Positions 1 through 64,000 of a stretch of DNA of 64,000 nt are shown piece after piece. The translations under genes were made by a program, and so were the position numbers. The DNA is taken from positions 124,001-188,000 of the IMG/VR virus record IMGVR_UViG_3300047320_000285; one strand, 5' to 3'. Each line of letters opens with the position of its first letter. Within the stretch, counting starts at the first letter, position 1. The notes beneath the pieces are model-generated. The model was not told the origin of the DNA and did no database searches. It saw nothing but the letters and a program-made list of their open reading frames with translations.

Positions 1-1057
1 TGCGATCCAGCACCGTTTCCCGATCCTTGTATTCGTCCATGGTGCGCTTGACCACCGCCTTCCAGAAGTCAATCACTGTGTCGGTCAGCTGGAAGACACC
101 GCTGCGCAGCTGGTCAAGCATCGCCAAAGCCTTCAGGATAGGCTGCAATTCCTTCCAGAACGCCGCATAGCCGTCCAGCATGGTCTTGGCCTTAGTACGG
201 AGTGCCTCATCGGTGCTCGCCCGTTCTGTAGCCTGTGTATGGCGCTGCGCCAGCTCCAGATCTTTCTCGATCAGTTCGATTTCTTTCTCCCACCGCATGA
301 ATGTTTCCACGGTAGCCGAGCCGGAGAGCGTCTGAGCCATCGCCGCCAATACTGCGGCCAGCTTGTCTGGGTTCGCAGGCAGCCGATCAGTGCCTTTGTT
401 CTTGTAGGCCACCGCAATCAGGTCGTGGATGGTCTGTAGTTTCTCAGGCAGACTTTCGAATTGAGCATGCACGGAGTCGATCTGCTTTTGCACGTTCTGG
501 GTATCATCGTCTTGCAACGGGTGGCTGGGTCCGAGCTTGGCGAGTGCCACCAACATCGCACTGGCCTTGACCACTTCGCTCTGGTTGCCGGTGTCGAGCA
601 TCTTCTCGACTGCTGCCACCGTCCCCAAGTAGGCCTTGGGGTCATCCAGCAAGGCGTGAGCGGTCGCAGACAGCTTGGCCGAATACTGCTTATCCAGACC
701 ATCGGCTTTTGCCACTGACTCCATGCGCGAGTCCGGATCAGCATCTTTGAAGCCGCGGATGGTTTCTTCCATCACCTCGTACTGATGGACGATCTCTTTG
801 TTGATCTTGCGACCCCGATCGCCCTTGACCTTGTTGAACAGCCACTTGGCGACACCTTTGATGGTAGCCAGCACCGCAGCGATCAGTTTAGCGATCTTGG
901 CCCAGATGGCGCGAGCCACGCCTTCCACCTTCTCGCCCAACGATTCCGTTGACAGCGCGAGCATGTCTTCCTGCGCACTCAGTGGCACCGCAATAAACAT
1001 CCCTTCAACAATCTCGACCTGCTCGCCTTCCAACGCGAGCTTGAGCAAACGTCCCAT
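1..1057 (-). CDS. Putative internal head (ejection/inner-body) protein, 3' end runs off the window
   Basis: Not in the ORF track because no stop falls in the window. Manual translation from ATG 1057 (SD AAGGA): MGRLLKLALEGEQVE...LALSTESLGEKVEGVARAIWAKIAKLIAAV...; sampled portions are stop-free down to base 1. N-terminal ALE/STE followed by an amphipathic helix is typical of phiKZ-like head proteins cut by the prohead protease. Confidence 0.7.
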   Translation of the reverse strand, partial: MGRLLKLALEGEQVEIVEGMFIAVPLSAQEDMLALSTESLGEKVEGVARAIWAKIAKLIAAVLATIKGVAKWLFNKVKGDRGRKINKEIVHQYEVMEETIRGFKDADPDSRMESVAKADGLDKQYSAKLSATAHALLDDPKAYLGTVAAVEKMLDTGNQSEVVKASAMLVALAKLGPSHPLQDDDTQNVQKQIDSVHAQFESLPEKLQTIHDLIAVAYKNKGTDRLPANPDKLAAVLAAMAQTLSGSATVETFMRWEKEIELIEKDLELAQRHTQATERASTDEALRTKAKTMLDGYAAFWKELQPILKALAMLDQLRSGVFQLTDTVIDFWKAVVKRTMDEYKDRETVLDR

Positions 1058-1070
1058 TATGCGTTATCCT

Positions 1071-1814
1071 TTACCAACGTTGATGTGGGGGGAGCGAGAG
1101 CAGATCGGCGTGGGCCATCTTGGCACTCAGGTAATCTTCCCGGGTGATCGGTTTCACCGTGAATTCTTTGTCATCCTGCCACGAGGAGACGTGCTGCTGG
1201 TAGGGGCCTTCCACTTTCCAGAAGCCGCGGTCCAGATGGTGGTTCTTGCTGAACTTCACCCCGCCTTCTTTGGTGATCTCGGCAAAGAGTTCCACTTCGG
1301 TGTAAGGCTTACGACCCGAGCGGGCAATCATGCGAATCGAGCGAAAGAACATCTTACCCGCATTGATCGCGGCGTACTCGACGGTTTCCGGGCTGTAGGT
1401 GGTGAGCCACGTCTCGTCCGATTGCTTGGCGTCGTACACCAGCTTGTTATTGGGCTTAAGTGCCGCGTCGAACGGAAACGCGTAGAGTTTCCAGCCGCCC
1501 TTGTAGGCTTCTTCTTCCTTGGTGCCATCACTGGCCAGCACCCGGAAGTCACCATCGGCCTGAGCGTAACCAATAAAGCAGCCCAAAATCGTCGGGGCCA
1601 CGGTAATGCGCGGCACCGTACGGTCTTCACTCGGTGCCTGACGACGACCAATCAGCGGGATCCATTTACGGATCGACGTGTTGGTGGACATATGCAGCAG
1701 GAAATCTTGCTCCAGCTCAACCGGAGTAACGATCTCCACATTGCGCTGGACCTTCTCCGACGCATGTTCCAGCCATTTTTCCAGTTGATCAACGGAGTCC
1801 ATAATCACCTGCAA
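1071..1814 (-). CDS. Hypothetical protein, possible ADP-ribosyltransferase-like fold
   Basis: 247-aa ORF with phage-like codon use. Motifs LHMS, EDRTVPRITVAPTILGC and VYDAKQSDETW. CDS is solid; the fold is inference. Confidence 0.7.
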   Translation of the reverse strand: MQVIMDSVDQLEKWLEHASEKVQRNVEIVTPVELEQDFLLHMSTNTSIRKWIPLIGRRQAPSEDRTVPRITVAPTILGCFIGYAQADGDFRVLASDGTKEEEAYKGGWKLYAFPFDAALKPNNKLVYDAKQSDETWLTTYSPETVEYAAINAGKMFFRSIRMIARSGRKPYTEVELFAEITKEGGVKFSKNHHLDRGFWKVEGPYQQHVSSWQDDKEFTVKPITREDYLSAKMAHADLLSLPPHQRW

Positions 1815-1854
1815 GTGAGGAAAATGTGAGAGGATTTACATAAAATCAGGCAAC

Positions 1855-1891
1855 GGCATAAAGCCCGGGGATTTCGCCCCGAGCCTTACGC
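1855..1891 (-). terminator. TATGCC-type hairpin terminator
   Basis: Minus strand reads stem TCGGGG/CCCCGG then GCTTTATGCCG, just downstream of the 1902-3293 gene. Confidence 0.55.
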
Positions 1892-1901
1892 GAGCCACGC
1901 T

Positions 1902-3293
1902 TCAGCGGGCTTGGAAGATCATCCGCAGCGACATGTAGTCGCAGTACTTCGCGCCCTTGATCGAACGAGCCATTTCCTTGGTCGCCGGGGACTTGAAACA
2001 CTCCTCGATGTTTTCCAAGAACTGCTGGACCTGACGAATCATGGCCGCCACTTCACGACCCGATTGCAGCTGATCCGAAGCGGTCTGTTCGAACTTGGTG
2101 AAAGTCGATTCGATCTTCTCGCCTTCTTGCTCGAACGCCTTGGCTTGCTTCAGATACGCGTCGACATGCTCCAGATACTGGAAGCCGGCATCGATAACCG
2201 TACCCACGTCTTCAGTGGTGAACTTGATGGTCATCTGTGCGCCCGACTTGATATTGCTGGCGTACGGAATCGCGTTCTTGGCAATCTTGAGGGCCGTGTG
2301 CTTCCAGCTGCCTGATTCGACCACTTTCTTGGGCGAGGCCAGTTCCGAGAGCTTGGCAAACGACTTGCCGCCAATCGACACGGGCTTGCGCTTGGTGCCG
2401 ACATCGACTTCCAGACCCGTGACCGAGAGGAACGGCTTACCGCCAATCAACGACCGATCGAACAACGCCGCCGGATGTTGCAAGCCTTCGATGGCTTGGG
2501 CAAGCCGAATCGCGTTGGCTTCGTCAGACAGCTTGGCTTGACCCAAGATGCCTTCGGCTTTGCCGTACAGCTCCGAGACCTTCTTCGGGTATTCGATCAA
2601 CACGTACGAGGACATCTTGACATCTTTCTCGATTTCCGGAATCAGGTCCTTCGCATCCCCATTATCGGTGGCAAAGTGATACCACATCTCGACGAGGTTG
2701 CCGGTGTGCTGGCGTTCGTGCCAGTCGTCTTTCTTGTGGTTGTACTCCGCCTTGCCCTTTTCCAGTCGCGTGCGGTACTTGCCGACGCGCGATTCGACGC
2801 TGCGAATCAAGTCGTTCCAGAAGTCACGGCTGTGCTTGCGCGAGACCACCCACTGCGTGGCCATGCGATGGAACCAGTTACGCAGAAACTCCAACGCCAT
2901 CTGGCCGCGTTGAGCCGGGGTGGTGTCGGCTTCCAGTGCCGGCAGCTCCATGGTTTCATCCACCCGGGCCAGTTCGTTGTTGATGCCGGTCTCAACCAGC
3001 TGCAACGCTTGGGGCGTACACTCGTCGGCTTCAAGCATCGACTCCAGTACAATCGCGTAGTCGTCAAGGTGTTCGAGCACGGCCGCAGTGGTTTCGATGT
3101 CGCGGCTTTGTGCAGCCAGTTCTTCGTCGGCATGCAGCAGATCTTCAACGAGGTTGTCGCCCCCGTCGATGAGAGCGGCTTCACCGACGTTGTCAGCGTG
3201 GTCCGTACTGGGTTCATCGCCCATACGGCTCCAAGTGCCACCACCGGGCGGTGGAAACTCTTCGACTGCAGGACGGCGGAGGGAGGAGCGCAT
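1902..3293 (-). CDS. Putative internal head protein (phiKZ-like, protease-processed)
   Basis: 463 aa. Acidic N-terminal region with AVE, PALE and MALE motifs followed by FLRNWFHRM, the propeptide + amphipathic helix layout of phiKZ inner-head paralogs. Confidence 0.7.
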   Translation of the reverse strand: MRSSLRRPAVEEFPPPGGGTWSRMGDEPSTDHADNVGEAALIDGGDNLVEDLLHADEELAAQSRDIETTAAVLEHLDDYAIVLESMLEADECTPQALQLVETGINNELARVDETMELPALEADTTPAQRGQMALEFLRNWFHRMATQWVVSRKHSRDFWNDLIRSVESRVGKYRTRLEKGKAEYNHKKDDWHERQHTGNLVEMWYHFATDNGDAKDLIPEIEKDVKMSSYVLIEYPKKVSELYGKAEGILGQAKLSDEANAIRLAQAIEGLQHPAALFDRSLIGGKPFLSVTGLEVDVGTKRKPVSIGGKSFAKLSELASPKKVVESGSWKHTALKIAKNAIPYASNIKSGAQMTIKFTTEDVGTVIDAGFQYLEHVDAYLKQAKAFEQEGEKIESTFTKFEQTASDQLQSGREVAAMIRQVQQFLENIEECFKSPATKEMARSIKGAKYCDYMSLRMIFQAR

Positions 3294-3332
3294 AAGAGAT
3301 CCTTAAATAGTTGAGTTAATACTCCAGAAGAT

Positions 3333-5357
3333 TTACCACGACAGCCATCTCGGCTTGCCGCGCAACTCCTGTGGATGGACGCCGACTAGATCACGAAACT
3401 CTTCAATCGCAATCGAGGGATCCATGGACTTCTTGCCCATGATTTGTTCCACCTGTTCCCGGCTCCACTGCATGATGTCCTTACTGCGGGTGGAGATATT
3501 GGGCAGGTTACCCGTGTCCAGATAGACGTTCCAGATGGTGCACGGAAACTTCTGGTCAAGTCGGTCGATGCGAGCGGTGGCCTGCTCGTACTCGTAGTCT
3601 CGAAACGGGGCGTTGGTCAGAATCGCGGTGGACGCCTCCACCACCGGCACGGCCGTGGAGAGTGAGTCGTACGTGGCCAGCAACGGATTGGCGTCTTCCT
3701 GTCGCTTAAACCGCTCCATGATCGCGGGTAAGTCCTTGTTGGTCTCACCATACACCACCAGCGGCTTATAACCCTCGCCTTGCAGATACGTCTCCATGGC
3801 TTTCACCACCGCTACGTACGAGGTGAAGATGATGGTCTTGCTGAGCGACGCATCGATCATCTCCGGCAGCCCCATGTGCGGCACCATGTCCACATGGCAC
3901 TGGGCGCGCTTCTTCCCCAGAATCCGACCCAAAGCTTCGCCCTGCACTTTCAGCTCGTAGTACTTCACCACCGAGCGGGCATCTAAGAACTGATGCTTCA
4001 GGTCACGCGGCAGGGTCGGGGCAATCATGCCTTTCTCGTACTTGTTACAGAACACCACCATGTCCTTCATGGTGGCTGGGTCGTAACCCGCGCGGATCGC
4101 ATCGACGTAGGCACGGTAAGTGCGGTACTGCTTGCGCTGCTCCTCGGCGTGCAGGGTCGCTTCAAACACCTGTAAGGCATCCCGGTAGACCTCGATAAAC
4201 AGCTCCATGTGCTCTTCGTAGTACGCCATGCGCTGCAAGATGAAACTCTTCATCTCCTCGCGGATCACGTCCAAGGTGTAGTCGCGACTGTTGGCAATCT
4301 GGATCTTGCGCTCGAAGGTCTGGGTCTGGTTATCGACCACATCCTTTTTCTCCACCTGAAACGTCAGCAGTCCCATGCGGTTACGCAGGATGTCATTGGC
4401 ACGGGCCGCGTTCTTCCCAAAGACGGCGAGGAACCGTTCTTTGGCATCTGCATCGAACAAGGTATCGATGGTCTCGAGCAAGGGCACCACTTCCTTACCG
4501 AGCGCCTTAAGCGGCGTACCGGAGGACCAGACGATATGCTTGGGGGTCAGCATCCGACACAGCTCAACGAACAGCTTGGAGCGGGTCGAATCCATCTCGT
4601 TGAGGTTATGCGACTCATCGAGCAGCACACACGGGTTGGTGACCATGTGGTGGCTGAACAACAGCTGGGCAAACGCCACCGCGCGATCGAGTTGCTCGTA
4701 GTGGAAGATGTAATACTTTTTGCCTGGCTTTAGCTCCTCACCACTCAAGGAATGCCAGTACGTCGGCGCTTTCTTGAAGCGATTCTTAAGCGTGGCTTCC
4801 CACACGTCGATCACCGAGTTCTTCGGCACGATCGCGATAGTGACATCGGCACGGGAGCACAGACTGATCGCCAGACAGCCAATTGTCTTGCCCGAACCCG
4901 GCACCGCCCCCAGCAGGTAGCCAGATAAGCCGTACTGGCTGACCTTCTGGTTGTAGGTCTCGAGGAACTCCTTCTGTTTAGGCAGCAGGTCAACCGTCAG
5001 TTGATCGAGCTGGCTGAAATCCAAGACATCCGGATGGTTCTGTTTAACCGAACGCATCCACGTATTCTGATAGATGAGATCCACGACACGCTGCAAGGCC
5101 CGGTAGTTCCGGACCGGATGCACGCGTTGCTCAAGCACTTGCTCAAGCGTGTAGACCACATCAGGCGCGAAAAACTTGTTGAACGTCAGGGAGCTGCGGT
5201 CATACTTGGTGAACATGTGCTGACCGACCTTGCTGGTCGACCAGATGTCCCGTATATCCCGCTGCACCGTCATCGCTGGCAAGCCTTCCACGACGATCTG
5301 GTCATGCACCTCATGCACCGAGATCGCTCCCACAAACCGCTTGACCGTGGAAAACAC
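3333..5357 (-). CDS. SF2 (SNF2/DEAD-like) helicase
   Basis: Walker A GAVPGSGKT, motif II LLDESH, motif III SSGT, C-terminal helicase motifs (LSTAVP, QATARIDR). Confidence 0.9.
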   Translation of the reverse strand: MFSTVKRFVGAISVHEVHDQIVVEGLPAMTVQRDIRDIWSTSKVGQHMFTKYDRSSLTFNKFFAPDVVYTLEQVLEQRVHPVRNYRALQRVVDLIYQNTWMRSVKQNHPDVLDFSQLDQLTVDLLPKQKEFLETYNQKVSQYGLSGYLLGAVPGSGKTIGCLAISLCSRADVTIAIVPKNSVIDVWEATLKNRFKKAPTYWHSLSGEELKPGKKYYIFHYEQLDRAVAFAQLLFSHHMVTNPCVLLDESHNLNEMDSTRSKLFVELCRMLTPKHIVWSSGTPLKALGKEVVPLLETIDTLFDADAKERFLAVFGKNAARANDILRNRMGLLTFQVEKKDVVDNQTQTFERKIQIANSRDYTLDVIREEMKSFILQRMAYYEEHMELFIEVYRDALQVFEATLHAEEQRKQYRTYRAYVDAIRAGYDPATMKDMVVFCNKYEKGMIAPTLPRDLKHQFLDARSVVKYYELKVQGEALGRILGKKRAQCHVDMVPHMGLPEMIDASLSKTIIFTSYVAVVKAMETYLQGEGYKPLVVYGETNKDLPAIMERFKRQEDANPLLATYDSLSTAVPVVEASTAILTNAPFRDYEYEQATARIDRLDQKFPCTIWNVYLDTGNLPNISTRSKDIMQWSREQVEQIMGKKSMDPSIAIEEFRDLVGVHPQELRGKPRWLSW

Positions 5358-5408
5358 AGTATCCCCTTATGAGTATCGGTGAGTATGATTAATCAGAAGA
5401 TTGAGCAC

Positions 5409-5445
5409 GGCATAGAGCCACCCATAATGGGTGGCCGCTTATGCC
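5409..5445 (-). terminator. GGCATA...TATGCC hairpin downstream of dnaB
   Basis: GGCATA-GA-GCCACCC-ATAAT-GGGTGGC-CGCT-TATGCC. Confidence 0.6.
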
Positions 5446-5447
5446 CC

Positions 5448-7028
5448 TTAGGCAAAGAGTGCTTGCGCGTCTTGCGGTTGCTCGTTTTCCCAGAACGGGG
5501 TTTCCTTACCCGAACCAATCGCGCCACCGCCCGGGCGACGCAGGGTCGTGTCCGGTCCGTTGATGTCGTCCAGAATCCCCAGTTGCGGATGGAATTCATG
5601 CACACAGTACTGGTCGAGGATCGGAGTTTGACCAGTGATCCGGTGCTTGCCACGTTGGTAGGTCTGGAAAGCCCGGCCACCGACTTTCTCGATGTGCAGA
5701 TACAGCTCGCCATCCACCTCTTGGTCGATCTGTCCTGAACCCGCGAAATAGCCCTTACCCGGCAGATCCTTGACGAAGTCGGTCTTGCCCTCACGGATCA
5801 ACTGCTTGCCCCCTGTGGAGATCTGATGTGGGGTCCAGAAGGCAATCTTGCGCGGGTTAAAGAAGTTGCGCACTCGCCGGAACATGTCACGTACGTCATG
5901 ACCGGCCGGGCCTTGTGAGCAACCGGTAGTCGGCAACATGTACAGGTAGTCGGCGAAACACGAATGCACTTCAAAGCCATCGGCTTCCCATTCGAGAATC
6001 TTGTTGCACAGCGACCGGTAGTCCCACTTGGTCGGATCCACCCGCAGCATGGTCGACTCATAGCCCGACACGCGCATCTTCTCGTACACGTACTTGCTGA
6101 TTTCTTCGGCCGACAAAGACTTCAGCTCTTCCTCTGTGACCACCGTGCGATTCTCGTTGGCCTTGAGTTTCATGTAGATGTAGCGCATGTTTTGCTCGAT
6201 GGTGTTCTCAAAACTGAAGAACACATTGAGCGGGGTCTTCTGCCGGTCAATCATCAACGGGGTATTGTACTGATTGATCTGACGGAAGACGTCCAGCGTG
6301 AAACCGGACTTGTTCATGTGCGGCAGTGCCGGCACAATCCATTCTTCGCCCCGTCGCAAGCCACCACGCAACATGCGGTTGATGCCCTGCCAGCCGGTTT
6401 GCAGAATCGACGAGCCATCCGCGTCTTCTTTCACCGAGTTGTAGACCTTGGCGATGGATTCGATATTGCTGAAAGTCACCTGTGAGACAATCGCCGGATC
6501 CTGACTGACCGCGTCTTGCTGGTAGGGTTCCAGCTCGCCGACCAGCTCCGCGACGAACTTGCGCATGTCGGGAATGGTCTCGGGCTTGAATACCAGCGCC
6601 ACGTTGGCTTTGTGCACCAGCGTCTTGACGTTCTCATTACGCAGGTGGTTCATCAGCGTGCGGCGGATATTCAGACAGGCCTTCTTGATCGAGCCTTCCT
6701 TCAGTTCGGCGGAGATGCCGCGCTCGAAGGTTTCGAACAGGGGGAGGTCATCCAGACAGTAGAGCTTGAGCGTCTGGAGGATCTCGAATTCCTCATACGT
6801 GTGATCAGTCGGATCATCCGCCATCGACAGGGCGAGGCGTTTGAGGCCGTCGAGCGTTTGCGAGGTCGGGTCCAGTGTGAGCTGCGTATTGGGAAGTTTC
6901 ACTAGCTGCAAGGCGTTGCGGACCAGCGCGGAAGAACGCTCGGTAATCGAGGGCAGTTGCGATTCACGATACAGCAGTGTAATCGCATTGACCAGCAACA
7001 TCTTGCTATCCAGAGGTTTGTTATCCAT
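5448..7028 (-). CDS. dnaB: DnaB-like replicative helicase (phiKZ gp118-like)
   Basis: GWQGINRMLRGGLRRGE, Walker A ALPHMNKS, FFSFEN, ADYL, TPHQIS, IDQEVD, RGKHR. Sits divergent to the gp119-capsid unit as in phiKZ. Confidence 0.9.
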   Translation of the reverse strand: MDNKPLDSKMLLVNAITLLYRESQLPSITERSSALVRNALQLVKLPNTQLTLDPTSQTLDGLKRLALSMADDPTDHTYEEFEILQTLKLYCLDDLPLFETFERGISAELKEGSIKKACLNIRRTLMNHLRNENVKTLVHKANVALVFKPETIPDMRKFVAELVGELEPYQQDAVSQDPAIVSQVTFSNIESIAKVYNSVKEDADGSSILQTGWQGINRMLRGGLRRGEEWIVPALPHMNKSGFTLDVFRQINQYNTPLMIDRQKTPLNVFFSFENTIEQNMRYIYMKLKANENRTVVTEEELKSLSAEEISKYVYEKMRVSGYESTMLRVDPTKWDYRSLCNKILEWEADGFEVHSCFADYLYMLPTTGCSQGPAGHDVRDMFRRVRNFFNPRKIAFWTPHQISTGGKQLIREGKTDFVKDLPGKGYFAGSGQIDQEVDGELYLHIEKVGGRAFQTYQRGKHRITGQTPILDQYCVHEFHPQLGILDDINGPDTTLRRPGGGAIGSGKETPFWENEQPQDAQALFA

Positions 7029-7086
7029 GTTTGTATAGTGGCAGCGTAAGGGGTATTCGTAGCTGTCAGTGTAAATATCACATCTT

Positions 7087-7090
7087 TATG
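7087..7090 (+). promoter_or_regulatory. Candidate late promoter core TATG upstream of the gp119-like/capsid operon
   Basis: TATG in an AT-rich divergent gap. TATG is the established phiKZ nvRNAP late-promoter core, and the equivalent phiKZ position carries promoter P119L. A 4-mer alone is weak. Confidence 0.45.
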
Positions 7091-7116
7091 ACTGCGATTA
7101 TTTCGCACAGACAGTC

Positions 7117-7788
7117 GTGTCAGGCAATATGACGAGCGGGTTAGTTCTTCCGCCCTGCATAAGAGAAGGCGACTGTGGAAAATTTTCATTCACTTCCTCT
7201 AAGGGCGGACCAGCGATGACCCACAGGAAAGACATCATTATTGTGCCGTACTGGGTGTACGAGTCGTTGCACCGCCACGGCATGAATCTGAGCGACTGCT
7301 TGGATTTCGAAAAGATTCGCGGGGTGTTCTCCCAGTCGGATCTGGTGCAGTTCCTCTGCAACCAAGCCGACATGAAGTACATCACCGGAAACGAGCAGAC
7401 CGGCCTTGAAGCTGATGCCGGGCTGTGGGGTAAGTGGAATCAAACGCTCATGACCGAAGACGCGAAGAAGCTGTTGTACAACGCGGTTTCGCCCATGTCG
7501 ACCGATCCCACCTTCCAACAGGCGGCACGGGATCGCCTGTTCAGCCCGGCCGTTAAACGCGCGCGGGATGAAGAAGCTTTTATTACATATGACATTGCAC
7601 CTGAAGTCGGGGCGATCGTCGTGTATCCCGGGCACTTCACCTCGGCAGTACTCGGAGAGCTTCAGGTCCGCGCCCTGCAGGCTATTCTGAAAGTATTGTA
7701 TGTGTACAACACACAGCACGAGGTGTCGCGCACACCGTGGTTCCGGCAGTATCTGACGGGGCTGTCTCTCAAGCAGGCTGCTGCCTGA
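7117..7788 (+). CDS. Conserved virion-associated protein (phiKZ gp119-like); start may be 7216
   Basis: 223-aa ORF between dnaB and the capsid gene, syntenic with phiKZ. Confidence 0.7.
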   Translation: MSGNMTSGLVLPPCIREGDCGKFSFTSSKGGPAMTHRKDIIIVPYWVYESLHRHGMNLSDCLDFEKIRGVFSQSDLVQFLCNQADMKYITGNEQTGLEADAGLWGKWNQTLMTEDAKKLLYNAVSPMSTDPTFQQAARDRLFSPAVKRARDEEAFITYDIAPEVGAIVVYPGHFTSAVLGELQVRALQAILKVLYVYNTQHEVSRTPWFRQYLTGLSLKQAAA

Positions 7789-7850
7789 GGACGCTGCCAT
7801 TGGCTTCTTTGCCCCAATCAAGCCTCTATTCAACGTTAAGGAAGACGTTC

Positions 7851-10097
7851 ATGTCCAGTCCGTTTCAACTCCGTGACAAATCCAAGGCCGGCACGATCGG
7901 CCACATGGTCCAACAACTCCACTCGGCGCTGAACCGCTCGGGCGCGTCCTTCGCCAGCAACGCTGCTGTGAAGCGTGTGATCTCGATGGAAGGCCTGAGC
8001 GACACGCAACAGACCGAGTTCACGACTTCGCTCGAGTCGTTGCAACTGTCGATCGGCGAAGTCTCGAAGACTTTCGACGAAGGCAAGGGCAAGTACAAGG
8101 TTGCCACCGAAAGCGGTGAAGAACTGCGTTTCTCGTCGCACACGACGGAAGCTCAGAAGTTCGCCGGTATGGTGGCTGGTATGCTCGCCGCTGACGTGCC
8201 GGGTTTCCTCGGTCGCTCGGTGACGCAGCAACCCGCGATGGAGCAGGGCCAGATGTTCGTCCCGGCATCGGGTGCCGACATGCTCGAGAAGCGCACGCAC
8301 GCGCTCGAAGCATACGACGAGAAGGAAAACAAGGAAACGACCGTGTATTCGGTCGCGTACAACATGCAGGCCGCCACGCAGGACGAGTTCGGCGAAGCGC
8401 TGTTCCCGACCTGTATCGTGACGCCGGACCAGTACGGTCTGACGATCTCGATGCGCCTGATCATGGTGATGGACGACCTGCGCCGCAACGCGTCGGGCGA
8501 AGCCATCCGTGACTTCCAGCGCAAGAACATCATCCGCGCAGCGATCGATCCGGCAGTCCTCCGCAACGATCTGACGAAGATCTTCCCGGTCGTGACCGAC
8601 GACGGCGTGGCACTGGGCAACTTCGTCGACGCTGCACTCGTGCCGCCGCAAACGATCGTCCACGAAGGTCAGTCGATCGAAACGGCACCGCTCGCCATTG
8701 GCGCGCAGTTCGACCTGCTGGGCATCTCGCAAACGGAAGCGCTGCTGCAAACGGGCACGCTCGACACGACCGACGCGATCGACCCGAACATCGTGCTCGG
8801 CGCGCTGTACATGTCGATTCAAGGCACGGTGGCCACGGTTGCCACGACGGAAGTCATCAAGTTCGGTAACGTCGGCCTGATGCAAGGTTCGACGATGACG
8901 GCGGCGCCGCAAGGCAACTACCGTCAGCAAATGCTGAACTTCGTGACGGACTCGCTGGCCGTCAACAAGAACACGGTGCTGAACGACGGCGCGGCTTCGG
9001 CCCTGCTGACCTCGCTGGTTACGGCTGGCGCGCAAGTCAAGCTGGCTGTCACGGTGGGCGGTAACGTCAACCTGCAGACGGCTGAAACGTCGATCTGGTC
9101 GGGCAAGGTTCAAGTCGCGGAAGTGCGTGACGCGAACAACAACGTGCTCGACATGACGACCGGCACGGGTCTGGCGTACAAGAACCTGTTCAACGGCGCG
9201 GTGATCTTCGGTTACGACCTCGACGCACGTCGTGTGAACACGAACCGTCGCGAGCGCGGCCAGCTGCTGGACATCACGTATCAAAACGTGATTTACGGCG
9301 TGCCGCTTCTGTCGCCGATCACGGCACCGCGTCCGCCGGCAGGTCCGCAGCAAGACGAAGCGAACTACTTGGCAGGTCTGATCACGGCAACGCGTATCCG
9401 TACGTCGAACGCCGCAGTCGCCAAGCTGCTCGAAGCTGAAGAAGCGCTGAAGGCATTCGTCACGACGAACCTCGGCGACGACCAGTTCGTCAAGCCGGAA
9501 ATCCTCGGCGTGGGTGGCTGGCTGGTGCAGCCGCAGTACCTGCAAGAAGACTACGCTGCACCGTCGGTCGTCGACAGCATCAAGTCGTACGAACGCGCTG
9601 CTGACATTCAGGCTTCGCTGGTCAACATGATCCGCGAAATGGCCTACCGCATGTACCGCGACTCCGGCTACAAGGCCGCAGCCAACGCGATGCACGGCGG
9701 TATCGCGCCGATGCCGACGGTCATCATCGCAACCGACACGTACATCGCGTCGTACCTGCAGGTGACGGGTGACTTCCGTACGCTCGGTAACGAGTTCAAC
9801 GTGAAGGTCGTGTCGACGACGAACAAGCTGATGAAGGGCAAGATCCGCATCACGTTCGGTGAGTTCGGCGAAGGCAAGGAAAACACCCCGAACCCGCTGC
9901 ACTTCGGCGTGATGGCGTGGAAGCCGGAACTGACGCTGATTCTGCCGACGGTGCGTAACGGTTCGAACAGCCGTGAAATCTCGGTTTCGCCGGCATTCCG
10001 CCACATCGTGAACCTGCCGATCATGGCATCGATCGACGTGTCGGGTATCGACGAAGTCGTGAACGCGAAGGTCGCCGTCAACTTCCACACGATCTGA
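7851..10097 (+). CDS. Major capsid protein precursor (phiKZ gp120-like)
   Basis: ATG 7851 with SD AAGGAAG, 748 aa, very strong codon bias. Propeptide with ISME/SLE/ATE/AME ends at THALE (residue 153), followed by AYDEKENKETTVYSVAYN. C-terminal NPLHFG and PAFRHIVNLPI. Confidence 0.95.
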   Translation: MSSPFQLRDKSKAGTIGHMVQQLHSALNRSGASFASNAAVKRVISMEGLSDTQQTEFTTSLESLQLSIGEVSKTFDEGKGKYKVATESGEELRFSSHTTEAQKFAGMVAGMLAADVPGFLGRSVTQQPAMEQGQMFVPASGADMLEKRTHALEAYDEKENKETTVYSVAYNMQAATQDEFGEALFPTCIVTPDQYGLTISMRLIMVMDDLRRNASGEAIRDFQRKNIIRAAIDPAVLRNDLTKIFPVVTDDGVALGNFVDAALVPPQTIVHEGQSIETAPLAIGAQFDLLGISQTEALLQTGTLDTTDAIDPNIVLGALYMSIQGTVATVATTEVIKFGNVGLMQGSTMTAAPQGNYRQQMLNFVTDSLAVNKNTVLNDGAASALLTSLVTAGAQVKLAVTVGGNVNLQTAETSIWSGKVQVAEVRDANNNVLDMTTGTGLAYKNLFNGAVIFGYDLDARRVNTNRRERGQLLDITYQNVIYGVPLLSPITAPRPPAGPQQDEANYLAGLITATRIRTSNAAVAKLLEAEEALKAFVTTNLGDDQFVKPEILGVGGWLVQPQYLQEDYAAPSVVDSIKSYERAADIQASLVNMIREMAYRMYRDSGYKAAANAMHGGIAPMPTVIIATDTYIASYLQVTGDFRTLGNEFNVKVVSTTNKLMKGKIRITFGEFGEGKENTPNPLHFGVMAWKPELTLILPTVRNGSNSREISVSPAFRHIVNLPIMASIDVSGIDEVVNAKVAVNFHTI

Positions 10098-10105
10098 GGG
10101 AATAG

Positions 10106-10211
10106 CTTAGTCACGGTGACAGACTTGAGCGGCTTCCGGGAGTACTCCGCAGGGAGTTCCTGAAGTCAATGGGTCTGTCTGAAATAGGGGGCAGACCCAC
10201 CGTGACCTAAG
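10106..10211 (+). ncRNA. Candidate structured RNA (three-way junction) just after the capsid stop
   Basis: P1 CTTAGTCACGGT (10106-17) pairs with ACCGTGACCTAAG (10199-211). P2 10133-148/10153-165 has a GCAG loop. P3 GGGTCTGTC/GGCAGACCC (10171-79/10190-98). Confidence 0.4.
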
Positions 10212-10245
10212 GTGACTCTCAGCGGTAAGGCTTGTGGTTGGGGCT

Positions 10246-10294
10246 GTCCCACTCCCTCGGGTCTTCGGACTCGGGGGGTGTGGGACTTTATGCC
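10246..10294 (+). terminator. Capsid operon terminator: long stem with cUUCGg loop then TTTATGCC
   Basis: GTCCCACTCCCTCGGGTC-TTCG-GACTCGGGGGGTGTGGGAC-TTTATGCC. Confidence 0.7.
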
Positions 10295-10317
10295 TGTAAA
10301 TTTTCTATCGCATGTTC

Positions 10318-10407
10318 TATGATCTGGAGGCAGTGCGCGAGTGCTGTCTTGCAGGGATCCGAAGGTAGACGGGAGCCTCACGGTTTCCGTCTACTGGGTG
10401 TTATGCC
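10318..10407 (+). ncRNA. Candidate small late RNA: TATG, GNRA hairpin, second hairpin, TTATGCC
   Basis: TATG 10318-21; stem 10327-36/10341-50 with GCGA loop; stem GTAGACGGGAGCC/GGTTTCCGTCTAC 10365-94; TTATGCC 10401-07; no credible ORF. Confidence 0.35.
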
Positions 10408-10430
10408 GTTGCTGCATTTATTTTTGGCAA

Positions 10431-10438
10431 TATATTAC
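10431..10438 (+). promoter_or_regulatory. phiKZ-type early (virion RNAP) promoter TATATTAC
   Basis: Exact match to the established phiKZ early consensus, preceded by an AT tract (TTTATTTTT). Lies 73 nt upstream of the operon leading to an nvRNAP subunit, which must be expressed early. Confidence 0.6.
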
Positions 10439-10510
10439 CAACTAGCATGAGAAGAGCCGGTAACAAGCTGGCCTGATAAGTTAAGCCGTGCAAGCTGTAG
10501 GAGTTTTGCC

Positions 10511-11713
10511 ATGAGTGCCCATTTTGGCCAGAACGTTTTCTTCGGCGCTCCGATTGTACGAGTAGGCGTGTATCCTGCTGAACGTGCGTACGATCTTTCT
10601 CCTGTGGAAATCAAGCAGGAGTTTATCAACGAGCTGCATGAGAACGTCACCATCGTGCTAAGGAATGGGTTGCCCTTTCAGATTCGCGGCAAGAAAGGAC
10701 AAGCCCGCCGAAGACTGACGGTCAATTACACCATCGTTATCAGTGGTGAAGCGGTACATGAGACTGCGAACGTGCTCGCTCAGATCACTTCCCGCAGTCC
10801 GGTGACTATGCGCATCCTGAAGGAGGCTTATGAATCCCACGCAAGGAATTATTCGCCCAACCAACCGATCGTACTCAAACTTGAGTACATCATCACCCGC
10901 GAGGAGTTGAGAAAATACGGCAATTCCCTCTATCATCACGGATTGGATTGCTGGATCAGTACTACCGAGAGCACCAACTACGCAGTGCATCCGTATTCCG
11001 AAGAGGGCATGCTGCAAGGCACGATCTGGAATAACACACCCGATGCAGTCAAAGGTGGGGGTGCGTTGTATGCCGTGGAGATTGTCGATAACCTCGGCAC
11101 GTTTGGCGATCGGTATCTGAATATTGCCAACGAGATCTATCCGGTTCGGGCCAAGAAAGATGCCAAGCGCACCGATGGCGTGTATATCACGCGCACGTTA
11201 CCGAGCGAAGGGGAGTTGGGACGCGGGGAGATTGTGGCAGCGCATTGGCCGTTTAACAAGGCCGATGGTGCAGACTTCGATTTCACTGAGTTCCATCTGT
11301 ATCGGACTTTCACCGATGCCAAGACGCTGGGCGACATTGCGTCGGCCCGCAAGGCGGAGTTGCAGAGCAAAGATCACGAGCTGCAGCTCGGGCGCAAAGA
11401 ACTGGAGGCACTCAAACAGGAGGCGGAACGGAACAAGGCGGACTTCGACAGGGATAAACAAGCGCAAGAACGTGAGAACCAGCGCCTGCAACAGGAGATC
11501 ACTGAAAAGGATCGCCGGTATAAGGAGCTAGAAGTTGAGCGCGAGCGCATCAAGCATGAGTTGGAGTTGGAAAGAATGCGCAAGAAGGATCAGTACGAGG
11601 AACGGTCATCCAAGCGTAAGGATACGAGCGAGATGGTGAAGATCTTACCTGCCTTGATACTGGGGGCAGCCGCGATTATCACCACGCTTATCAGCGTGAC
11701 AAGGTCTAAGTAG
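10511..11713 (+). CDS. Conserved protein with long coiled coil and C-terminal TM anchor (phiKZ gp122-like position)
   Basis: SD AGGAG. E/K/R-rich heptads in the last ~130 aa, then ILPALILGAAAIITTLISV. Confidence 0.8.
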   Translation: MSAHFGQNVFFGAPIVRVGVYPAERAYDLSPVEIKQEFINELHENVTIVLRNGLPFQIRGKKGQARRRLTVNYTIVISGEAVHETANVLAQITSRSPVTMRILKEAYESHARNYSPNQPIVLKLEYIITREELRKYGNSLYHHGLDCWISTTESTNYAVHPYSEEGMLQGTIWNNTPDAVKGGGALYAVEIVDNLGTFGDRYLNIANEIYPVRAKKDAKRTDGVYITRTLPSEGELGRGEIVAAHWPFNKADGADFDFTEFHLYRTFTDAKTLGDIASARKAELQSKDHELQLGRKELEALKQEAERNKADFDRDKQAQERENQRLQQEITEKDRRYKELEVERERIKHELELERMRKKDQYEERSSKRKDTSEMVKILPALILGAAAIITTLISVTRSK

Positions 11714-11729
11714 CGTCGATGTGTAAGGG

Positions 11730-11748
11730 CTGTGTAAAAATACTGCCC
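11730..11748 (+). promoter_or_regulatory. Conserved upstream motif CTGTGnnAAAnTACTGCCC (copy 1)
   Basis: 16/19 identical to 46867-46885 upstream of uvsX. Resembles the phiKZ middle-promoter AAnnnTAC core. Confidence 0.5.
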
Positions 11749-11856
11749 GGCTCCATCTTAGGGAGTGCGGTAAGGTAGTAATGTGGTCTACCGTACATGC
11801 CCGCGTGACGATGCCTTGTTTCTTACTTAAACAATACTTACACTGGAAGGCCGACA

Positions 11857-13509
11857 ATGGACGCAGAACTGGCACGGCTCATAGCCCAGGAAACACCGGA
11901 CCTCAACCCGGATTTGGCCAACGGGTTAGCAGTCAAGCATATCCCGGATGTGGAGCCGTATATTGACTCCATCTTCCGGGCGCTGCAAAAGGGATTTCCG
12001 GATGGGTTTTCTTACGTCACCTCCACCCGTTGCGGGCCACAGGGTGACTTTGATGAGCTGACCAAGAAGAAGAACGGCAGTAAGCGGTACTACGATGTGG
12101 CGACCAGCCAACTGTTCATGACGATGCTGGTGTTCAAGTATCGGGGTGAAGAGATCCGGCGGCCACTGCAACTGCCTTATGTGGAAGACGCAGGGGTCAT
12201 CTACTTGGGCGGTTCGCGGTTTGTGATCTCGCCGGTGCTCTCTGACCGGGTAATGTCAGTGGACCTGAACAGTATCTTTATCCGCTTTAACCGGGGTAAG
12301 GTGACCTTCGAGCGCTCACCGCAGTATTTCCGCGCGAACGACGTGCAGGAAACGGTGGACGTGGTACACGGCAAGATCTATAACCGTCCCACCAAACAGA
12401 CCGGCACAGCCAAGCCCACCGTCAAAGGTAACACGACGCTGGTGCATTATCTGTTCTGCAAGTTTGGGGTGCATGAAACGTTTGAACGGTTCGCTGGCAC
12501 GGTGCCGGTATTTGGCGATGCGGAGACGGTCAATCATCACACGCATCCGCAGGATCAGTGGGTGATCTGCGAAAGCAGCGGTATCAAGCCGCGCGGCGTT
12601 GGCGACAAGATCTGGGTGCCCAGCCCGATTCGACTCGCTGTGCGTCGTGATCAGTACACGGCCACGATGAAGAATTATATCGCTGGTCTGTACTATATCC
12701 TCGATCACTTCCCCCGTCGCGTGGAGCTGAATCAGTTCACCGACGAGAAGTTCCGCAATCACACGGGCCGCTGGCGCGTGCTGATGGGCTATCTGATCTT
12801 TGGTGGTAACATCATGGAAGGTCACCTGCATGATAACGTGACGGATCACATCGGCAGTCTCGATGAGTACGTTGACGAAATCATGCGCGTGAAGTTCCGC
12901 GAGATCAAAGTCCCGGTAGAAGACATCTACCAGTTCTTCGGCATCCTGATCGAGCGCTTTAACCAGTGGTTGCTCGATGGGGCGGACAAGATCAACAGCC
13001 TCTATGACAAGGAACTCGGTGTTCTGTATTACGTCATGGAAGATGTCACGATCATGATCAACACGTTCTATTTCAAGTTGATCGCCAGTGCCAAGAGCAA
13101 GCGGGAAATGGGTAAGGACTTGAAAAAGGACGACATCGTCGACCTGATGAACAAGTTCCTGCGCCCCGGGAAGATCTACTCGGTCACCAAGATGCACCAA
13201 GAGGTGTCGACCACTTCGTGCTCGGGTGACAACAAGGCATTCAAAATCACCTCGATGATGGTGCCTCAAGCCAAGACCTCGCGACGCGCGGGTCGTTCTG
13301 ACAGCGGCGCGATGACCGATCCGGCTAAGATTCTCCACACCTCCGTGGCCGAGATTGGCGGGTATGCCAACATGCCCAAGAGTGATCCGTCGGGTCACTC
13401 ACGGATCAATCTGTACGCGCAGATCGATCGTTTTGGGGTGGTGCTCCAGAATCCGGAGCTGGTGTCGATCCTCAAGCCGACCGAGGAAATGATCCGTCGC
13501 AAGCAGTAA
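11857..13509 (+). CDS. Non-virion RNA polymerase beta subunit, N-terminal part (phiKZ gp123-like)
   Basis: 550 aa. LQLPYVEDAGVIYLGGSRFVISPVLSD matches the RpoB N-terminal LPx(n)GxFIINGxERV region. Synteny after the capsid gene. Confidence 0.85.
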   Translation: MDAELARLIAQETPDLNPDLANGLAVKHIPDVEPYIDSIFRALQKGFPDGFSYVTSTRCGPQGDFDELTKKKNGSKRYYDVATSQLFMTMLVFKYRGEEIRRPLQLPYVEDAGVIYLGGSRFVISPVLSDRVMSVDLNSIFIRFNRGKVTFERSPQYFRANDVQETVDVVHGKIYNRPTKQTGTAKPTVKGNTTLVHYLFCKFGVHETFERFAGTVPVFGDAETVNHHTHPQDQWVICESSGIKPRGVGDKIWVPSPIRLAVRRDQYTATMKNYIAGLYYILDHFPRRVELNQFTDEKFRNHTGRWRVLMGYLIFGGNIMEGHLHDNVTDHIGSLDEYVDEIMRVKFREIKVPVEDIYQFFGILIERFNQWLLDGADKINSLYDKELGVLYYVMEDVTIMINTFYFKLIASAKSKREMGKDLKKDDIVDLMNKFLRPGKIYSVTKMHQEVSTTSCSGDNKAFKITSMMVPQAKTSRRAGRSDSGAMTDPAKILHTSVAEIGGYANMPKSDPSGHSRINLYAQIDRFGVVLQNPELVSILKPTEEMIRRKQ

Positions 13510-13591
13510 CTACGCAGTAGACAAGTAAACACTTTTTTCATACGAGGGCTACAGGGACGCCTGTGGACCAATAAACAAGGAAGATAGCGCT

Positions 13592-15670
13592 ATGAGCAAT
13601 CAACAACTGCCGTTCGATCCCGAGAACTTGATGTGGCCAACCCAGTGGCTGAACATCGAGAATCCTCCGTTCGTCCCGCAGATCAACGTGGACCAACGTG
13701 CCGCGAATTATCTGCCGGTGATCTCGGGTCTGCTGATGCAGGAAATCCAGAACAACGCGCAACCGGGTCGACCGCTGCGCGTGTTCATGTATAACCTGTA
13801 TTCGAACAACGGTTGGGCGAACGAGAACTTCGCTCGTACCGTCGCAGGTATCTGTGACTGGTTCATTATGGCGATGGAGACGAATCAGTATCGCAGTGAG
13901 CAGGACTGTCTGACGGATATCGTGCCGAAGATGGCGGAGTTGGCCGCAGCAACCCAGCTGCGCGACTATCCGGCGTTGGAAGGCTACATCGACGCCAACA
14001 TGCATAACGCGACGGTTCAGCTGATCAACAACTTCGACGGCATCGCCCATCAGATCCAGAGCTACATGTCGCGTCAGCAGCAAGGTAGCCAGTGGGGCAA
14101 CCGCGGACAGCAGCAGCAAGGCGGGGGCTGGCAGGATCGTCAACGTGGTGACTGGCAAGGTCGGCGTCAAACGGGTGGAGGTAGCAACTGGGAAGGTTCA
14201 ACCCAGCGCCAGACCAAACCCCTCGACACGTTTGGCTCGGGTGGTTCCAATCTCTTCAGCGGTCGTCAGGCTGGTGGGGATCGTTGGGGCAAAAGTGGCT
14301 CGCAGGCCGAAGAAGGCAGCACGCGTTTCGATCGGCGTCGTGAAGAGCCGGCCCAATCGCGTTCCTCGGATGTCGAGGTGTCGGGTGGCGCAAAGATGGA
14401 TGACGGCTTTAACACCGGCTGGCGTCGCAAGGAGCAGCAACCGGCGGCGAAACCCACCCACGTCGAGATCGAGCAGACCGGTTCTACGCCGGCGCTGAAT
14501 AAGGGCAAGCTCGTCGAAGCGGTGCAGGAAGCGGTGGAAGTGCTGGCTGACGAAGCGAAGGCGGCCAAGCTGGTATGGAAGCCGAGTATCGATCAGCCGT
14601 ATCCGCTCGCCTACAACCCGCGTACGCAGTTGCTGTATCTGCGTAAGGAAACCAGCCACGCTGCTGTTATTCAAGTCGTCAAGGATCGTCAGGAAGGTTC
14701 CGTGGATTACGAAAAGCACAAGATCGTTCGCAGTTTTGGTCCGGGCGCGCGCAAGCTCTCGCCGGAAGAAAACCAGAAGAAACTCGAAGCCATGCGCCAG
14801 TCGCTGGAGCCGAGGAGCTTGGACGATCCGACCCTCACGGAAGAAGCACGTGCGCTCCTGAAGAACCGCGTGGTGTCCGACGCATGGATCATGGAAACGT
14901 CGCAAGATCTGGCGTGGGTCGTGGGTCTGGTCGGCAAGGAAGTCGACGGCATCGAAGGGACGTTGCCGGATGTCTATCATCGCCGCGCGAAGATCTGCGT
15001 GCCGGTTGTCGGGCTGGAAGATCAGTCCGCGATGATCCGCGAGCTGGGTGAGTGCGATACGTACGAAGCGCTGAAGCTCAAACTGCTGGCACTGGGTTCG
15101 ACAATGAATCCGGAGTTGTGGCAGCTGAGTGAGCTGAAGATGACGGAGGCGGTCAATCGCGTGCTGTCGCAACGCATGTCGATCGACGACATTCGCATCA
15201 CGTCGTTTATCGAAGACGTGACCGATGTGGTGCCGGTGATTGGCAAGGCGTATGGGCGCGTGTTTGTCGACGCGTTCAATGTTTCGGCGCAGGAAACCAT
15301 TGCCCAGACGTTCCAGACGGTGAACGACGGCATGGCCGAAGAGATTCGCCTGATGACCGACAACATCCTCGCGAACTACACGGGCGAAGCGCCCAACAAG
15401 CTCAAGTTCACGTATCTGATCTCGAACGTGACGATGACCTATCTCTCGTGCATGGCACAGGAGTTGGAAATCGAGCTGGATCCGAAGAAGGCGGTACTGG
15501 TGACCATCAACACGCCGTTTGTGCGTGAACTGCTGGCTGACATCCTCGAACGGGTGTCGGATGACTTCGAGTTCGATCGTCATTTCATCCGTACGGCTGA
15601 CGGTCGGGTGCTGGAGCTGACCCAAGGCTTGCTGGGGAGTAACTCGCTGTTGCTGCGCTGCGTGCGCTAA
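13592..15670 (+). CDS. Hypothetical protein with central Q/G/R/W-rich disordered linker
   Basis: 692 aa, SD AAGGAAG, typical codon use. Confidence 0.85.
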   Translation: MSNQQLPFDPENLMWPTQWLNIENPPFVPQINVDQRAANYLPVISGLLMQEIQNNAQPGRPLRVFMYNLYSNNGWANENFARTVAGICDWFIMAMETNQYRSEQDCLTDIVPKMAELAAATQLRDYPALEGYIDANMHNATVQLINNFDGIAHQIQSYMSRQQQGSQWGNRGQQQQGGGWQDRQRGDWQGRRQTGGGSNWEGSTQRQTKPLDTFGSGGSNLFSGRQAGGDRWGKSGSQAEEGSTRFDRRREEPAQSRSSDVEVSGGAKMDDGFNTGWRRKEQQPAAKPTHVEIEQTGSTPALNKGKLVEAVQEAVEVLADEAKAAKLVWKPSIDQPYPLAYNPRTQLLYLRKETSHAAVIQVVKDRQEGSVDYEKHKIVRSFGPGARKLSPEENQKKLEAMRQSLEPRSLDDPTLTEEARALLKNRVVSDAWIMETSQDLAWVVGLVGKEVDGIEGTLPDVYHRRAKICVPVVGLEDQSAMIRELGECDTYEALKLKLLALGSTMNPELWQLSELKMTEAVNRVLSQRMSIDDIRITSFIEDVTDVVPVIGKAYGRVFVDAFNVSAQETIAQTFQTVNDGMAEEIRLMTDNILANYTGEAPNKLKFTYLISNVTMTYLSCMAQELEIELDPKKAVLVTINTPFVRELLADILERVSDDFEFDRHFIRTADGRVLELTQGLLGSNSLLLRCVR

Positions 15671-15676
15671 AGCTAT

Positions 15677-15709
15677 GAGGGCCCGGGGGAAACCTCGGGC
15701 CCTTGTGCC
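15677..15709 (+). terminator. Hairpin terminator (TGTGCC variant)
   Basis: GAGGGCCCGGGG-GAAA-CCTCGGGCCCTT then GTGCCCTTT. Confidence 0.55.
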
Positions 15710-15727
15710 CTTTAACTGGAGAAACGC

Positions 15728-16030
15728 GTGAACAATTACGACCTGCTGAAACAGATTCTCGATGCAAGCGACGAGCACACCGAGCCGTTTGCCGTCGATG
15801 CCCGGATCGACATTCCCAATAACGAAGTGGTGATTCGCCGCACGCTGGGTCCGCTCTCACCGCGCACGCGCGTGGTCCGCTTCGCGCCGCTGGAAGTCGG
15901 TCACCAGATCGAGTACTCGGAAGTCAGCCACGGTGCGCCGCAACCGCCGACCAACGAGACCGCGGACACCACCCACGCGATGGAAGTCTCGCGGCTGGTT
16001 GGTCGGATCTGGACCCATCTGAAGGGATGA
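15728..16030 (+). CDS. Hypothetical protein
   Basis: GTG start with SD GGAGA; ATGA overlap with the next gene. Confidence 0.7.
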   Translation: MNNYDLLKQILDASDEHTEPFAVDARIDIPNNEVVIRRTLGPLSPRTRVVRFAPLEVGHQIEYSEVSHGAPQPPTNETADTTHAMEVSRLVGRIWTHLKG

Positions 16031-16461
16031 TCATGCGCCAAGATCATTTCGTTTATCGCCCGGATTCCACCAAAGTGGGCAAGATGATCGCGATGTTCTT
16101 GGCCGGCAGACTACTGGGACCGGACTGGTCCCGTTATGCCGTCCACCAGTACAGCGAAAAGAACAACGCCTTCGACGGCACGAGCCGGATCCAGCTGCAA
16201 AGCCAGCACGCGACAGGTCCGCAGGAATCCCTACCGTATCTTAAGGTCATGGAACCGGGTGGCAACATCCAGCTCGCTCAAACCATCCGGCTGGAATTCT
16301 GGTCCAATGGCGAGAAGATTTGGGCGCGGCAGTTTCCGTGGGCAGACTTCGACATGGCTGAAGTCGTGGACATCTGGATCTGGCTGCGTTTGTGTGGCAA
16401 AGATGGCAAACTCTGTGGTGCTGAAGAAGGCATCCATCCTGATAATCGCGTTAAACTGTAG
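16027..16461 (+). CDS. Hypothetical protein, paralog of 16474-16926
   Basis: Shared motif F..R.D..K.G.M.AMFLA. Confidence 0.75.
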   Translation: MIMRQDHFVYRPDSTKVGKMIAMFLAGRLLGPDWSRYAVHQYSEKNNAFDGTSRIQLQSQHATGPQESLPYLKVMEPGGNIQLAQTIRLEFWSNGEKIWARQFPWADFDMAEVVDIWIWLRLCGKDGKLCGAEEGIHPDNRVKL

Positions 16462-16473
16462 GAACTTTACACC

Positions 16474-16926
16474 ATGGCCACCAAAGCCGCCGTTATACCT
16501 GAACAAGAAGCCCCCAAGTATCGTTTCCCGCTGCGTGACGACCAGAACAAGGCCGGCCGCATGCTCGCGATGTTCCTCGCGCATTACGCCACCTCAGATA
16601 AGCGCGGCCAAGCACAGGTGCGCTTTGACGTCTACCAGACGATTCACGAGCGGGTTGGTGAGAAAGGCAAATTCGTCACGCTGCCGGTGTTTGTCAGTCG
16701 CATCTATGTGCAGCGCGACATCGACACTGACGATACGTTGCCCGGCCGTCCTTACCTACTGGTGGAAGAAACCCGCGGCGAAGTGATGGAAGACGACATC
16801 GTCATGGTCACCAAGGTCGAAATCGACGGCAAGGGTCGACCCAACCGTGATCGTCCCCATTCGCTCAAGCTCGATGAGCTGATGTTCAAAGCCGGCGAGA
16901 GCTACGAGTTTCTCGTCGGCATGTAA
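16474..16926 (+). CDS. Hypothetical protein, paralog of 16027-16461
   Basis: SD AGGA; RDDQNKAGRMLAMFLA. Confidence 0.75.
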   Translation: MATKAAVIPEQEAPKYRFPLRDDQNKAGRMLAMFLAHYATSDKRGQAQVRFDVYQTIHERVGEKGKFVTLPVFVSRIYVQRDIDTDDTLPGRPYLLVEETRGEVMEDDIVMVTKVEIDGKGRPNRDRPHSLKLDELMFKAGESYEFLVGM

Positions 16927-16935
16927 GGAGGCGCC

Positions 16936-17466
16936 ATGAGCGTACTGGTGTCAGTGACGTCGCCTGATCACGACCAAGACCAGATGAACGCGGTCGCCTC
17001 GGTCATCTTTGCGGATCTGATGGCAGATGGCTTTACCGATGTGCGGCTGGCCTTGGAGTATCCGGAAGGCAACGAAAAGATGATCGCGGAAGGCGGGGAT
17101 GACTATGCGTTTAACCCGCAGACCGTGCTCGAGGAATTGAAGCTGTCGCACGCGGAACTGTTCCAGAAGCCGGTGGTGATCACGGTGCCGGTTTTGGAGA
17201 TGCAAGGGCGGACGTGGGAAGTGATGGCCGATAGCCGGAACCCGGCACCCGAGGACATGGAGCCGGATGAGTATCCGTCCGATTATCTACCTGAGAACCG
17301 CCGCTGGCTGAATCTGGAGCCGAACGGGGATTGGGCACGAGGAATCGAACCTCCGCCGCCACCGCCCGAACCGACCGCGCAAGAGCGGGCACAGGCCGAG
17401 AAAGACAGCCTGATCGCCTACGGTCAGTCAGTCCTCGCCAAGGTCCGCAACAAAACATCGCGTTAA
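16936..17466 (+). CDS. Paralog-array protein 1 (unknown ~90-aa domain)
   Basis: SD AAGGAGG; DGFTDV...TVLEELKLSHAELFQKPVVI. Confidence 0.8.
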   Translation: MSVLVSVTSPDHDQDQMNAVASVIFADLMADGFTDVRLALEYPEGNEKMIAEGGDDYAFNPQTVLEELKLSHAELFQKPVVITVPVLEMQGRTWEVMADSRNPAPEDMEPDEYPSDYLPENRRWLNLEPNGDWARGIEPPPPPPEPTAQERAQAEKDSLIAYGQSVLAKVRNKTSR

Positions 17467-17475
17467 GGAGGCCTT

Positions 17476-18009
17476 ATGGGCATGGTAACGGTAAAGGTCG
17501 AAGGTGACGATCAAGAGCAGGTCAGTGGCGTTGCGGCTGGTGTGATGGTGGGGCTGGAGAACACCGGCTTTAAGAACGTGAAGCTGGGGGTCGAGTACGA
17601 AGCCAGCAACATGGAAGCGATTATCAATCGCGATCGATCGCTGGATGCACCCAGTACCCTACTGGCGACGCTGAAGATGCGTAATCCGGATCTGTTCGAG
17701 CAACCGGTGATGGTGCACGTGCCGGTGGTGAAGCCGACAGGTGGGTTGACGGTGTACGCTACCGAGGACAACATCATCCTCGAGGAAAAGGATGAGCATC
17801 CTCACCATCAGCCGATGCGGCTCGATCCTGCGCCCCAAGACGACATAGCGGAAATCTCGATCAAGTTCGCGGGCCGCAAGCATGTGTGCTGGGTCGGCGA
17901 TACCGAGAACGTGCAAGCCTGCTTTATCGATGGCAAGTGCTACGCACTGCCCGGGGCCTTTGTCGAGGGTCTGACAACCGTACTCGAGCCTCATCTGGCC
18001 AAGGATTGA
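17476..18009 (+). CDS. Paralog-array protein 2
   Basis: SD AAGGAGG; TGFKNV...TLLATLKMRNPDLFEQPVMV. Confidence 0.8.
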   Translation: MGMVTVKVEGDDQEQVSGVAAGVMVGLENTGFKNVKLGVEYEASNMEAIINRDRSLDAPSTLLATLKMRNPDLFEQPVMVHVPVVKPTGGLTVYATEDNIILEEKDEHPHHQPMRLDPAPQDDIAEISIKFAGRKHVCWVGDTENVQACFIDGKCYALPGAFVEGLTTVLEPHLAKD

Positions 18010-18112
18010 ACCCAGATCTCCCAGTGGCTGACGGGGAGATTAAAAAATGACGTCGGCCATCCATCCAATGCATTACCCGTAGTACCTATCTACAATCAAG
18101 GAGAGTAGTAGA

Positions 18113-18397
18113 ATGGACGCAGCAAACATCAACATCACCGCAGAATCCGAAGTCCTCGCTAACGCCATCTCCGTCGCGGTAAGCCAAGGCCTGTCCCAAG
18201 CCGGCTTCACCAACGTGATGAGCGTGACGGAAGTGCTGGAACCGGATTCGTTGCTGGCGCAAGTGCGTAACACCGCACCGGAACTCTTCGACACGGCGAT
18301 CGAGATCACCCAGAACGCGATCATCCCGAACGAAGAAATCGACGACGACGAAGGTCCCACGGCTGACGACCTGCCGGCGGACGAAGTCCCTGCGTAA
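18113..18397 (+). CDS. Paralog-array protein 3 (minimal domain + acidic tail)
   Basis: SD AAGGAG; AGFTNV...SLLAQVRNTAPELFDTAIEI. Confidence 0.8.
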   Translation: MDAANINITAESEVLANAISVAVSQGLSQAGFTNVMSVTEVLEPDSLLAQVRNTAPELFDTAIEITQNAIIPNEEIDDDEGPTADDLPADEVPA

Positions 18398-18414
18398 GCG
18401 GGTTTAAGCAGGAC

Positions 18415-18444
18415 GGCGGGGGCTTCGGCTCCCGCCTCTGTGCC
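18415..18444 (+). terminator. Hairpin terminator with cUUCGg loop
   Basis: GGCGGGGGC-TTCG-GCTCCCGCC-TC-TGTGCC followed by a T-rich run. Confidence 0.6.
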
Positions 18445-18475
18445 GCACCTTTCTTTTATACGAACTAATACGAAC

Positions 18476-18937
18476 ATGAACCAATTTAGCCGTCATCGCA
18501 ATAACATCGTGGGCCAAACGCTGTGCGAACGCGTACGCGCCAGCGTCATGAAAGAGCTGATCGCCGCCCGTGGCCCGGGTAAGCTGTTGCCGGTGTCGCA
18601 ATTCTTGGCGCTCCCCACGGCATGGGGGCCGCCGGAATTCCGTCTCTCGTTTCTGTATGCCAAGGAAACGGGTCAGCGCGAAATCCGCTTTACCGAATAC
18701 GCGGGCGCGAATTTCTTCAGCTGGTCGTTTAACCTGAACGACGACATCCGGCTGGAACACTACGTGCCGGTGACCCTGACGACCGAGCAGCAAGAGATCG
18801 TGCGGCAAGCGATCCACAAATACTTCCTGACGGGCTCGTATGTCGTGCATGGCTACGAAGCGCTCTTCATGACGGGGACGGATTTGTACCACGCATGGAT
18901 GAACAACACGCAAGTCAACGAGGCCCAAGCGGCCTGA
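18476..18937 (+). CDS. Hypothetical protein (start 18476 or 18440)
   Basis: Protein-like composition; interrupts the paralog array. Confidence 0.65.
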   Translation: MNQFSRHRNNIVGQTLCERVRASVMKELIAARGPGKLLPVSQFLALPTAWGPPEFRLSFLYAKETGQREIRFTEYAGANFFSWSFNLNDDIRLEHYVPVTLTTEQQEIVRQAIHKYFLTGSYVVHGYEALFMTGTDLYHAWMNNTQVNEAQAA

Positions 18938-18944
18938 GGAGGCC

Positions 18945-19370
18945 ATGATGGAAGAAGATCAGGATCCGGTCAAGATCACTGTAGCAGGTGGTGGTTATGG
19001 GGCCAACACGCTGGTGTTTGGTGTGGTGCATGACGCGCTGGTGAAAGCGGGCTTTCACAGCGTGCGACCCAGCGAAATGCGCGGCTTTAACGAAGACGCG
19101 GGTCGGATGACTTCCCTGCTCGATGTGGTGCGGTCGATTCATCCGCATCTGTTCTATACGCCCGTCCACGTGCATCAGGATCTGGAGCAGGTGCGCTTTA
19201 CCGATGACGAGACCTTTCCGACGACTGCCGCATTGGAGGAAACTATTCACAAGGTCGTGCGCAAAGACTACGTGGATTACTACTCGGTGGTCACCGATCA
19301 GAATCTCGGCAACAGTCGGCATCTGGAAGAACTCCTAGATGCTCCGCCGATTGAGAGGGGCGTGATATGA
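18945..19370 (+). CDS. Paralog-array protein 4
   Basis: SD GAGGAGG; PVKITVAGG...VHDALVKAGFHSV...SLLDVVRSIHPHLFYTPVHV. Confidence 0.8.
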   Translation: MMEEDQDPVKITVAGGGYGANTLVFGVVHDALVKAGFHSVRPSEMRGFNEDAGRMTSLLDVVRSIHPHLFYTPVHVHQDLEQVRFTDDETFPTTAALEETIHKVVRKDYVDYYSVVTDQNLGNSRHLEELLDAPPIERGVI

Positions 19371-19795
19371 CCAAGCCTTTGAAGATCACCATCGAGGGCG
19401 GGAGTTTCGTCACCAACGTGGCGGCGTTTAATCTGGTCCATGATGCACTCGAAGGCGATGATCGGTTTCGCGACGTACGCTTCGAGCATCCGTTGGGCAC
19501 CGAACGGCCGTTGGTCGGTACGCCCGTTAGTCTACTAAAGACCCTGCAACGGAAGTACTGGGATCTGTTTGACGAGCCGGTGACGATTGTGCAGGACCTT
19601 GCAGGGGTGTCGGGTTACGACGAGGTCGACTGGGGTGAGCGACGTATCTTACTGGATATCGCCTACAAGACAGGCTTCTGTGCGGGTGAGTTAGACAACC
19701 GGGACGCAGTGGAAGCCGCCATCAAAGCAGCCATTGCTGGTTTAAAAGGAGAGCAAGATGGAAAAGAAAGAAGCACTTCAGCCGCTGAAGGTTGA
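19367..19795 (+). CDS. Paralog-array protein 5
   Basis: ATGA coupling; PLKITIEGG...VHDALEGDDRFRDV...SLLKTLQRKYWDLFDEPVTI. Confidence 0.8.
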   Translation: MTKPLKITIEGGSFVTNVAAFNLVHDALEGDDRFRDVRFEHPLGTERPLVGTPVSLLKTLQRKYWDLFDEPVTIVQDLAGVSGYDEVDWGERRILLDIAYKTGFCAGELDNRDAVEAAIKAAIAGLKGEQDGKERSTSAAEG

Positions 19796-20360
19796 AGTTT
19801 CGGGCGGTAGTCAAGTCGCCAACACACTCGTCTACGGGTTGATTCAGACGACCTTGCGAGGCGCTGGGTTCGATGATCTGAAACTGCAGCACCCCTACGG
19901 GTCTGCGGAGTCTGCGGATTCAGACGACATGGTGAGCCTGTTGGAAGTCTTGCAAGTCTCGAACCCGCAGTTGTTCGAAGTCCCGGTAACCTTGGTCCAG
20001 AAGGTCACCGACCGGACCTACGACTGGGGACAGCCGACGCATTTGGTCGAAAGCTTCGTGTACGGTGCTGACGAATACGAAGGTAAAGACTGTTCGAATG
20101 CCGAAATCTATCGCACCGAACAAGCCAAGGCTTTCCTCGCGAAGGTGCATGCCAACCAGACCCCAGCGGATCGTGCAGCGGCTGATGCCGAAGAACTCGC
20201 GATGGAAAGCAAGTTCTTGAAGCACATGAGCAATCCGGCGGTTCGCGAGGTACTGGAAGATCTGTTCGACGAAAAGATCAGCGAGACAGAATTGGCCGAG
20301 TTGCGCGCGAGCGTGGAAGCTAAGCAGAAAGCGGCTAAACAAGAAGCGTCTACGGCATAA
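19758..20360 (+). CDS. Paralog-array protein 6
   Basis: SD AAGGAG; PLKVEVSGG...LRGAGFDDL...SLLEVLQVSNPQLFEVPVTL. Confidence 0.8.
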   Translation: MEKKEALQPLKVEVSGGSQVANTLVYGLIQTTLRGAGFDDLKLQHPYGSAESADSDDMVSLLEVLQVSNPQLFEVPVTLVQKVTDRTYDWGQPTHLVESFVYGADEYEGKDCSNAEIYRTEQAKAFLAKVHANQTPADRAAADAEELAMESKFLKHMSNPAVREVLEDLFDEKISETELAELRASVEAKQKAAKQEASTA

Positions 20361-20402
20361 GCCTCCGAGCCCTCTACCTTTTGGGGTAGAGGGACGTATG
20401 CC
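20354..20402 (+). terminator. GGCATA...TATGCC hairpin
   Basis: CCCTCTACC stem with GGTAGAGGG, flanked by GGCATA and TATGCC, then a T tract. Confidence 0.65.
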
Positions 20403-20453
20403 GTCCTTTCTTTTTTGGCTTAATCTGATGTCCCCCTCATTCCAAGGATCGTC

Positions 20454-20804
20454 ATGTACCTGCCTTTGCAACCCCCGCCGGGCCCTTACGCCAGCCAAGA
20501 GACGCTCTTCGAGTGGCTCAAAGCGAACTGTCGCGACGCCACCTTACCGGCGACTATTTTCGCGCTGTGGAGTTACCCGCTCGCCGTCGTCCTCAAATAC
20601 AAGGTGGCCAAAGTGCGGGACTCTGCCAGTGCCTTAGCTGCTGACCCGACTAACAATCCCGCCCGGGGTGGGCGGGTCGACATTATCGTGCTGGAAGATG
20701 TCGATAACGATTGTGCGTTGTTTCACGTCGTGCTGGATACCGCCTTCAATACCAACCAGACGGGTGAGTGGATTACCGGTATCAACCCCCTGACAAGTGC
20801 CTAG
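20454..20804 (+). CDS. Hypothetical protein
   Basis: SD AAGGA; 116 aa; bounded by two hairpins. Confidence 0.65.
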   Translation: MYLPLQPPPGPYASQETLFEWLKANCRDATLPATIFALWSYPLAVVLKYKVAKVRDSASALAADPTNNPARGGRVDIIVLEDVDNDCALFHVVLDTAFNTNQTGEWITGINPLTSA

Positions 20805-20839
20805 AGCATAAGCCCAGCCCGAAGGCTGGGCGCTATGCC
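20805..20839. terminator. Bidirectional GCATA...TATGCC hairpin
   Basis: GCATA-A-GCCCAGCC-CGAA-GGCTGGGC-GC-TATGCC between convergent genes. Confidence 0.7.
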
Positions 20840-20850
20840 GTTACGCCAGA

Positions 20851-23658
20851 TTACAGCTTGAAACCGCTATCGTCTTCGAGGGGGTTGTCACCCTTGTTCT
20901 CGTCGTTAGCGTTGGCGTCAGGATTCTCTTCAGTCGGACCACCCAAACCGCCCAGACCATCATCCAGACCCCCCAGACCCGTATCCAAGCCACCGAGTCC
21001 GTCGTCGAAACCACCCCCAAAGCCACCGCCACTGCCCGCGCTCGAAGTCGAGGTCGCTTCCGAGGTGGTGGCTTCTGCCCCGCCCTCAGTCGTATCGGCT
21101 TCTTTGCGTTTGGCTTCAGCAGCGTTGGCTTCCTTCTTGAGTTCAGTCATCTTATCCAAGAAGTGGTTGATGGTGGCGCCCATCGCCTTGGCGTGCTCGC
21201 TACTGACGTTGTACAGATCGACCCGCGGCTTGCCTTCTTCGTCGGTGGACACGAGTTCCGACAACTCCGAGAGCATGCCCGTTTCGGCCATGTACTTACG
21301 CGCGTAGTAGGCCTTGATGTTCTCCTTGACCATGTCGACGTGTTCCGACACATCGCCAATCGTATCAGCATTGAGGATGTTGGTCGAGACATAGTAATCG
21401 AGCGCCTTCTCCAGCGTTTCCATGTACTTGTCGAACGCCGCTGCTTGGTTCTCCAGCGACACCGAGTTCGGTCGTGGCAACGAGACCTTAAAGCCCAGCA
21501 CGAAGTCGTACAGCGCCTCGCGGATGATCAGCTCCTTCAGCTGGTCCTTGCTACCCTCAGCCAGCCGCGAGAAGCGTGCTTTCATCTCCTCATCGTTCTC
21601 GTAGCGACGCAAAATCGCGTCGTACTTGGATTCGATGATCTTGCGCAGATCTTTGATGAGACCTTCATCGTTCATCGCCACTTTGTGCAGGTGATCTTCC
21701 ACCAGCGGCACGAACTGATCCTGCAAGCTGATCACGTTCTTCGAGATCAGGATGTTGTTGGTCACGATCGAGGTGGCAAACTCCGCCTCATAGCCCGCAT
21801 CCACCACCTGTGCCGGCAGACCAAACTTCTGGATCGAGCGCTTGCGCAAGTCCTCTTCCAGCTCCGTGTCCGGCTTCACGTAGTTGCTGTTCTTCTCCGT
21901 GAATTCCACCGACGTATCCGGCATCCGGGGGTGACCCGAGAAGCTGAACTCGAATGCGGCCCGCTGCATGTAATCCGTCAGGTCCACCGGTGAGGTGACG
22001 CCGATCGGGAAGGCTTGCTGACGCGTGCGGGCGATTTCGTGCATGTAGCGCTCAATCGTCTTTTGCGGATCCGGATCGGTTTCATCCAGCTTGATCGCCA
22101 CGCCGGTGCGGCCGATGGAGTTCTTCATCGCCGCCATGGTGTTGGAGAACGTCAGCATCGAGCGCAGCGACGACAGGATCTTCATCTCGTCGAGTACCGA
22201 GCGACCGATCCCATCCGGGCTGAACTTGAACGCAAAGTACGTCATCAGCTCAATCGGCAGGAACAGCATCTGCGTGTGCTGTGAGGCCAGCGCGCGTGCC
22301 AGCATGATCCGGTAGACTTCCGGCTTATTCGCCAGTGCTACGCCGTTGGTGTAGATGCCGTTACGCAGACGACTGAGCAGATCCTGCTCCACCATCGCGC
22401 CATACACCTGAGCCGAGTAAGCCAGATGTTGCCGGTTACCGGTATCAAAGCCGCTGATGTTGGCCTTGACCTTGTTCAGCATCGCGGTGGCAAACGAACC
22501 ACCGGAGTTCATCCGGTTCCCCATCTGGGAGTAGATATCTTCCGGATTCTGACGGGTCAAGGGATTGCCGTCTTCGTCGATCAGCACAAAGAAGCCCACC
22601 TGCTGCTTGACGTTGCCCGGCACATACACCGGAATCACCGCTTCGCTGGGCAAGTGCATGATCAGCGGCGCACCCACCGTGCGACGGTTCAGGCGCTCCT
22701 GCGTGACGATCGTATCGATGGGCCGGTACTGACGGTTCGGGCTCTTGTAGAGCAGGTTATGCAGTTCCCGATCCGACAGTTTGGAGGGATCTTCCGCATA
22801 CTTCTCCAGCGCCATGCCGCCTAGCGCGCCCTTGACGCGCTCTTCGCGGATCTTCTGGTTGACCTGCGGGATCTTCAACAGGTTCTGGTTGTCAATTACC
22901 GAGGTGAAGGTATCCTGCGCCTTGCCACCGAAGTGGTCTTCCAGTGCCAGATATGAATCGTACTCCGGACCTTTGCGCCGGGACGGATCGTTAAACGACT
23001 CCATCGACAGCGAGGCTTGCTTGCCGCCGACCACGCTCTGCTGGCCCTTCTTGGTCGGATTACCCAGCAAGCCCTTACACTTGATCGAGCCATCGGCGTT
23101 GATGTCCGAGGACAGACTTTCCATCTTGATAAAGCGATTGTTGTTAATCACTTCATCGATGGCGTTTTCCGGAATCACCGCCACCGGGTAAGAACCCGTG
23201 TGCAGAATCATGTCCTTGAGCCACGAGGACATAAGCGGTTTAATGTTATAGTCGGTCTCGAAATACTTCCCCAACCGATCCACCAAGGCAGCCGCCACGT
23301 CAGGAGGCAAGCTGCCCTCCGGGGCGCTATAATTCACCTCGGTGGTCATCATGTCTTTCGGGGACAGGATACACGAAATCAGGATGGTTGCCGCCAGTTC
23401 CGTTTCCGGCAGCACTTGCATCACGGTCTCGGCGTCCGTAATGTCGCGCCCAATCCGCTCCGACAGATTCCGCAGTTCGAAGACGTTCGGTTCACCCGGT
23501 TGCATTTCGCCACGTTGGCTGAACTTGGCGGGTTCGCGGCCGGGAATCAGCTTGGAAAGCATTGCCGCCAGTTCCGGTTCATTCCGTACCAACGGCATGA
23601 CCGGATACTGTTTCCCCTTGCTCGCCAGGCCGATTGCGGTCTTAAGCGCTTTTGACAT
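20851..23658 (-). CDS. Portal protein (phiKZ gp129-like)
   Basis: 935 aa; YPVAVIPENAID, HLPSEAVIPV, YFAFKFSPDGIGRS. SME/ALE sites in the N-terminal third, acidic Gly-rich tail, divergent from the gp128-like gene as in phiKZ. Confidence 0.8.
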   Translation of the reverse strand: MSKALKTAIGLASKGKQYPVMPLVRNEPELAAMLSKLIPGREPAKFSQRGEMQPGEPNVFELRNLSERIGRDITDAETVMQVLPETELAATILISCILSPKDMMTTEVNYSAPEGSLPPDVAAALVDRLGKYFETDYNIKPLMSSWLKDMILHTGSYPVAVIPENAIDEVINNNRFIKMESLSSDINADGSIKCKGLLGNPTKKGQQSVVGGKQASLSMESFNDPSRRKGPEYDSYLALEDHFGGKAQDTFTSVIDNQNLLKIPQVNQKIREERVKGALGGMALEKYAEDPSKLSDRELHNLLYKSPNRQYRPIDTIVTQERLNRRTVGAPLIMHLPSEAVIPVYVPGNVKQQVGFFVLIDEDGNPLTRQNPEDIYSQMGNRMNSGGSFATAMLNKVKANISGFDTGNRQHLAYSAQVYGAMVEQDLLSRLRNGIYTNGVALANKPEVYRIMLARALASQHTQMLFLPIELMTYFAFKFSPDGIGRSVLDEMKILSSLRSMLTFSNTMAAMKNSIGRTGVAIKLDETDPDPQKTIERYMHEIARTRQQAFPIGVTSPVDLTDYMQRAAFEFSFSGHPRMPDTSVEFTEKNSNYVKPDTELEEDLRKRSIQKFGLPAQVVDAGYEAEFATSIVTNNILISKNVISLQDQFVPLVEDHLHKVAMNDEGLIKDLRKIIESKYDAILRRYENDEEMKARFSRLAEGSKDQLKELIIREALYDFVLGFKVSLPRPNSVSLENQAAAFDKYMETLEKALDYYVSTNILNADTIGDVSEHVDMVKENIKAYYARKYMAETGMLSELSELVSTDEEGKPRVDLYNVSSEHAKAMGATINHFLDKMTELKKEANAAEAKRKEADTTEGGAEATTSEATSTSSAGSGGGFGGGFDDGLGGLDTGLGGLDDGLGGLGGPTEENPDANANDENKGDNPLEDDSGFKL

Positions 23659-23691
23659 TATAAACCCTCTTGAATAATTACTGGAATCGTC

Positions 23692-26052
23692 ATGGCGAAC
23701 TCAAACTATTACCAAATCTACATCGGTAAAGTCCTTCAGCTCGCTGCGACCATTGTGATTAAATCGACAGATTTTGCACAAGCAATCAACGCTGGCTTGC
23801 AGGCGCAGGCCATGGCCGCTGGGCTTTCCGCGGATTCGGCGGTCGATCTGACCGATCCGACAACGTGGAAGTACTATATGAATTTGGCAGGCGCGTATCA
23901 TCCGACCGATACCCCGATGCAAGTGGTGTCCATGGATACGCTGGAAACCATCGATTTTACGGTGGCGAACCTCGCAATCCATCGGGCGACCAATCGCGCC
24001 TACCAGTACGGCACCCGCCAGTACAATGAGTTGCTCTCGCTCTACCCGCAACAGGAAATGCTGATCCGCGGCATTCTCTACCCGGTCGATCTGGCGACGG
24101 CGATTGCCGCGGACGACTACACGATTCTGGGCGGTTACCCGGCGGGGCTGGTGGAAGCGAACGAATACACCCTGATCGAGCGTTTGCAGACGTGGATCAA
24201 CGGCACCATGCTGCGCTGGTACAACCGCGCCTACACGGTGTCGGACAATCTGTACTGTGCGGCGCACTGGGGCAAGGTGTATTTGTTTCTCGTCCCGGCG
24301 ATTTTGAACCTGCGCCTCGAGAAGTGTAAAACCAATGAGGCTCATAGTTTTCACGTACGTCAGTATCTGGCCTCGCATGGCGGGCTGGATGCGTTCTTTG
24401 AACAGCTCACCACCGCCCAATCGCTGGCGCTGTATCGCAACATCGCCTACCTCGAACGCCATCCGGGGCAACAGGCGAGCTTTACGTATCTGGTCCGCAA
24501 GCTGCTCACCGAGCGTAACTTGCCGCTGGCCGAGTACGACATGAAGCACGATACGTCACAGATGGATGGCTTTGATCCGGTGCTCTCCGGCACCGAAGGC
24601 AATCGGGGGAGCGACATCCAACCGACCATCTTCTTTGAACGTACCCCGCTGAACTTGGGCTTTAGCTTCGACACGGCCAACATCGCCACACTCGATCAGT
24701 TGCTGACCAAGGAACAGCCCACCGCTCGGGATAACGCAGAGTTTCAGACCGACGTGGAACCTGCGATCCGCTCGCAGATGGCGTACTCGCTGGGTAACAA
24801 GCTCAAGACCAAGGCGCTGGAATCGGCCATGGTGGACTACACCGATGCGTCGCCCTACACGCTCACCTCGACCCTACTCAATCACTGGTTGTGGCTGGCG
24901 CACTCCGGCTACTACACCGCGGTGGTGAATGTGGCCAATCCGGTCACCGGGGAACGGATCGCCTTACCGGCGCTTGACGCATATGCTTTCATGTGGTACG
25001 CGTTCTGCCAGACCATCGGTCTCGTGCTCGATGAGATCCCACCGGTGTTGGCCACCCACGTCCAGCGGATCCCCACGCCCTCGCCGTCGGACCTGATGAG
25101 CGTGGTGGATACCAGCATGGTGGGGATTGACCGCGCCAAGTGGTTGCTCTCGTATCAGCCGGTGATCACCAACATGATCTCCACCGATGCGTTCTACGCC
25201 ATGTGTCAACAGATCTGGCGTGCGGAGAATATCCAAGCCAATATCGTCGCGCTGGAGGAGCATCAGGTTAAACGCGCCTACGTGGATAACATGATGAATC
25301 GCATCTACGCCGATGTGCTGGTGCCGCTGTCGACACCGGGGGATAATTACAAGGCATGGTTTGCCGCGCGCAACATCGATCTGACCGGCTGGTCGAAAGA
25401 TGACTTCGGGCTGGTGTACACGAGTCTGGTGGCCACCGCCACGGGGCAGGACTTGACCACCAATAACTCGGTGGCGGCGTTGCAAAAGGCCATGATCGGG
25501 ATCATGCAACAGCTCTCGTCCTACAGCGTGCAGTACCTTGCGTACATCAACAGCGGGGCGATTGTACCGCTCGACTGGCCGATGGTGCGACTGGGCGACA
25601 TCAACGCCAAGATCTTGGGCGAGTATGAAATCCCCAACCTGAACGTCCGCCTGCTGGACTTTGGCAGTACCTTGCGCCGCGTGCTGAAGCTGCCGATCTG
25701 GTACAACGACTTTGACATGAGCCTGATGGTCAAGGTCAAGGACGGCTACCGTTACGAGATGAAAGACCTGATCCGGTTCGCCAAAGCACCGGCCACGGTG
25801 TACAAGCAGAAGCTGGACATCCCGGTGGACATCACATGGGAGGGTGCGGAAGCCACCAATGATCTGGGGATTTTCCCGGTACTGGGGATCGACCAATATT
25901 TGCAGTTGACCCCGGATCAGCAGCAGAACTTCAAGGATGTGTATGGCTCGTGCTGGACACCTGAGAATCCGCAATATGTACAACTGTCAACGCTCGTGCG
26001 CGCGACGGACCTCAATGGTCTGGTCTACGTGCAGCCGACACAGCAACCCTAG
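23692..26052 (+). CDS. Virion structural protein (phiKZ gp128-like)
   Basis: 786 aa; WKYYMNLAGAYHPTD and HSFHVRQYLASH motifs; synteny with portal. Confidence 0.75.
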   Translation: MANSNYYQIYIGKVLQLAATIVIKSTDFAQAINAGLQAQAMAAGLSADSAVDLTDPTTWKYYMNLAGAYHPTDTPMQVVSMDTLETIDFTVANLAIHRATNRAYQYGTRQYNELLSLYPQQEMLIRGILYPVDLATAIAADDYTILGGYPAGLVEANEYTLIERLQTWINGTMLRWYNRAYTVSDNLYCAAHWGKVYLFLVPAILNLRLEKCKTNEAHSFHVRQYLASHGGLDAFFEQLTTAQSLALYRNIAYLERHPGQQASFTYLVRKLLTERNLPLAEYDMKHDTSQMDGFDPVLSGTEGNRGSDIQPTIFFERTPLNLGFSFDTANIATLDQLLTKEQPTARDNAEFQTDVEPAIRSQMAYSLGNKLKTKALESAMVDYTDASPYTLTSTLLNHWLWLAHSGYYTAVVNVANPVTGERIALPALDAYAFMWYAFCQTIGLVLDEIPPVLATHVQRIPTPSPSDLMSVVDTSMVGIDRAKWLLSYQPVITNMISTDAFYAMCQQIWRAENIQANIVALEEHQVKRAYVDNMMNRIYADVLVPLSTPGDNYKAWFAARNIDLTGWSKDDFGLVYTSLVATATGQDLTTNNSVAALQKAMIGIMQQLSSYSVQYLAYINSGAIVPLDWPMVRLGDINAKILGEYEIPNLNVRLLDFGSTLRRVLKLPIWYNDFDMSLMVKVKDGYRYEMKDLIRFAKAPATVYKQKLDIPVDITWEGAEATNDLGIFPVLGIDQYLQLTPDQQQNFKDVYGSCWTPENPQYVQLSTLVRATDLNGLVYVQPTQQP

Positions 26053-26104
26053 CGCGTCAATTGTGTGACGTATCCTGTATAAAACTTTAAGCAAGGACCT
26101 TATT

Positions 26105-26974
26105 GTGAAGCTGATCACAAGAACCGCGTATGGTGGCTTTCTGCAAACCACGCAATTGACGGGGCGACCGTTCGCGTTGGTGCCGAACACCACGCTGAAT
26201 GAAAAGTTTGGCGTACTGTCGGGGCAGATTCCGGCCGCTGGTACGATTCCGTTTCTGGATTATTTCGTGATCGGTAACGGCGGTCACAAGTGGTCCAGCA
26301 CAACCACCACCACGGGCCAGATCATCGGTAAGCCTGAGCCTGTGCAACACCGCGCCACCGATGCGGCGCTCTACAACCAGATCCCGTTCGTCTTGCGCGA
26401 GCCGGGTAATGACCTGACGCAAGCCCAGATGCAGGCGTATCGCATCCGGGTGCCGATCGTCATCGCCGGCGTGAACTACATCGCCTACTACGCCAAGGTG
26501 TTTGACTACACCGGGGTGGCGGCGGCGATGCAACTGATCACCACCAACTCGGATGGCTCGACTACCGTGACGCCATTTGTCCCGGACTCGTCGAACCTGA
26601 ACCCGACCCCGCCCGACTTGTCGAGCACCGGGGTGAACGTGGTGACCGGTCAGTACGTGACGTCCAGCGCGAAGCTGCCGCTGAACCTTACGGCTAATGA
26701 CCAGCAAGAGCTGCTCAATGTCGCCAACATTCTGTACGGCGACCCTGAGCTGGCCATCATCTCCGAAATCGGGCTGTGTTCGGGGGTGGACAAAGTGGTG
26801 GCAGGGGGAGGTTCGGGTCAACCGACGTTCAACTACACCGAGGCTCTCGCCTGCCAGATCGTCTCGTTCTTCAACTCGTTCTACGCGATGGAGTTCGCCG
26901 ACGACGGTATTCAAGTGTTGCTCGATGTCGGCGCAACCGAACCGCTCCTGAAGCTTGCAGGAGTGAACGCGTAA
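26105..26974 (+). CDS. Putative virion structural protein
   Basis: 289 aa; YNQIPFVLR, YIAYYAK, AIISEIGLCSGVD, recalled as conserved in phiKZ-like phages upstream of the RuvC-like gene. Confidence 0.7.
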   Translation: MKLITRTAYGGFLQTTQLTGRPFALVPNTTLNEKFGVLSGQIPAAGTIPFLDYFVIGNGGHKWSSTTTTTGQIIGKPEPVQHRATDAALYNQIPFVLREPGNDLTQAQMQAYRIRVPIVIAGVNYIAYYAKVFDYTGVAAAMQLITTNSDGSTTVTPFVPDSSNLNPTPPDLSSTGVNVVTGQYVTSSAKLPLNLTANDQQELLNVANILYGDPELAIISEIGLCSGVDKVVAGGGSGQPTFNYTEALACQIVSFFNSFYAMEFADDGIQVLLDVGATEPLLKLAGVNA

Positions 26975-26984
26975 GAGGTGTAGC

Positions 26985-27566
26985 ATGCTGGTGATTCCTA
27001 ACACCAGCCCGCTCAGCGCTACCTTGGTCGGTCACGACCCGGGTAGTGATACCTTTGGGGTGGGCATCTTGGAATTCAATATCCTCAGTCTGGAGATTGA
27101 ATCCACCGAGGCGTTCACCCTGAAGGGTGCTAAGCTGGGCCGAGGAACGTGGGACACCGAGCTTCAGGGCGATATGATGGGTCGCATCTGGGCGCTCGAG
27201 GAAGAGTTGGGCCAGATCTATCGTCGGTACAATCCGTTTATGGTTGGCAGTGAATCCCCCTTTATCAGTCGCAAGTTCCCACAAGCGGGGCTGGTGCTGA
27301 CCCGGGTGATGTGCTCGATTCATAACGCGCTGTATGACTACGATCGTTGGAAAGTACTGCACACCTACGAACCGGGCGTCGTCAAGAACGCCGCGGGTGC
27401 GTCAGGCCGTGCAGGTAAAGACCCGGTGAGGGATGCGTTACTGGTCCATCCCGGATTACACTATCGCGGTGACGTGGCCCTCAAAGATCTCGACGAGCAC
27501 TCCATCGACGCGCTCGCGGTGTGTCTGGCCATGTTGCAAGAATTAAGAAAAGAGGCCGGACTATGA
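26985..27566 (+). CDS. ruvC: RuvC-like Holliday junction resolvase
   Basis: GHDPGSDTFGVG, GSESPF, VKNAAG..G.A.K..V, and DEHSIDALAV give the four RuvC acidic-site segments. Confidence 0.8.
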   Translation: MLVIPNTSPLSATLVGHDPGSDTFGVGILEFNILSLEIESTEAFTLKGAKLGRGTWDTELQGDMMGRIWALEEELGQIYRRYNPFMVGSESPFISRKFPQAGLVLTRVMCSIHNALYDYDRWKVLHTYEPGVVKNAAGASGRAGKDPVRDALLVHPGLHYRGDVALKDLDEHSIDALAVCLAMLQELRKEAGL

Positions 27567-28087
27567 CACTCCAAGTCAAAGCAATTATCGGGGCAGTACT
27601 CTTCGCCATTATCGCCGGGCTCGGCTGGTTTGGCTACCACATGGTCCACGTGTGGGCGGATCAGAAAATGATTACCGGTGAGCAAACCACGGTGATCAAG
27701 GATCAGAGCCAGACGATCCAGCTCAACGCCTCGAGCGCGGCGATCACGGACGCGGCCACTGCCAACGCGGCGAGTCAAGCGCAAGCGGTGCAAGACACCC
27801 AAGGCAAGATCGATCAGTCGACCGAAGCCCAGATCAAGAACTTGGCGCAGCAGTATGCCGGCCAAACGATGACGCCGAACGTGACTTACACGCCCGTCAC
27901 GCCGAGCACGGCGAGCCCCGCACCGAAACCGGTCCCAGTTACCGTACCTGCAACCACACCCAGCCAACCGACCCCTTACGAGGTCGCGGTCAGTCAAGTG
28001 CGCATCACGGGCGTGTGGCAAACCTACTGTGCAGGCAATCCCTCGGACCCGGACTGCCAAGGCGTCCCGGCGCCGCAAGCCCAGTAG
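27563..28087 (+). CDS. Inner-membrane spanin (Rz-like)
   Basis: ATGA overlap with ruvC stop; N-terminal TM, Ala/Gln coiled coil, Pro/Thr linker, C-terminal WQTYC...PDC. Confidence 0.75.
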   Translation: MTLQVKAIIGAVLFAIIAGLGWFGYHMVHVWADQKMITGEQTTVIKDQSQTIQLNASSAAITDAATANAASQAQAVQDTQGKIDQSTEAQIKNLAQQYAGQTMTPNVTYTPVTPSTASPAPKPVPVTVPATTPSQPTPYEVAVSQVRITGVWQTYCAGNPSDPDCQGVPAPQAQ

Positions 28088-28112
28088 CGACACTACTTTA
28101 CAAGGATGGATC

Positions 28113-28448
28113 ATGAAAAAAACCATACTGAGCGCGCTATGCGTAGCGATGCTCGCGGGGTGTGCTGGGAACATTCAGTACGTGGATAAGCCAGTGTATG
28201 TGCCGATTCCAAAAGCTTTGCTGGGGACCTGCAAGACCGAAGCGCCGCCGGGTCGCGGCACGTATCCTACACTGTCATGGCCGGATAAGGAACAGGCATG
28301 GACGACGTATTCGACCAAACAGATCAACGACAACACGACCTGCAACGCTCGGAGCGCGCAGCTGATCCAGTGGGACAGTCAACAACAGGCACTGTACAGC
28401 GGAGCAAGCGCGCCGGCAGCCGCCTCCGCTCCCGGGGTGGCAAAGTGA
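28113..28448 (+). CDS. Outer-membrane lipoprotein spanin (Rz1-like)
   Basis: SD AAGGA; signal MKKTILSALCVAMLAG-C (lipobox LAGC); PKALLGTC..APP and TCN motifs; directly after the i-spanin. Confidence 0.8.
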   Translation: MKKTILSALCVAMLAGCAGNIQYVDKPVYVPIPKALLGTCKTEAPPGRGTYPTLSWPDKEQAWTTYSTKQINDNTTCNARSAQLIQWDSQQQALYSGASAPAAASAPGVAK

Positions 28449-28906
28449 ATCTGATGGCGACAGTGCTGACCGATATCAACGATGACGCGCTGGTGCTTAA
28501 TCACAAGTCACCCGAGTCCGCCATGGCTCGGCTGGTGCGGGAATACGGCACATACTCCCAGCGCATCGACCGGCTGCCAGACATGTGCGCCACCTCCACG
28601 GGCAAGGATTTGAAAACGGCCATTCTCACGATGGCGCCGGAAGATCAGATCAAACTTGCCTATCACTATTACCTCAATACGGGCACACTGGAAGATGACC
28701 AAGCCGAGGAGGTGGAAGAGCGCAAGCTCAAACACTTCGTCGTGAGGATCATCGTGATCGTCGCGGCTGCGATGGTGCTGCTGCTCGTCGGTGGCGCAGT
28801 GGTCTACACGCACCAGTGCGCCTCAGAAACCGGTGAGCCCGTAATCAATGGTTTCTTGTCGACTGCCGCTGAGATCGCCAAGATTCTGTTGTCTTTTGGA
28901 GAATGA
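28445..28906 (+). CDS. Membrane protein, holin/antiholin candidate
   Basis: GTGA overlap with o-spanin; KLKH then TM FVVRIIVIVAAAMVLLLVGGAVVY and a C-terminal amphipathic helix. Confidence 0.6.
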   Translation: MNLMATVLTDINDDALVLNHKSPESAMARLVREYGTYSQRIDRLPDMCATSTGKDLKTAILTMAPEDQIKLAYHYYLNTGTLEDDQAEEVEERKLKHFVVRIIVIVAAAMVLLLVGGAVVYTHQCASETGEPVINGFLSTAAEIAKILLSFGE

Positions 28907-28909
28907 CCG

Positions 28910-29878
28910 ATGGCTTCCTTGATGCGCCGAGCGCTTGAGAGCGAACTTGTACACCCGGACTCAGCACCGGAAGATGATGACATGATGGTGCTGTTCCAGA
29001 CGCATTTCCCCGAGCACTTCGGTGGGGCGTCTGCTTACTCGCTGGAAGAGCGTTCGGACGGCAAGGCAGGCGATGAATTCGAGCACACGATCTACGCCAA
29101 GCTCACCGACCCGAGCCAGCTCAACCAGTCGAAATCGATGGAGCACCACTCGCAGTGGGAGATCCGCGTCGAGAAGACCGAAAAGAACGCTGGCAAGGGT
29201 TCGTTTCGCGTGCGTAAGACGTGGGTCGACGGTGGCGACCCCGACTACGTCGCCGTGTTGAAGATTCCGCTCGATCCGAATGGCAGCAATGCCAAGAAGA
29301 AAGAGATCCCGATTCCGGCCACGGAAGACTGGTTTATCGGTTTGCAGTTCTTGGCCGATCAGGGCATGATCAAGGATCGTTACCACTTTCCGATCATCGG
29401 TTCCGATCTGGTCTGGGAAGTCGACTGCTATCCGAAAGAAGGCGGTGGCTACCACGAGTGGGTGAAGATCGATCTGGAAGTCAAGGACTTGAGCGCGCCG
29501 TTGCCCGAGTTCCCGATCCAGTTCGAAGAGATCATCCTGCCGGTGGGCGTGGGTAAGCTCAGCAAGGAAGAGCACGATGCGCAAGTCTCCAAGCTGTACG
29601 ACGAGTGCTTTATTTCGCCCAATCCGTTCAAGTCGGGCGCGATCCGCAAGCAGGTCGAACAGACCGGTGTGAACTTGGGCGACGGTGAGGACAGCCAGAC
29701 GCCGCAAGGCGGTGAGCAGCAGCCCGCTCAGACCAACCCACCGGCTGCGCCCAAAGAGGACAACGCGGACACCGAAGGCAAGGAAGGCGGCACCCAAGAT
29801 AAGGAAGGCGTGGAAGACGCGTCGACTGAATCCGGTGGTGACGGCTCCGATGCGGCCGGTGCTTCGGGTGAGCCTTGA
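28910..29878 (+). CDS. CYTH (triphosphate tunnel metalloenzyme) domain protein
   Basis: EFEHTIYAK (ExExK-like), FRVRK, IKDRYHF, VWEVDCY, VKIDLEV; acidic disordered tail. Confidence 0.75.
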   Translation: MASLMRRALESELVHPDSAPEDDDMMVLFQTHFPEHFGGASAYSLEERSDGKAGDEFEHTIYAKLTDPSQLNQSKSMEHHSQWEIRVEKTEKNAGKGSFRVRKTWVDGGDPDYVAVLKIPLDPNGSNAKKKEIPIPATEDWFIGLQFLADQGMIKDRYHFPIIGSDLVWEVDCYPKEGGGYHEWVKIDLEVKDLSAPLPEFPIQFEEIILPVGVGKLSKEEHDAQVSKLYDECFISPNPFKSGAIRKQVEQTGVNLGDGEDSQTPQGGEQQPAQTNPPAAPKEDNADTEGKEGGTQDKEGVEDASTESGGDGSDAAGASGEP

Positions 29879-29907
29879 GCGAGTCGTACTGAGAACGCTG
29901 TAGAAGC

Positions 29908-29954
29908 GTCATAACGCCCTCAGCCGCCCTGACGGGTAGCTGAGGGCTTATGCC
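29908..29954. terminator. Bidirectional CATA...TATGCC hairpin
   Basis: GCCCTCAGC/GCTGAGGGC stem flanked by CATA and TATGCC between convergent genes. Confidence 0.7.
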
Positions 29955-29978
29955 GGTTACCAGCGGCGTGGCGGGGCC

Positions 29979-30479
29979 TTAGGGCGCTTCCACGAATCCT
30001 TCTAGTTCGATCTGGCTCACTGACTGGGTGAGAGCGAGGACCAGCGGATCGGCCACTCCCTCACCATGATAGCAGAGCGAGCCCGGCTGGAAGGTGATCG
30101 TCAGCGGATTGACCAGCGCAAGGTACGTGTAGTTGACCAGATCAGCCTGCGTCCACTGCGTCCCGTAGTACGCATTGAGACTGGGGAGCAACTCGTAGGT
30201 GGTAATCGGGAAGACTGGGACGTTAATACCGGTCCCCACCGGCGTGATTTCATCCAGCCCCACCCGTCGGTACATAAAACCCGTGTCACCTTGGTAGCGC
30301 TTGGCCGTGTCGGGGACAGAGATCGGAATGAAGGTATTGGGGTCACCCGGCGTATCGGCCGTCGCGTCCAGCGCTTGGGGTGACCCAAACTCCACCTCCG
30401 CTTCGTTAAAGCGGATCCCGTTGCTAAAGAAGATCAGGTCGAGCAGAATGTCTTTGGCGGCTTTATTCAGGTCATACAT
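29979..30479 (-). CDS. Putative virion (tail/baseplate accessory) protein
   Basis: 166 aa; SD AAGGA; FMYRRVGL and FQPGSLCYHG motifs of phiKZ-like small tail proteins. Confidence 0.65.
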   Translation of the reverse strand: MYDLNKAAKDILLDLIFFSNGIRFNEAEVEFGSPQALDATADTPGDPNTFIPISVPDTAKRYQGDTGFMYRRVGLDEITPVGTGINVPVFPITTYELLPSLNAYYGTQWTQADLVNYTYLALVNPLTITFQPGSLCYHGEGVADPLVLALTQSVSQIELEGFVEAP

Positions 30480-30496
30480 AACGGTCCTTCACACAA

Positions 30497-30549
30497 GGCA
30501 TAAAAGGTACAACCGATTCCCCACGTGCGGCTGGTGTGAGAAATCGGTT
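30497..30549 (-). terminator. Hairpin + TTTTATGCC after the tail-fibre operon
   Basis: AACCGATT/AATCGGTT outer stem; minus strand ends in TTTTATGCC. Confidence 0.5.
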
Positions 30550-30553
30550 GGTC

Positions 30554-31063
30554 TTAAGGATTGGCAGTCAGCATGATGTTGACCACGACATCAGTGGCAC
30601 CACCCCACGGGTTATCGTCGAAGTGCGCGATACACGCGAAGTTAGGCACCGGTGCGCCCGTCTGGATCGACACGTTCGAGCGTCCCGACACCTTGGCGAT
30701 GCCGGTGCTCCAGCTGGAGTACGCATTGAGGTTGCTCACCGGCGGATAGACCTGCGTGTACGAGCGCAGGCCCGGTCCATGGTCACCGTTAAAGTCATGC
30801 GGATTGAACGCCCCGGTCTGGAAGTTCACGTCTACCGAGCCATTGCGGTCCACGTACACATGAATCTGGGCGAAGACCACATTGTTAATCGGCACCAGAT
30901 GCGTCTTGCCGTACCAGAAACTCCACGCGAAACGGCCACCCGAGCCGACCCCGGCCAGCCCCGACAGCGCGCTGGAACCGGCGTTGTAACGCTGGGGAAT
31001 ACCGATCCCGCACTCAAGCATCGCCTGACCCATGCTGATGGGTCCGGAACTTTGCATGGTCAT
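30554..31063 (-). CDS. Tail-fibre tip adhesin-like protein
   Basis: N-terminus MTMQSSGPISMGQAMLECG...WSFWYGKT resembles fibre-tip adhesin anchor domains; directly follows the S74 fibre gene. Confidence 0.55.
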   Translation of the reverse strand: MTMQSSGPISMGQAMLECGIGIPQRYNAGSSALSGLAGVGSGGRFAWSFWYGKTHLVPINNVVFAQIHVYVDRNGSVDVNFQTGAFNPHDFNGDHGPGLRSYTQVYPPVSNLNAYSSWSTGIAKVSGRSNVSIQTGAPVPNFACIAHFDDNPWGGATDVVVNIMLTANP

Positions 31064-31066
31064 GGC

Positions 31067-32626
31067 TTAGACCTCCGCGTACTGGTACAGATTGATCTCG
31101 CTTTCCAGTTGATCCAGCTCCTGCTGGGCGGCGCCTTCGACGGCGTCCTTCAGGCCCAGATGCTCCAGCAAGATATCCAGCTTCAGATCCGACTCACGAA
31201 TCGCTTCGTTAAGCAGGGCGCAATACTTATCGTACTGGATCGTCAGATAGTTCTTGCCCGACTTGGACTTGCCGGTCACAGGGTCACGGTCAAACGGCGC
31301 CAGCCCGACGATTTCTGGACAGACCTTTTGCACCTGCTGCGCAATAAAGCCTTGGTAGTCGCGGTCTTCCATGCCCAGCTCGAGTTGCCACTGCGGCGTG
31401 TACTGATACACGATCCCCCACACCGCCTTGACTTTCTTGAGCGCGTCCTTGATGCGACCGAAACGATGCTTGAGTCGACCGTCAGAGTTGAACGCCCAGA
31501 TGTCATTGGCCGAGAACATCGTCCCGTTGGCGAAGATGTCCCAGAACGACACCGACTGGTTGACACCGGTCTGCGCGTACGGCCCATTCGGTGCTTTACC
31601 GTTAATCTGGTTTTGCAGGTTGGCGATGTTGTTGTTGAACTCCGTCTGGGCAATCAGGCCACCCAAGTCGGTCGAATCCACCGTAGCCCGCAACCGGGTA
31701 CCGTCCCACCCCAGCTTGACCTTGTTGTTGCCCTGACTGACACCCCCGCCTTGCTGCACCGGCGTAAAGCCCAGTGTCACCGTGGCAATCGCGGCTGCAA
31801 TCGCCGCTTGCGTTTGTGCAATGGTCCACGCCCCCACTTGTGCTGCTGTGGTGTTGTGCGGGTTGGCGGTGTTGCCGACGTGGTTAGCCAGACTCAGCGA
31901 GATCGCATTGGTGATGGCATCGGCCTGCGGGATCGTGTAGACATTCAACTGACTCGCCGAGACTCTGTGCGGGTTGTCGAAGTCGTTCACGTGCGCGGTG
32001 AGCTGCGCCTGAATCCCATTGGCCGTGCCTTGCAGCTGCGCAATCGCGGTGTCGATGTAGGCGTAGATGATGTCGTGCGACGCTTGGTCACCGATCTCGA
32101 TCGCATCGCGAATCCGGTCGAGCGCGTGCACCACGTACTCGAAGCCGTACACGTCACCGATATCGTGCAAGTGCTTGGAGGGCGGGAACTCACTGGGCTT
32201 GCCAATGATGTCGCCCCATGCCACCGGCCGGTTATCCAGCCCCAGCGCATCGATCATCTGGATGATGGCCTGTGCACTGGTGCCGTACGGGCCGCCGAGG
32301 GTCTGGTAGTTGATCGTGACGTTGTTGGACACCGCCGGATCGGTGATCATGATGATCGCACAGATCTCCTGACCATAGCGTTCCGAGGGCAGTTCGTAAT
32401 ATTCGCACGCGTAGTACTGCTGGACGGTCCCGTTGGAGCCGTCGGTCAGCAGCTGGCCGTTGGCCGCATCGTAGACCTTCAGGCTGGCCGTGAAGAAGCC
32501 GCCATAATTCGGCGCAATCGCCCGGAAGGTTCGATTGGCAATCAGCGCATGCGGCTCATTCTGAACGAGGTTGTTCGGATTCACCCCGGTCGGATCGAGC
32601 GGATACTGAATGACTAAAGGCGTCAT
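31067..32626 (-). CDS. Tail fibre with C-terminal intramolecular chaperone (peptidase S74)
   Basis: H..D..NPH repeats; SDGRLKH, GFIAQQVQKVCPEIV, LTIQYDKYCALLNEAIRE. Confidence 0.85.
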   Translation of the reverse strand: MTPLVIQYPLDPTGVNPNNLVQNEPHALIANRTFRAIAPNYGGFFTASLKVYDAANGQLLTDGSNGTVQQYYACEYYELPSERYGQEICAIIMITDPAVSNNVTINYQTLGGPYGTSAQAIIQMIDALGLDNRPVAWGDIIGKPSEFPPSKHLHDIGDVYGFEYVVHALDRIRDAIEIGDQASHDIIYAYIDTAIAQLQGTANGIQAQLTAHVNDFDNPHRVSASQLNVYTIPQADAITNAISLSLANHVGNTANPHNTTAAQVGAWTIAQTQAAIAAAIATVTLGFTPVQQGGGVSQGNNKVKLGWDGTRLRATVDSTDLGGLIAQTEFNNNIANLQNQINGKAPNGPYAQTGVNQSVSFWDIFANGTMFSANDIWAFNSDGRLKHRFGRIKDALKKVKAVWGIVYQYTPQWQLELGMEDRDYQGFIAQQVQKVCPEIVGLAPFDRDPVTGKSKSGKNYLTIQYDKYCALLNEAIRESDLKLDILLEHLGLKDAVEGAAQQELDQLESEINLYQYAEV

Positions 32627-32681
32627 GAAGAAGACTCCGTGTTATTTGCTCGCCCGGAGACCGTAGTCCCCGGGACCGACA

Positions 32682-34505
32682 TTAGCTGGCAGCCAGCGTG
32701 GTGGTGAGGTTGTTGAACATCGTGGTCATCGCCGTCAACACCGCATTGACGTCCGACATCCGGGCGTAGGCATCGGTAGTCGCGTAGGTGATGCTGGCTG
32801 GTGCCACCGCGACCCGGTTGTTGGTGATGATCGTCTCGGAACTGCCTGACAGCGTCGTCACACACAGACCGTCGAGGTTCGGGCCAGTATGCAGCCATAC
32901 ACGTGCGACGAGGTTGCCATTCACCGTTTCAACCGTGTAACCGAACTGGTTCGCAGGGATCGGCGTGTTGCCTTGCGGATCCAGACGCGAGACATCCATC
33001 GTCACTTGGTTCGGCGTCGTACCCCGCACGTTGACGCTCACGTAATACGTAGCGGACTGCAGGGCACCATTCGAATCGCCCCCCGACACCAGCCAGCGGA
33101 CATCGGCAAAGGTCGAGGCCGTGTCACCGCTCAACGGTAACGGCACTTGGGCCAGCTCCGTCCAGTAATCGGTCAGCGCTTCACCCGAGGTCGGCTGATA
33201 CAACGTGGCCTTGGCAAAGCTCCCGCCACCGGAGGCCGCCTGTGCGACGATCTGGTCCACCGTCAACCCTTCCAGCAGACTGGCGTTCGCTGCCGGACCG
33301 TTCTGGGTTAGCACCCACGTGGCAAACGCCGCCGGGCTCATCCCGTTCACGTTGGCGGTGTTGTTGGCCGTGCCGTTGTTGAGTACCCATGCGGCAAAGG
33401 TCGGTGCATCCATGCCGTTGAATTCGAACGTATCGGCGGCTTTCCCGGCGAGTGTATCCGAAATCACTTGGGCATAGGTACGACCACCCAGCTCGTTAGA
33501 GTTCGCTGCCGTGCCTTGCAACACCTGAGCCGCATACGCCGCCGGGCTCAGGCCATCGAACAGCGTCGAGTTCGCCGCGGTCTGGGCCAGTACGAATTGC
33601 GCGTACGCATTCTGGTCCATGCCGTTGAATTTCAGCGTGTCGCCTGCGGTATCATTCGGCCCCAACTTGCCTGCGAGCAGGTTGTTCATGGTCGGAATGT
33701 CGTAGGCATTCACTTGGGCAGCGGTGACCACGTGCGGGTTGGTGTGGTCGTTGATGTGCGTCTGCAGCGCCGCGCCCGGACCGGCTGCACCATTGATCGC
33801 TTGCGCCACCAAGAACGGCGTCACGTACAACTGATTGCTCGTGCCGTTTTGCATGTCGGTGAGCGTCGCAATGCCGTAGTTCTGTACATTGCCCAAGCCC
33901 ACTTGGGTGGACGTGGTGTGGTGCGGATTACCGAAGTCGGCCAAATGCTGCGCCAGCCCGCCACCGTTTTGCGCGAGGATCGCCTGCTGGATCGCAGTCA
34001 GGGCATTGACCACATCGGTTGCGCCCACCAGATCGACGAGATCCCATTCGTGATCGATCGGCGGGAATGCAATCGGTTGCTCGATCACTTCTTCCCACGC
34101 GGTCACCCGCGGATCATGCAGGTTGTAGGCGAGCAGTTCAGCAATCTGTTGTTCGTTGATGGCCCACACACCCCCCAACGTCTGGTACTGCATGATGAGC
34201 ACACCGGAGAGCTGCGTATTGAGCAGACTCACGCCACCCCAGATCGGTGCTGCGCAGGCACGCGAGGCCGAGATAAATTCGAAACAGCCATACCAGTCGA
34301 TACCCAAGACCAACGGCCGGGTGGTCCCGTCGCTGTTCTGGAGGGTGATCCTCATGCTGTCGAGGAAATACGGGGCAAGCTGCGGTACCACGAAATGGTA
34401 GTCTCGGTAGTTCACTGCCGAGATCACGACCTGTTCATTCGTGATAAGGTTGGAAGCAAGCTGACCCGTGGGATCGAACGGATAGCTCAGGGTAGGTGTT
34501 GACAT
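32682..34505 (-). CDS. Tail fibre/virion protein, paralog of the 31067-32626 N-terminus
   Basis: Shared YP.DPTG....NL..NE and YQTLGG; two NPH repeats and six ~23-aa repeats. Confidence 0.8.
   Translation of the reverse strand: MSTPTLSYPFDPTGQLASNLITNEQVVISAVNYRDYHFVVPQLAPYFLDSMRITLQNSDGTTRPLVLGIDWYGCFEFISASRACAAPIWGGVSLLNTQLSGVLIMQYQTLGGVWAINEQQIAELLAYNLHDPRVTAWEEVIEQPIAFPPIDHEWDLVDLVGATDVVNALTAIQQAILAQNGGGLAQHLADFGNPHHTTSTQVGLGNVQNYGIATLTDMQNGTSNQLYVTPFLVAQAINGAAGPGAALQTHINDHTNPHVVTAAQVNAYDIPTMNNLLAGKLGPNDTAGDTLKFNGMDQNAYAQFVLAQTAANSTLFDGLSPAAYAAQVLQGTAANSNELGGRTYAQVISDTLAGKAADTFEFNGMDAPTFAAWVLNNGTANNTANVNGMSPAAFATWVLTQNGPAANASLLEGLTVDQIVAQAASGGGSFAKATLYQPTSGEALTDYWTELAQVPLPLSGDTASTFADVRWLVSGGDSNGALQSATYYVSVNVRGTTPNQVTMDVSRLDPQGNTPIPANQFGYTVETVNGNLVARVWLHTGPNLDGLCVTTLSGSSETIITNNRVAVAPASITYATTDAYARMSDVNAVLTAMTTMFNNLTTTLAAS
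33235..33647 (-). repeat. Six tandem ~23-aa fibre repeats
   Basis: AGDTLKFNGMDQ, AANSTLFDGLSP, AANSNELGGRTY, AADTFEFNGMDA, ANNTANVNGMSP, AANASLLEGLTV. Confidence 0.75.
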
Positions 34506-34592
34506 TCGTTACTCCCGTACGGGTTCGGCGACATTTTATGATCAAAAGTCTAACAGACATAGTATTTCCTTCTTTTTTCCACAGGAGTGGCC

Positions 34593-35852
34593 ATGTACTC
34601 GTTGGTCTCGGCGATTGCCAAATCCTTTTCTTCCCTAGGGCGTTGGGAATCGGTCGATATCAGCCAGATGACCTTCGCTCAGTTGTTTGCTTCTTACACC
34701 CGTGTCACGGCGGTGTTGACCAATCCGTTTATCGACGGACCCGTGGCGCTTGACTTGGCCAGCATTCTCGGTCAGGTGGGGGACACCAACACCACGGTGA
34801 CCGCGTTCTTGACGGCAAACGCTAATAACGCGCTGCCGACCTTCACCCCGGTGCCGGTGCTCAAGCACAAGCATGTCCAGTATCGGGATGCGTTTCGGGC
34901 AGGCTACTCGGTGCAACCGGTCGGTCCGTATCAAGCTCCCGACGCCCAGCTGCCGGCGAAGGACAAGACCTACCTGCACATCACCAACCCGAATGTGGCT
35001 GACTTCCGGGAGTTCTACAAGTACTGTCTGGTCTCGGTCAATGGCTATCTCCATCGTACCGACGCCGATCAGAACGGGGCGTGGGTGATTGACGGCACCA
35101 AGAGCTTGTGGAAGTCGAACCGCAACCAGATTGGCTTTCTGAACTTCCAAGGTGTGTCGACGCTAAATTTCGTCCCGATTACGCCGCAAATGGTCTACAA
35201 GCAATCGTCTAGTCAAGCCTTGGCTAACCAGATGCGGATCGACGTCGGACAGGACCTCAGCAACAAAGGCCTGATGTTGGTGTTGGGTGGCTATCTGCAT
35301 TTCCTTGATGAGCGGACCTTCCGCCGGATCGGCGATCAGCAGATCCTGATCGACTTCAACAACCTGCCGTTGTTCGAACGCTACCACGAGTCGCGTGAGG
35401 TGCTCGATTACAGTGGTTTGCCGTTCCAGACCACGACACGTAATCCGTCGCAGATCGCCGTGGCGGACTTCCTGAGTGACGCCAACCTCACGGCCTACGT
35501 CACCATGAGTCAGTCGTTTCTGGTGATCATGGATAATCCGGAAGTCTATCGGGACAGCGCGTTCGTCCAGACGGTGGCCGGTCCCGGCATGCTGGTGGCG
35601 CATCAGTTCCCGGACAAGCCCCTGATGAACGGCATCGGCAAGCTGGCTGATTACTGGTCCGTGTTTGAGGACCAGCAGTGGTCGGTGCGGGTGGTGGATA
35701 ACAACTGGAACCGGCGCGTCTACGGTACGATGCAGAAGTCCTACTGGACCAACATCGCTGACAGTCGTCTCACGCAGGACCCCGTACGTTACAGTCGGGC
35801 GCAGTTCATGGTGATTGGCACCGATCTGGCGTATCAAGAATCCACGTCGTAA
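34593..35852 (+). CDS. Putative virion structural protein
   Basis: ATG with SD CAGGAG; YCLVSVNGYLH and LVLGGYLH motifs; located among tail genes. Confidence 0.7.
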   Translation: MYSLVSAIAKSFSSLGRWESVDISQMTFAQLFASYTRVTAVLTNPFIDGPVALDLASILGQVGDTNTTVTAFLTANANNALPTFTPVPVLKHKHVQYRDAFRAGYSVQPVGPYQAPDAQLPAKDKTYLHITNPNVADFREFYKYCLVSVNGYLHRTDADQNGAWVIDGTKSLWKSNRNQIGFLNFQGVSTLNFVPITPQMVYKQSSSQALANQMRIDVGQDLSNKGLMLVLGGYLHFLDERTFRRIGDQQILIDFNNLPLFERYHESREVLDYSGLPFQTTTRNPSQIAVADFLSDANLTAYVTMSQSFLVIMDNPEVYRDSAFVQTVAGPGMLVAHQFPDKPLMNGIGKLADYWSVFEDQQWSVRVVDNNWNRRVYGTMQKSYWTNIADSRLTQDPVRYSRAQFMVIGTDLAYQESTS

Positions 35853-35859
35853 CCACAAG

Positions 35860-35896
35860 GGCATAGGACCCCGGGGGCGACCCCGGGGCTTATGTC
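35860..35896. terminator. Bidirectional GGCATA...TATGTC hairpin
   Basis: CCCCGGGG-GCGA-CCCCGGGG between convergent genes. Confidence 0.7.
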
Positions 35897-35919
35897 CCTG
35901 TTGCTTAAGTCGCTCCTGA

Positions 35920-36894
35920 TCAGGGCAGGTTTTCGTAGCTCTGGAAGTCGGCGGTCTGGCCTTGGACCGTACCTTGGGTCGAGATGCCCGCATCCGCGCT
36001 CATATGGCCCTTGGTGCTGAAGTCCCCCGAGCTGACCATGTTACCCGGGGTACCGGAGGTGCCTTCACCGGTATTCAGGTTACCCTTATGCAAGGTCTCG
36101 GTGGTCATTTCGTTGGAGGTGGACTTCAGTGAGCTGCTCTCGGTCTGATGACTGATCGACTGGCTGGCATTGACCGAATACGTCTCCGACTCTACCGAAT
36201 ACGCTTTAGTCTTGAAGTCAATCGAGTCGGCCGCATACCCCGTGATCGCATTCTTGGTCAGGTCGATAAACGAACCGTCGGCATTCTCGAGATGGATCTG
36301 GTGGTCGTCCGAATTGATGTACACCGTGTTGTTGGCGGTGTCAACGATCGTGAAGGTCCCCGCGTCCGTATCCAGCGTGATGTCGTAGCCATAGGGCTCG
36401 CCGTTGGCTTGAGGCGTATGGATCCACAGCTTCTTCTGATGGGTGGAAACGCCGATCACGTAAGTGGTGTCATCGCTGACCGCGTCGCCTTCCGTTTGCG
36501 TGCCACTAAAGCCCCAGATTACCGTCTCCAGTTTGCGCACACTCAGGTCATTACGCATGGTGACCCAGAAGTACTTGCTGGTATCATCCCCGAAGCGATA
36601 CAGCATTACCTGCTCGCCACGGCGCACATCGGGGGCGGTCTGGCGGTTGGCATTACCAATTGGCAGCCATGTGGCGGTCACGGTATTGGACTGGGCGGTC
36701 TGGCTCTGGTAAGCGCTCCCGGATGCATCGGTACCGGACGCTTGGAATTGCGTCAGGTTATCGGTGATCTGACCGTCCAGCATCGGCAGGTCCTCGACCG
36801 GGGTGACTTCTACTTTCCACGTATTGAGCGGTTTGTTCGCCGCCACCACCCCGTATGAATACGGGTGGAACTGACTGAGTCGTAATGTATCCAT
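35920..36894 (-). CDS. Baseplate central spike (OB-fold + beta-repeat; phiKZ gp164-like)
   Basis: ATWLP...PDVRRGEQVMLYRFGD matches the gp5/GpV OB-fold signature, followed by short S/T-rich beta repeats. Confidence 0.7.
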   Translation of the reverse strand: MDTLRLSQFHPYSYGVVAANKPLNTWKVEVTPVEDLPMLDGQITDNLTQFQASGTDASGSAYQSQTAQSNTVTATWLPIGNANRQTAPDVRRGEQVMLYRFGDDTSKYFWVTMRNDLSVRKLETVIWGFSGTQTEGDAVSDDTTYVIGVSTHQKKLWIHTPQANGEPYGYDITLDTDAGTFTIVDTANNTVYINSDDHQIHLENADGSFIDLTKNAITGYAADSIDFKTKAYSVESETYSVNASQSISHQTESSSLKSTSNEMTTETLHKGNLNTGEGTSGTPGNMVSSGDFSTKGHMSADAGISTQGTVQGQTADFQSYENLP

Positions 36895-36951
36895 GTTAAT
36901 TTTGTTCCAAGCGGACTATTGTTTGATGAGAACCAATAAACAGACTATCCC

Positions 36952-39444
36952 ATGCCTATCACAAGCATAGAACTCACCGGATTCAAGCCGTTAAATCCGG
37001 TAGCTCAGATCAAGAAACTCACCATTGTCTTTACGGAGCGTCTGCAGTTGCTGTTGGGTTCGAACGGGGTGGGTAAGTCGGCGGTGATGGGGGAACTCAC
37101 GCCACTACCTGCCGATAAGGACGATTACTACGAAGGTGGCTCCAAACTCGTCCATTACGATCACCTCCGTGCGCACTACGTGCTGCGCAGCACCATGAGT
37201 GCCACCCCGCGTCATAGTTTTCTTAAAGATGGCGAGGAACTCAACAAAGGCGGCACCCAGAGCGTCCAGAAAGAACTGGTGCTGCAACACTTTGGAATCA
37301 CCACCGAGATTCGGGATCTGTTGCTGGGTCGGGAACGGTTCACCGAGATGGAACCGCGCCGTCGGCGTGAGTGGTACACCAAGCTCGCGGAGGTCGATTA
37401 CGACTATGCGCTCGGGGTCTTCAATCGCTTGCGCAAACGGGCCAATGAAATCAGTGGGGCACTGAAGGACAACAAGAAGCGGCTGGTGGTCGAGCAAGCC
37501 CGGATTATCCCGGAAGTTGATCAGGTGCGCCTGCGGCTTGAACTCGAGGCGCTCCACACCGAACTGGAGATCCTGCGCGCCAACCAAGCACCGCTAGTGT
37601 CGGAAGCAGCGGGTTATGCCAATCAGTACGAGCGGCTGACGCAGGACTTGAATGGCTTGTCTGACAACGTGCTGAGGCTGAAAGGGCGGCTCCTCGGGCT
37701 GGAGCAGTTTGACTCGCCCGAAGCCCTGGATGCGACATTAGAAGAGGTGAAGCATGCGGTGACCGCGAAGTCCACCTTGTTGGCGGCCAGCACCAAGCAT
37801 CACGAAGGTTTGCAAAAGCAGTTTGATATCCTTAAGCAAACTGGCGAAGCGGGGCTGGCTGATCTGAAAGCGCGCATGCAAGAGAAACGCACCCAGCGTG
37901 ATGAGCTGCTCAAGGCACGCGCCATGGGGCTGGAGGGCATGGATCCGGATCTGGCGATCTCGGCGCTGAATTCGGTACGCGACGTGCTGGTGGAGGTGTT
38001 TATCCATCTGCCCTCGAATTCGGACCGGACTTTCTCCCGTGAGCGTAACCTCAAGGATCAGCAGGAGCAGGAACGTCTGATGATCCTGAAAGACCAGCAG
38101 ACCCGTCAGTATGCTGAGCTGGTAGCCAAGAAGCAGGTGATGGAGTCCCATAAAGCCATGGGGCATCAGCACTGTCCGAACTGTGGTCACAAGTGGATCA
38201 ATGGCTACAGTGATGAACGCATGGCGGAACACCTCGAAGCCATGGAACGGCTCTCCCGAGCGATCGATGAAACCGACAAACTGTTGGTGGTCAATAAGCG
38301 TGCGCAGGACGATTTCCATGCCTACCTGACCCAGTACATGCTCTTTAGCCGCACCGTCAAGGCGTGGCCGGTCTTGCAACCGTTCTGGGACTTCTTGCTG
38401 GCGGGCAATGTGGTGGTGGATTATCCGCGCAAAGCACAGGGTTGGATGGAAACGCTCGAGCATGATCTGCAACTCGATCTGGCGGCGAAGCGGGTCCAAG
38501 GGGAAATCAACGAGCAGATGCGGCTGATTGAACAGGCGGCGCAACTCGGCGATGTGAACCTGATTAGCGTGCAAGCGCAGCTGCACGATTCGGAGTTTCA
38601 GATCCAGACCTATACCCGGGAACTCACCGCGGCGCATCAGGAACAGCAACGCCTCACCGTACTGCGTCGCCACCTGAATGAGTATCAGGAGCTGGGTAAC
38701 CGGATTGAAGCGCAACTGATTCGCATGGGCGAGCTGACCGATCAGCGGGTGGAAGCGTTGCGGCGGGAAGTCATCCACGAACAGATCCGTCAGACCTCGG
38801 TGGCGATTGGGACCCGCGCCAAGCTGCTCGATGAAGTCGAGTTGCAAAAACGTACGGTCGCGGGACTGGAGTTCCATCTGGAGGAATTGCAGCTGCAAGC
38901 CGAAGCCACCAAGCTGATGATCGACGGACTCTCCCCGACCGATGGCCTGATTGCCGACGGCTTGTTGGGCTCGATCCAGAACTACACGGCGTCAATGAAC
39001 GGACTGATCAAGAAGATCTGGACCTATCCGTTTGAGATTCTGCCGTGTGGAACCTCGACGGAAATCGGTGCCGAGCTGGATTACAAGTTCCCGTTGTATG
39101 TGAACGGTGAACTGGTGCCCGACATCAAGCGCGGGAGCACGGGGCAGCGCGAAGTCATCGATCTGTCGTTCCGGGTCGTGGCGACCACGCGACTGGGCTT
39201 GATCGAGCCGCAACTGATGCTGGATGAGTTTGGCGCTGGGCTGGACTACATGCACCAGCGCGCGGCGGCAAGTGCGATCCAGCATTTGGTCGATTCGGGT
39301 CTATTCAGCCAAGTTTTTATGGTGTCGCACTATGAAGCGAGTTACGGTGCGCTGACGCAGTCTGAAATCGCGGTGCTGTGTCCCGACAATATCGTCGTGC
39401 CGCACAACGTGCCGTTTAATCAACATGTGACAATCGAAAACTAA
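36952..39444 (+). CDS. sbcC: SbcC/Rad50-like SMC ATPase (phiKZ gp165-like)
   Basis: Walker A GSNGVGKS, zinc hook CPNC, signature STGQ, Walker B LMLDE, long coiled coils. Confidence 0.92.
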   Translation: MPITSIELTGFKPLNPVAQIKKLTIVFTERLQLLLGSNGVGKSAVMGELTPLPADKDDYYEGGSKLVHYDHLRAHYVLRSTMSATPRHSFLKDGEELNKGGTQSVQKELVLQHFGITTEIRDLLLGRERFTEMEPRRRREWYTKLAEVDYDYALGVFNRLRKRANEISGALKDNKKRLVVEQARIIPEVDQVRLRLELEALHTELEILRANQAPLVSEAAGYANQYERLTQDLNGLSDNVLRLKGRLLGLEQFDSPEALDATLEEVKHAVTAKSTLLAASTKHHEGLQKQFDILKQTGEAGLADLKARMQEKRTQRDELLKARAMGLEGMDPDLAISALNSVRDVLVEVFIHLPSNSDRTFSRERNLKDQQEQERLMILKDQQTRQYAELVAKKQVMESHKAMGHQHCPNCGHKWINGYSDERMAEHLEAMERLSRAIDETDKLLVVNKRAQDDFHAYLTQYMLFSRTVKAWPVLQPFWDFLLAGNVVVDYPRKAQGWMETLEHDLQLDLAAKRVQGEINEQMRLIEQAAQLGDVNLISVQAQLHDSEFQIQTYTRELTAAHQEQQRLTVLRRHLNEYQELGNRIEAQLIRMGELTDQRVEALRREVIHEQIRQTSVAIGTRAKLLDEVELQKRTVAGLEFHLEELQLQAEATKLMIDGLSPTDGLIADGLLGSIQNYTASMNGLIKKIWTYPFEILPCGTSTEIGAELDYKFPLYVNGELVPDIKRGSTGQREVIDLSFRVVATTRLGLIEPQLMLDEFGAGLDYMHQRAAASAIQHLVDSGLFSQVFMVSHYEASYGALTQSEIAVLCPDNIVVPHNVPFNQHVTIEN

Positions 39445-40763
39445 TGAAACTTGTCTTCTTAAACATACCGTATCGAGAGGATGGCGCCGAAGCTCAGTTT
39501 GTCTGTACCTGTGGCCAGCTAAGCGATGCCGTGGTGGTGCGATCCATCGAGCAGTTTATCTTGGAGTCCAGCCTGGTCTACGATTACGGTTGGCTGGAGG
39601 TGTTCGACTGCCGTGATCAGAAGTGGTATCGCGGCACGCTTCACTACGACCAGTCGTATGAGAATGATGAGTCGGACCAGCGTACGGTGCGTCTCACCCG
39701 TTTCGAGCCGCGTACGCTGCATGCGGATTTCTTTAGTACCTTTACTCTTCAACAAGGAAACAACAAGATGGTTACTGGCCAAGCCCAAGAAGTCATGCAT
39801 GATGCACTGCGTCGTATGGAGAACCTGAGTGCTGCGCTCACCAGCGCTCAGCAAGCGCAGATCGCTGCCCAGAAGGCGGCGACCGAAGCGAGCAAAGCGA
39901 TCGACGCGGTGATGCAAGTGCAAGGTGATGTGGTGTTCCTGCACAACTTGCTGCAGCAATTCAGCGGCATGTTCGGTACGATGGACGCGAGTGCGTCGGG
40001 TCCGACGGAAGATACCCCAGCGGGTCTGCCGCCGGTGAACACCGAACCGGATCCGCGTTTGCCGGTCCGTGGCACGGCGGGTGCCCTGCTCGGTCAGGAA
40101 CCGGCTGTACCGGCGGCTTTCCGTCCGACGACTCAGGCCGCGCCCGCGCGTCGTGCCTTGCCGGCTTCGCCTGCACTGGAAGGCCTGTCGCAAGCCGCCG
40201 AACGGATGGTCACCGAACTCGGCCGACATCGTGCCGCCGTACAAGCTGAGCAGGCTGCGCCGACCCGTCGGGGTCCGCAAGAAGAAGGCGTCACCGAACG
40301 TCGGCATCCGGGCGCAACCGAAGACAACAGCCAGTACATCGGTCACTTCGCCGGTGCGCACAGCCTGTTCGTCCGCTTCCTGCATCCGGAAGTGACCACC
40401 GGTGGGCGTGGCTTCGTCAAGCCCGGCTATGCGGGTCTGAAGCAGTACAAGCAGGACATCTCGCAGATCTCGGCCGATGTGCTCAAAGCGGAACAAGACT
40501 GGTTGACTGGCTTCTACCGCAATGGTACGACCGGGACGCGTCAGCTCTTTGTCCGTCTGGGTTCGGCGATGGTGCTGGTGGATAACCCGATGATGCCGAA
40601 CAACATGCCGCTGGTGGCGTTTACCATTGGGGCTGGACCGGTTACGTGGCGACAGATTCGTTCGCTCAGCGTTGACGAGCTGCAAACCGTGCACGATGAA
40701 ATCCTCGCGGAATTCCACCGTCTGGAACAAGTCGACCAGCAGTTGCCGCAAGCCCGCGCGTAA
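39444..40763 (+). CDS. Hypothetical protein with a probable second in-frame start at 39768
   Basis: TAATG coupling to sbcC; internal AT-rich stretch with SD AAGGAA before ATG 39768. Confidence 0.7.
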   Translation: MKLVFLNIPYREDGAEAQFVCTCGQLSDAVVVRSIEQFILESSLVYDYGWLEVFDCRDQKWYRGTLHYDQSYENDESDQRTVRLTRFEPRTLHADFFSTFTLQQGNNKMVTGQAQEVMHDALRRMENLSAALTSAQQAQIAAQKAATEASKAIDAVMQVQGDVVFLHNLLQQFSGMFGTMDASASGPTEDTPAGLPPVNTEPDPRLPVRGTAGALLGQEPAVPAAFRPTTQAAPARRALPASPALEGLSQAAERMVTELGRHRAAVQAEQAAPTRRGPQEEGVTERRHPGATEDNSQYIGHFAGAHSLFVRFLHPEVTTGGRGFVKPGYAGLKQYKQDISQISADVLKAEQDWLTGFYRNGTTGTRQLFVRLGSAMVLVDNPMMPNNMPLVAFTIGAGPVTWRQIRSLSVDELQTVHDEILAEFHRLEQVDQQLPQARA

Positions 40764-40778
40764 CACCGACGCAGCAAC

Positions 40779-40822
40779 GGCATAAAAAACGGGAGAGGCC
40801 GCGCGCCTCTCCCCAATATGCC
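40779..40822. terminator. Bidirectional GGCATA...TATGCC hairpin
   Basis: GGGAGAGGC/GCCTCTCCC stem between convergent genes. Confidence 0.7.
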
Positions 40823-40827
40823 GCAGT

Positions 40828-41463
40828 TTAACCGGGTGAAGCCGGTGGATTGTTTTTGATGTAATCCTGCAACAACGTGATCTGCTGCTGGGCAGCGGCC
40901 AGTGCGGTTTGTGCCGCGATCAACTTGGCGTTGTCGGTGGTGCTGTTGGTGATGTTGGCTTGGCGCGCGGCTTCGTAGCGTTGCGAGGTCGCCTGATCGA
41001 CCAGCGTGATTTCCGTCAACTGGACTTCGGTGATCGTCGCGTCCATGCCGAGCGTGTCCTTGACAATCGCGATGATCTGCGTTTTGCACGGACCCAGATC
41101 GAGCGACTCCGGAATCGCCGGAATCTGTACCGCCATACACATCACCGCATACGGGACACCCCCAGCAGCCGGGAACGACTGGATATACGTCGAGGGGACG
41201 TAGACCGGCGTACCACTGGCTGAGAACAGCGAGACGATCTGGACCCCCGCCGCCACATCCGCATTGTACGTCGTCCGATCGATCGGCGTGCCGGTCGGGT
41301 TGTAGTACGTCGCATACGGATCCACCCCACTGGCCAGCAAGTCGTCAATCGTGCGGACGGCTTTACAGGTGTAGTTGGTGTTGGGAGTCAGCTTGGTGTC
41401 GAACGGCGCCAGCAGGGTGTAGATCCCCGCTGCGCCGATCTGTGGGACTAAAGAAGCGCCCAT
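40828..41463 (-). CDS. Putative virion structural protein
   Basis: 211 aa; GIYTL..PF and VYVPSTYI.SFP motifs; co-directional with the next virion gene. Confidence 0.7.
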   Translation of the reverse strand: MGASLVPQIGAAGIYTLLAPFDTKLTPNTNYTCKAVRTIDDLLASGVDPYATYYNPTGTPIDRTTYNADVAAGVQIVSLFSASGTPVYVPSTYIQSFPAAGGVPYAVMCMAVQIPAIPESLDLGPCKTQIIAIVKDTLGMDATITEVQLTEITLVDQATSQRYEAARQANITNSTTDNAKLIAAQTALAAAQQQITLLQDYIKNNPPASPG

Positions 41464-41474
41464 CGGTTACCTCC

Positions 41475-42788
41475 TTAACTGCTCGCCGGGAAGTTGAACT
41501 TCGCCGCCACGAGGTAATGGATATTGTCGTAGCTCGCCACGATAAACAGCTGGTTGTTGCGCGTGAGGCGCGTCATACCGGCCGGAATCGAGGTGAACGG
41601 TCCCATGGTCTCGGCTACAATCAGCATCTGTTCGAGCAGCTCTGCCCAGCCTTGCGTGTCTTGCGACATACGGGCGAAGTCGGTGGACTGTGACGACACC
41701 GCGATAAAGTCCGGGAAGATCTGTACCAGTTCGTACAGATTGTCACGATTCTGGTCCGAGCCGACCGCCCCAATCGCCAGCGACTTGTACGGGTGACCAA
41801 AGGCCGCCGCATGCGCATTGATATGGACCGTGGGGTAACTGCTGCAATACGCGATAACCTGGCTCATCATCGCCGTCAGATTAGCGAACGGCGAGTAGAT
41901 GCCCGACTCGACTTCCCGGTTGGGAATCGCATAGTTACCCCAGTTTGGGACGATCGTTACTTCCGTGCGTTTAAAGATGTCCGGAAAGATCTGGGTCCAC
42001 TCGGCTTGCGTATGGGACGTGTTCGCCAAGATGTAAGCGACCAGCGCGTCCTTGATCGAGTCGATGTTGTTGCCGGCCATGCCGTAGATCAGCACGGTCC
42101 ACTGGGCGGGCACCAGATGGGTGGGCTGCAACGGATCGTTCCAGTCGTACTCGTCGGTGCGCATGATGGTTTCAGGGAAACCCTGCTTGGCGGCCTGCGC
42201 GTTGGCCACCAGCTGACTCATCGTCACCGCATTCACTTCCGCTTCCACCGCACTGCCCGTCTTGAAGAAGTCGTCAAGCGGAGTAATCGGTGGCACCACC
42301 ACAATGCTGAACTCGTCGTACTGCGCGGCGAACGACGCATCAGCAAACCAGATGCGCACGAAGTTGCTGCTGTCGGTGGTGTCGAGCGTATCGGACCAGC
42401 TGACCCACTCGGGGATGAAGTGACCCGCGGCATCGCTGACAATTGCCCCGCACTGGAAGTTCGAGGCCTTGCCTTGGAACGCCGCCAACACTTGACCGAG
42501 GAACACGTCGGCAAACATCTGGCCGCTTTCGGTCAGCGCCAAGTTGTAGATCCACTCGATGATGGTCATCGTGCGGGTCGCGAAGTCCGCGTCGATGGGG
42601 ATGGCAGTCCCGTCACGTGCACTGAGGAACGAGAGCAGCGTCACATTCGGGGCTACCGCGTTGACATACTGGCCCAGTTCCTTCGAATAGGTGAGAGACT
42701 GGTTCGAGATCTCACCGATAGCGTTGTTGGAGCCGGGCGTGTTGTTGGCCAGCAACGCATGATTAGCAAAGCCCTTCAGGACGTACAT
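41475..42788 (-). CDS. Virion structural protein (phiKZ gp157-like)
   Basis: ATG 42788 with SD GGAG; MYVLKGF...AIGEIS..S.TY; upstream TATG on minus strand at 42863-66. Confidence 0.7.
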   Translation of the reverse strand: MYVLKGFANHALLANNTPGSNNAIGEISNQSLTYSKELGQYVNAVAPNVTLLSFLSARDGTAIPIDADFATRTMTIIEWIYNLALTESGQMFADVFLGQVLAAFQGKASNFQCGAIVSDAAGHFIPEWVSWSDTLDTTDSSNFVRIWFADASFAAQYDEFSIVVVPPITPLDDFFKTGSAVEAEVNAVTMSQLVANAQAAKQGFPETIMRTDEYDWNDPLQPTHLVPAQWTVLIYGMAGNNIDSIKDALVAYILANTSHTQAEWTQIFPDIFKRTEVTIVPNWGNYAIPNREVESGIYSPFANLTAMMSQVIAYCSSYPTVHINAHAAAFGHPYKSLAIGAVGSDQNRDNLYELVQIFPDFIAVSSQSTDFARMSQDTQGWAELLEQMLIVAETMGPFTSIPAGMTRLTRNNQLFIVASYDNIHYLVAAKFNFPASS

Positions 42789-42894
42789 TGATGATCTCCA
42801 ACTTAAAGGGCACACTCATTCGGGGTTGATGAGTGCGATCAAATCTGGTAAAATAAGACAAGCATAAAATACTGCTGCTTTTGAGGGGTTTCGT

Positions 42895-43320
42895 ATGATT
42901 TTCGAAGTGATGAAGTTACTGTGGCCGTTTCTGAAGGAGTTTTTCCTTGGCAAGGAAGGCTCGATCGGACAAACGGTCAAGAAACGGGAATGGAAGAAGT
43001 TGGGGATGCTGTTCCTGATGACCTTCTCGGTAATCGCAAACCTCTTCCTGTTTCCCAAGTCGATCATGCTGAGCGACCAGGTGATGAAGCTGCAGCATGA
43101 AGTCAAACGTTTGAAGGATGAACTCCCGCCGGCTCCCGATCCGGATCATCCGGATAACACCAGTCGGGATGTGGCGGCACCGCCTCCCGAGCCACCGGCT
43201 CAGCCTACGCAAACGGCGAGTGAGACCGTGGCGGGTCCGCCGCCGTTTAAGGGTGCGGCGTACCAAGAACGCTTGAACAGTATCATGACCCGGGCCCAGC
43301 AGCTCGATCATGGGCGCTAA
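42895..43320 (+). CDS. Membrane-anchored coiled-coil protein (possible second i-spanin-like)
   Basis: TM LGMLFLMTFSVIANLFLF, then a coiled coil and a Pro-rich segment. Confidence 0.65.
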   Translation: MIFEVMKLLWPFLKEFFLGKEGSIGQTVKKREWKKLGMLFLMTFSVIANLFLFPKSIMLSDQVMKLQHEVKRLKDELPPAPDPDHPDNTSRDVAAPPPEPPAQPTQTASETVAGPPPFKGAAYQERLNSIMTRAQQLDHGR

Positions 43321-43337
43321 CACAAAAGGGGTTGACA

Positions 43338-43775
43338 ATGCGCTTTTGGAAATTCATCGGGGGTGTGGCGGTGATGTTCGCGGGCTGCAGCAGCTTTAAT
43401 CGCTACACGTACATTACCCCACAACAACAGCAACAGCAAGCTGAGCAAGCTCAGCAACAACAGCAAGCTCAGCAAGAAGCCAAACAGATCGAACAGAAGG
43501 CCACCGACATCGTCCTGAAGAACGTGTGTCCGAAGGCGGCCTTCAAGAAACTGCCCAAAGAACCGACGATTGATCGTGGGCGCTGGGCAAGCGCGCCGGA
43601 TGACAAAGCTTTAGAGGGGGCGATGATGGACCACATCGCCGCCCAGCAGCGCTACATTGCGTCGCTCAAAGCGCAGGTTATTCAGGAACGCACCGACTAC
43701 AGCGCGAGATGCGAGCAGTTTGCGCGCGAACAAGCCGACCGGAGTAATCCGTCGTTACCGGCGCCACCTCAGTAG
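43338..43775 (+). CDS. Lipoprotein (possible second o-spanin-like)
   Basis: MRFWKFIGGVAVMFAG-C lipobox; poly-Gln linker; CP...LP.EP and a second Cys. Confidence 0.7.
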   Translation: MRFWKFIGGVAVMFAGCSSFNRYTYITPQQQQQQAEQAQQQQQAQQEAKQIEQKATDIVLKNVCPKAAFKKLPKEPTIDRGRWASAPDDKALEGAMMDHIAAQQRYIASLKAQVIQERTDYSARCEQFAREQADRSNPSLPAPPQ

Positions 43776-43840
43776 ACGTCTTTTTACGGATCCTCTCTAT
43801 GGCATAGCAGGCAAACGCCGTAGACTGGAGAAAGGTTAGC

Positions 43841-45433
43841 ATGAGTAAATCAAAAAAGAAAGAGGGTGCAGTGGAAGAAGTCGTCGAACGCCACGGTATC
43901 GTGGTGTGGACTGACGGAGGCGCACGCCCGACTAATCCCGGCCCGGCTGGCTGGGGAGTGCATGGTTACATGTTCAATGCTATCAAGCCGAAGAAGGGCT
44001 CGGGTAACGCCGAGCATTTGTTGACCACCCACGGTTACGTATTGAAAACGGAGGCGGGCAAGATCAACACGGGCGAGTACGCCGAGAAGCATTGGGAAGC
44101 GGTGATCGAGGGTTCCGGCAAGCCCCTCGAAATCACCCCGGTGCACTACATCGACGGGTACGGTTCGTTCACGCAGTATGAATCGAACAACGTGGCGGAG
44201 CTGATGGCTACCACCAAGGCGCTGGAGTACGCGCGCGATTACGATGTCAAGCTGGTGCAGGTCTACACGGACAGCAAGTACGTGCAAGAAGGCATCATGC
44301 AGTGGATCGGGGGTTGGGAGCGCAACAACTGGATCAAGCGCGACGGTACGGAAGTCGCGAACGCGCAACACTGGAAGCACCTGCAAGCCACCCGTAAGAT
44401 GCTCGAGCAGCGCGGCGTAAAGGTGACGGTGTCGTGGATCAAGGGTCACAACGATCACTTGGGCAACGATAGCGCGGACTTGCTGGCGACGATTGGCGCG
44501 GTGACCTCCAAAGAGATCCTCGAGAATCCCAACAGCCCGCATGCGTTGCATCAGTTCATCACCAGCGTCCCGGAAGGCTACTGGAAGTACGATAACAACA
44601 AGCACCCGATGATCTCGCACCGCCGGATGTATTTCAATACCGACCCGGAGTATGTGAAACCCGGTGAGTACTTCCTCGGTGACCATGGCAAGGACGATGA
44701 ACTGCTGGGCAAGCGCGTGGCCACCGGTGCCTTTGCGGTGGTGCGGCTACGGGTACCGGACTCGACCTTGGAGCTGATTCGCAATCGGCAGATCGCGTTC
44801 AGTAAGGGTTCGAACACGGTCATCATGGCGCGACTGGATGAAGCCTTCAACGCCGATACGCATAAAGTCTTGTCGGAGTATGGTGAGCGCGCCATTCAGT
44901 TGTCGTTCCATTCCCGGATCGACACCGTGTGTATCAACAAGCGCCCGCTGACCCGGGAGTTGAATCCGGCCCGACTCGCGCATCGGGTGGCGGAAAGCGT
45001 GGGCGACATGGATTCGGTGCTACAGTTGTACTTGGCCAAGGATCCCAAAATTACGGTCACGGACTTGACGTCTATTCTCTATGAGCAGACGGTGAAAGTT
45101 AAGGTCGTTAAAAAAGGGGAACCGCCTGCTACGCCGGAGCCGCTGTTCAAGCTCTTGCCGAAGTACAACGTCGGCTTTGCTTCGCTACAGGTCGACGCGC
45201 AGTATCTTGCTTCCGAAGGTGACGTAAAATCGGCTCCGGTGATCCTTGTCTTGGGCATCGATCTCGTGGATCGTAACACCTTGAAACGCTTGGAGGAATA
45301 CCAACCCAAGGTCAGTCTGGTCACGTGGATGGAATCGGAGAAGGTCTTTCGATTTGCTACCATCATCGAGGCCGGTGAAGACGTAGGCATCTGGGCGGGA
45401 TACTATTCCAATACGCGCGTCTTGGGTTCCTAG
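43841..45433 (+). CDS. rnhA: Ribonuclease H (phiKZ gp155-like)
   Basis: VWTDGGARPTNPG, SNNVAELMA, VYTDSKYV, WIKGHNDHLGNDSADLLA. Confidence 0.92.
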   Translation: MSKSKKKEGAVEEVVERHGIVVWTDGGARPTNPGPAGWGVHGYMFNAIKPKKGSGNAEHLLTTHGYVLKTEAGKINTGEYAEKHWEAVIEGSGKPLEITPVHYIDGYGSFTQYESNNVAELMATTKALEYARDYDVKLVQVYTDSKYVQEGIMQWIGGWERNNWIKRDGTEVANAQHWKHLQATRKMLEQRGVKVTVSWIKGHNDHLGNDSADLLATIGAVTSKEILENPNSPHALHQFITSVPEGYWKYDNNKHPMISHRRMYFNTDPEYVKPGEYFLGDHGKDDELLGKRVATGAFAVVRLRVPDSTLELIRNRQIAFSKGSNTVIMARLDEAFNADTHKVLSEYGERAIQLSFHSRIDTVCINKRPLTRELNPARLAHRVAESVGDMDSVLQLYLAKDPKITVTDLTSILYEQTVKVKVVKKGEPPATPEPLFKLLPKYNVGFASLQVDAQYLASEGDVKSAPVILVLGIDLVDRNTLKRLEEYQPKVSLVTWMESEKVFRFATIIEAGEDVGIWAGYYSNTRVLGS

Positions 45434-45500
45434 TCTTTTTTATCCACTCCTGTTGGCGGTGCTCTCCCGGGGGGAGCCCTGCTACCACTAGGCCATCGAC

Positions 45501-45938
45501 ATGTCAACTCTTTCTTTGAACCTCAGGGCGACCCTGGGCGCCATTGGCCAGCACATGCTGTCGCGACGAATGAAACGCTTGATCCTCTTTTCCTCGTTGA
45601 CCGCAGTCCTTAAGCAGGACGACGAGCTGGACAAACAGACCCTCGAGAAACTCAATCTCGTGATGGGGCTGTCGAGCGACGTTGAAGCGATGAAGTTTCC
45701 GGTCTATATTCGATCGGCGATCTGGAAGGGTGGCGCACCCATTCAGGTCCCGGGCGAACTGTTTGCGAAGAATCCCTCCGAGCAGACAGTGCAGACCATG
45801 TTGAGCGAGCTAGTCTCGAAGATCCCGCGTTATTTGCGGTTCGGCACTGATGCGGAAATGAAGTCCGATTTCGAACGCTATCTCACGCATGGTCGCGAGT
45901 ATCTCGATCGTCGCCGTGGTTCTCGTGTGAATGCCTGA
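45501..45938 (+). CDS. Hypothetical protein
   Basis: 145-aa ORF with normal codon use. Confidence 0.7.
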   Translation: MSTLSLNLRATLGAIGQHMLSRRMKRLILFSSLTAVLKQDDELDKQTLEKLNLVMGLSSDVEAMKFPVYIRSAIWKGGAPIQVPGELFAKNPSEQTVQTMLSELVSKIPRYLRFGTDAEMKSDFERYLTHGREYLDRRRGSRVNA

Positions 45939-45949
45939 TTTCACAGAGC

Positions 45950-45987
45950 GGCATAGACGCCCGGGGCGACCCCCCGGGCTTTATGCC
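45950..45987. terminator. Bidirectional GGCATA...TATGCC hairpin
   Basis: GCCCGGGG/CCCCGGGC stem between convergent genes. Confidence 0.7.
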
Positions 45988-45995
45988 GCCATCCC

Positions 45996-46826
45996 TTAAG
46001 CGCGCAGCTTGAGGATGTTCTTGGTGGTCCGGTCGATCGAGGTGGTCAGTGCCATGATGCGGTAATAAACAGTCGCGAAAAACTCCACTTCGCTGGCAAT
46101 CTGAAACGCGCCGTCAGCCAGTTCGGAGAGCATCGTCGGGCTGGCGCCTTTGAAGTCATCCTTCTTGGCCGCTTCGATCAGGCGGTCCATCAGGTGCACG
46201 GTGTCTTGCAAGGTCTTGGCCAGCACCTTACGATTGACGCCGTTCATCTTGTCCGACAGTTGCGCGGCGGATGAGAACACCAGCGTCCAGTCATTGTTAC
46301 GTTCCACTACGTCGCCGTAACGGACGTCCGTATCGTGGCTGCCGGTTTGGAAGCACGCACCCAGATCCTTGTTAAAGGTCGCGCGTTGGGCTTCCAGTCC
46401 TTGGTAGACCACCGCACTGTTGGCTGTCGAGAAGCGCTCATCCTTGTTGGTGAGCAACATCGCGATATAGGTGCTGTAGTCCGACAGGCGTTCCTGAATC
46501 TTCGACACGTGTTCGGTGACCGGACCGAGTGCCGCCATGTACGCCAGATAGGTGACTTCCAGACCTTCCGGGACGTACGCGACGATCGGGGCCAAGTCCA
46601 TGTACTTATGCGTTTCCGCCACCCGCATAAACGCACGCTGGTCGCGCGTGAGGACAATGCCTTCGCTGTCCGCATGGAACTTCGACACCAGACCGGCGAA
46701 GACACCCCGGGCGTTGGGCAGAAAACGGTGGATCAGATCCGAGAAGTTGATCGACAGGGAGTGCTCGGACTCGATCGCAATCCATTCACGATCGTGCCGC
46801 AGCGTGTTCATCAAAGTGGCGTCCAT
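45996..46826 (-). CDS. Putative virion protein (phiKZ gp153-like)
   Basis: N-terminal IAIES cleavage-type motif; upstream TATGTAAAA on minus strand; divergent from uvsX. Confidence 0.7.
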   Translation of the reverse strand: MDATLMNTLRHDREWIAIESEHSLSINFSDLIHRFLPNARGVFAGLVSKFHADSEGIVLTRDQRAFMRVAETHKYMDLAPIVAYVPEGLEVTYLAYMAALGPVTEHVSKIQERLSDYSTYIAMLLTNKDERFSTANSAVVYQGLEAQRATFNKDLGACFQTGSHDTDVRYGDVVERNNDWTLVFSSAAQLSDKMNGVNRKVLAKTLQDTVHLMDRLIEAAKKDDFKGASPTMLSELADGAFQIASEVEFFATVYYRIMALTTSIDRTTKNILKLRA

Positions 46827-46866
46827 AGCAACCTTTATTGGGGGTCAAGAGAGTTTTACATAGCAT

Positions 46867-46885
46867 CTGTGAGAAATTACTGCCC
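46867..46885 (+). promoter_or_regulatory. Conserved upstream motif CTGTGnnAAAnTACTGCCC (copy 2)
   Basis: 16/19 identical to 11730-11748. Confidence 0.5.
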
Positions 46886-46944
46886 GCGTCCATTATCTGG
46901 CAAGAATCACCCGTTCATACCTAACACAACAAGCGAGTCAAACA

Positions 46945-48351
46945 ATGGATTTCCAACAACCAGTCATGGAGCAGGCGCCAGCGATTCGACCGATGGTCAA
47001 TCTCGGGGCGACGCTTGACATTATCACTGGCAAGTATCTGATGGGCAAGCACGGCGAGATGATCCTGATTGGGGGAGCGCCGCCGACCGTCGGGGTGGTG
47101 GGGATGCCGAACGCCTTCAAGTCGGCGTTTATCCGTTACATGTCACTGACCATTCTGGCACGTATCAAGGAAGCCTCAGGCGCGACCTATGATACCGAGT
47201 CGACCGTGATGGAAGATCGCTATCGCGAACTGGCCTCGTTTATCGAAGGGCTGGAAGATCAGGACATCTTCGATATGCATCGCTGGTTTATCACCAACAG
47301 CGACGTGTTGCCGGGTGAGAAGTGGTTCGACAAACTGTGTGACTTCTTGAAGTCCCGGATCGATGGTCGCAAGAAGGGCGAGAAGCTGCTGAAGACGCCA
47401 TTTATGGACCGCGACAAGACCAGCAACTTCATGATGCTGCCGCCTTACATTCAGGAACTCGATTCGATCTCCGAGTGGGCGTCGTCGGCCAATCAGCGCA
47501 TGGCTCAGGAAAACGAGATCGGTGAGGGCGGGCAGACGCTCTTCATGCAACAGGGTTTGCACAAAACCCGTTTGATGCAGGAGTTGCCGCGCTTGGCCGC
47601 AGCAGGTCATGCGTTTGTGTTTATCACGGCGCACTTGGGTAAAGAGATCCCGATGGATCCGCGCTCGCCCCCCGCCAAGACCCTGCAGTACCTGAAACAA
47701 GGCATCAAGATCAAAGGTGCGCCGCCCAAGTTTGAATACCTGACGCATCTGTCGTGGCTGGCGAACTCGGCGCCACCGCTGGTGACCAAGGAGAAAACGC
47801 CGCTCTATCCGCGTGACTCGGATGACAACATGGAGGGCGACACCGATCTGGTGTGCGTGACCATGACGATTCTGCGTAACAAGTCGGGTCCGTCGGGTTT
47901 GCAAACGCAGGTGATCTATTCGCAGCTCGAAGGTCTGCTGCCTTCGCTGACTGAATTCCACTACATCAAGGAGTGGGACAAGTTCGGCATTCAGGGCAAT
48001 GACCGCAACTACCAGCTCGAACTGCTGCCGGATGTGAGCCTGTCGCGCACTTCGGTACGGGGCAAGATCGACAGCGATCCGAAGCTGCGCCGGGCGCTGA
48101 ACATCAGCGCTGAGCTGTGCCAAATGCACAATCACTGGCACCATTTGGGTGAGATGCTGTGCACTCCTAAAGAACTCTATGAGGACCTGCGCAAACTTGG
48201 CTACGATTGGGACGTGCTGTTGAACACTCGGGGATGGTGGACAACGGACGAGAATCACCCGCTGCCGTTCCTGTCGACGATGGATTTGCTGAGGATGCGC
48301 AAGGGTCTTTATCACCCGTATTGGATGGAGCCCCTCAAGAAGGCGGCTTAA
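46945..48351 (+). CDS. uvsX: UvsX/RecA-like recombinase (phiKZ gp152-like)
   Basis: Walker A GMPNAFKS, YDTES, ELDSIS, ITAHLG, ILRNKSGPSG. Confidence 0.85.
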   Translation: MDFQQPVMEQAPAIRPMVNLGATLDIITGKYLMGKHGEMILIGGAPPTVGVVGMPNAFKSAFIRYMSLTILARIKEASGATYDTESTVMEDRYRELASFIEGLEDQDIFDMHRWFITNSDVLPGEKWFDKLCDFLKSRIDGRKKGEKLLKTPFMDRDKTSNFMMLPPYIQELDSISEWASSANQRMAQENEIGEGGQTLFMQQGLHKTRLMQELPRLAAAGHAFVFITAHLGKEIPMDPRSPPAKTLQYLKQGIKIKGAPPKFEYLTHLSWLANSAPPLVTKEKTPLYPRDSDDNMEGDTDLVCVTMTILRNKSGPSGLQTQVIYSQLEGLLPSLTEFHYIKEWDKFGIQGNDRNYQLELLPDVSLSRTSVRGKIDSDPKLRRALNISAELCQMHNHWHHLGEMLCTPKELYEDLRKLGYDWDVLLNTRGWWTTDENHPLPFLSTMDLLRMRKGLYHPYWMEPLKKAA

Positions 48352-48388
48352 GCCAAGACGGTCTGAGGGAATCTTTGGGGTCACGGCT

Positions 48389-48583
48389 ATGTTGTATCGC
48401 GCACAAAACACGTTGCTTGATTCGGAAACGGATCAGCGTTTCACGGTCACCGGCACTCCGCGTGATCACTTTCTGGAGGGCTCCTCGAAAGGTGTCTATT
48501 CACTGGAAGATCCGGATGGCAATACCGTGATCTTCCATCGCGACATCGTTGAGAGCGAGCGCTTTACTCTGGTTGCAGCGTAA
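48389..48583 (+). CDS. Small hypothetical protein
   Basis: 64 aa, beta-rich, fills the gap after uvsX. Confidence 0.55.
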   Translation: MLYRAQNTLLDSETDQRFTVTGTPRDHFLEGSSKGVYSLEDPDGNTVIFHRDIVESERFTLVAA

Positions 48584-48660
48584 GCGTTCAACACCACCCT
48601 TCGTTTCAGGCGGGTCCCCACAAGGGGCCCGTCATCCCCTGTATCTTTGAGAGAACTACC

Positions 48661-48990
48661 ATGACTAAGGCAACGGTCATCGCACCTGACGCGAAACTGA
48701 AGGACGTCATTATCAACCGCCTGCAGGAGTTGGGTCACCCCAATCCGCACGCCCCGCTCGAGGGTCTCTTTGAAGACCAGCATTCGGCGATCGATCAAGG
48801 CATCGAGCAGTTCCAGATCAACCGCACGCTGCGACGCTATCTGGGCAAGTTCGAGACCAGTACGCTGGCTGCGCGCACCTGTCTGACCGACGATGCCGCG
48901 CCGACTGACTGGTTCTACAACGTCGAGCGCGCGGTGCTGCCGATCATCGTCGAGCACGACTGCCCGAAGGTCGAAACCGCGCCGGCATAA
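48661..48990 (+). CDS. Hypothetical protein
   Basis: 109 aa, typical codon use. Confidence 0.7.
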   Translation: MTKATVIAPDAKLKDVIINRLQELGHPNPHAPLEGLFEDQHSAIDQGIEQFQINRTLRRYLGKFETSTLAARTCLTDDAAPTDWFYNVERAVLPIIVEHDCPKVETAPA

Positions 48991-49000
48991 AGGAGGCCCC

Positions 49001-49270
49001 ATGGCCCGTGTCAGTTCAGTGTTGGTCTGGGGCACCGAAGTCACGCTCGGCTCACCCGAAGCGTTCGGGGAGGTGATGCGGATAGTCAAGAATATCGGCC
49101 TCGAGCAGGCGGACGACCACAACGCTCACGTGATTTCAGCATACGAAGCGATGGAGCGGCCGTGGGATTGCGGCTATGTCGGCATCTCGGTGGGGCTGAT
49201 GTCGGCCATGGATCGTTATCGGGAGGCAACCGGTGTCGGGATACCAGTGTCAGCTCGCGCGGCTGATTGA
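49001..49270 (+). CDS. Hypothetical protein
   Basis: ATG 49001 with SD AAGGAGG. Confidence 0.65.
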   Translation: MARVSSVLVWGTEVTLGSPEAFGEVMRIVKNIGLEQADDHNAHVISAYEAMERPWDCGYVGISVGLMSAMDRYREATGVGIPVSARAAD

Positions 49271-49730
49271 GCAACGCGAAGCCCGTAAGCATCAGTGGCA
49301 GCAGATCTACGGCTCGATTGTGATCGTAGCTGGCTCCCGCACCTTTCACCATGACTACCCGCTGTTTTGCTCGGTGATGGACGAATGGAAGAAAGACCAC
49401 GGCCACACCTTGGATACGCTCTGGACGTTTCTCTCCGGCGATGCGAGGCGTGGGGCGGACTTTTTGATCAAACGCTACTGTGGTCTGATCGATCAGGACG
49501 GCAACCCGCTGGTTCAGAACGACATGGATGACCGTTGTGAACTGCTTCCTGCTCTATGGAATGAGTATGGCAAACGAGCCGGCATGTTGCGGAACCACGA
49601 GATGGGGGATATTGCGACCCACTTGGTGGTTTTCTGGGACAAGAAGTCCTCAGGTACCAAAGACATGCTCGACTACGGACGTCAGAAAAAGTTACACGTG
49701 ACCGAAGTGTGGGTCAGTCCAGACGAATAG
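49233..49730 (+). CDS. SLOG-superfamily protein (DUF2493/YspA-related)
   Basis: VIVAGSR, LSGDARRGAD, PALWNEYGKRAGMLRNHEM, VVFWDKKSSGTKDM; SD GGAGG. Confidence 0.85.
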   Translation: MSGYQCQLARLIEQREARKHQWQQIYGSIVIVAGSRTFHHDYPLFCSVMDEWKKDHGHTLDTLWTFLSGDARRGADFLIKRYCGLIDQDGNPLVQNDMDDRCELLPALWNEYGKRAGMLRNHEMGDIATHLVVFWDKKSSGTKDMLDYGRQKKLHVTEVWVSPDE

Positions 49731-49742
49731 GAGCGGTGCATA

Positions 49743-50417
49743 ATGGCGGGCAACCGAGACGCTACCGAGCAGTTCATTCTCAAGTGGATTGGGAAGATCA
49801 TGCCCGGTGGCGAAAACGTGAAGATCTACAAAGATCTGTTCGCCTCGATGTCCGATAAGGATTTCGAGGCCTTTATGACCTCGATCGAGTCAGGCGAAGA
49901 GATGCTGGCAGTCATCATGCCGAACCTCGCCGAGGACAAGATCACGGTTGAAAACAACCTGAAGCTGGGCGATGAACTGGGCCACGACTTCTACCAGCGT
50001 ATCTGGATTGACGAAGGTAATGGCGATCCGCCCTACCTGACGCCCAAGCGTTATCTGGTCACCTTGCAGCCCTTGCGCCGACAAGCGCAGTTGCTGATCA
50101 AGAAGATCTCGATTCCGGAAGACAACCGCTCGATTAACGACTTGACGGGTCAACCGTCCAGTACTGGCAAGTCGCGCGGCTCGAAGATCTCCTACCCGGA
50201 AACGCAGATCATGGCGGCCTTGAATCTGGACAACTCGCTGATCGAGATGCTCAAATATCGCGGCGGTGATCAAAAGGGCTTCGTGGCGATGAACAAGGCC
50301 ATCAGCCAGACCGGCGGCGTGTCGCTCGAGGCGCTGAACAAGCTGGGCACGCGGGTCAAGTCGACCGATACGCTGCGCACCTTCCTGACTTGCATGCATT
50401 TCGAAGTCGACCTTTAA
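49743..50417 (+). CDS. Virion RNA polymerase beta C-terminal subunit (phiKZ gp149-like)
   Basis: SRGSKISYPETQIMAALNLDNSLIEMLKYRGGD aligns with RpoB GGQRFGEMEVWALEAYGAA..LQEMLT.KSDD. Confidence 0.85.
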   Translation: MAGNRDATEQFILKWIGKIMPGGENVKIYKDLFASMSDKDFEAFMTSIESGEEMLAVIMPNLAEDKITVENNLKLGDELGHDFYQRIWIDEGNGDPPYLTPKRYLVTLQPLRRQAQLLIKKISIPEDNRSINDLTGQPSSTGKSRGSKISYPETQIMAALNLDNSLIEMLKYRGGDQKGFVAMNKAISQTGGVSLEALNKLGTRVKSTDTLRTFLTCMHFEVDL

Positions 50418-50432
50418 CACTAGGATAACACA

Positions 50433-50978
50433 ATGAGTTATACCAACGCCGATACCGACATTGTCGGGGGCGCGATTCAGGCTGCGTGGCGCACGGTCGA
50501 AGGCCAAGTCTCCCCCGAGACGCGTCTGAAGCTCTACGAGTGGCTGATGAACTTTATCAGCGGGGAGAAGCCGTATCTGTGGGCTTCACCGGAGAACATC
50601 CCCCGCATCGTGCAGATGGTGTACAGCGACGAGCTGGTGCGAGACTTCGTGCATTCGTTGCAGTTTCACTTCATGTTGCGCTGGGGAGAAGCTAGTACAA
50701 AATTTACAGGGTTGGTCGATGTATTGAGCTGGAGCATTGGGTCCCATGGGTTGGATACCGAACACTCCGGTCGGAATCGAAAAGAGGATCACGGTGCTAT
50801 CCCCGAAGACATCCGCATGCGTCTCTCCTCACGCGAAGACGTGAAAGAACTGCTGCTGGACAATCCGTGGATGGTGTGTCTGCTGCTATTGCGCAGCTTC
50901 GTCAGTTTGGTCGATCCGACCAAACTCAAATCGCCTTATGGCGACTCGCCTGATGTGAAGACGATCGAGGCCCCGTAG
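50433..50978 (+). CDS. Hypothetical protein
   Basis: SD AGGA; 181 aa. Confidence 0.7.
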   Translation: MSYTNADTDIVGGAIQAAWRTVEGQVSPETRLKLYEWLMNFISGEKPYLWASPENIPRIVQMVYSDELVRDFVHSLQFHFMLRWGEASTKFTGLVDVLSWSIGSHGLDTEHSGRNRKEDHGAIPEDIRMRLSSREDVKELLLDNPWMVCLLLLRSFVSLVDPTKLKSPYGDSPDVKTIEAP

Positions 50979-51069
50979 AAGAAACGGCGACACGGGGGTG
51001 TCGCTTAACGGGTTTCTTAACTCTTTAGTAGCTCGGTCTCGCCGTGAGACACCGAGCTGAAAGACCCTA

Positions 51070-51903
51070 ATGAATAAACAAGAACAGGCGCTGATGATCG
51101 AGCTTGATTGTTTGCTCGATACTCGCTTAGCGACCATTGCTCGCATTAGCGAGCAGGCAGCGGTAGATGTCTTGAAGAATGACTACCACAAGCGTAAAGC
51201 CGATTGGTTTGAGCCTGTGGTCGATATGGACCAGTACACGAGCTTGTATCGAGCACGTGACGTCGACACGCTAAAACTGGCGCACCCTACTGAAGGGTTC
51301 CGGTTCGTGCGCGAGATGGTCAAGTTGTATCGGGAGCAGGCTGTTGACACCAACAGTCCGTATAGCGGCAAGATCAAAATTGCTGTCAATACGTATCCCT
51401 ATCAGCTCAATGCTGAACTGACCGACCTCATCGGCAGAGCTTTGGCAGTAAGGTTCGGGGCGATCGCGTCCTGTGAACTGGTCAGCCTCTCACCTGCAGA
51501 ATTGACGCCGGAATTAGTTCGCGCGAGATTTTGCATGCTCATGATGTACGAGTACGATCCTTGGTTGAGCATGCACTACGATATTGATCCGTCGAAGCTC
51601 TCGGCGGGTGAAATGAAACAAGTCTTGAAGAGTCTGTTGCTCGATGTGACGCTGTTTGCACCTGCAGTGTATTACAAAAAGCCACCGACACAAGACGAAG
51701 TGGAAGAGGTGATGAAGGATACACATCACCCATTAGAAGTTATCGAAATGATGGGCACGACCGTGATCGGTCTCCATCTGCTCGATGTTACTTCTTTCAG
51801 TGTCATTCGACCTGCGCGGCCACAAATGCCCACCTCCACCACAGCTGCTCCTAGTGAGCCGGCTGTGGTGGAGGAAGGCTTACAGGATCCGATGCAGGAC
51901 TAA
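51070..51903 (+). CDS. Conserved hypothetical protein (phiKZ gp147-like position)
   Basis: 277 aa; IELDCLLDTRLAT N-terminal motif. Confidence 0.7.
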   Translation: MNKQEQALMIELDCLLDTRLATIARISEQAAVDVLKNDYHKRKADWFEPVVDMDQYTSLYRARDVDTLKLAHPTEGFRFVREMVKLYREQAVDTNSPYSGKIKIAVNTYPYQLNAELTDLIGRALAVRFGAIASCELVSLSPAELTPELVRARFCMLMMYEYDPWLSMHYDIDPSKLSAGEMKQVLKSLLLDVTLFAPAVYYKKPPTQDEVEEVMKDTHHPLEVIEMMGTTVIGLHLLDVTSFSVIRPARPQMPTSTTAAPSEPAVVEEGLQDPMQD

Positions 51904-52379
51904 CTGGGTTCAGTCTCGTCAGCTACGGCTGGCTTGAACTGGGCTTGGAAAGCTTCGAATGTCAGCTGAAGCGGCGACTGCGACAATTCCCCTTCCACTA
52001 ACACCGGCTCGGGTACATCACTGCCCAGCTCCGGAGCGACGCGAGTCACTCCGGGGTTTGTGGCCCCTTGCTGAAAGAATGTCGCATCTTTGGAGCGCTT
52101 GAGCATTTCGGCCACCAGCCCCGTCATGGCGGAGCCCGTCTTGTTGGCCTGCTCATCCACCTTGATCCGTTTGCGACCCAGCGCGTTGCGATCCATGCCG
52201 TCGAGCGCGCCGAGAATCAGGTTGACGTCTTTGGTGTCGCCGGGCAGAGCCGTGCCGTTTTGTGTGAGCTTGTCGATCACAAAGCGACGTTGTTGTTGGG
52301 TATAATTGAGGACTTGGTCCTCATCCATCGCAGGCGGCAAGACCTGCACTTCAGTTTGCGGTGCGGTGATTTCAGACAT
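51900..52379 (-). CDS. Hypothetical protein
   Basis: SD GAGG; 159 aa; 4-bp convergent overlap with the previous gene. Confidence 0.7.
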   Translation of the reverse strand: MSEITAPQTEVQVLPPAMDEDQVLNYTQQQRRFVIDKLTQNGTALPGDTKDVNLILGALDGMDRNALGRKRIKVDEQANKTGSAMTGLVAEMLKRSKDATFFQQGATNPGVTRVAPELGSDVPEPVLVEGELSQSPLQLTFEAFQAQFKPAVADETEPS

Positions 52380-52488
52380 AATAGCCTCGTGATGTATTGG
52401 ATTTCAACCACATATCATCCTTTTGTAGTTGCACCATGCTGTGCAGTCAAACTCCCTTATACTGCCACCACCTTACACGGGGTTCCTC

Positions 52489-53013
52489 ATGCGCCTAATG
52501 CGTAGAATCGTTCAGCCGTTGCGATACCAGTATCTGGAATATCGGCAAGCGGCTACGGGCGGGGTCCAGACACCGGATCGCGCGTACATGACAGAGTTGG
52601 TGAAACTGCTCCATCCTGTGGACTTTGAAACCTACCGTACCGAGCACGGCTTGGCGGCCACCGTGACCGTCCAGCATGCCAACATCGGCGAGATGTCGGA
52701 CTTTCTGAAACGCGCCGCCGATCTGTTAGCCGCGGGTCAGATGGTGCCGATTGAAGAGCTGCAGGCGCGCCAGACGACGGTGTCGCTCGACGAGTGGCTC
52801 ACGGTAGCCAATGGCTTTTATGTCAGCCCGGTCGGTGGCTTGACATTGTTTCTGGACCACGCGCGGCGATTACTGAAAGTCGTCGCTGCGCACGAACACG
52901 AGAAGGTTGGTGTCTATACCGCGAGCTGGCGGCAGATGCGCAACTTTTACGTGAGCTTGCAGGCGTTGTTGGTGTGTCTGGTGCAAGCCAGCCACGAGTG
53001 CCTGAAGGCGTAA
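52489..53013 (+). CDS. Hypothetical protein
   Basis: Probable ATG 52489, downstream of motif CTCCCTTATACTGCC. Confidence 0.65.
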   Translation: MRLMRRIVQPLRYQYLEYRQAATGGVQTPDRAYMTELVKLLHPVDFETYRTEHGLAATVTVQHANIGEMSDFLKRAADLLAAGQMVPIEELQARQTTVSLDEWLTVANGFYVSPVGGLTLFLDHARRLLKVVAAHEHEKVGVYTASWRQMRNFYVSLQALLVCLVQASHECLKA

Positions 53014-53058
53014 TTGCCGTAACACTTCCTTATACTACCATGACACTGAGGTAACAAT

Positions 53059-53523
53059 ATGACACGAAGAAAGAATCGCGTCGAGGATATACTCGGCGAA
53101 AAAGACAAGCGTGCAGGTCAGACTTGGGGCATCGGGGGCATCTTGGCCAGTCTGTATCGCACGATTCTCGCTGATTGGAATATCGGCACGATGGAGTGGG
53201 GCAGACTGATGCACCGCTACCTGAATGACCCGACCAACACACGACGGAACAAACCCGGCGCAGATCAGGCCAGTACCCGGGCCAATATCGCTAAAGAGCT
53301 ATTGGACGAGCAGATGACGTGGAAAGTCTTCTGTAAAGGCTTGGTCTTTTTGCGCTTCTCTAAAATGCGTTTTAGCGTCGAGCTGACGCACCGAACGGGC
53401 CGTACCAAAGTGCACTTTATCGACGTGGACTTTGGACTAAAGGAAAACGCGCCCGAGAGCGAGGAACATCATGATAAACGAAACGAAGCGGCGGCCGACC
53501 AACGTGAGGCCCGCGATGAATGA
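53059..53523 (+). CDS. Conserved phiKZ-like hypothetical protein
   Basis: SD GAGGT; YLNDP.N and MTWKVFCKGL.FL motifs. Confidence 0.7.
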   Translation: MTRRKNRVEDILGEKDKRAGQTWGIGGILASLYRTILADWNIGTMEWGRLMHRYLNDPTNTRRNKPGADQASTRANIAKELLDEQMTWKVFCKGLVFLRFSKMRFSVELTHRTGRTKVHFIDVDFGLKENAPESEEHHDKRNEAAADQREARDE

Positions 53524-53593
53524 ACACCAAGCCTGCGCATTGACGCAAACCCGTACGCCGTTCTTTGCGGACGTGCTGAACCGGAGCAACGTG

Positions 53594-54130
53594 ATGGAAG
53601 CCGAGGTGGATATGGTAACGCTGGACGACACGGCCAAGAGCAAGGTAGAACTGGACGGGGTCACCCACATCAACATCGACAAACGCGGTCGCACTGAACT
53701 GGGCCAGATGCTTACGCATATGTCACGGTCGCAGTTTGACCACCCGGAGTTCGGGCCGTTTCAATCGGTGGAAGGCTTTATCGGCTTTATCCGTAGTGGT
53801 GCCACTGACGATCAGTTTCATTACGTGCACGGCATGAACGCACGCTACCGGGCGAAGAATCAGAATTCGGATTTCATCCGGGGCTTTCGCGAGCTGGTGA
53901 TGCAGGCGAACTACCTGAAGATCGTGCAGAACGACTCGTTGCGCCGGGCCTTCAGGGACAGCATGCTGCCGTTCGATCACTACTATCTGCTGGGCAATGG
54001 TCGGCCGGTGCAGCCCCGCAATGCCCAATGGATCATCCCGGGCTTTGAAGAGCTGCGGCGTTTGATCAAGGCCGATCAGCCGTACCCGACCGTGGACTAC
54101 ACGGGTGTGCAGGAAATCGGTCGCGAGTAA
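53594..54130 (+). CDS. NADAR-family (T4 gp30.3-like) protein; start uncertain (53471/53594/53612)
   Basis: DGVTHINI..RG.T.LG..L, F.HP.FG.FQSVEGF, ANYLKI.QN, LPFDHYY. Confidence 0.7.
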   Translation: MEAEVDMVTLDDTAKSKVELDGVTHINIDKRGRTELGQMLTHMSRSQFDHPEFGPFQSVEGFIGFIRSGATDDQFHYVHGMNARYRAKNQNSDFIRGFRELVMQANYLKIVQNDSLRRAFRDSMLPFDHYYLLGNGRPVQPRNAQWIIPGFEELRRLIKADQPYPTVDYTGVQEIGRE

Positions 54131-54145
54131 CTTCGCGCTCGTAGA

Positions 54146-54175
54146 GCGCCCCTTCGGGGGCTGCTCTTTTTTTTT
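54146..54175 (+). terminator. Classical intrinsic terminator
   Basis: GAGCGCCCC-TTCG-GGGGCTGCTC followed by a long T run. Confidence 0.8.
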
Positions 54176-54197
54176 GTTCATTTCAAGGATCGAAGCG

Positions 54198-55592
54198 ATG
54201 GCTGGAACAACTATTGGTACCGCGGTGCAAAGCGCCACTGCGGCGGCGAGTAAAGTGGCCAGTCAAACGGCTGCTGCCGTCAATCAAGCAGCATCCCAAC
54301 TCCCCACGACCCTCGGCGGCTTGACGGCTAACCTGAGTGGCAATACGTGGACTTCCTCCGCGAAAGATGCACTGGCGGTTAAAGACGTCTATACCGGGGT
54401 AGATGGCAAGAGTGTCCTCACCAGTGTCCAGAACCTGTTCAGTGACATCGGCCTGAATCTGTCGGATGTGCTGCGCGGGGGGAAGTGGGTCGCCGCACAG
54501 ATCCCGCTGATTACCTCGCTGGTCAAACAAGGCGAAGCAGTCCTGTCACAAAAAGGCCTTGTGGCCCGGGTGATGAGTGCGTCAGGCTTGGCGACGGGTG
54601 CCTTGTCACGACTGACCGCAGGCGCCACTGATGGCATCTTGGGCGAGATCAAGGACTTCGGGCAGGTGTACGCGTCGTTTAATGGCGTGCTGCAACGGGT
54701 GGCGTCGACCGATCTGACCAACATGAATGCCGTGGGTGGGCTGATCAATTCATGGACGGGTCAGAATGGCTTGTTTGCCTCCGACGACCAAGACGGGAAG
54801 GTCGGCTTTATCACGGGGCTGATCCATGACTGTACCAGCTACGGGATTCCCAATTCGTTTGGTTCGCTGGTGTCTCAGCTGGAGAATACCAATCTGGTGT
54901 CGCAGGTGACCAATCGGGTGCTGCCGTCCGTGATTGGGGCGAGTGACATCAGCTCGCTGAAGTCGATGGCCTTCACCCTCGGCGACAAAGCGATCACCGC
55001 CCTGAACCCGAATGCGGTGTCGCATTTCTCTTCGGCGTTCAGTATGCCACCGCTCTCGACGGCCACGGATAACTCCGCCAAGTTCGATGAACTGATCGAT
55101 GCGTACTCAACGGTGGATTCGACATGGAACACCAATGTCCGCAATACGGCCAACGGTTCGGTGTCGACCCTGAACCTGACCAGTGTGATGAATGGTTCGG
55201 ATGACTTCAATGTAGTGCTCAACCAAGGTTCGATGAGTGCGCCGCCCCCCACTGATCCCGCGCAGGTCAATCCGCAGCTGTATCAGCTGGCCACCAAACT
55301 GTCGACTCCGGACCCGGTGAGTACGCTGATGCAGCAGTTTCCGGCGACCCTGTATCAGCCGAATACGATCGCCGCTCAGCCGAGCACCGATGCCGATACG
55401 ATCGGCGCCAACCCATCCTTGGCCGCCGCGAGTGCCAACCCGACCTCGCAACAGCATATCTTGCTGGGTCACAGCCAAGGGGGCACACCAGTGTATTCGG
55501 ACGACCAGTACCGGGCCGGTATGATGATCGATATCACGCCGCAAGGTAAGGCCTATATCGATTCGAAGATTGCTGCCGGTCAGCCGTGGTAA
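54198..55592 (+). CDS. Putative baseplate/tail structural protein
   Basis: ATG 54198 with SD AAGGA; Ala/Ser/Thr-rich; LAVKDVY motif; convergent with the hub gene. Confidence 0.7.
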   Translation: MAGTTIGTAVQSATAAASKVASQTAAAVNQAASQLPTTLGGLTANLSGNTWTSSAKDALAVKDVYTGVDGKSVLTSVQNLFSDIGLNLSDVLRGGKWVAAQIPLITSLVKQGEAVLSQKGLVARVMSASGLATGALSRLTAGATDGILGEIKDFGQVYASFNGVLQRVASTDLTNMNAVGGLINSWTGQNGLFASDDQDGKVGFITGLIHDCTSYGIPNSFGSLVSQLENTNLVSQVTNRVLPSVIGASDISSLKSMAFTLGDKAITALNPNAVSHFSSAFSMPPLSTATDNSAKFDELIDAYSTVDSTWNTNVRNTANGSVSTLNLTSVMNGSDDFNVVLNQGSMSAPPPTDPAQVNPQLYQLATKLSTPDPVSTLMQQFPATLYQPNTIAAQPSTDADTIGANPSLAAASANPTSQQHILLGHSQGGTPVYSDDQYRAGMMIDITPQGKAYIDSKIAAGQPW

Positions 55593-55602
55593 GTCGCTCA
55601 AG

Positions 55603-55640
55603 GTCATAAGCCCCCTCCCGACCGGGAGGGGGTCTATGCC
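55603..55640. terminator. Bidirectional CATA...TATGCC hairpin
   Basis: CCCCCTCCCG/CGGGAGGGGG stem between convergent genes. Confidence 0.7.
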
Positions 55641-55664
55641 GTTGTTTCTTTTTTCTCTAGGCCG

Positions 55665-57782
55665 CTAACGGACGGTACCGCGATAGAAGGCACTCACGAT
55701 ACGCGACGGCCACATGTCACCGACAAAAGAGGCCATGTGCGAGGGTGACTTCCAGCTGTCGAACGCCACCAGCTTTTGCGTGAGGTTGCGTTTAAAACGC
55801 CGCATCTGGTAGATCTGATCGGCCAGCCCCACACTGCCCAGCACGTTCATATAGTCGGTAAAGACGGTATCTTCGTCAAATACCCCCGCCGCCGCTGCCG
55901 CACCCAGTGCTGCCCCCGCAACGGCGCCGCCCGCGCCCCCTACCAGCGTGCCAGCAGGCCCGCCAAGGCTGCCGATTACACCACCGACACCTCCGCCCCC
56001 AATCGCCCCGGCAACGGCACCCGTGGCCGTATTGACCGCGGTATTGAAGTTAAAGCCGGCGGTAATTGGCATGTGCATCACCGACGACATGTCCACCACC
56101 GAGAAGGTGACTTCCATGCCCAGACATTCCCCATCGGCATTCCAACCCGTGTTACCGACCCCGCGGGTAATCGACAGCTGATCAATCATCCCCAACCGGG
56201 TCTGACAGCGACCCTTGTCGTACAGCTCCACCAAGAACGGCGAGCAGTAGGACTGCTTACCGGAGGACAGCGGCAACGAGCCTGCGAGCAACATCGCCAG
56301 CGGAATGTAGATGTTCATCAACTGCGAGAACGGATTGCCGTAAGGCGAGCGCAACTGGATCGTGTAGCTGGCCCGGGGTAGTGAGGCAGCCGAGGACTGC
56401 CACACCTTGGGGATGTCGACAAACGCGGCTCCACCCAGCACCGCGAGGCCTGAGAGCTGCAACTGATCGGTGACGCCCTTGACCAGATCGCCGACGGCGC
56501 CGAACGCCGCCGAGGCCATCGACCCCAGTGCGCCCCCCACGACGTTGCCGTTCATGAAGTTAAAGCTGGTTGAGCGCGACGAGGAAGCGACGTTGTTGAT
56601 CTTTTGCTGGATCTCCGACTCACCCACCTGATTGCTGAACGACTCAGCGACGCTGCCGGTATGATCGACCCGGAACGACGCAAACGCCCCACCATCATCC
56701 AGTTCACCCTTCAAGAAGTTCATGAAGGCGGACACTGGATTACTCGGATTGGTCATCTGATCCAAGTTTTCAATGCTGGAGTCTGACGCCGGCGGTGCGG
56801 CAGCGCCACCGTCATTGGCAGCATTGGACACCGCGGCCCCGATCTGCGCATCCGAACTCCCAGCCGCCGTTCCGGCAGGCTGCGCCGCTTCCGAGGACAA
56901 CCAGCTATTCAGATAGGTTTGGAAGTCCGCCCCCGGAACCTGCATCTGCTGGCTGTAGATGCGCTGGATATTCGAGGCGATGTCGGCATTATCCGAATCG
57001 TCGAAGGTCTGCAGCAAGGCCTTTTCCTGCGCGCGCACCATCCGCTGTGCCCGCGTGGCCATGGCGTACACGTCGATCGAGCCCGAGGAGGCAAACATCG
57101 CCGGGAACTGTTGATGGAGTTTGTCGATATCGGCTTGCGAGAACTGATACTGCTGGTTCATCACCGACTGCGCCGGGTTGCCTCCCACGCGCGGCACGAT
57201 CCCCTTGTTGACCGCGATTTGGTTGACGATGGTTTGCACCGCGTTCCAGTACAGCGGCATCGCCGGTTTCATGTAGTAATACTTGCTATTGGGCTTATCA
57301 CGCAGCAAGCTCAGGCCAAAGCCCAGCAAGTGCACCGCCAACAGTTTCCACGACAGCAGCGAGACCACGAAGGTCCCCGCGCGCCCAATCGCGTAAAACA
57401 GCCCGGGTGAACGACCCGTGCGGGCCAGCGAACCCGAGTCGGAGTTATAGAACCCCGAGAAGAAGTTCGTCATGCTGTTAAAGGCAGGCTGCCCAAACCG
57501 CATGTAGATAATCTGGTTGTGATCGTCGATGGCTTCCGAGTAGTAACGCCCCATCCCCGAGGAGTTGCTATTACGACTCTTGTTCGCCGGTCGCAAATCC
57601 GCATACCGCGTGAACTGCGGCGGCGGGTTGATACAGATATTGCCCCCGAGCGATGCGTCAGTGAACTTGATCTGGGCGGTACTGAAGGTCCGGTTCTGCT
57701 GGTCCACCGCTTCGAGCTGATCCTGACTCACCAAAAAGGCTTGCCGTACCCATTGCGAGTCAATGGTAAGTGGACTCGGCAT
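55665..57782 (-). CDS. Baseplate hub/tail-tip protein (phiKZ gp182-like)
   Basis: ATG 57782 with SD GGAG; FTDASLGGNICINPPPQFTRYAD, GMGRYYSEAIDD, SITRG.GN; follows the tape-measure gene. Confidence 0.75.
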   Translation of the reverse strand: MPSPLTIDSQWVRQAFLVSQDQLEAVDQQNRTFSTAQIKFTDASLGGNICINPPPQFTRYADLRPANKSRNSNSSGMGRYYSEAIDDHNQIIYMRFGQPAFNSMTNFFSGFYNSDSGSLARTGRSPGLFYAIGRAGTFVVSLLSWKLLAVHLLGFGLSLLRDKPNSKYYYMKPAMPLYWNAVQTIVNQIAVNKGIVPRVGGNPAQSVMNQQYQFSQADIDKLHQQFPAMFASSGSIDVYAMATRAQRMVRAQEKALLQTFDDSDNADIASNIQRIYSQQMQVPGADFQTYLNSWLSSEAAQPAGTAAGSSDAQIGAAVSNAANDGGAAAPPASDSSIENLDQMTNPSNPVSAFMNFLKGELDDGGAFASFRVDHTGSVAESFSNQVGESEIQQKINNVASSSRSTSFNFMNGNVVGGALGSMASAAFGAVGDLVKGVTDQLQLSGLAVLGGAAFVDIPKVWQSSAASLPRASYTIQLRSPYGNPFSQLMNIYIPLAMLLAGSLPLSSGKQSYCSPFLVELYDKGRCQTRLGMIDQLSITRGVGNTGWNADGECLGMEVTFSVVDMSSVMHMPITAGFNFNTAVNTATGAVAGAIGGGGVGGVIGSLGGPAGTLVGGAGGAVAGAALGAAAAAGVFDEDTVFTDYMNVLGSVGLADQIYQMRRFKRNLTQKLVAFDSWKSPSHMASFVGDMWPSRIVSAFYRGTVR

Positions 57783-57829
57783 ATGCACTCCAAGGAAGAA
57801 GTCCGACCCCCGCAGGAGCCGGACTGTTT

Positions 57830-60800
57830 TTAGAACGAAGTCCTGCGCGCCATGCTGATCGGCGCCTTTGACGCTTGTTGCGGGACCTGACGGGCGGCGG
57901 GTTGCGTGGTGGTACCCGCGTCAGCCGTGGCGCCAGCCGTAGCCGGTTGCGCGGCACCTTGCTTGTTCACGGCCTCGAAGATCTTGGACAGCCACGTGTT
58001 GGTTTGCACGGCCTGTTCCAATTGCTTATTCAGCACATCCGACGCTTCAGCTTGGGCCGGTGCTTGCGCAGCGGCCTGTGACTTCTGCTGCGAACTGATC
58101 TGCAAGGAACGCGGGTTGACGCCTTGCGACATGGCGGCCGAGGCCACCGTATTACCGACACTGCCCAGATAGCCACCCCCCGTGCCGCTGGCGGGTGTGG
58201 TGTCCGCCACCGGAATCACCGGCTTACCGGCGCCCGGCTTGGTCGGCGCGGCCGGAGACTGTGCCGGGGTACTGGACGGGGTACCCGTACTGGCGGCTCC
58301 CGGGCCCGTGACAGAACCCGGCGCTACGACACCCGGCGTGTTGCTGGTGTCACCCGGTTTCATGTCCTTGGCAAACTTGGGCGGACCCATGTCGCCAGCA
58401 TTACCTTTGACCGTGCTATCCGGCGCCGCTCCCGCGGAGGCCGCTTGGGCAGCAGCCGAGGCACCCGGCTTCATGCCTTCTGAACCGTCATCCGAGCCCA
58501 GCCCATACTTCGATCCCGCTGAACGCACCCGCCGGTTAATCTCGGCGTACACTTCAGCCACCGTACGAGGCTGGCCGTTGTTCATGAAGATCGGTGCATT
58601 GGCCCGGGCCGCATCCGGCATCAGCTGCACGGCGTTGGCATTCGGGCTGGCACTCAGCAACTTCTTCGCCCCGCCTGCACCCAAGAAGTGAGCCAGATAC
58701 AGATCGGTGTCAGTCAGCTGAGGCTTAACGCCCTTCAGGGCCGCGGCATTCTCCTTGATGAATTCAGCCCCCATCAAAGCAGACGCACGCGGATCGGTGG
58801 GCTGGGTGTTCATCGGAATCCCGTACTTGGGCCCATACTTCTTCAGCATGGTTTGCCACGTACTGTTGATGAACTGGAACAGGCCTGTCGCAGACGATGT
58901 CCCTGCCTTGACCTGCCAGTTAAAGCCCGACTCGATCGCGGCCATGGTCGCCATCAGTTTCGGGTCGACGCCAGCCATTTTAGCGGCCGCGTAGATCAGG
59001 TCCTTGGTGTTGGCCCAGCCAATCCCTTTCGGCATCGGCAGGTTATCGAGCTGGCCGCCGGTGGGCTGACCATTCATGTCCACCATGGACCCGCCTGTCA
59101 TGGCGGCGCCCTGATTGTACTCGGCTGCTCCGACTGCCGTGAAGGCCCGTTGCAGGCCCCCCAGAATTCCGGTGCCCCGCTTATTGCCATCACTCAGGGT
59201 CCCGAAGATCTTCCCCATGATGCTGGTCGGTTCATTGACCTGCGGTGTGGATGATCCCGCCTGATTACCGGCTGCTGAGTTCGCCGCCGAGGTCTTGCGC
59301 TCGAAAGCGGTTTGCTCGGCGAGCTTGTCGGTTTGCGCGGCATCCTTCAGCCCCTTCATGTTCCCGTCGGTGGTGGCGGATTCGGCATTCAGCTCGTAAC
59401 CCGGCCACGGCGACATCGGCAACTGCCAGACACTGGTAACCGTGCCATTGTAACGCGAGGTGGTGGTGAGGACGGCTTGCGCCACGCCCACCGAGTCCTG
59501 CGGCTTGAGTGCCTTGAAGCCTCCATCGGCATCATCCTTACCGGTGGCACTGCGCAAGGCAGTCCGGTAGTTCAAATACGTCGGCAAGAACCGCAAGTTA
59601 AACCAGCTCATCCAGTTATAGCCGTTGGTGTTGTTCACCCCATCGACGCCAAAGGATGGACCCGCCTTCGCGATAATGTCTTCAGGCTTGCCATTCCAAC
59701 CGGCCACCTTCTTGGCCGAGAACGACACGCCCTTATCCACCAGATCTTCCAGCTTGGAGAGCGCACTGACTTTGTCCGCATCCATGTCCTTCAACCCGTA
59801 GGCCTTGAAACGAATCGCGGACACCGCATCCACCCGACCATTCCAGCCTTGGTTCAAGGCACCGGCACCGCCCGCCACATACAGCAAGCCGCGATTACTC
59901 TGCACGCCGTCCACGTCACCGCCCGACAGACTGGCGGTCTTCAGTGCTTGCAGCGCCGGGGAACTCGCCAATGTCGCGCCGGGCTTGGCGGCACCCGGAT
60001 TGGCGAGGTTGGCTTCCGGTATGCCGGCCATCGCAAAGTCTGCGGCCAGTCCAGCTTCGCTGACCTTGGCATCCTTCTTGTCATCCGGCAACTTACCGAT
60101 TACGGCATCGGTTGCAGCGATCACCGCCTTGACTTCTTCCGGACCCGAGGGCAAGGTCTTCAGATCGGCGACCGGTGAAGTCAGTTCACCGTAGGGACCC
60201 GACGCGTACTTGGCCCCCGAGAAGTACTTCTTCTTCTCGGAGTTGTTCAGTTTGCTGTCAACGTCCTTCAGGGCAGTCCCCGGCTTGACGGTATTGAGCA
60301 CCGATACGGCCGTCAGGTACACGGGCTTAAAGCGCTTGGCAAACCACGAGATCCAGTTATTGACTGCTTGGGTGTCCTTGGTATCGACGTCAAAACCTTC
60401 CAACGCTTTCTTCCAGTCCACCTTCTTGTCATTGATCCCTGCCACGCCATTCTTGAACACCAAACCCGGCGCGATAAGATCTTCCAGATCGAACACCTTT
60501 GACACGTAATCCGTCACGTTGCCATCAAAGCCGTACTGCACGTAACGCATTTTCGACAACGTATCGAGGTTGTTCTTGGTGAAGTGCTTGTAGAGCATGT
60601 AGCCTCCGGCACCCACCGCAGCCGTCCCCGCCACCGCCAACAACACTGGTGATGCAGCAATCGCACCAATCGCGGTGAGCAACCCACCCCCGACGGCCCC
60701 GGCCAGTCCGAGCGCACCACCTTCGATGCCCAACAACCCGGCGGCACCAGAAGCCAGTCCCCAGCCGGTGGCCACATCACTACCGACATTCAGCGCTGAA

Positions 60801-63800
60801 CCAATCGTGTCATGTCCGGTGGCATTAGCCAAGCTACTGGCCACTCCCAGCCCGGCGCCGATGCCCAGTCCTTTCCCAAGGCCGGACTTCATCACGCCAC
60901 CCAACGCAGACCGCACCAAACCCTGCTTGGCGGCCTGACCCGCGGCGCCTTCGACGGCGGCTTCCGCCGCTTTGGCCGCACCCTTCTTACCAAACAGACG
61001 ACCGACCCCGGGGATCTTGGAGAGCAGCCGACCGAACTTGCCGGTGGCTTTCTCCCCCAGATACTGCGCGGCACCCGACTCAAGGTCGTCCACCACGCCG
61101 CCTTCGCCGTCTTTCTTCTCGTCGTCCTCGCCTTTCTTTTTCTTGAACATCGAGAACAACTTGCCGAGCGGACCCAAACCCTTGACGCCACCCTCTTCGC
61201 CCTTGAGCTTGGCCTCACGATTCGCATCGTCCTTGGCTTCTTCGTCCTCCCGAGCTTTGCGTTTGTTGTTCAGGTCTTCCACCGACCCCACGCGCAGCTT
61301 ACGACCCGGCAGCCGTTCATCGAGCAGGTCACGGATCTGTTCCACCGTCGAGAGCAATTGCTTGCCCCCGGAGAAGATCAAGCCGTCCTTACCGACAAAC
61401 GTGCCAAACAGCTTGCCCATGAAGGCCTTGACGCCCGAGAGCGCCTGACCGGCTATGCCACCGGCTTGCTGGAGCAAACCAAAACCCCCCATGATGGTGT
61501 CATGCGCAGCCTGCACCAGCTTGTCCATGCCGGTGCGCAGCGGCTTGCCATCGGAACCCAACAGCCCTGCCTTGATATCCGCCGCCGTCAACTGAATCTC
61601 GGGCTTGCCATCCACCATCATCGCCACCGGGCCTTCGATGTCGCCGATCTTCTTGATCTTCTTGTCGGGATTCTTGGCATCGAAATACTCACCGGCACGC
61701 ATCAACCGGGCCAGCAATTGCGGTCCATCCTTACGACCCTTGACGTACACGTCCGCCGGGCCATCCAGATAGTCCTTGATCAACGAGGTGGCCGTCGACA
61801 TCACCATGCCGTAGACACTGCGCGCCCGCGTGATCCCTTCGAGGGCGGTGTCCTTCCCCCACTGCAGGGCGGCACCCATGGCCTTCAAGGTCTTCTCACC
61901 GATACCCGACTTGATGATAGCCTGCTTGGCTTCTTCCGCCGTCATGACGATATTGCCCTGCAGGTCTACCACGGCACCCGAGATGTCGCTCCACTTCTCG
62001 ATCACCTTACCAGTGGCTTGGTCTTTGTACTCACCAGCTTTGAGCTTCCACGCGGTGATACGCGGCAGGACCTCACCCTTGATGTACACGTCCCGGAAAC
62101 CACGGGCTTTGTCCACGCCGACCTTGGCCCAATGCGTGGTCTGGTCTTTCAACCAGCCAGCGGGCTTGCCGAATACCTGCAGGCCACGCGCGCGCACGTC
62201 CTTGAGGGCGTTACGTGCCAAACCAAAGCCCTTGCTGCCAAAGTGCGTGGCGTGCCCCCACAGCGTCCGAGCACCGGCTTTACCCGCGGTGACGCCTGCG
62301 CCCGCCGCCGACATGGCTTTGTCGTACTGGGCCTGCATCTTCTCGAACACTTCGTTCGACACCATCAACGAGGGGATCCCCGTTTCCAGCTTCAACGCAA
62401 TGCGCTCAAGCAGTCCCAGCGCCTGAATGGCCTCCGCTTTGGACGACGCTTCCCGGACGGCTTTGATCAGCGGGTCGTCTTCTTCGTAGCCTTCGTGCGG
62501 CGGCGGAGCCGGAACTTCCATCGTGAAACCCGCGCTGCGGCGAGGAGCCGTTTCGTGCGCCCAACGAATCGGTGCACGGCGTTTGCGACGCGGACCCCGA
62601 TTGATCGTGAACCCTGCCTTAGCCGCAGACGCACCACCCACACCTTCCGACCCCGGCTCATAGCCGTCTCCGTAGTAGTACGAGTAGAGTTTCTCGACGT
62701 CAATCAAGTCTCCCTTCGCATTGACAATCCCCATTTCCTGCAGGGCTTCACCCTGACCCAGATGGACCAACCGTTGCACCAGCTCGCGTGAGTCACCCGT
62801 GTAACGACCGAGTGCGTTAAAACGACTGGACGCTTCGTAGAGTTTACTCTTGTCCGGATCGTTGTCGAGGTGATCCTTAAAGAGATTGGCAAACGTCTTG
62901 GCATGCGCTTCGCCCGGGCCACCCACGTAGGACTGCGGGTTGGTCAAACGTTCCTTGGTGAAACCCTTACCGCCGACGTTGTCATGCAGCATCTGCTTGC
63001 CGAAGGCTTTCTTCTGCTCCGCGGTCAGCTTGTCGCCACCAATCTGCGAGATAAAACGATCGATGTCATCGGTGGTGTATTTCTTGCCGTCATCGGTGAT
63101 GATCGACTTGAACATATTGCGCCGATAGTTGCCGCGCGTATCAAACCGGTTCTTGGTGTGGTCGTACTCGGTCAGCTCGGTTTTCTCATCGCCCGTGCGC
63201 ATTACCTGCAGCTCACGGTAGATCCGGGCCAGATAGCCCGGGATAATGTCGGTGATGCTCTTGCTGACATGGCGGTCAAACGTCGCCGGCTCTTGCAAGC
63301 CCGCAATGTTATCGCGGTCCAGTCCCTTCTCCACCCCGGGCATGCCCTTGATACCTTGCTTCAGGAACGAGATGATCGGGCTGAGTGCCGACCACTTGCC
63401 GCCCTCCTGACGACCGGACTTGGCCCAGTCCTGCAACAACGGTCCCATGTTCTCGATGCCGTACTGCAGCAGGTTGCCGCCCCTGCGGATCTTGGTGTTC
63501 CGGTTCAGATGCGGGTAGAGCTTGCGGGCTAACCACTGACCGGCTTGGTTCGCGCCAAACTGCCCGGCCATCTCGCCACCCATTTCGAGCGGGTCCATCT
63601 CGATGCCCATCTCGCGCGCCATGTCCCGGCTATCGAGCAGCATGTCGGCGGCATTGATCCCTTGACGAAAGCCGCCGGCCGCTTGGACGATCTTTTGCTG
63701 CGCCTGCTTTTGCAAGGAACCCACCAAGTCCCGAGCAAAACCCCGCTTCTGATCAAACGCCGAGCGCATCGCCCCGCCAATAAAGCGGTTACGCATCATC

Positions 63801-64000
63801 TTGCGCTTTTCTGGCGAGTTGTTCAGCTTGACAATGTCGGGCAGCGCCGTGTTCTTCATGATCGCATCGAGATGCGCATGGACGATGGCATTGGCGCGCT
63901 TGGTTTCAGCGAGCATGTCCATCTGCATGAAGTACGAACGGTACTGGATCTCCAGCGACTTGCGCTGGTAGTTCGCGTTGGCCGAGGTGGTATAAGCCGC
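57830..64000 (-). CDS. Tape-measure/tail lytic transglycosylase (phiKZ gp181-like), 5' end beyond the window
   Basis: Frame open from 64000 (AAYTTSANANYQRKSLEIQYRSYF...). SLT domain at ~58650-59000: AAIESGFN, ATGLFQFINSTW, LYLAHFLG. Confidence 0.9.
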   Translation of the reverse strand, partial: AAYTTSANANYQRKSLEIQYRSYFMQMDMLAETKRANAIVHAHLDAIMKNTALPDIVKLNNSPEKRKMMRNRFIGGAMRSAFDQKRGFARDLVGSLQKQAQQKIVQAAGGFRQGINAADMLLDSRDMAREMGIEMDPLEMGGEMAGQFGANQAGQWLARKLYPHLNRNTKIRRGGNLLQYGIENMGPLLQDWAKSGRQEGGKWSALSPIISFLKQGIKGMPGVEKGLDRDNIAGLQEPATFDRHVSKSITDIIPGYLARIYRELQVMRTGDEKTELTEYDHTKNRFDTRGNYRRNMFKSIITDDGKKYTTDDIDRFISQIGGDKLTAEQKKAFGKQMLHDNVGGKGFTKERLTNPQSYVGGPGEAHAKTFANLFKDHLDNDPDKSKLYEASSRFNALGRYTGDSRELVQRLVHLGQGEALQEMGIVNAKGDLIDVEKLYSYYYGDGYEPGSEGVGGASAAKAGFTINRGPRRKRRAPIRWAHETAPRRSAGFTMEVPAPPPHEGYEEDDPLIKAVREASSKAEAIQALGLLERIALKLETGIPSLMVSNEVFEKMQAQYDKAMSAAGAGVTAGKAGARTLWGHATHFGSKGFGLARNALKDVRARGLQVFGKPAGWLKDQTTHWAKVGVDKARGFRDVYIKGEVLPRITAWKLKAGEYKDQATGKVIEKWSDISGAVVDLQGNIVMTAEEAKQAIIKSGIGEKTLKAMGAALQWGKDTALEGITRARSVYGMVMSTATSLIKDYLDGPADVYVKGRKDGPQLLARLMRAGEYFDAKNPDKKIKKIGDIEGPVAMMVDGKPEIQLTAADIKAGLLGSDGKPLRTGMDKLVQAAHDTIMGGFGLLQQAGGIAGQALSGVKAFMGKLFGTFVGKDGLIFSGGKQLLSTVEQIRDLLDERLPGRKLRVGSVEDLNNKRKAREDEEAKDDANREAKLKGEEGGVKGLGPLGKLFSMFKKKKGEDDEKKDGEGGVVDDLESGAAQYLGEKATGKFGRLLSKIPGVGRLFGKKGAAKAAEAAVEGAAGQAAKQGLVRSALGGVMKSGLGKGLGIGAGLGVASSLANATGHDTIGSALNVGSDVATGWGLASGAAGLLGIEGGALGLAGAVGGGLLTAIGAIAASPVLLAVAGTAAVGAGGYMLYKHFTKNNLDTLSKMRYVQYGFDGNVTDYVSKVFDLEDLIAPGLVFKNGVAGINDKKVDWKKALEGFDVDTKDTQAVNNWISWFAKRFKPVYLTAVSVLNTVKPGTALKDVDSKLNNSEKKKYFSGAKYASGPYGELTSPVADLKTLPSGPEEVKAVIAATDAVIGKLPDDKKDAKVSEAGLAADFAMAGIPEANLANPGAAKPGATLASSPALQALKTASLSGGDVDGVQSNRGLLYVAGGAGALNQGWNGRVDAVSAIRFKAYGLKDMDADKVSALSKLEDLVDKGVSFSAKKVAGWNGKPEDIIAKAGPSFGVDGVNNTNGYNWMSWFNLRFLPTYLNYRTALRSATGKDDADGGFKALKPQDSVGVAQAVLTTTSRYNGTVTSVWQLPMSPWPGYELNAESATTDGNMKGLKDAAQTDKLAEQTAFERKTSAANSAAGNQAGSSTPQVNEPTSIMGKIFGTLSDGNKRGTGILGGLQRAFTAVGAAEYNQGAAMTGGSMVDMNGQPTGGQLDNLPMPKGIGWANTKDLIYAAAKMAGVDPKLMATMAAIESGFNWQVKAGTSSATGLFQFINSTWQTMLKKYGPKYGIPMNTQPTDPRASALMGAEFIKENAAALKGVKPQLTDTDLYLAHFLGAGGAKKLLSASPNANAVQLMPDAARANAPIFMNNGQPRTVAEVYAEINRRVRSAGSKYGLGSDDGSEGMKPGASAAAQAASAGAAPDSTVKGNAGDMGPPKFAKDMKPGDTSNTPGVVAPGSVTGPGAASTGTPSSTPAQSPAAPTKPGAGKPVIPVADTTPASGTGGGYLGSVGNTVASAAMSQGVNPRSLQISSQQKSQAAAQAPAQAEASDVLNKQLEQAVQTNTWLSKIFEAVNKQGAAQPATAGATADAGTTTQPAARQVPQQASKAPISMARRTSF
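61538..62070 (-). repeat. Two ~55-aa internal repeats in the tape-measure protein
   Basis: P.I.AW.LKAGEY.D...I.KWSDISG.V and PQL.A.LMRAGEY.D...I.KI.DIEG.V. Confidence 0.65.

What the first reader, a model, noticed from the sequence alone, without database searches (positions are those of the whole stretch)
16936..20360. Six-member tandem array of an unknown ~90-aa domain
Seen: six genes share strand (I/V-x-V-x-G/S), helix, (A/T/D)GF(T/K/H/D)(D/N/S)V, then (S/T)LL..L....P.LF..PV.(I/V), with variable C-terminal tails. Two subfamilies (16936/17476 and 18945/19367/19758) plus a minimal version (18113). Most have near-perfect SD sequences and several are translationally coupled. The DNA has diverged, so the expansion is old and retained. 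The island sits between the nvRNAP region and portal. Inference: a diversified, highly expressed family such as anti-defence or host-takeover factors, or hetero-oligomer subunits. I cannot assign it to a known family.
Basis: partly seen in the sequence, partly recalled or inferred. Interest (0 to 1): 0.7.

Follow-up and report, generated by a model that had tools for sequence, protein, structure and literature searches.

The report
Expanded acidic-protein family in jumbo phage
A phiKZ-like giant phage from a rhizosphere metagenome carries six diverged tandem copies, plus distal remnants, of a small, very acidic, probably dimer-forming protein that has no known family or fold. It is a real gene family of moderate interest and its function is still untested.

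Summary
Six + strand genes (16936-20360) share a ~75-aa strand-helix-strand-helix-strand domain. A profile built from any five finds the sixth among 2,521 ORFs of the genome (E 2e-6 to 3e-16).

The window is part of a 253.7-kb phiKZ-like phage. The array lies between homologues of phiKZ gp123 (nvRNAP subunit) and gp124 on one side and the portal gene on the other.

A profile search of 1.84 billion proteins gave 183 relatives. All contexts inspected were this same locus in related jumbo phages, with 1 to 9 or more copies. Two cultured phages carry dispersed copies instead. phiKZ and several others have none, and unrelated small genes fill the slot there.

g3 (94 aa, domain plus acidic tail) is the conserved, ancestral-type member. 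g1 and g5 are missing from the closest relative.

The family is uniformly acidic (median pI 4.17). Its conserved positions are hydrophobic or structural Gly/Pro, so it has no enzyme-like signature. It matches nothing functionally annotated in Pfam, PHROGs, NCBIfam, PDB or AFDB. A homodimer model passed its controls (0.51 against 0.00).

Best reading: non-enzymatic acidic dimers with variable tails, acting as an accessory host-interaction or decoy family. That function is inferred, not shown.

The parts
16936..17466 (+). g1, 176 aa. Family member of subfamily A. It is a duplicate of g2 found only in this lineage, on a long branch. It has a C-terminal Pro-rich linker followed by a helix.
   Evidence: It has no orthologue in the close relative L019.
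17476..18009 (+). g2, 177 aa. Family member of subfamily A.
   Evidence: Its L019 orthologue is 57% identical over the N-terminal domain but has a different C-terminus. dN/dS is 0.35.
18113..18397 (+). g3, 94 aa. Minimal ancestral-type member: the domain plus a disordered acidic tail, net charge -18, pI 4.05.
   Evidence: It is 89% identical in L019. It groups with the single-copy forms of L004 and L007. The homodimer model scored 0.51 against a best control of 0.00.
18415..18436 (+). 9-bp hairpin with a TTCG loop just after the g3 stop. It is followed by TCTGTGCC and then TTTATAC, 14 nt before the next start codon. It is a likely boundary between transcription units.
   Evidence: Read from the sequence. 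Motif context.
18476..18937 (+). Unrelated 153-aa gene inside the array. The listed ORF starts at GTG 18440; the likely true start is ATG 18476.
   Evidence: It is not hit by the family HMMs. It is 50% identical in L019, with the alignment starting at residue 13 of the long ORF. It has a weak homologue beside the L018 array.
18945..19370 (+). g4, 141 aa (or 140 aa from ATG 18948). Family member of subfamily B.
   Evidence: Its L019 orthologue is 67% identical. dN/dS is 0.21.
19367..19795 (+). g5, 142 aa. Family member of subfamily B. Its start overlaps the g4 stop as ATGA. It has no orthologue in L019.
19758..20360 (+). g6, 200 aa. Family member of subfamily B with a long helical C-terminal extension. 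It overlaps g5 by 38 nt.
   Evidence: Its L019 orthologue is 48% identical. dN/dS is 0.20.
20370..20419 (+). Two overlapping hairpins followed by a T-run: an intrinsic-terminator-like end of the g4-g6 unit. The stretch contains TATGCC, a TATG late-promoter-like motif, 51 nt before the next gene.
   Evidence: The TATG late-promoter motif of phiKZ is described in PMC4666361.
20454..20804 (+). 116-aa neighbouring gene. It is not a family member but often accompanies the family.
   Evidence: It is 76% identical in L019 and 42% identical next to the single family copy in L007.
15728..16926 (+). Three small upstream genes (100, 142-144 and 150 aa) in the same apparent unit as g1-g3. They are not family members. 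The last two share a short motif.
15679..15702 (+). 10-bp hairpin with a GAAA loop after the gp124-like gene, followed by TTGTGCC and CTTTAAC.
   Evidence: Read from the sequence.
11857..15670 (+). Left flank. Homologue of phiKZ gp123 (nvRNAP subunit, 550 aa) and homologue of phiKZ gp124 (692 aa).
   Evidence: BLASTP gives 3e-84 and 2e-11.
20851..23658 (-). Right flank. Portal protein homologue (phiKZ gp129 type), convergent with the array.
   Evidence: phrog_3004 at 8e-211. It is 52.9% identical to Burkholderia phage FLC9 gp80.

Best explanation
The six genes are tandem paralogues of an uncharacterised accessory family found, as far as inspected, only in jumbo phages.

Shown:
- Each protein starts with a ~75-aa strand-helix-strand-loop-helix-strand domain. 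Its conserved positions are hydrophobic or structural Gly/Pro, so there is no catalytic signature.
- Every member is strongly acidic.
- C-terminal tails differ between paralogues.
- The family occupies a hypervariable slot between the gp124-like gene and the portal gene. Copy number runs from 1 to 9 or more among relatives, and the family is absent from others.
- g3 (domain plus a short acidic tail) is the conserved ancestral type. The other copies arose mostly by old duplications, with recent gain or loss of g1 and g5.

Modelled: the domain forms an intertwined symmetric homodimer. Strand 1 pairs antiparallel with strand 1 of the partner, strand 3 pairs with the partner's strand 1, and the first helices pack together.

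Inferred: the proteins are non-enzymatic dimeric acidic adaptors or decoys, similar in manner to DNA mimics. Their negative surface and paired tails would bind basic, nucleic-acid-binding surfaces of host proteins, or possibly phage proteins. Duplication and tail diversification would widen the set of targets, giving a host-takeover or counter-defence role.

My confidence in the descriptive part is about 0.9. My confidence in the decoy or host-interaction mechanism is about 0.35-0.4. The single confidence value given for this explanation refers to the mechanism.
For: Paralogy.

Wider family: 183 hits at E<=1e-3 among 1.84 billion representatives, 20 at <=1e-10.

Same locus wherever the flanks were visible (MCP / gp123-like / gp124-like / family / portal), with these copy numbers:
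- 1 copy: L004, L017, L042
- 2 copies: L016
- 4 copies: L019, L041
- 5 copies: FLC9, and 5 or more in L043
- 5-6 copies: L018
- 6 copies: the window, L015
- 9 copies: L013

Absent or elsewhere in other relatives:
- No copy in phiKZ, LucasX, FLC8 or the 98%-complete G002, where unrelated small genes fill the slot.
- Dispersed copies in RP12 and FLC1-1B.

Acidity: median pI 4.17 over 150 representatives. Short forms carry a mean net charge of -13. The phage proteome median is 5.74.

Conserved columns are hydrophobic or Gly/Pro only.

Homodimer model: score 0.51 against a best control of 0.00. In the tool's calibration this mark was reached by 20 of 30 proteins solved as pairs of one chain and by 1 of 23 solved as single chains. 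The counts hold only roughly because my own alignment was used. Runs share at least 95% of contacts, and the partner's pLDDT is at least 66. The monomer model has pLDDT 73 but no sheet, as expected if the strands pair between chains.

One relative fuses the domain to a winged-HTH DNA-binding domain, which fits a dimerisation module.

Selection: dN/dS is 0.2-0.35. The non-g3 copies evolve faster (48-67% identity) than the flanking core genes (69-88%).

Tree: orthologous pairs across phages, with g1 as a recent long-branch duplicate of g2.
Against: - No partner, binding activity, localisation or expression time is known.
- The decoy idea rests on charge, dimer prediction, lack of catalytic residues and accessory distribution, all of which are generic features.
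- The dimer is a model, made with my own alignment.
- Nucleus-forming phages shield their DNA, which lowers the need for classic anti-restriction DNA mimics.
- The family sits among late or structural genes, next to the portal and downstream of the capsid gene. This would also suit an assembly role.
- g3 is as conserved as an RNA polymerase subunit (dN 0.07). That looks more like a fixed housekeeping partner than an arms-race gene.
Confidence: 0.38

Rival explanations
1. Head-assembly or internal virion proteins. These would be acidic scaffold-like, chaperone-like or ejected proteins made with the capsid and portal, analogous to T4 internal proteins or the paralogous inner-body proteins of phiKZ.
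For: - The position is in the MCP-to-portal block.
- Acidity is typical of scaffolding proteins.
- Variable paralogous internal proteins are known in T4 and phiKZ (my own knowledge).
- The next gene, 20454-20804, carries a TATG late-type motif.
Against: - No alignment column carries a conserved S/A/G-x-E protease site; the maximum is 17% of rows.
- The family is absent from phiKZ and from several relatives with the same head genes.
- RP12 and FLC1-1B keep their copies far from the head genes.
- In the phiKZ record the flanking gp121-gp125 genes carry no structural note, whereas gp119 and gp127-gp129 do (gp126 is named a virion structural protein).
- The two units that hold family genes lack the TATG motif and carry TGTG instead.
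Confidence: 0.2
2. Subunits of one hetero-oligomeric complex. The paralogues would assemble with each other through the shared domain, so copy number would reflect the composition of the complex.
For: - The conserved hydrophobic positions coincide with the modelled dimer interface, so mixed dimers are conceivable.
- Translational coupling of g4/g5/g6 is typical of complex subunits.
Against: - Copy number runs from 1 to 9 or more in otherwise similar phages, and close relatives differ (4 against 6 copies). A fixed complex would not tolerate this.
- The single-copy state is common, and a homodimer is already predicted for g3.
- Heteromers were not modelled.
Confidence: 0.15
3. Transcription accessory factors of the phage non-virion RNA polymerase. 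These would be small acidic adaptors in the manner of T4 gp33 or AsiA, encoded just downstream of an nvRNAP subunit.
For: - The family is adjacent to the gp123-like nvRNAP subunit operon in all loci where the flanks were visible.
- That operon is preceded by the ATATTAC early-like motif, and the hairpin after it has no T-run, so read-through is possible.
- One relative has an RNAP alpha-CTD-like gene two genes downstream.
- The most conserved member, g3, evolves as slowly as the polymerase subunit.
Against: - The family is absent from phiKZ and other phages that have the same polymerase.
- The similarity to AsiA is insignificant (Z 2.8).
- Adjacency alone is weak evidence.
- Multiplication to nine copies is unusual for a polymerase cofactor.
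Confidence: 0.1
4. The ORFs are chance frames or decaying pseudogenes, and the similarity is a compositional artefact.
For: None beyond the low pairwise identity of 18-37%.
Against: - Leave-one-out E-values reach 3e-16.
- There are 183 database relatives.
- Orthologues are conserved with dN/dS of 0.2-0.35.
- Shine-Dalgarno sites are strong.
- All six have positive coding scores.
Confidence: 0.01

Closest known systems
DNA-mimic phage proteins (T7 Ocr, ArdA, T4 Arn, T7 gp5.9, phi29 p56, Ugi)
   Same: They are small, very acidic and non-enzymatic, and several act as dimers. They are encoded by phages as accessory genes. These properties are from my own knowledge. Charge and the dimer model were tested here.
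   Different: There is no sequence or fold relation to any of them. No target is known. The fold here is an intertwined alpha/beta dimer with disordered tails. Tandem expansion to 6-9 copies is not typical of those families.
T4 internal proteins and other genes of phage hyperplastic regions
   Same: They are variable, lineage-specific small genes clustered in a slot between conserved blocks, with gain and loss between close relatives.
   Different: T4 internal proteins share only a short capsid-targeting peptide that is cleaved by the prohead protease. Here a whole 75-aa folded domain is shared, and no conserved cleavage motif exists.
Paralogous inner-body and head protein families of phiKZ and 201phi2-1
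   Same: They are paralogous families within phiKZ-like genomes, located near head genes.
   Different: No homologue exists in phiKZ itself. The proteins here are much smaller. There is no S/A/G-x-E processing site. Virion presence is unknown.
Ribbon-helix-helix and other small dimers that pair N-terminal strands
   Same: In the model the N-terminal strands of two chains pair antiparallel on the two-fold axis, and the helices pack across the dimer.
   Different: This domain has two further strands. It is acidic rather than basic. It has no RHH Pfam match, so a DNA-binding ribbon is unlikely.
PHROG 38013 (unknown function)
   Same: Eight of 150 family representatives match it, best E 1.8e-7, so part of the family is already clustered in PHROGs.
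   Different: It carries no annotation. None of the six window proteins reaches it.

Membership tests
Ocr / ArdA-type DNA-mimic anti-restriction proteins | Sequence membership in the Ocr or ArdA Pfam families | tested here: not met
   No Pfam hit for the six proteins, and no Ocr or ArdA model among the families matched by the 150 relatives. No PDB sequence or fold match.
Ocr / ArdA-type DNA-mimic anti-restriction proteins | Strongly negative surface charge | tested here: met
   pI is 4.05-4.99 for the six proteins and the median is 4.17 for 150 relatives. The arrangement of charges on the surface was not analysed.
Ocr / ArdA-type DNA-mimic anti-restriction proteins | Dimeric, elongated mimic of B-form DNA | tested here: inconclusive
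   The homodimer model passed its controls (0.51 against 0.00). Its shape could not be compared with DNA.
Ocr / ArdA-type DNA-mimic anti-restriction proteins | Binds and blocks a DNA-binding enzyme | not testable with these tools
   This needs pull-downs or inhibition assays.
phiKZ-type processed head / inner-body proteins | Conserved S/A/G-x-E prohead-protease site | tested here: not met
   The best alignment column has the motif in only 17% of 150 rows.
phiKZ-type processed head / inner-body proteins | Homologue present in phiKZ | tested here: not met
   A profile search of the whole phiKZ record gave no match. hhalign against gp125 gave probability 0.1.
phiKZ-type processed head / inner-body proteins | Found in purified virions | not testable with these tools
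   No proteome of a phage that carries the family was found.
Ribbon-helix-helix DNA-binding dimers | Antiparallel pairing of N-terminal strands in a dimer | tested here: met
   In the model only. Contacts 7:7', 6:8' and 5:9' have low expected error.
Ribbon-helix-helix DNA-binding dimers | Strand-helix-helix topology with basic or polar DNA-contact residues, and an RHH profile match | tested here: not met
   The topology is strand-helix-strand-helix-strand. The proteins are acidic. There is no RHH Pfam hit.
P-loop NTPases (raised by the strand, Gly-rich loop, helix start and by ESM Atlas rows) | Walker A motif GxxxxGK[ST] | tested here: not met
   The loops read GGGYGANT, GGSQVANT, EGDDQEQV and TAESEVLA. 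No Lys is present, the motif is not conserved, and the domain is only 75 aa.

The most novel reading that the evidence does not exclude
The family is a new fold class of dimeric DNA- or RNA-mimicking decoys specific to phiKZ-like jumbo phages. The conserved g3-type member would neutralise one fixed host nucleic-acid-binding factor. The duplicated members, with their different tails, would each disarm a different host defence or nucleoid protein. The array would then be a counter-defence island whose copy number tracks the host's defence repertoire.
Probability: 0.22. Interest if true: 0.7.

Novelty: new member of a known kind. Interest (0 to 1): 0.45.

Why it matters
Most genes of jumbo phages have no known function. 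This family is a clean, testable unit. It has a defined 75-aa domain with no known fold match and a predicted obligate dimer. It has a conserved ancestral member plus diversifying duplicates. It sits in a variable slot whose content differs even between close relatives. A cultured carrier exists (Burkholderia phage FLC9, and RP12 and FLC1-1B with dispersed copies), so its role can be tested directly. If the proteins prove to be decoys against host DNA-binding factors, they would add a new fold and a new example of tandemly diversified counter-defence in nucleus-forming phages. If they prove structural, they would mark a lineage-specific head component. Either way the family deserves a Pfam/PHROG entry.

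Tried and rejected
- **Family libraries.** Pfam, PHROGs and NCBIfam gave nothing for the six proteins. Across 150 relatives there were only stray hits, plus phrog_38013 (unknown function) and one HTH_39 fusion.
- **Solved structures by sequence.** A profile search of PDB sequences gave nothing below E 0.4.
- **Fold searches with the g3 model.**
  - Foldseek against PDB: best E 2.2.
  - VIA-align wide: best Z 3.5.
  - AFDB clusters: best E 0.44.
  - BFVD: only an uncharacterised RP12 protein, itself a family member.
  - ESM Atlas by shape: small viral hypothetical proteins, plus partial P-loop-like starts, which I reject because there is no Walker A motif.
- **ESM Atlas by features.** No usable hit.
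- **g1 model.** Built on a 6-sequence alignment, it was too poor to use (pLDDT 56).
- **tblastn against 50,697 phage records.** g3 and a single-copy relative found nothing; g6 found only weak FLC9 and FLC1-1B hits. blastn of the region found nothing.
- **phiKZ gp125 and other genes in the same slot.** gp125 is unrelated by hhalign (probability 0.1). The proteins in the same slot of L014 and LucasX were translated and look unrelated.
- **Expression data.** The only 'RNA' run holding anything is probably DNA. It contains a roughly 90%-alike relative with short pieces, so it gives no transcript evidence.
- **Promoter classing.**
  - Whole-genome k-mer over-representation gave nothing.
  - An intergenic k-mer analysis gave three motif classes.
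  - I could not assign them to infection times from the functions of the downstream genes.
- **Other scans.** The sigma-70 scan was at chance level. Rfam found nothing.
- **Literature.** Searches found nothing on this family.

Full report
**Setting**

The window is bases 124001-188000 of a single 253,740-bp contig assembled from a rhizosphere metagenome. It is a phiKZ-like jumbo phage.
- The 935-aa protein on the minus strand at 20851-23658 matches the phiKZ-type portal family (phrog_3004, 8e-211). It is 52.9% identical to gp80 of Burkholderia phage FLC9, the nearest cultured relative.
- Window 11857-13509 is a homologue of phiKZ gp123, an nvRNAP subunit (30% identity, 3e-84).
- Window 13592-15670 is a full-length homologue of phiKZ gp124 (2e-11).

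**The observation**

The six ORFs are present exactly as listed. The family signal is far above chance.
- Pairwise BLASTP links g1-g2 (7e-13), g4-g6 (2e-13) and g5-g6 (4e-14). Links between subfamilies are 4e-4 to 2e-3.
- An HMM of any five domains recovers the sixth among 2,521 stop-to-stop ORFs of the genome, at 1.7e-6 for g3 and 3.4e-16 for g6.
- At DNA level only ~23-nt remnants over the LF..PV motif repeat.

Two corrections are needed.
- An unrelated but genuine gene, 18476-18937, interrupts the array (50% identical in a relative).
- The same HMM finds a seventh, distal copy at genome 59278-59697 (2e-6). It also finds a half-domain in the 274-aa gene at genome 97893-98717.

**Relatives and locus**

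A profile of the six domains was searched against 1.84 billion representative proteins. It returned 183 hits at E<=1e-3 and 20 at <=1e-10.

I inspected eleven independent contigs. Wherever the flanks were visible, the family lay in the same place: DnaB, gp119-like, major capsid protein, a ~390-aa gene, gp123-like, gp124-like, then the family, then the convergent portal gene. Short contigs (L007, L043) show only small neighbouring genes.

Copy number at this locus:

| Copies | Phage or locus |
|---|---|
| 1 | L004, L017, L042 |
| 2 | L016 |
| 4 | L019, L041 |
| 5 | FLC9 (gp82-85 and gp88); 5 or more in L043 |
| 5-6 | L018 |
| 6 | the window, L015 |
| 9 | L013 |

Other relatives differ.
- Ralstonia phages RP12 and FLC1-1B hold one and two copies, elsewhere in the genome.
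- phiKZ, Xanthomonas phage LucasX, Burkholderia phage FLC8 and the 98%-complete record G002 have none.
- In those phages the slot holds other small genes. phiKZ gp125 is unrelated by hhalign. The L014 (141 aa) and LucasX LUCX_289 proteins look unrelated on translation.

The slot is thus a variable region at the convergent ends of two conserved blocks, and the family is accessory rather than core.

**History**

The closest relative is L019. Its flanking genes are 88% and 69% identical to those of the window. It has orthologues of g2 (57% over the domain, with a different C-terminus), g3 (89%), g4 (67%) and g6 (48%), but none of g1 or g5.

A maximum-likelihood tree of 37 domains over 78 columns shows the following.
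- g1 is a long-branch sister of g2, inside a clade that includes the L019 g2 orthologue (support 99/96).
- g3 groups with the single-copy forms of L004 and L007.
- FLC9 copies pair one to one with L018 copies, and L013 copies with L015 copies, with several pairs strongly supported.
- Paralogues of one genome do not cluster together.

The tree rests on few columns and has several long branches, so only the well-supported nodes should be trusted.

dN/dS against L019 is 0.21 for g3, 0.21 for g4, 0.20 for g6 and 0.35 for g2. dS is near saturation for most genes, so these values are rough, but all point to purifying selection. g3 stands out with dN 0.07, similar to the polymerase subunit at 0.085, and with an unusually low dS of 0.34.

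**The protein**

Secondary structure is strand, helix, strand, loop, helix, strand. In a 150-sequence alignment the well-conserved columns are hydrophobic positions plus Gly and Pro (L..aGF.NV and P.LF..PV). No polar column is conserved. An enzyme is therefore unlikely.

The family is uniformly acidic.
- pI is 4.05-4.99 for the six proteins and the median is 4.17 for 150 representatives, against 5.74 for the phage proteome.
- Short members carry a mean net charge of -13, with -5.4 in the last 20 residues.

The AlphaFold model of g3 with the deep alignment has pLDDT 73 but shows no sheet in the monomer.

A two-copy model passed the tool's test.
- The score was 0.51 against a best control of 0.00.
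- In the tool's calibration this mark was reached by 20 of 30 proteins solved as pairs of one chain and by 1 of 23 proteins solved as single chains. These counts hold only roughly because my own alignment was used.
- The three runs share at least 95% of their contacts, and the partner's pLDDT is at least 66.
- The interface covers nearly the whole domain (residues 2-39 and 59-70). Strand 1 pairs antiparallel with strand 1', strand 3 lies against strand 1', and helix 1 lies against helix 1'. This is an intertwined dimer.

The result is a model's confidence, not a measurement.

Extensions vary between members. g1 has a Pro-rich linker and a helix, g6 has a long helical region, and relatives carry other orphan tails. 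One relative carries an N-terminal winged-HTH domain.

**Comparison with known families**

Nothing functionally annotated matches by sequence or fold. The searches were Pfam, PHROGs, NCBIfam, PDB sequence profiles, Foldseek PDB, VIA-align wide, AFDB clusters and BFVD.
- The only structural neighbours are uncharacterised viral proteins, which are family members.
- Eight relatives fall in phrog_38013, which has no known function.
- A resemblance of the first strand, loop and helix to the start of P-loop NTPases fails on the Walker A motif.
- A resemblance to ribbon-helix-helix dimers fails on topology and charge.
- A conserved phiKZ-type protease site is absent.

**Transcription signals (weak evidence)**

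Hairpins follow the gp124-like gene (15679-15702), g3 (18415-18436) and g6 (20370-20419, with a T-run). This suggests two units that hold family genes (15728-18397 and 18476-20360), followed by the gene at 20454.

An intergenic k-mer analysis of my own rough gene calls found three recurring motifs.
- A long motif ending in (T)ATATTAC occurs at about nine upstream regions. One precedes the gene at 10511, which heads the gp123/gp124 operon.
- ttccTT(T)ATACt lies 10-25 nt before about sixteen start codons. One site is TTTATAC before 18476, and a degenerate TTTAAC lies before 15728.
- A hairpin followed by TATGCC occurs at 25 sites, one of them before 20454.

In phiKZ, TATG is the late-promoter core, with transcription starting at the G (PMC4666361). 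The two family-bearing units carry TGTG at that place, not TATG. I could not assign times to the motifs, and no RNA data were obtainable. Expression timing remains open.

**Interpretation**

The secure part is this: a family found only in jumbo phages, accessory, purifying-selected, non-enzymatic and strongly acidic. It is built on a small domain that probably forms an obligate dimer. It has one conserved ancestral-type member (g3) and a varying number of tail-diversified duplicates in a hypervariable slot.

The most likely mode of action is inferred. These would be dimeric acidic adaptors or decoys that bind basic, nucleic-acid-binding surfaces of host proteins, or possibly phage proteins, in the manner of DNA-mimic proteins, with duplication broadening the targets. 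I give this about 0.35-0.4.

The rivals are an assembly or internal-protein role (0.2), subunits of one hetero-oligomer (0.15, not exclusive of the others) and an nvRNAP accessory role (0.1). Chance ORFs are excluded.

The family, its age and its orphan status hold up. The functional guesses are consistent with the data but untested. As a protein family and fold it is undescribed. As a phenomenon, a tandemly expanded accessory family in a phage variable region, it is of a known kind.

Noticed in passing
window 16033-16461 and 16474-16926: Two adjacent small genes (142-144 and 150 aa) upstream of the array share a short N-terminal motif, GKMIAMFLAGRLL / GRMLAMFLAHYAT (BLASTP 7e-4). Both are conserved at 51-55% identity in the close relative L019. 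This may be a second small paralogue pair. Neither has a family match.
   Followed up: partly
genome 59278-59697 (L001 2297-2701) and genome 97893-98717 (L002), both outside the window: There is a distal seventh copy of the domain (134 aa, E 2e-6). A half-domain (strand, helix, strand) also sits in the C-terminal part of a 274-aa protein. Similar distal partial copies exist in FLC9 (208160-208303), G001 (181820-181960) and G003 (121756-121914). An 864-aa protein in L018 starts with the same half-domain.
   Followed up: partly
window 18113-18397 (g3): Synonymous divergence from L019 is only 0.34 at g3, against 0.8-2.2 in the neighbouring genes. g3 is also the only stretch of the array found at about 90% DNA identity in another public run (pieces at 18200-18387). 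Either g3 was recently exchanged between lineages or it is under a nucleotide-level constraint.
   Followed up: partly
whole genome; window sites before 10511, 18476 and 20454: Three recurring intergenic motifs were found. A ~35-nt motif ending in (T)ATATTAC occurs at about nine upstream regions, often followed ~40 nt later by ttccTTATACt close to the start codon. A hairpin followed by TATGCC occurs at 25 sites. The last resembles the TATG late promoter of phiKZ. These are candidate promoter classes for this phage.
   Followed up: partly
L004 8337-8585 and L005 2590-2838: In a relative with a single family copy, the next gene encodes an 82-aa PP-binding (acyl-carrier-protein-like) protein. This is unusual content for this slot.
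   Followed up: no
L042 3415-3840: In another single-copy relative, a 141-aa gene two positions downstream of the family member hits the RNA polymerase alpha C-terminal domain (PF03118).
   Followed up: no
window 13592-15670 and 20851-23658: The gp124-like protein has a Gln/Gly/Arg-rich low-complexity stretch at about residues 160-260. The portal protein ends in Gly-rich GGFGGGF / DDGLGGL repeats.
   Followed up: no
L014 13020-13445, L027 11988-12356, L012 18123-18755: The slot between the gp124-like gene and the portal block holds different small genes in other phiKZ-like phages: a 141-aa gene in L014, LUCX_289 in LucasX and gp125 in phiKZ. gp125 was unrelated by hhalign; the other two look unrelated on translation. 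This marks the slot as a hotspot of gene turnover.
   Followed up: yes
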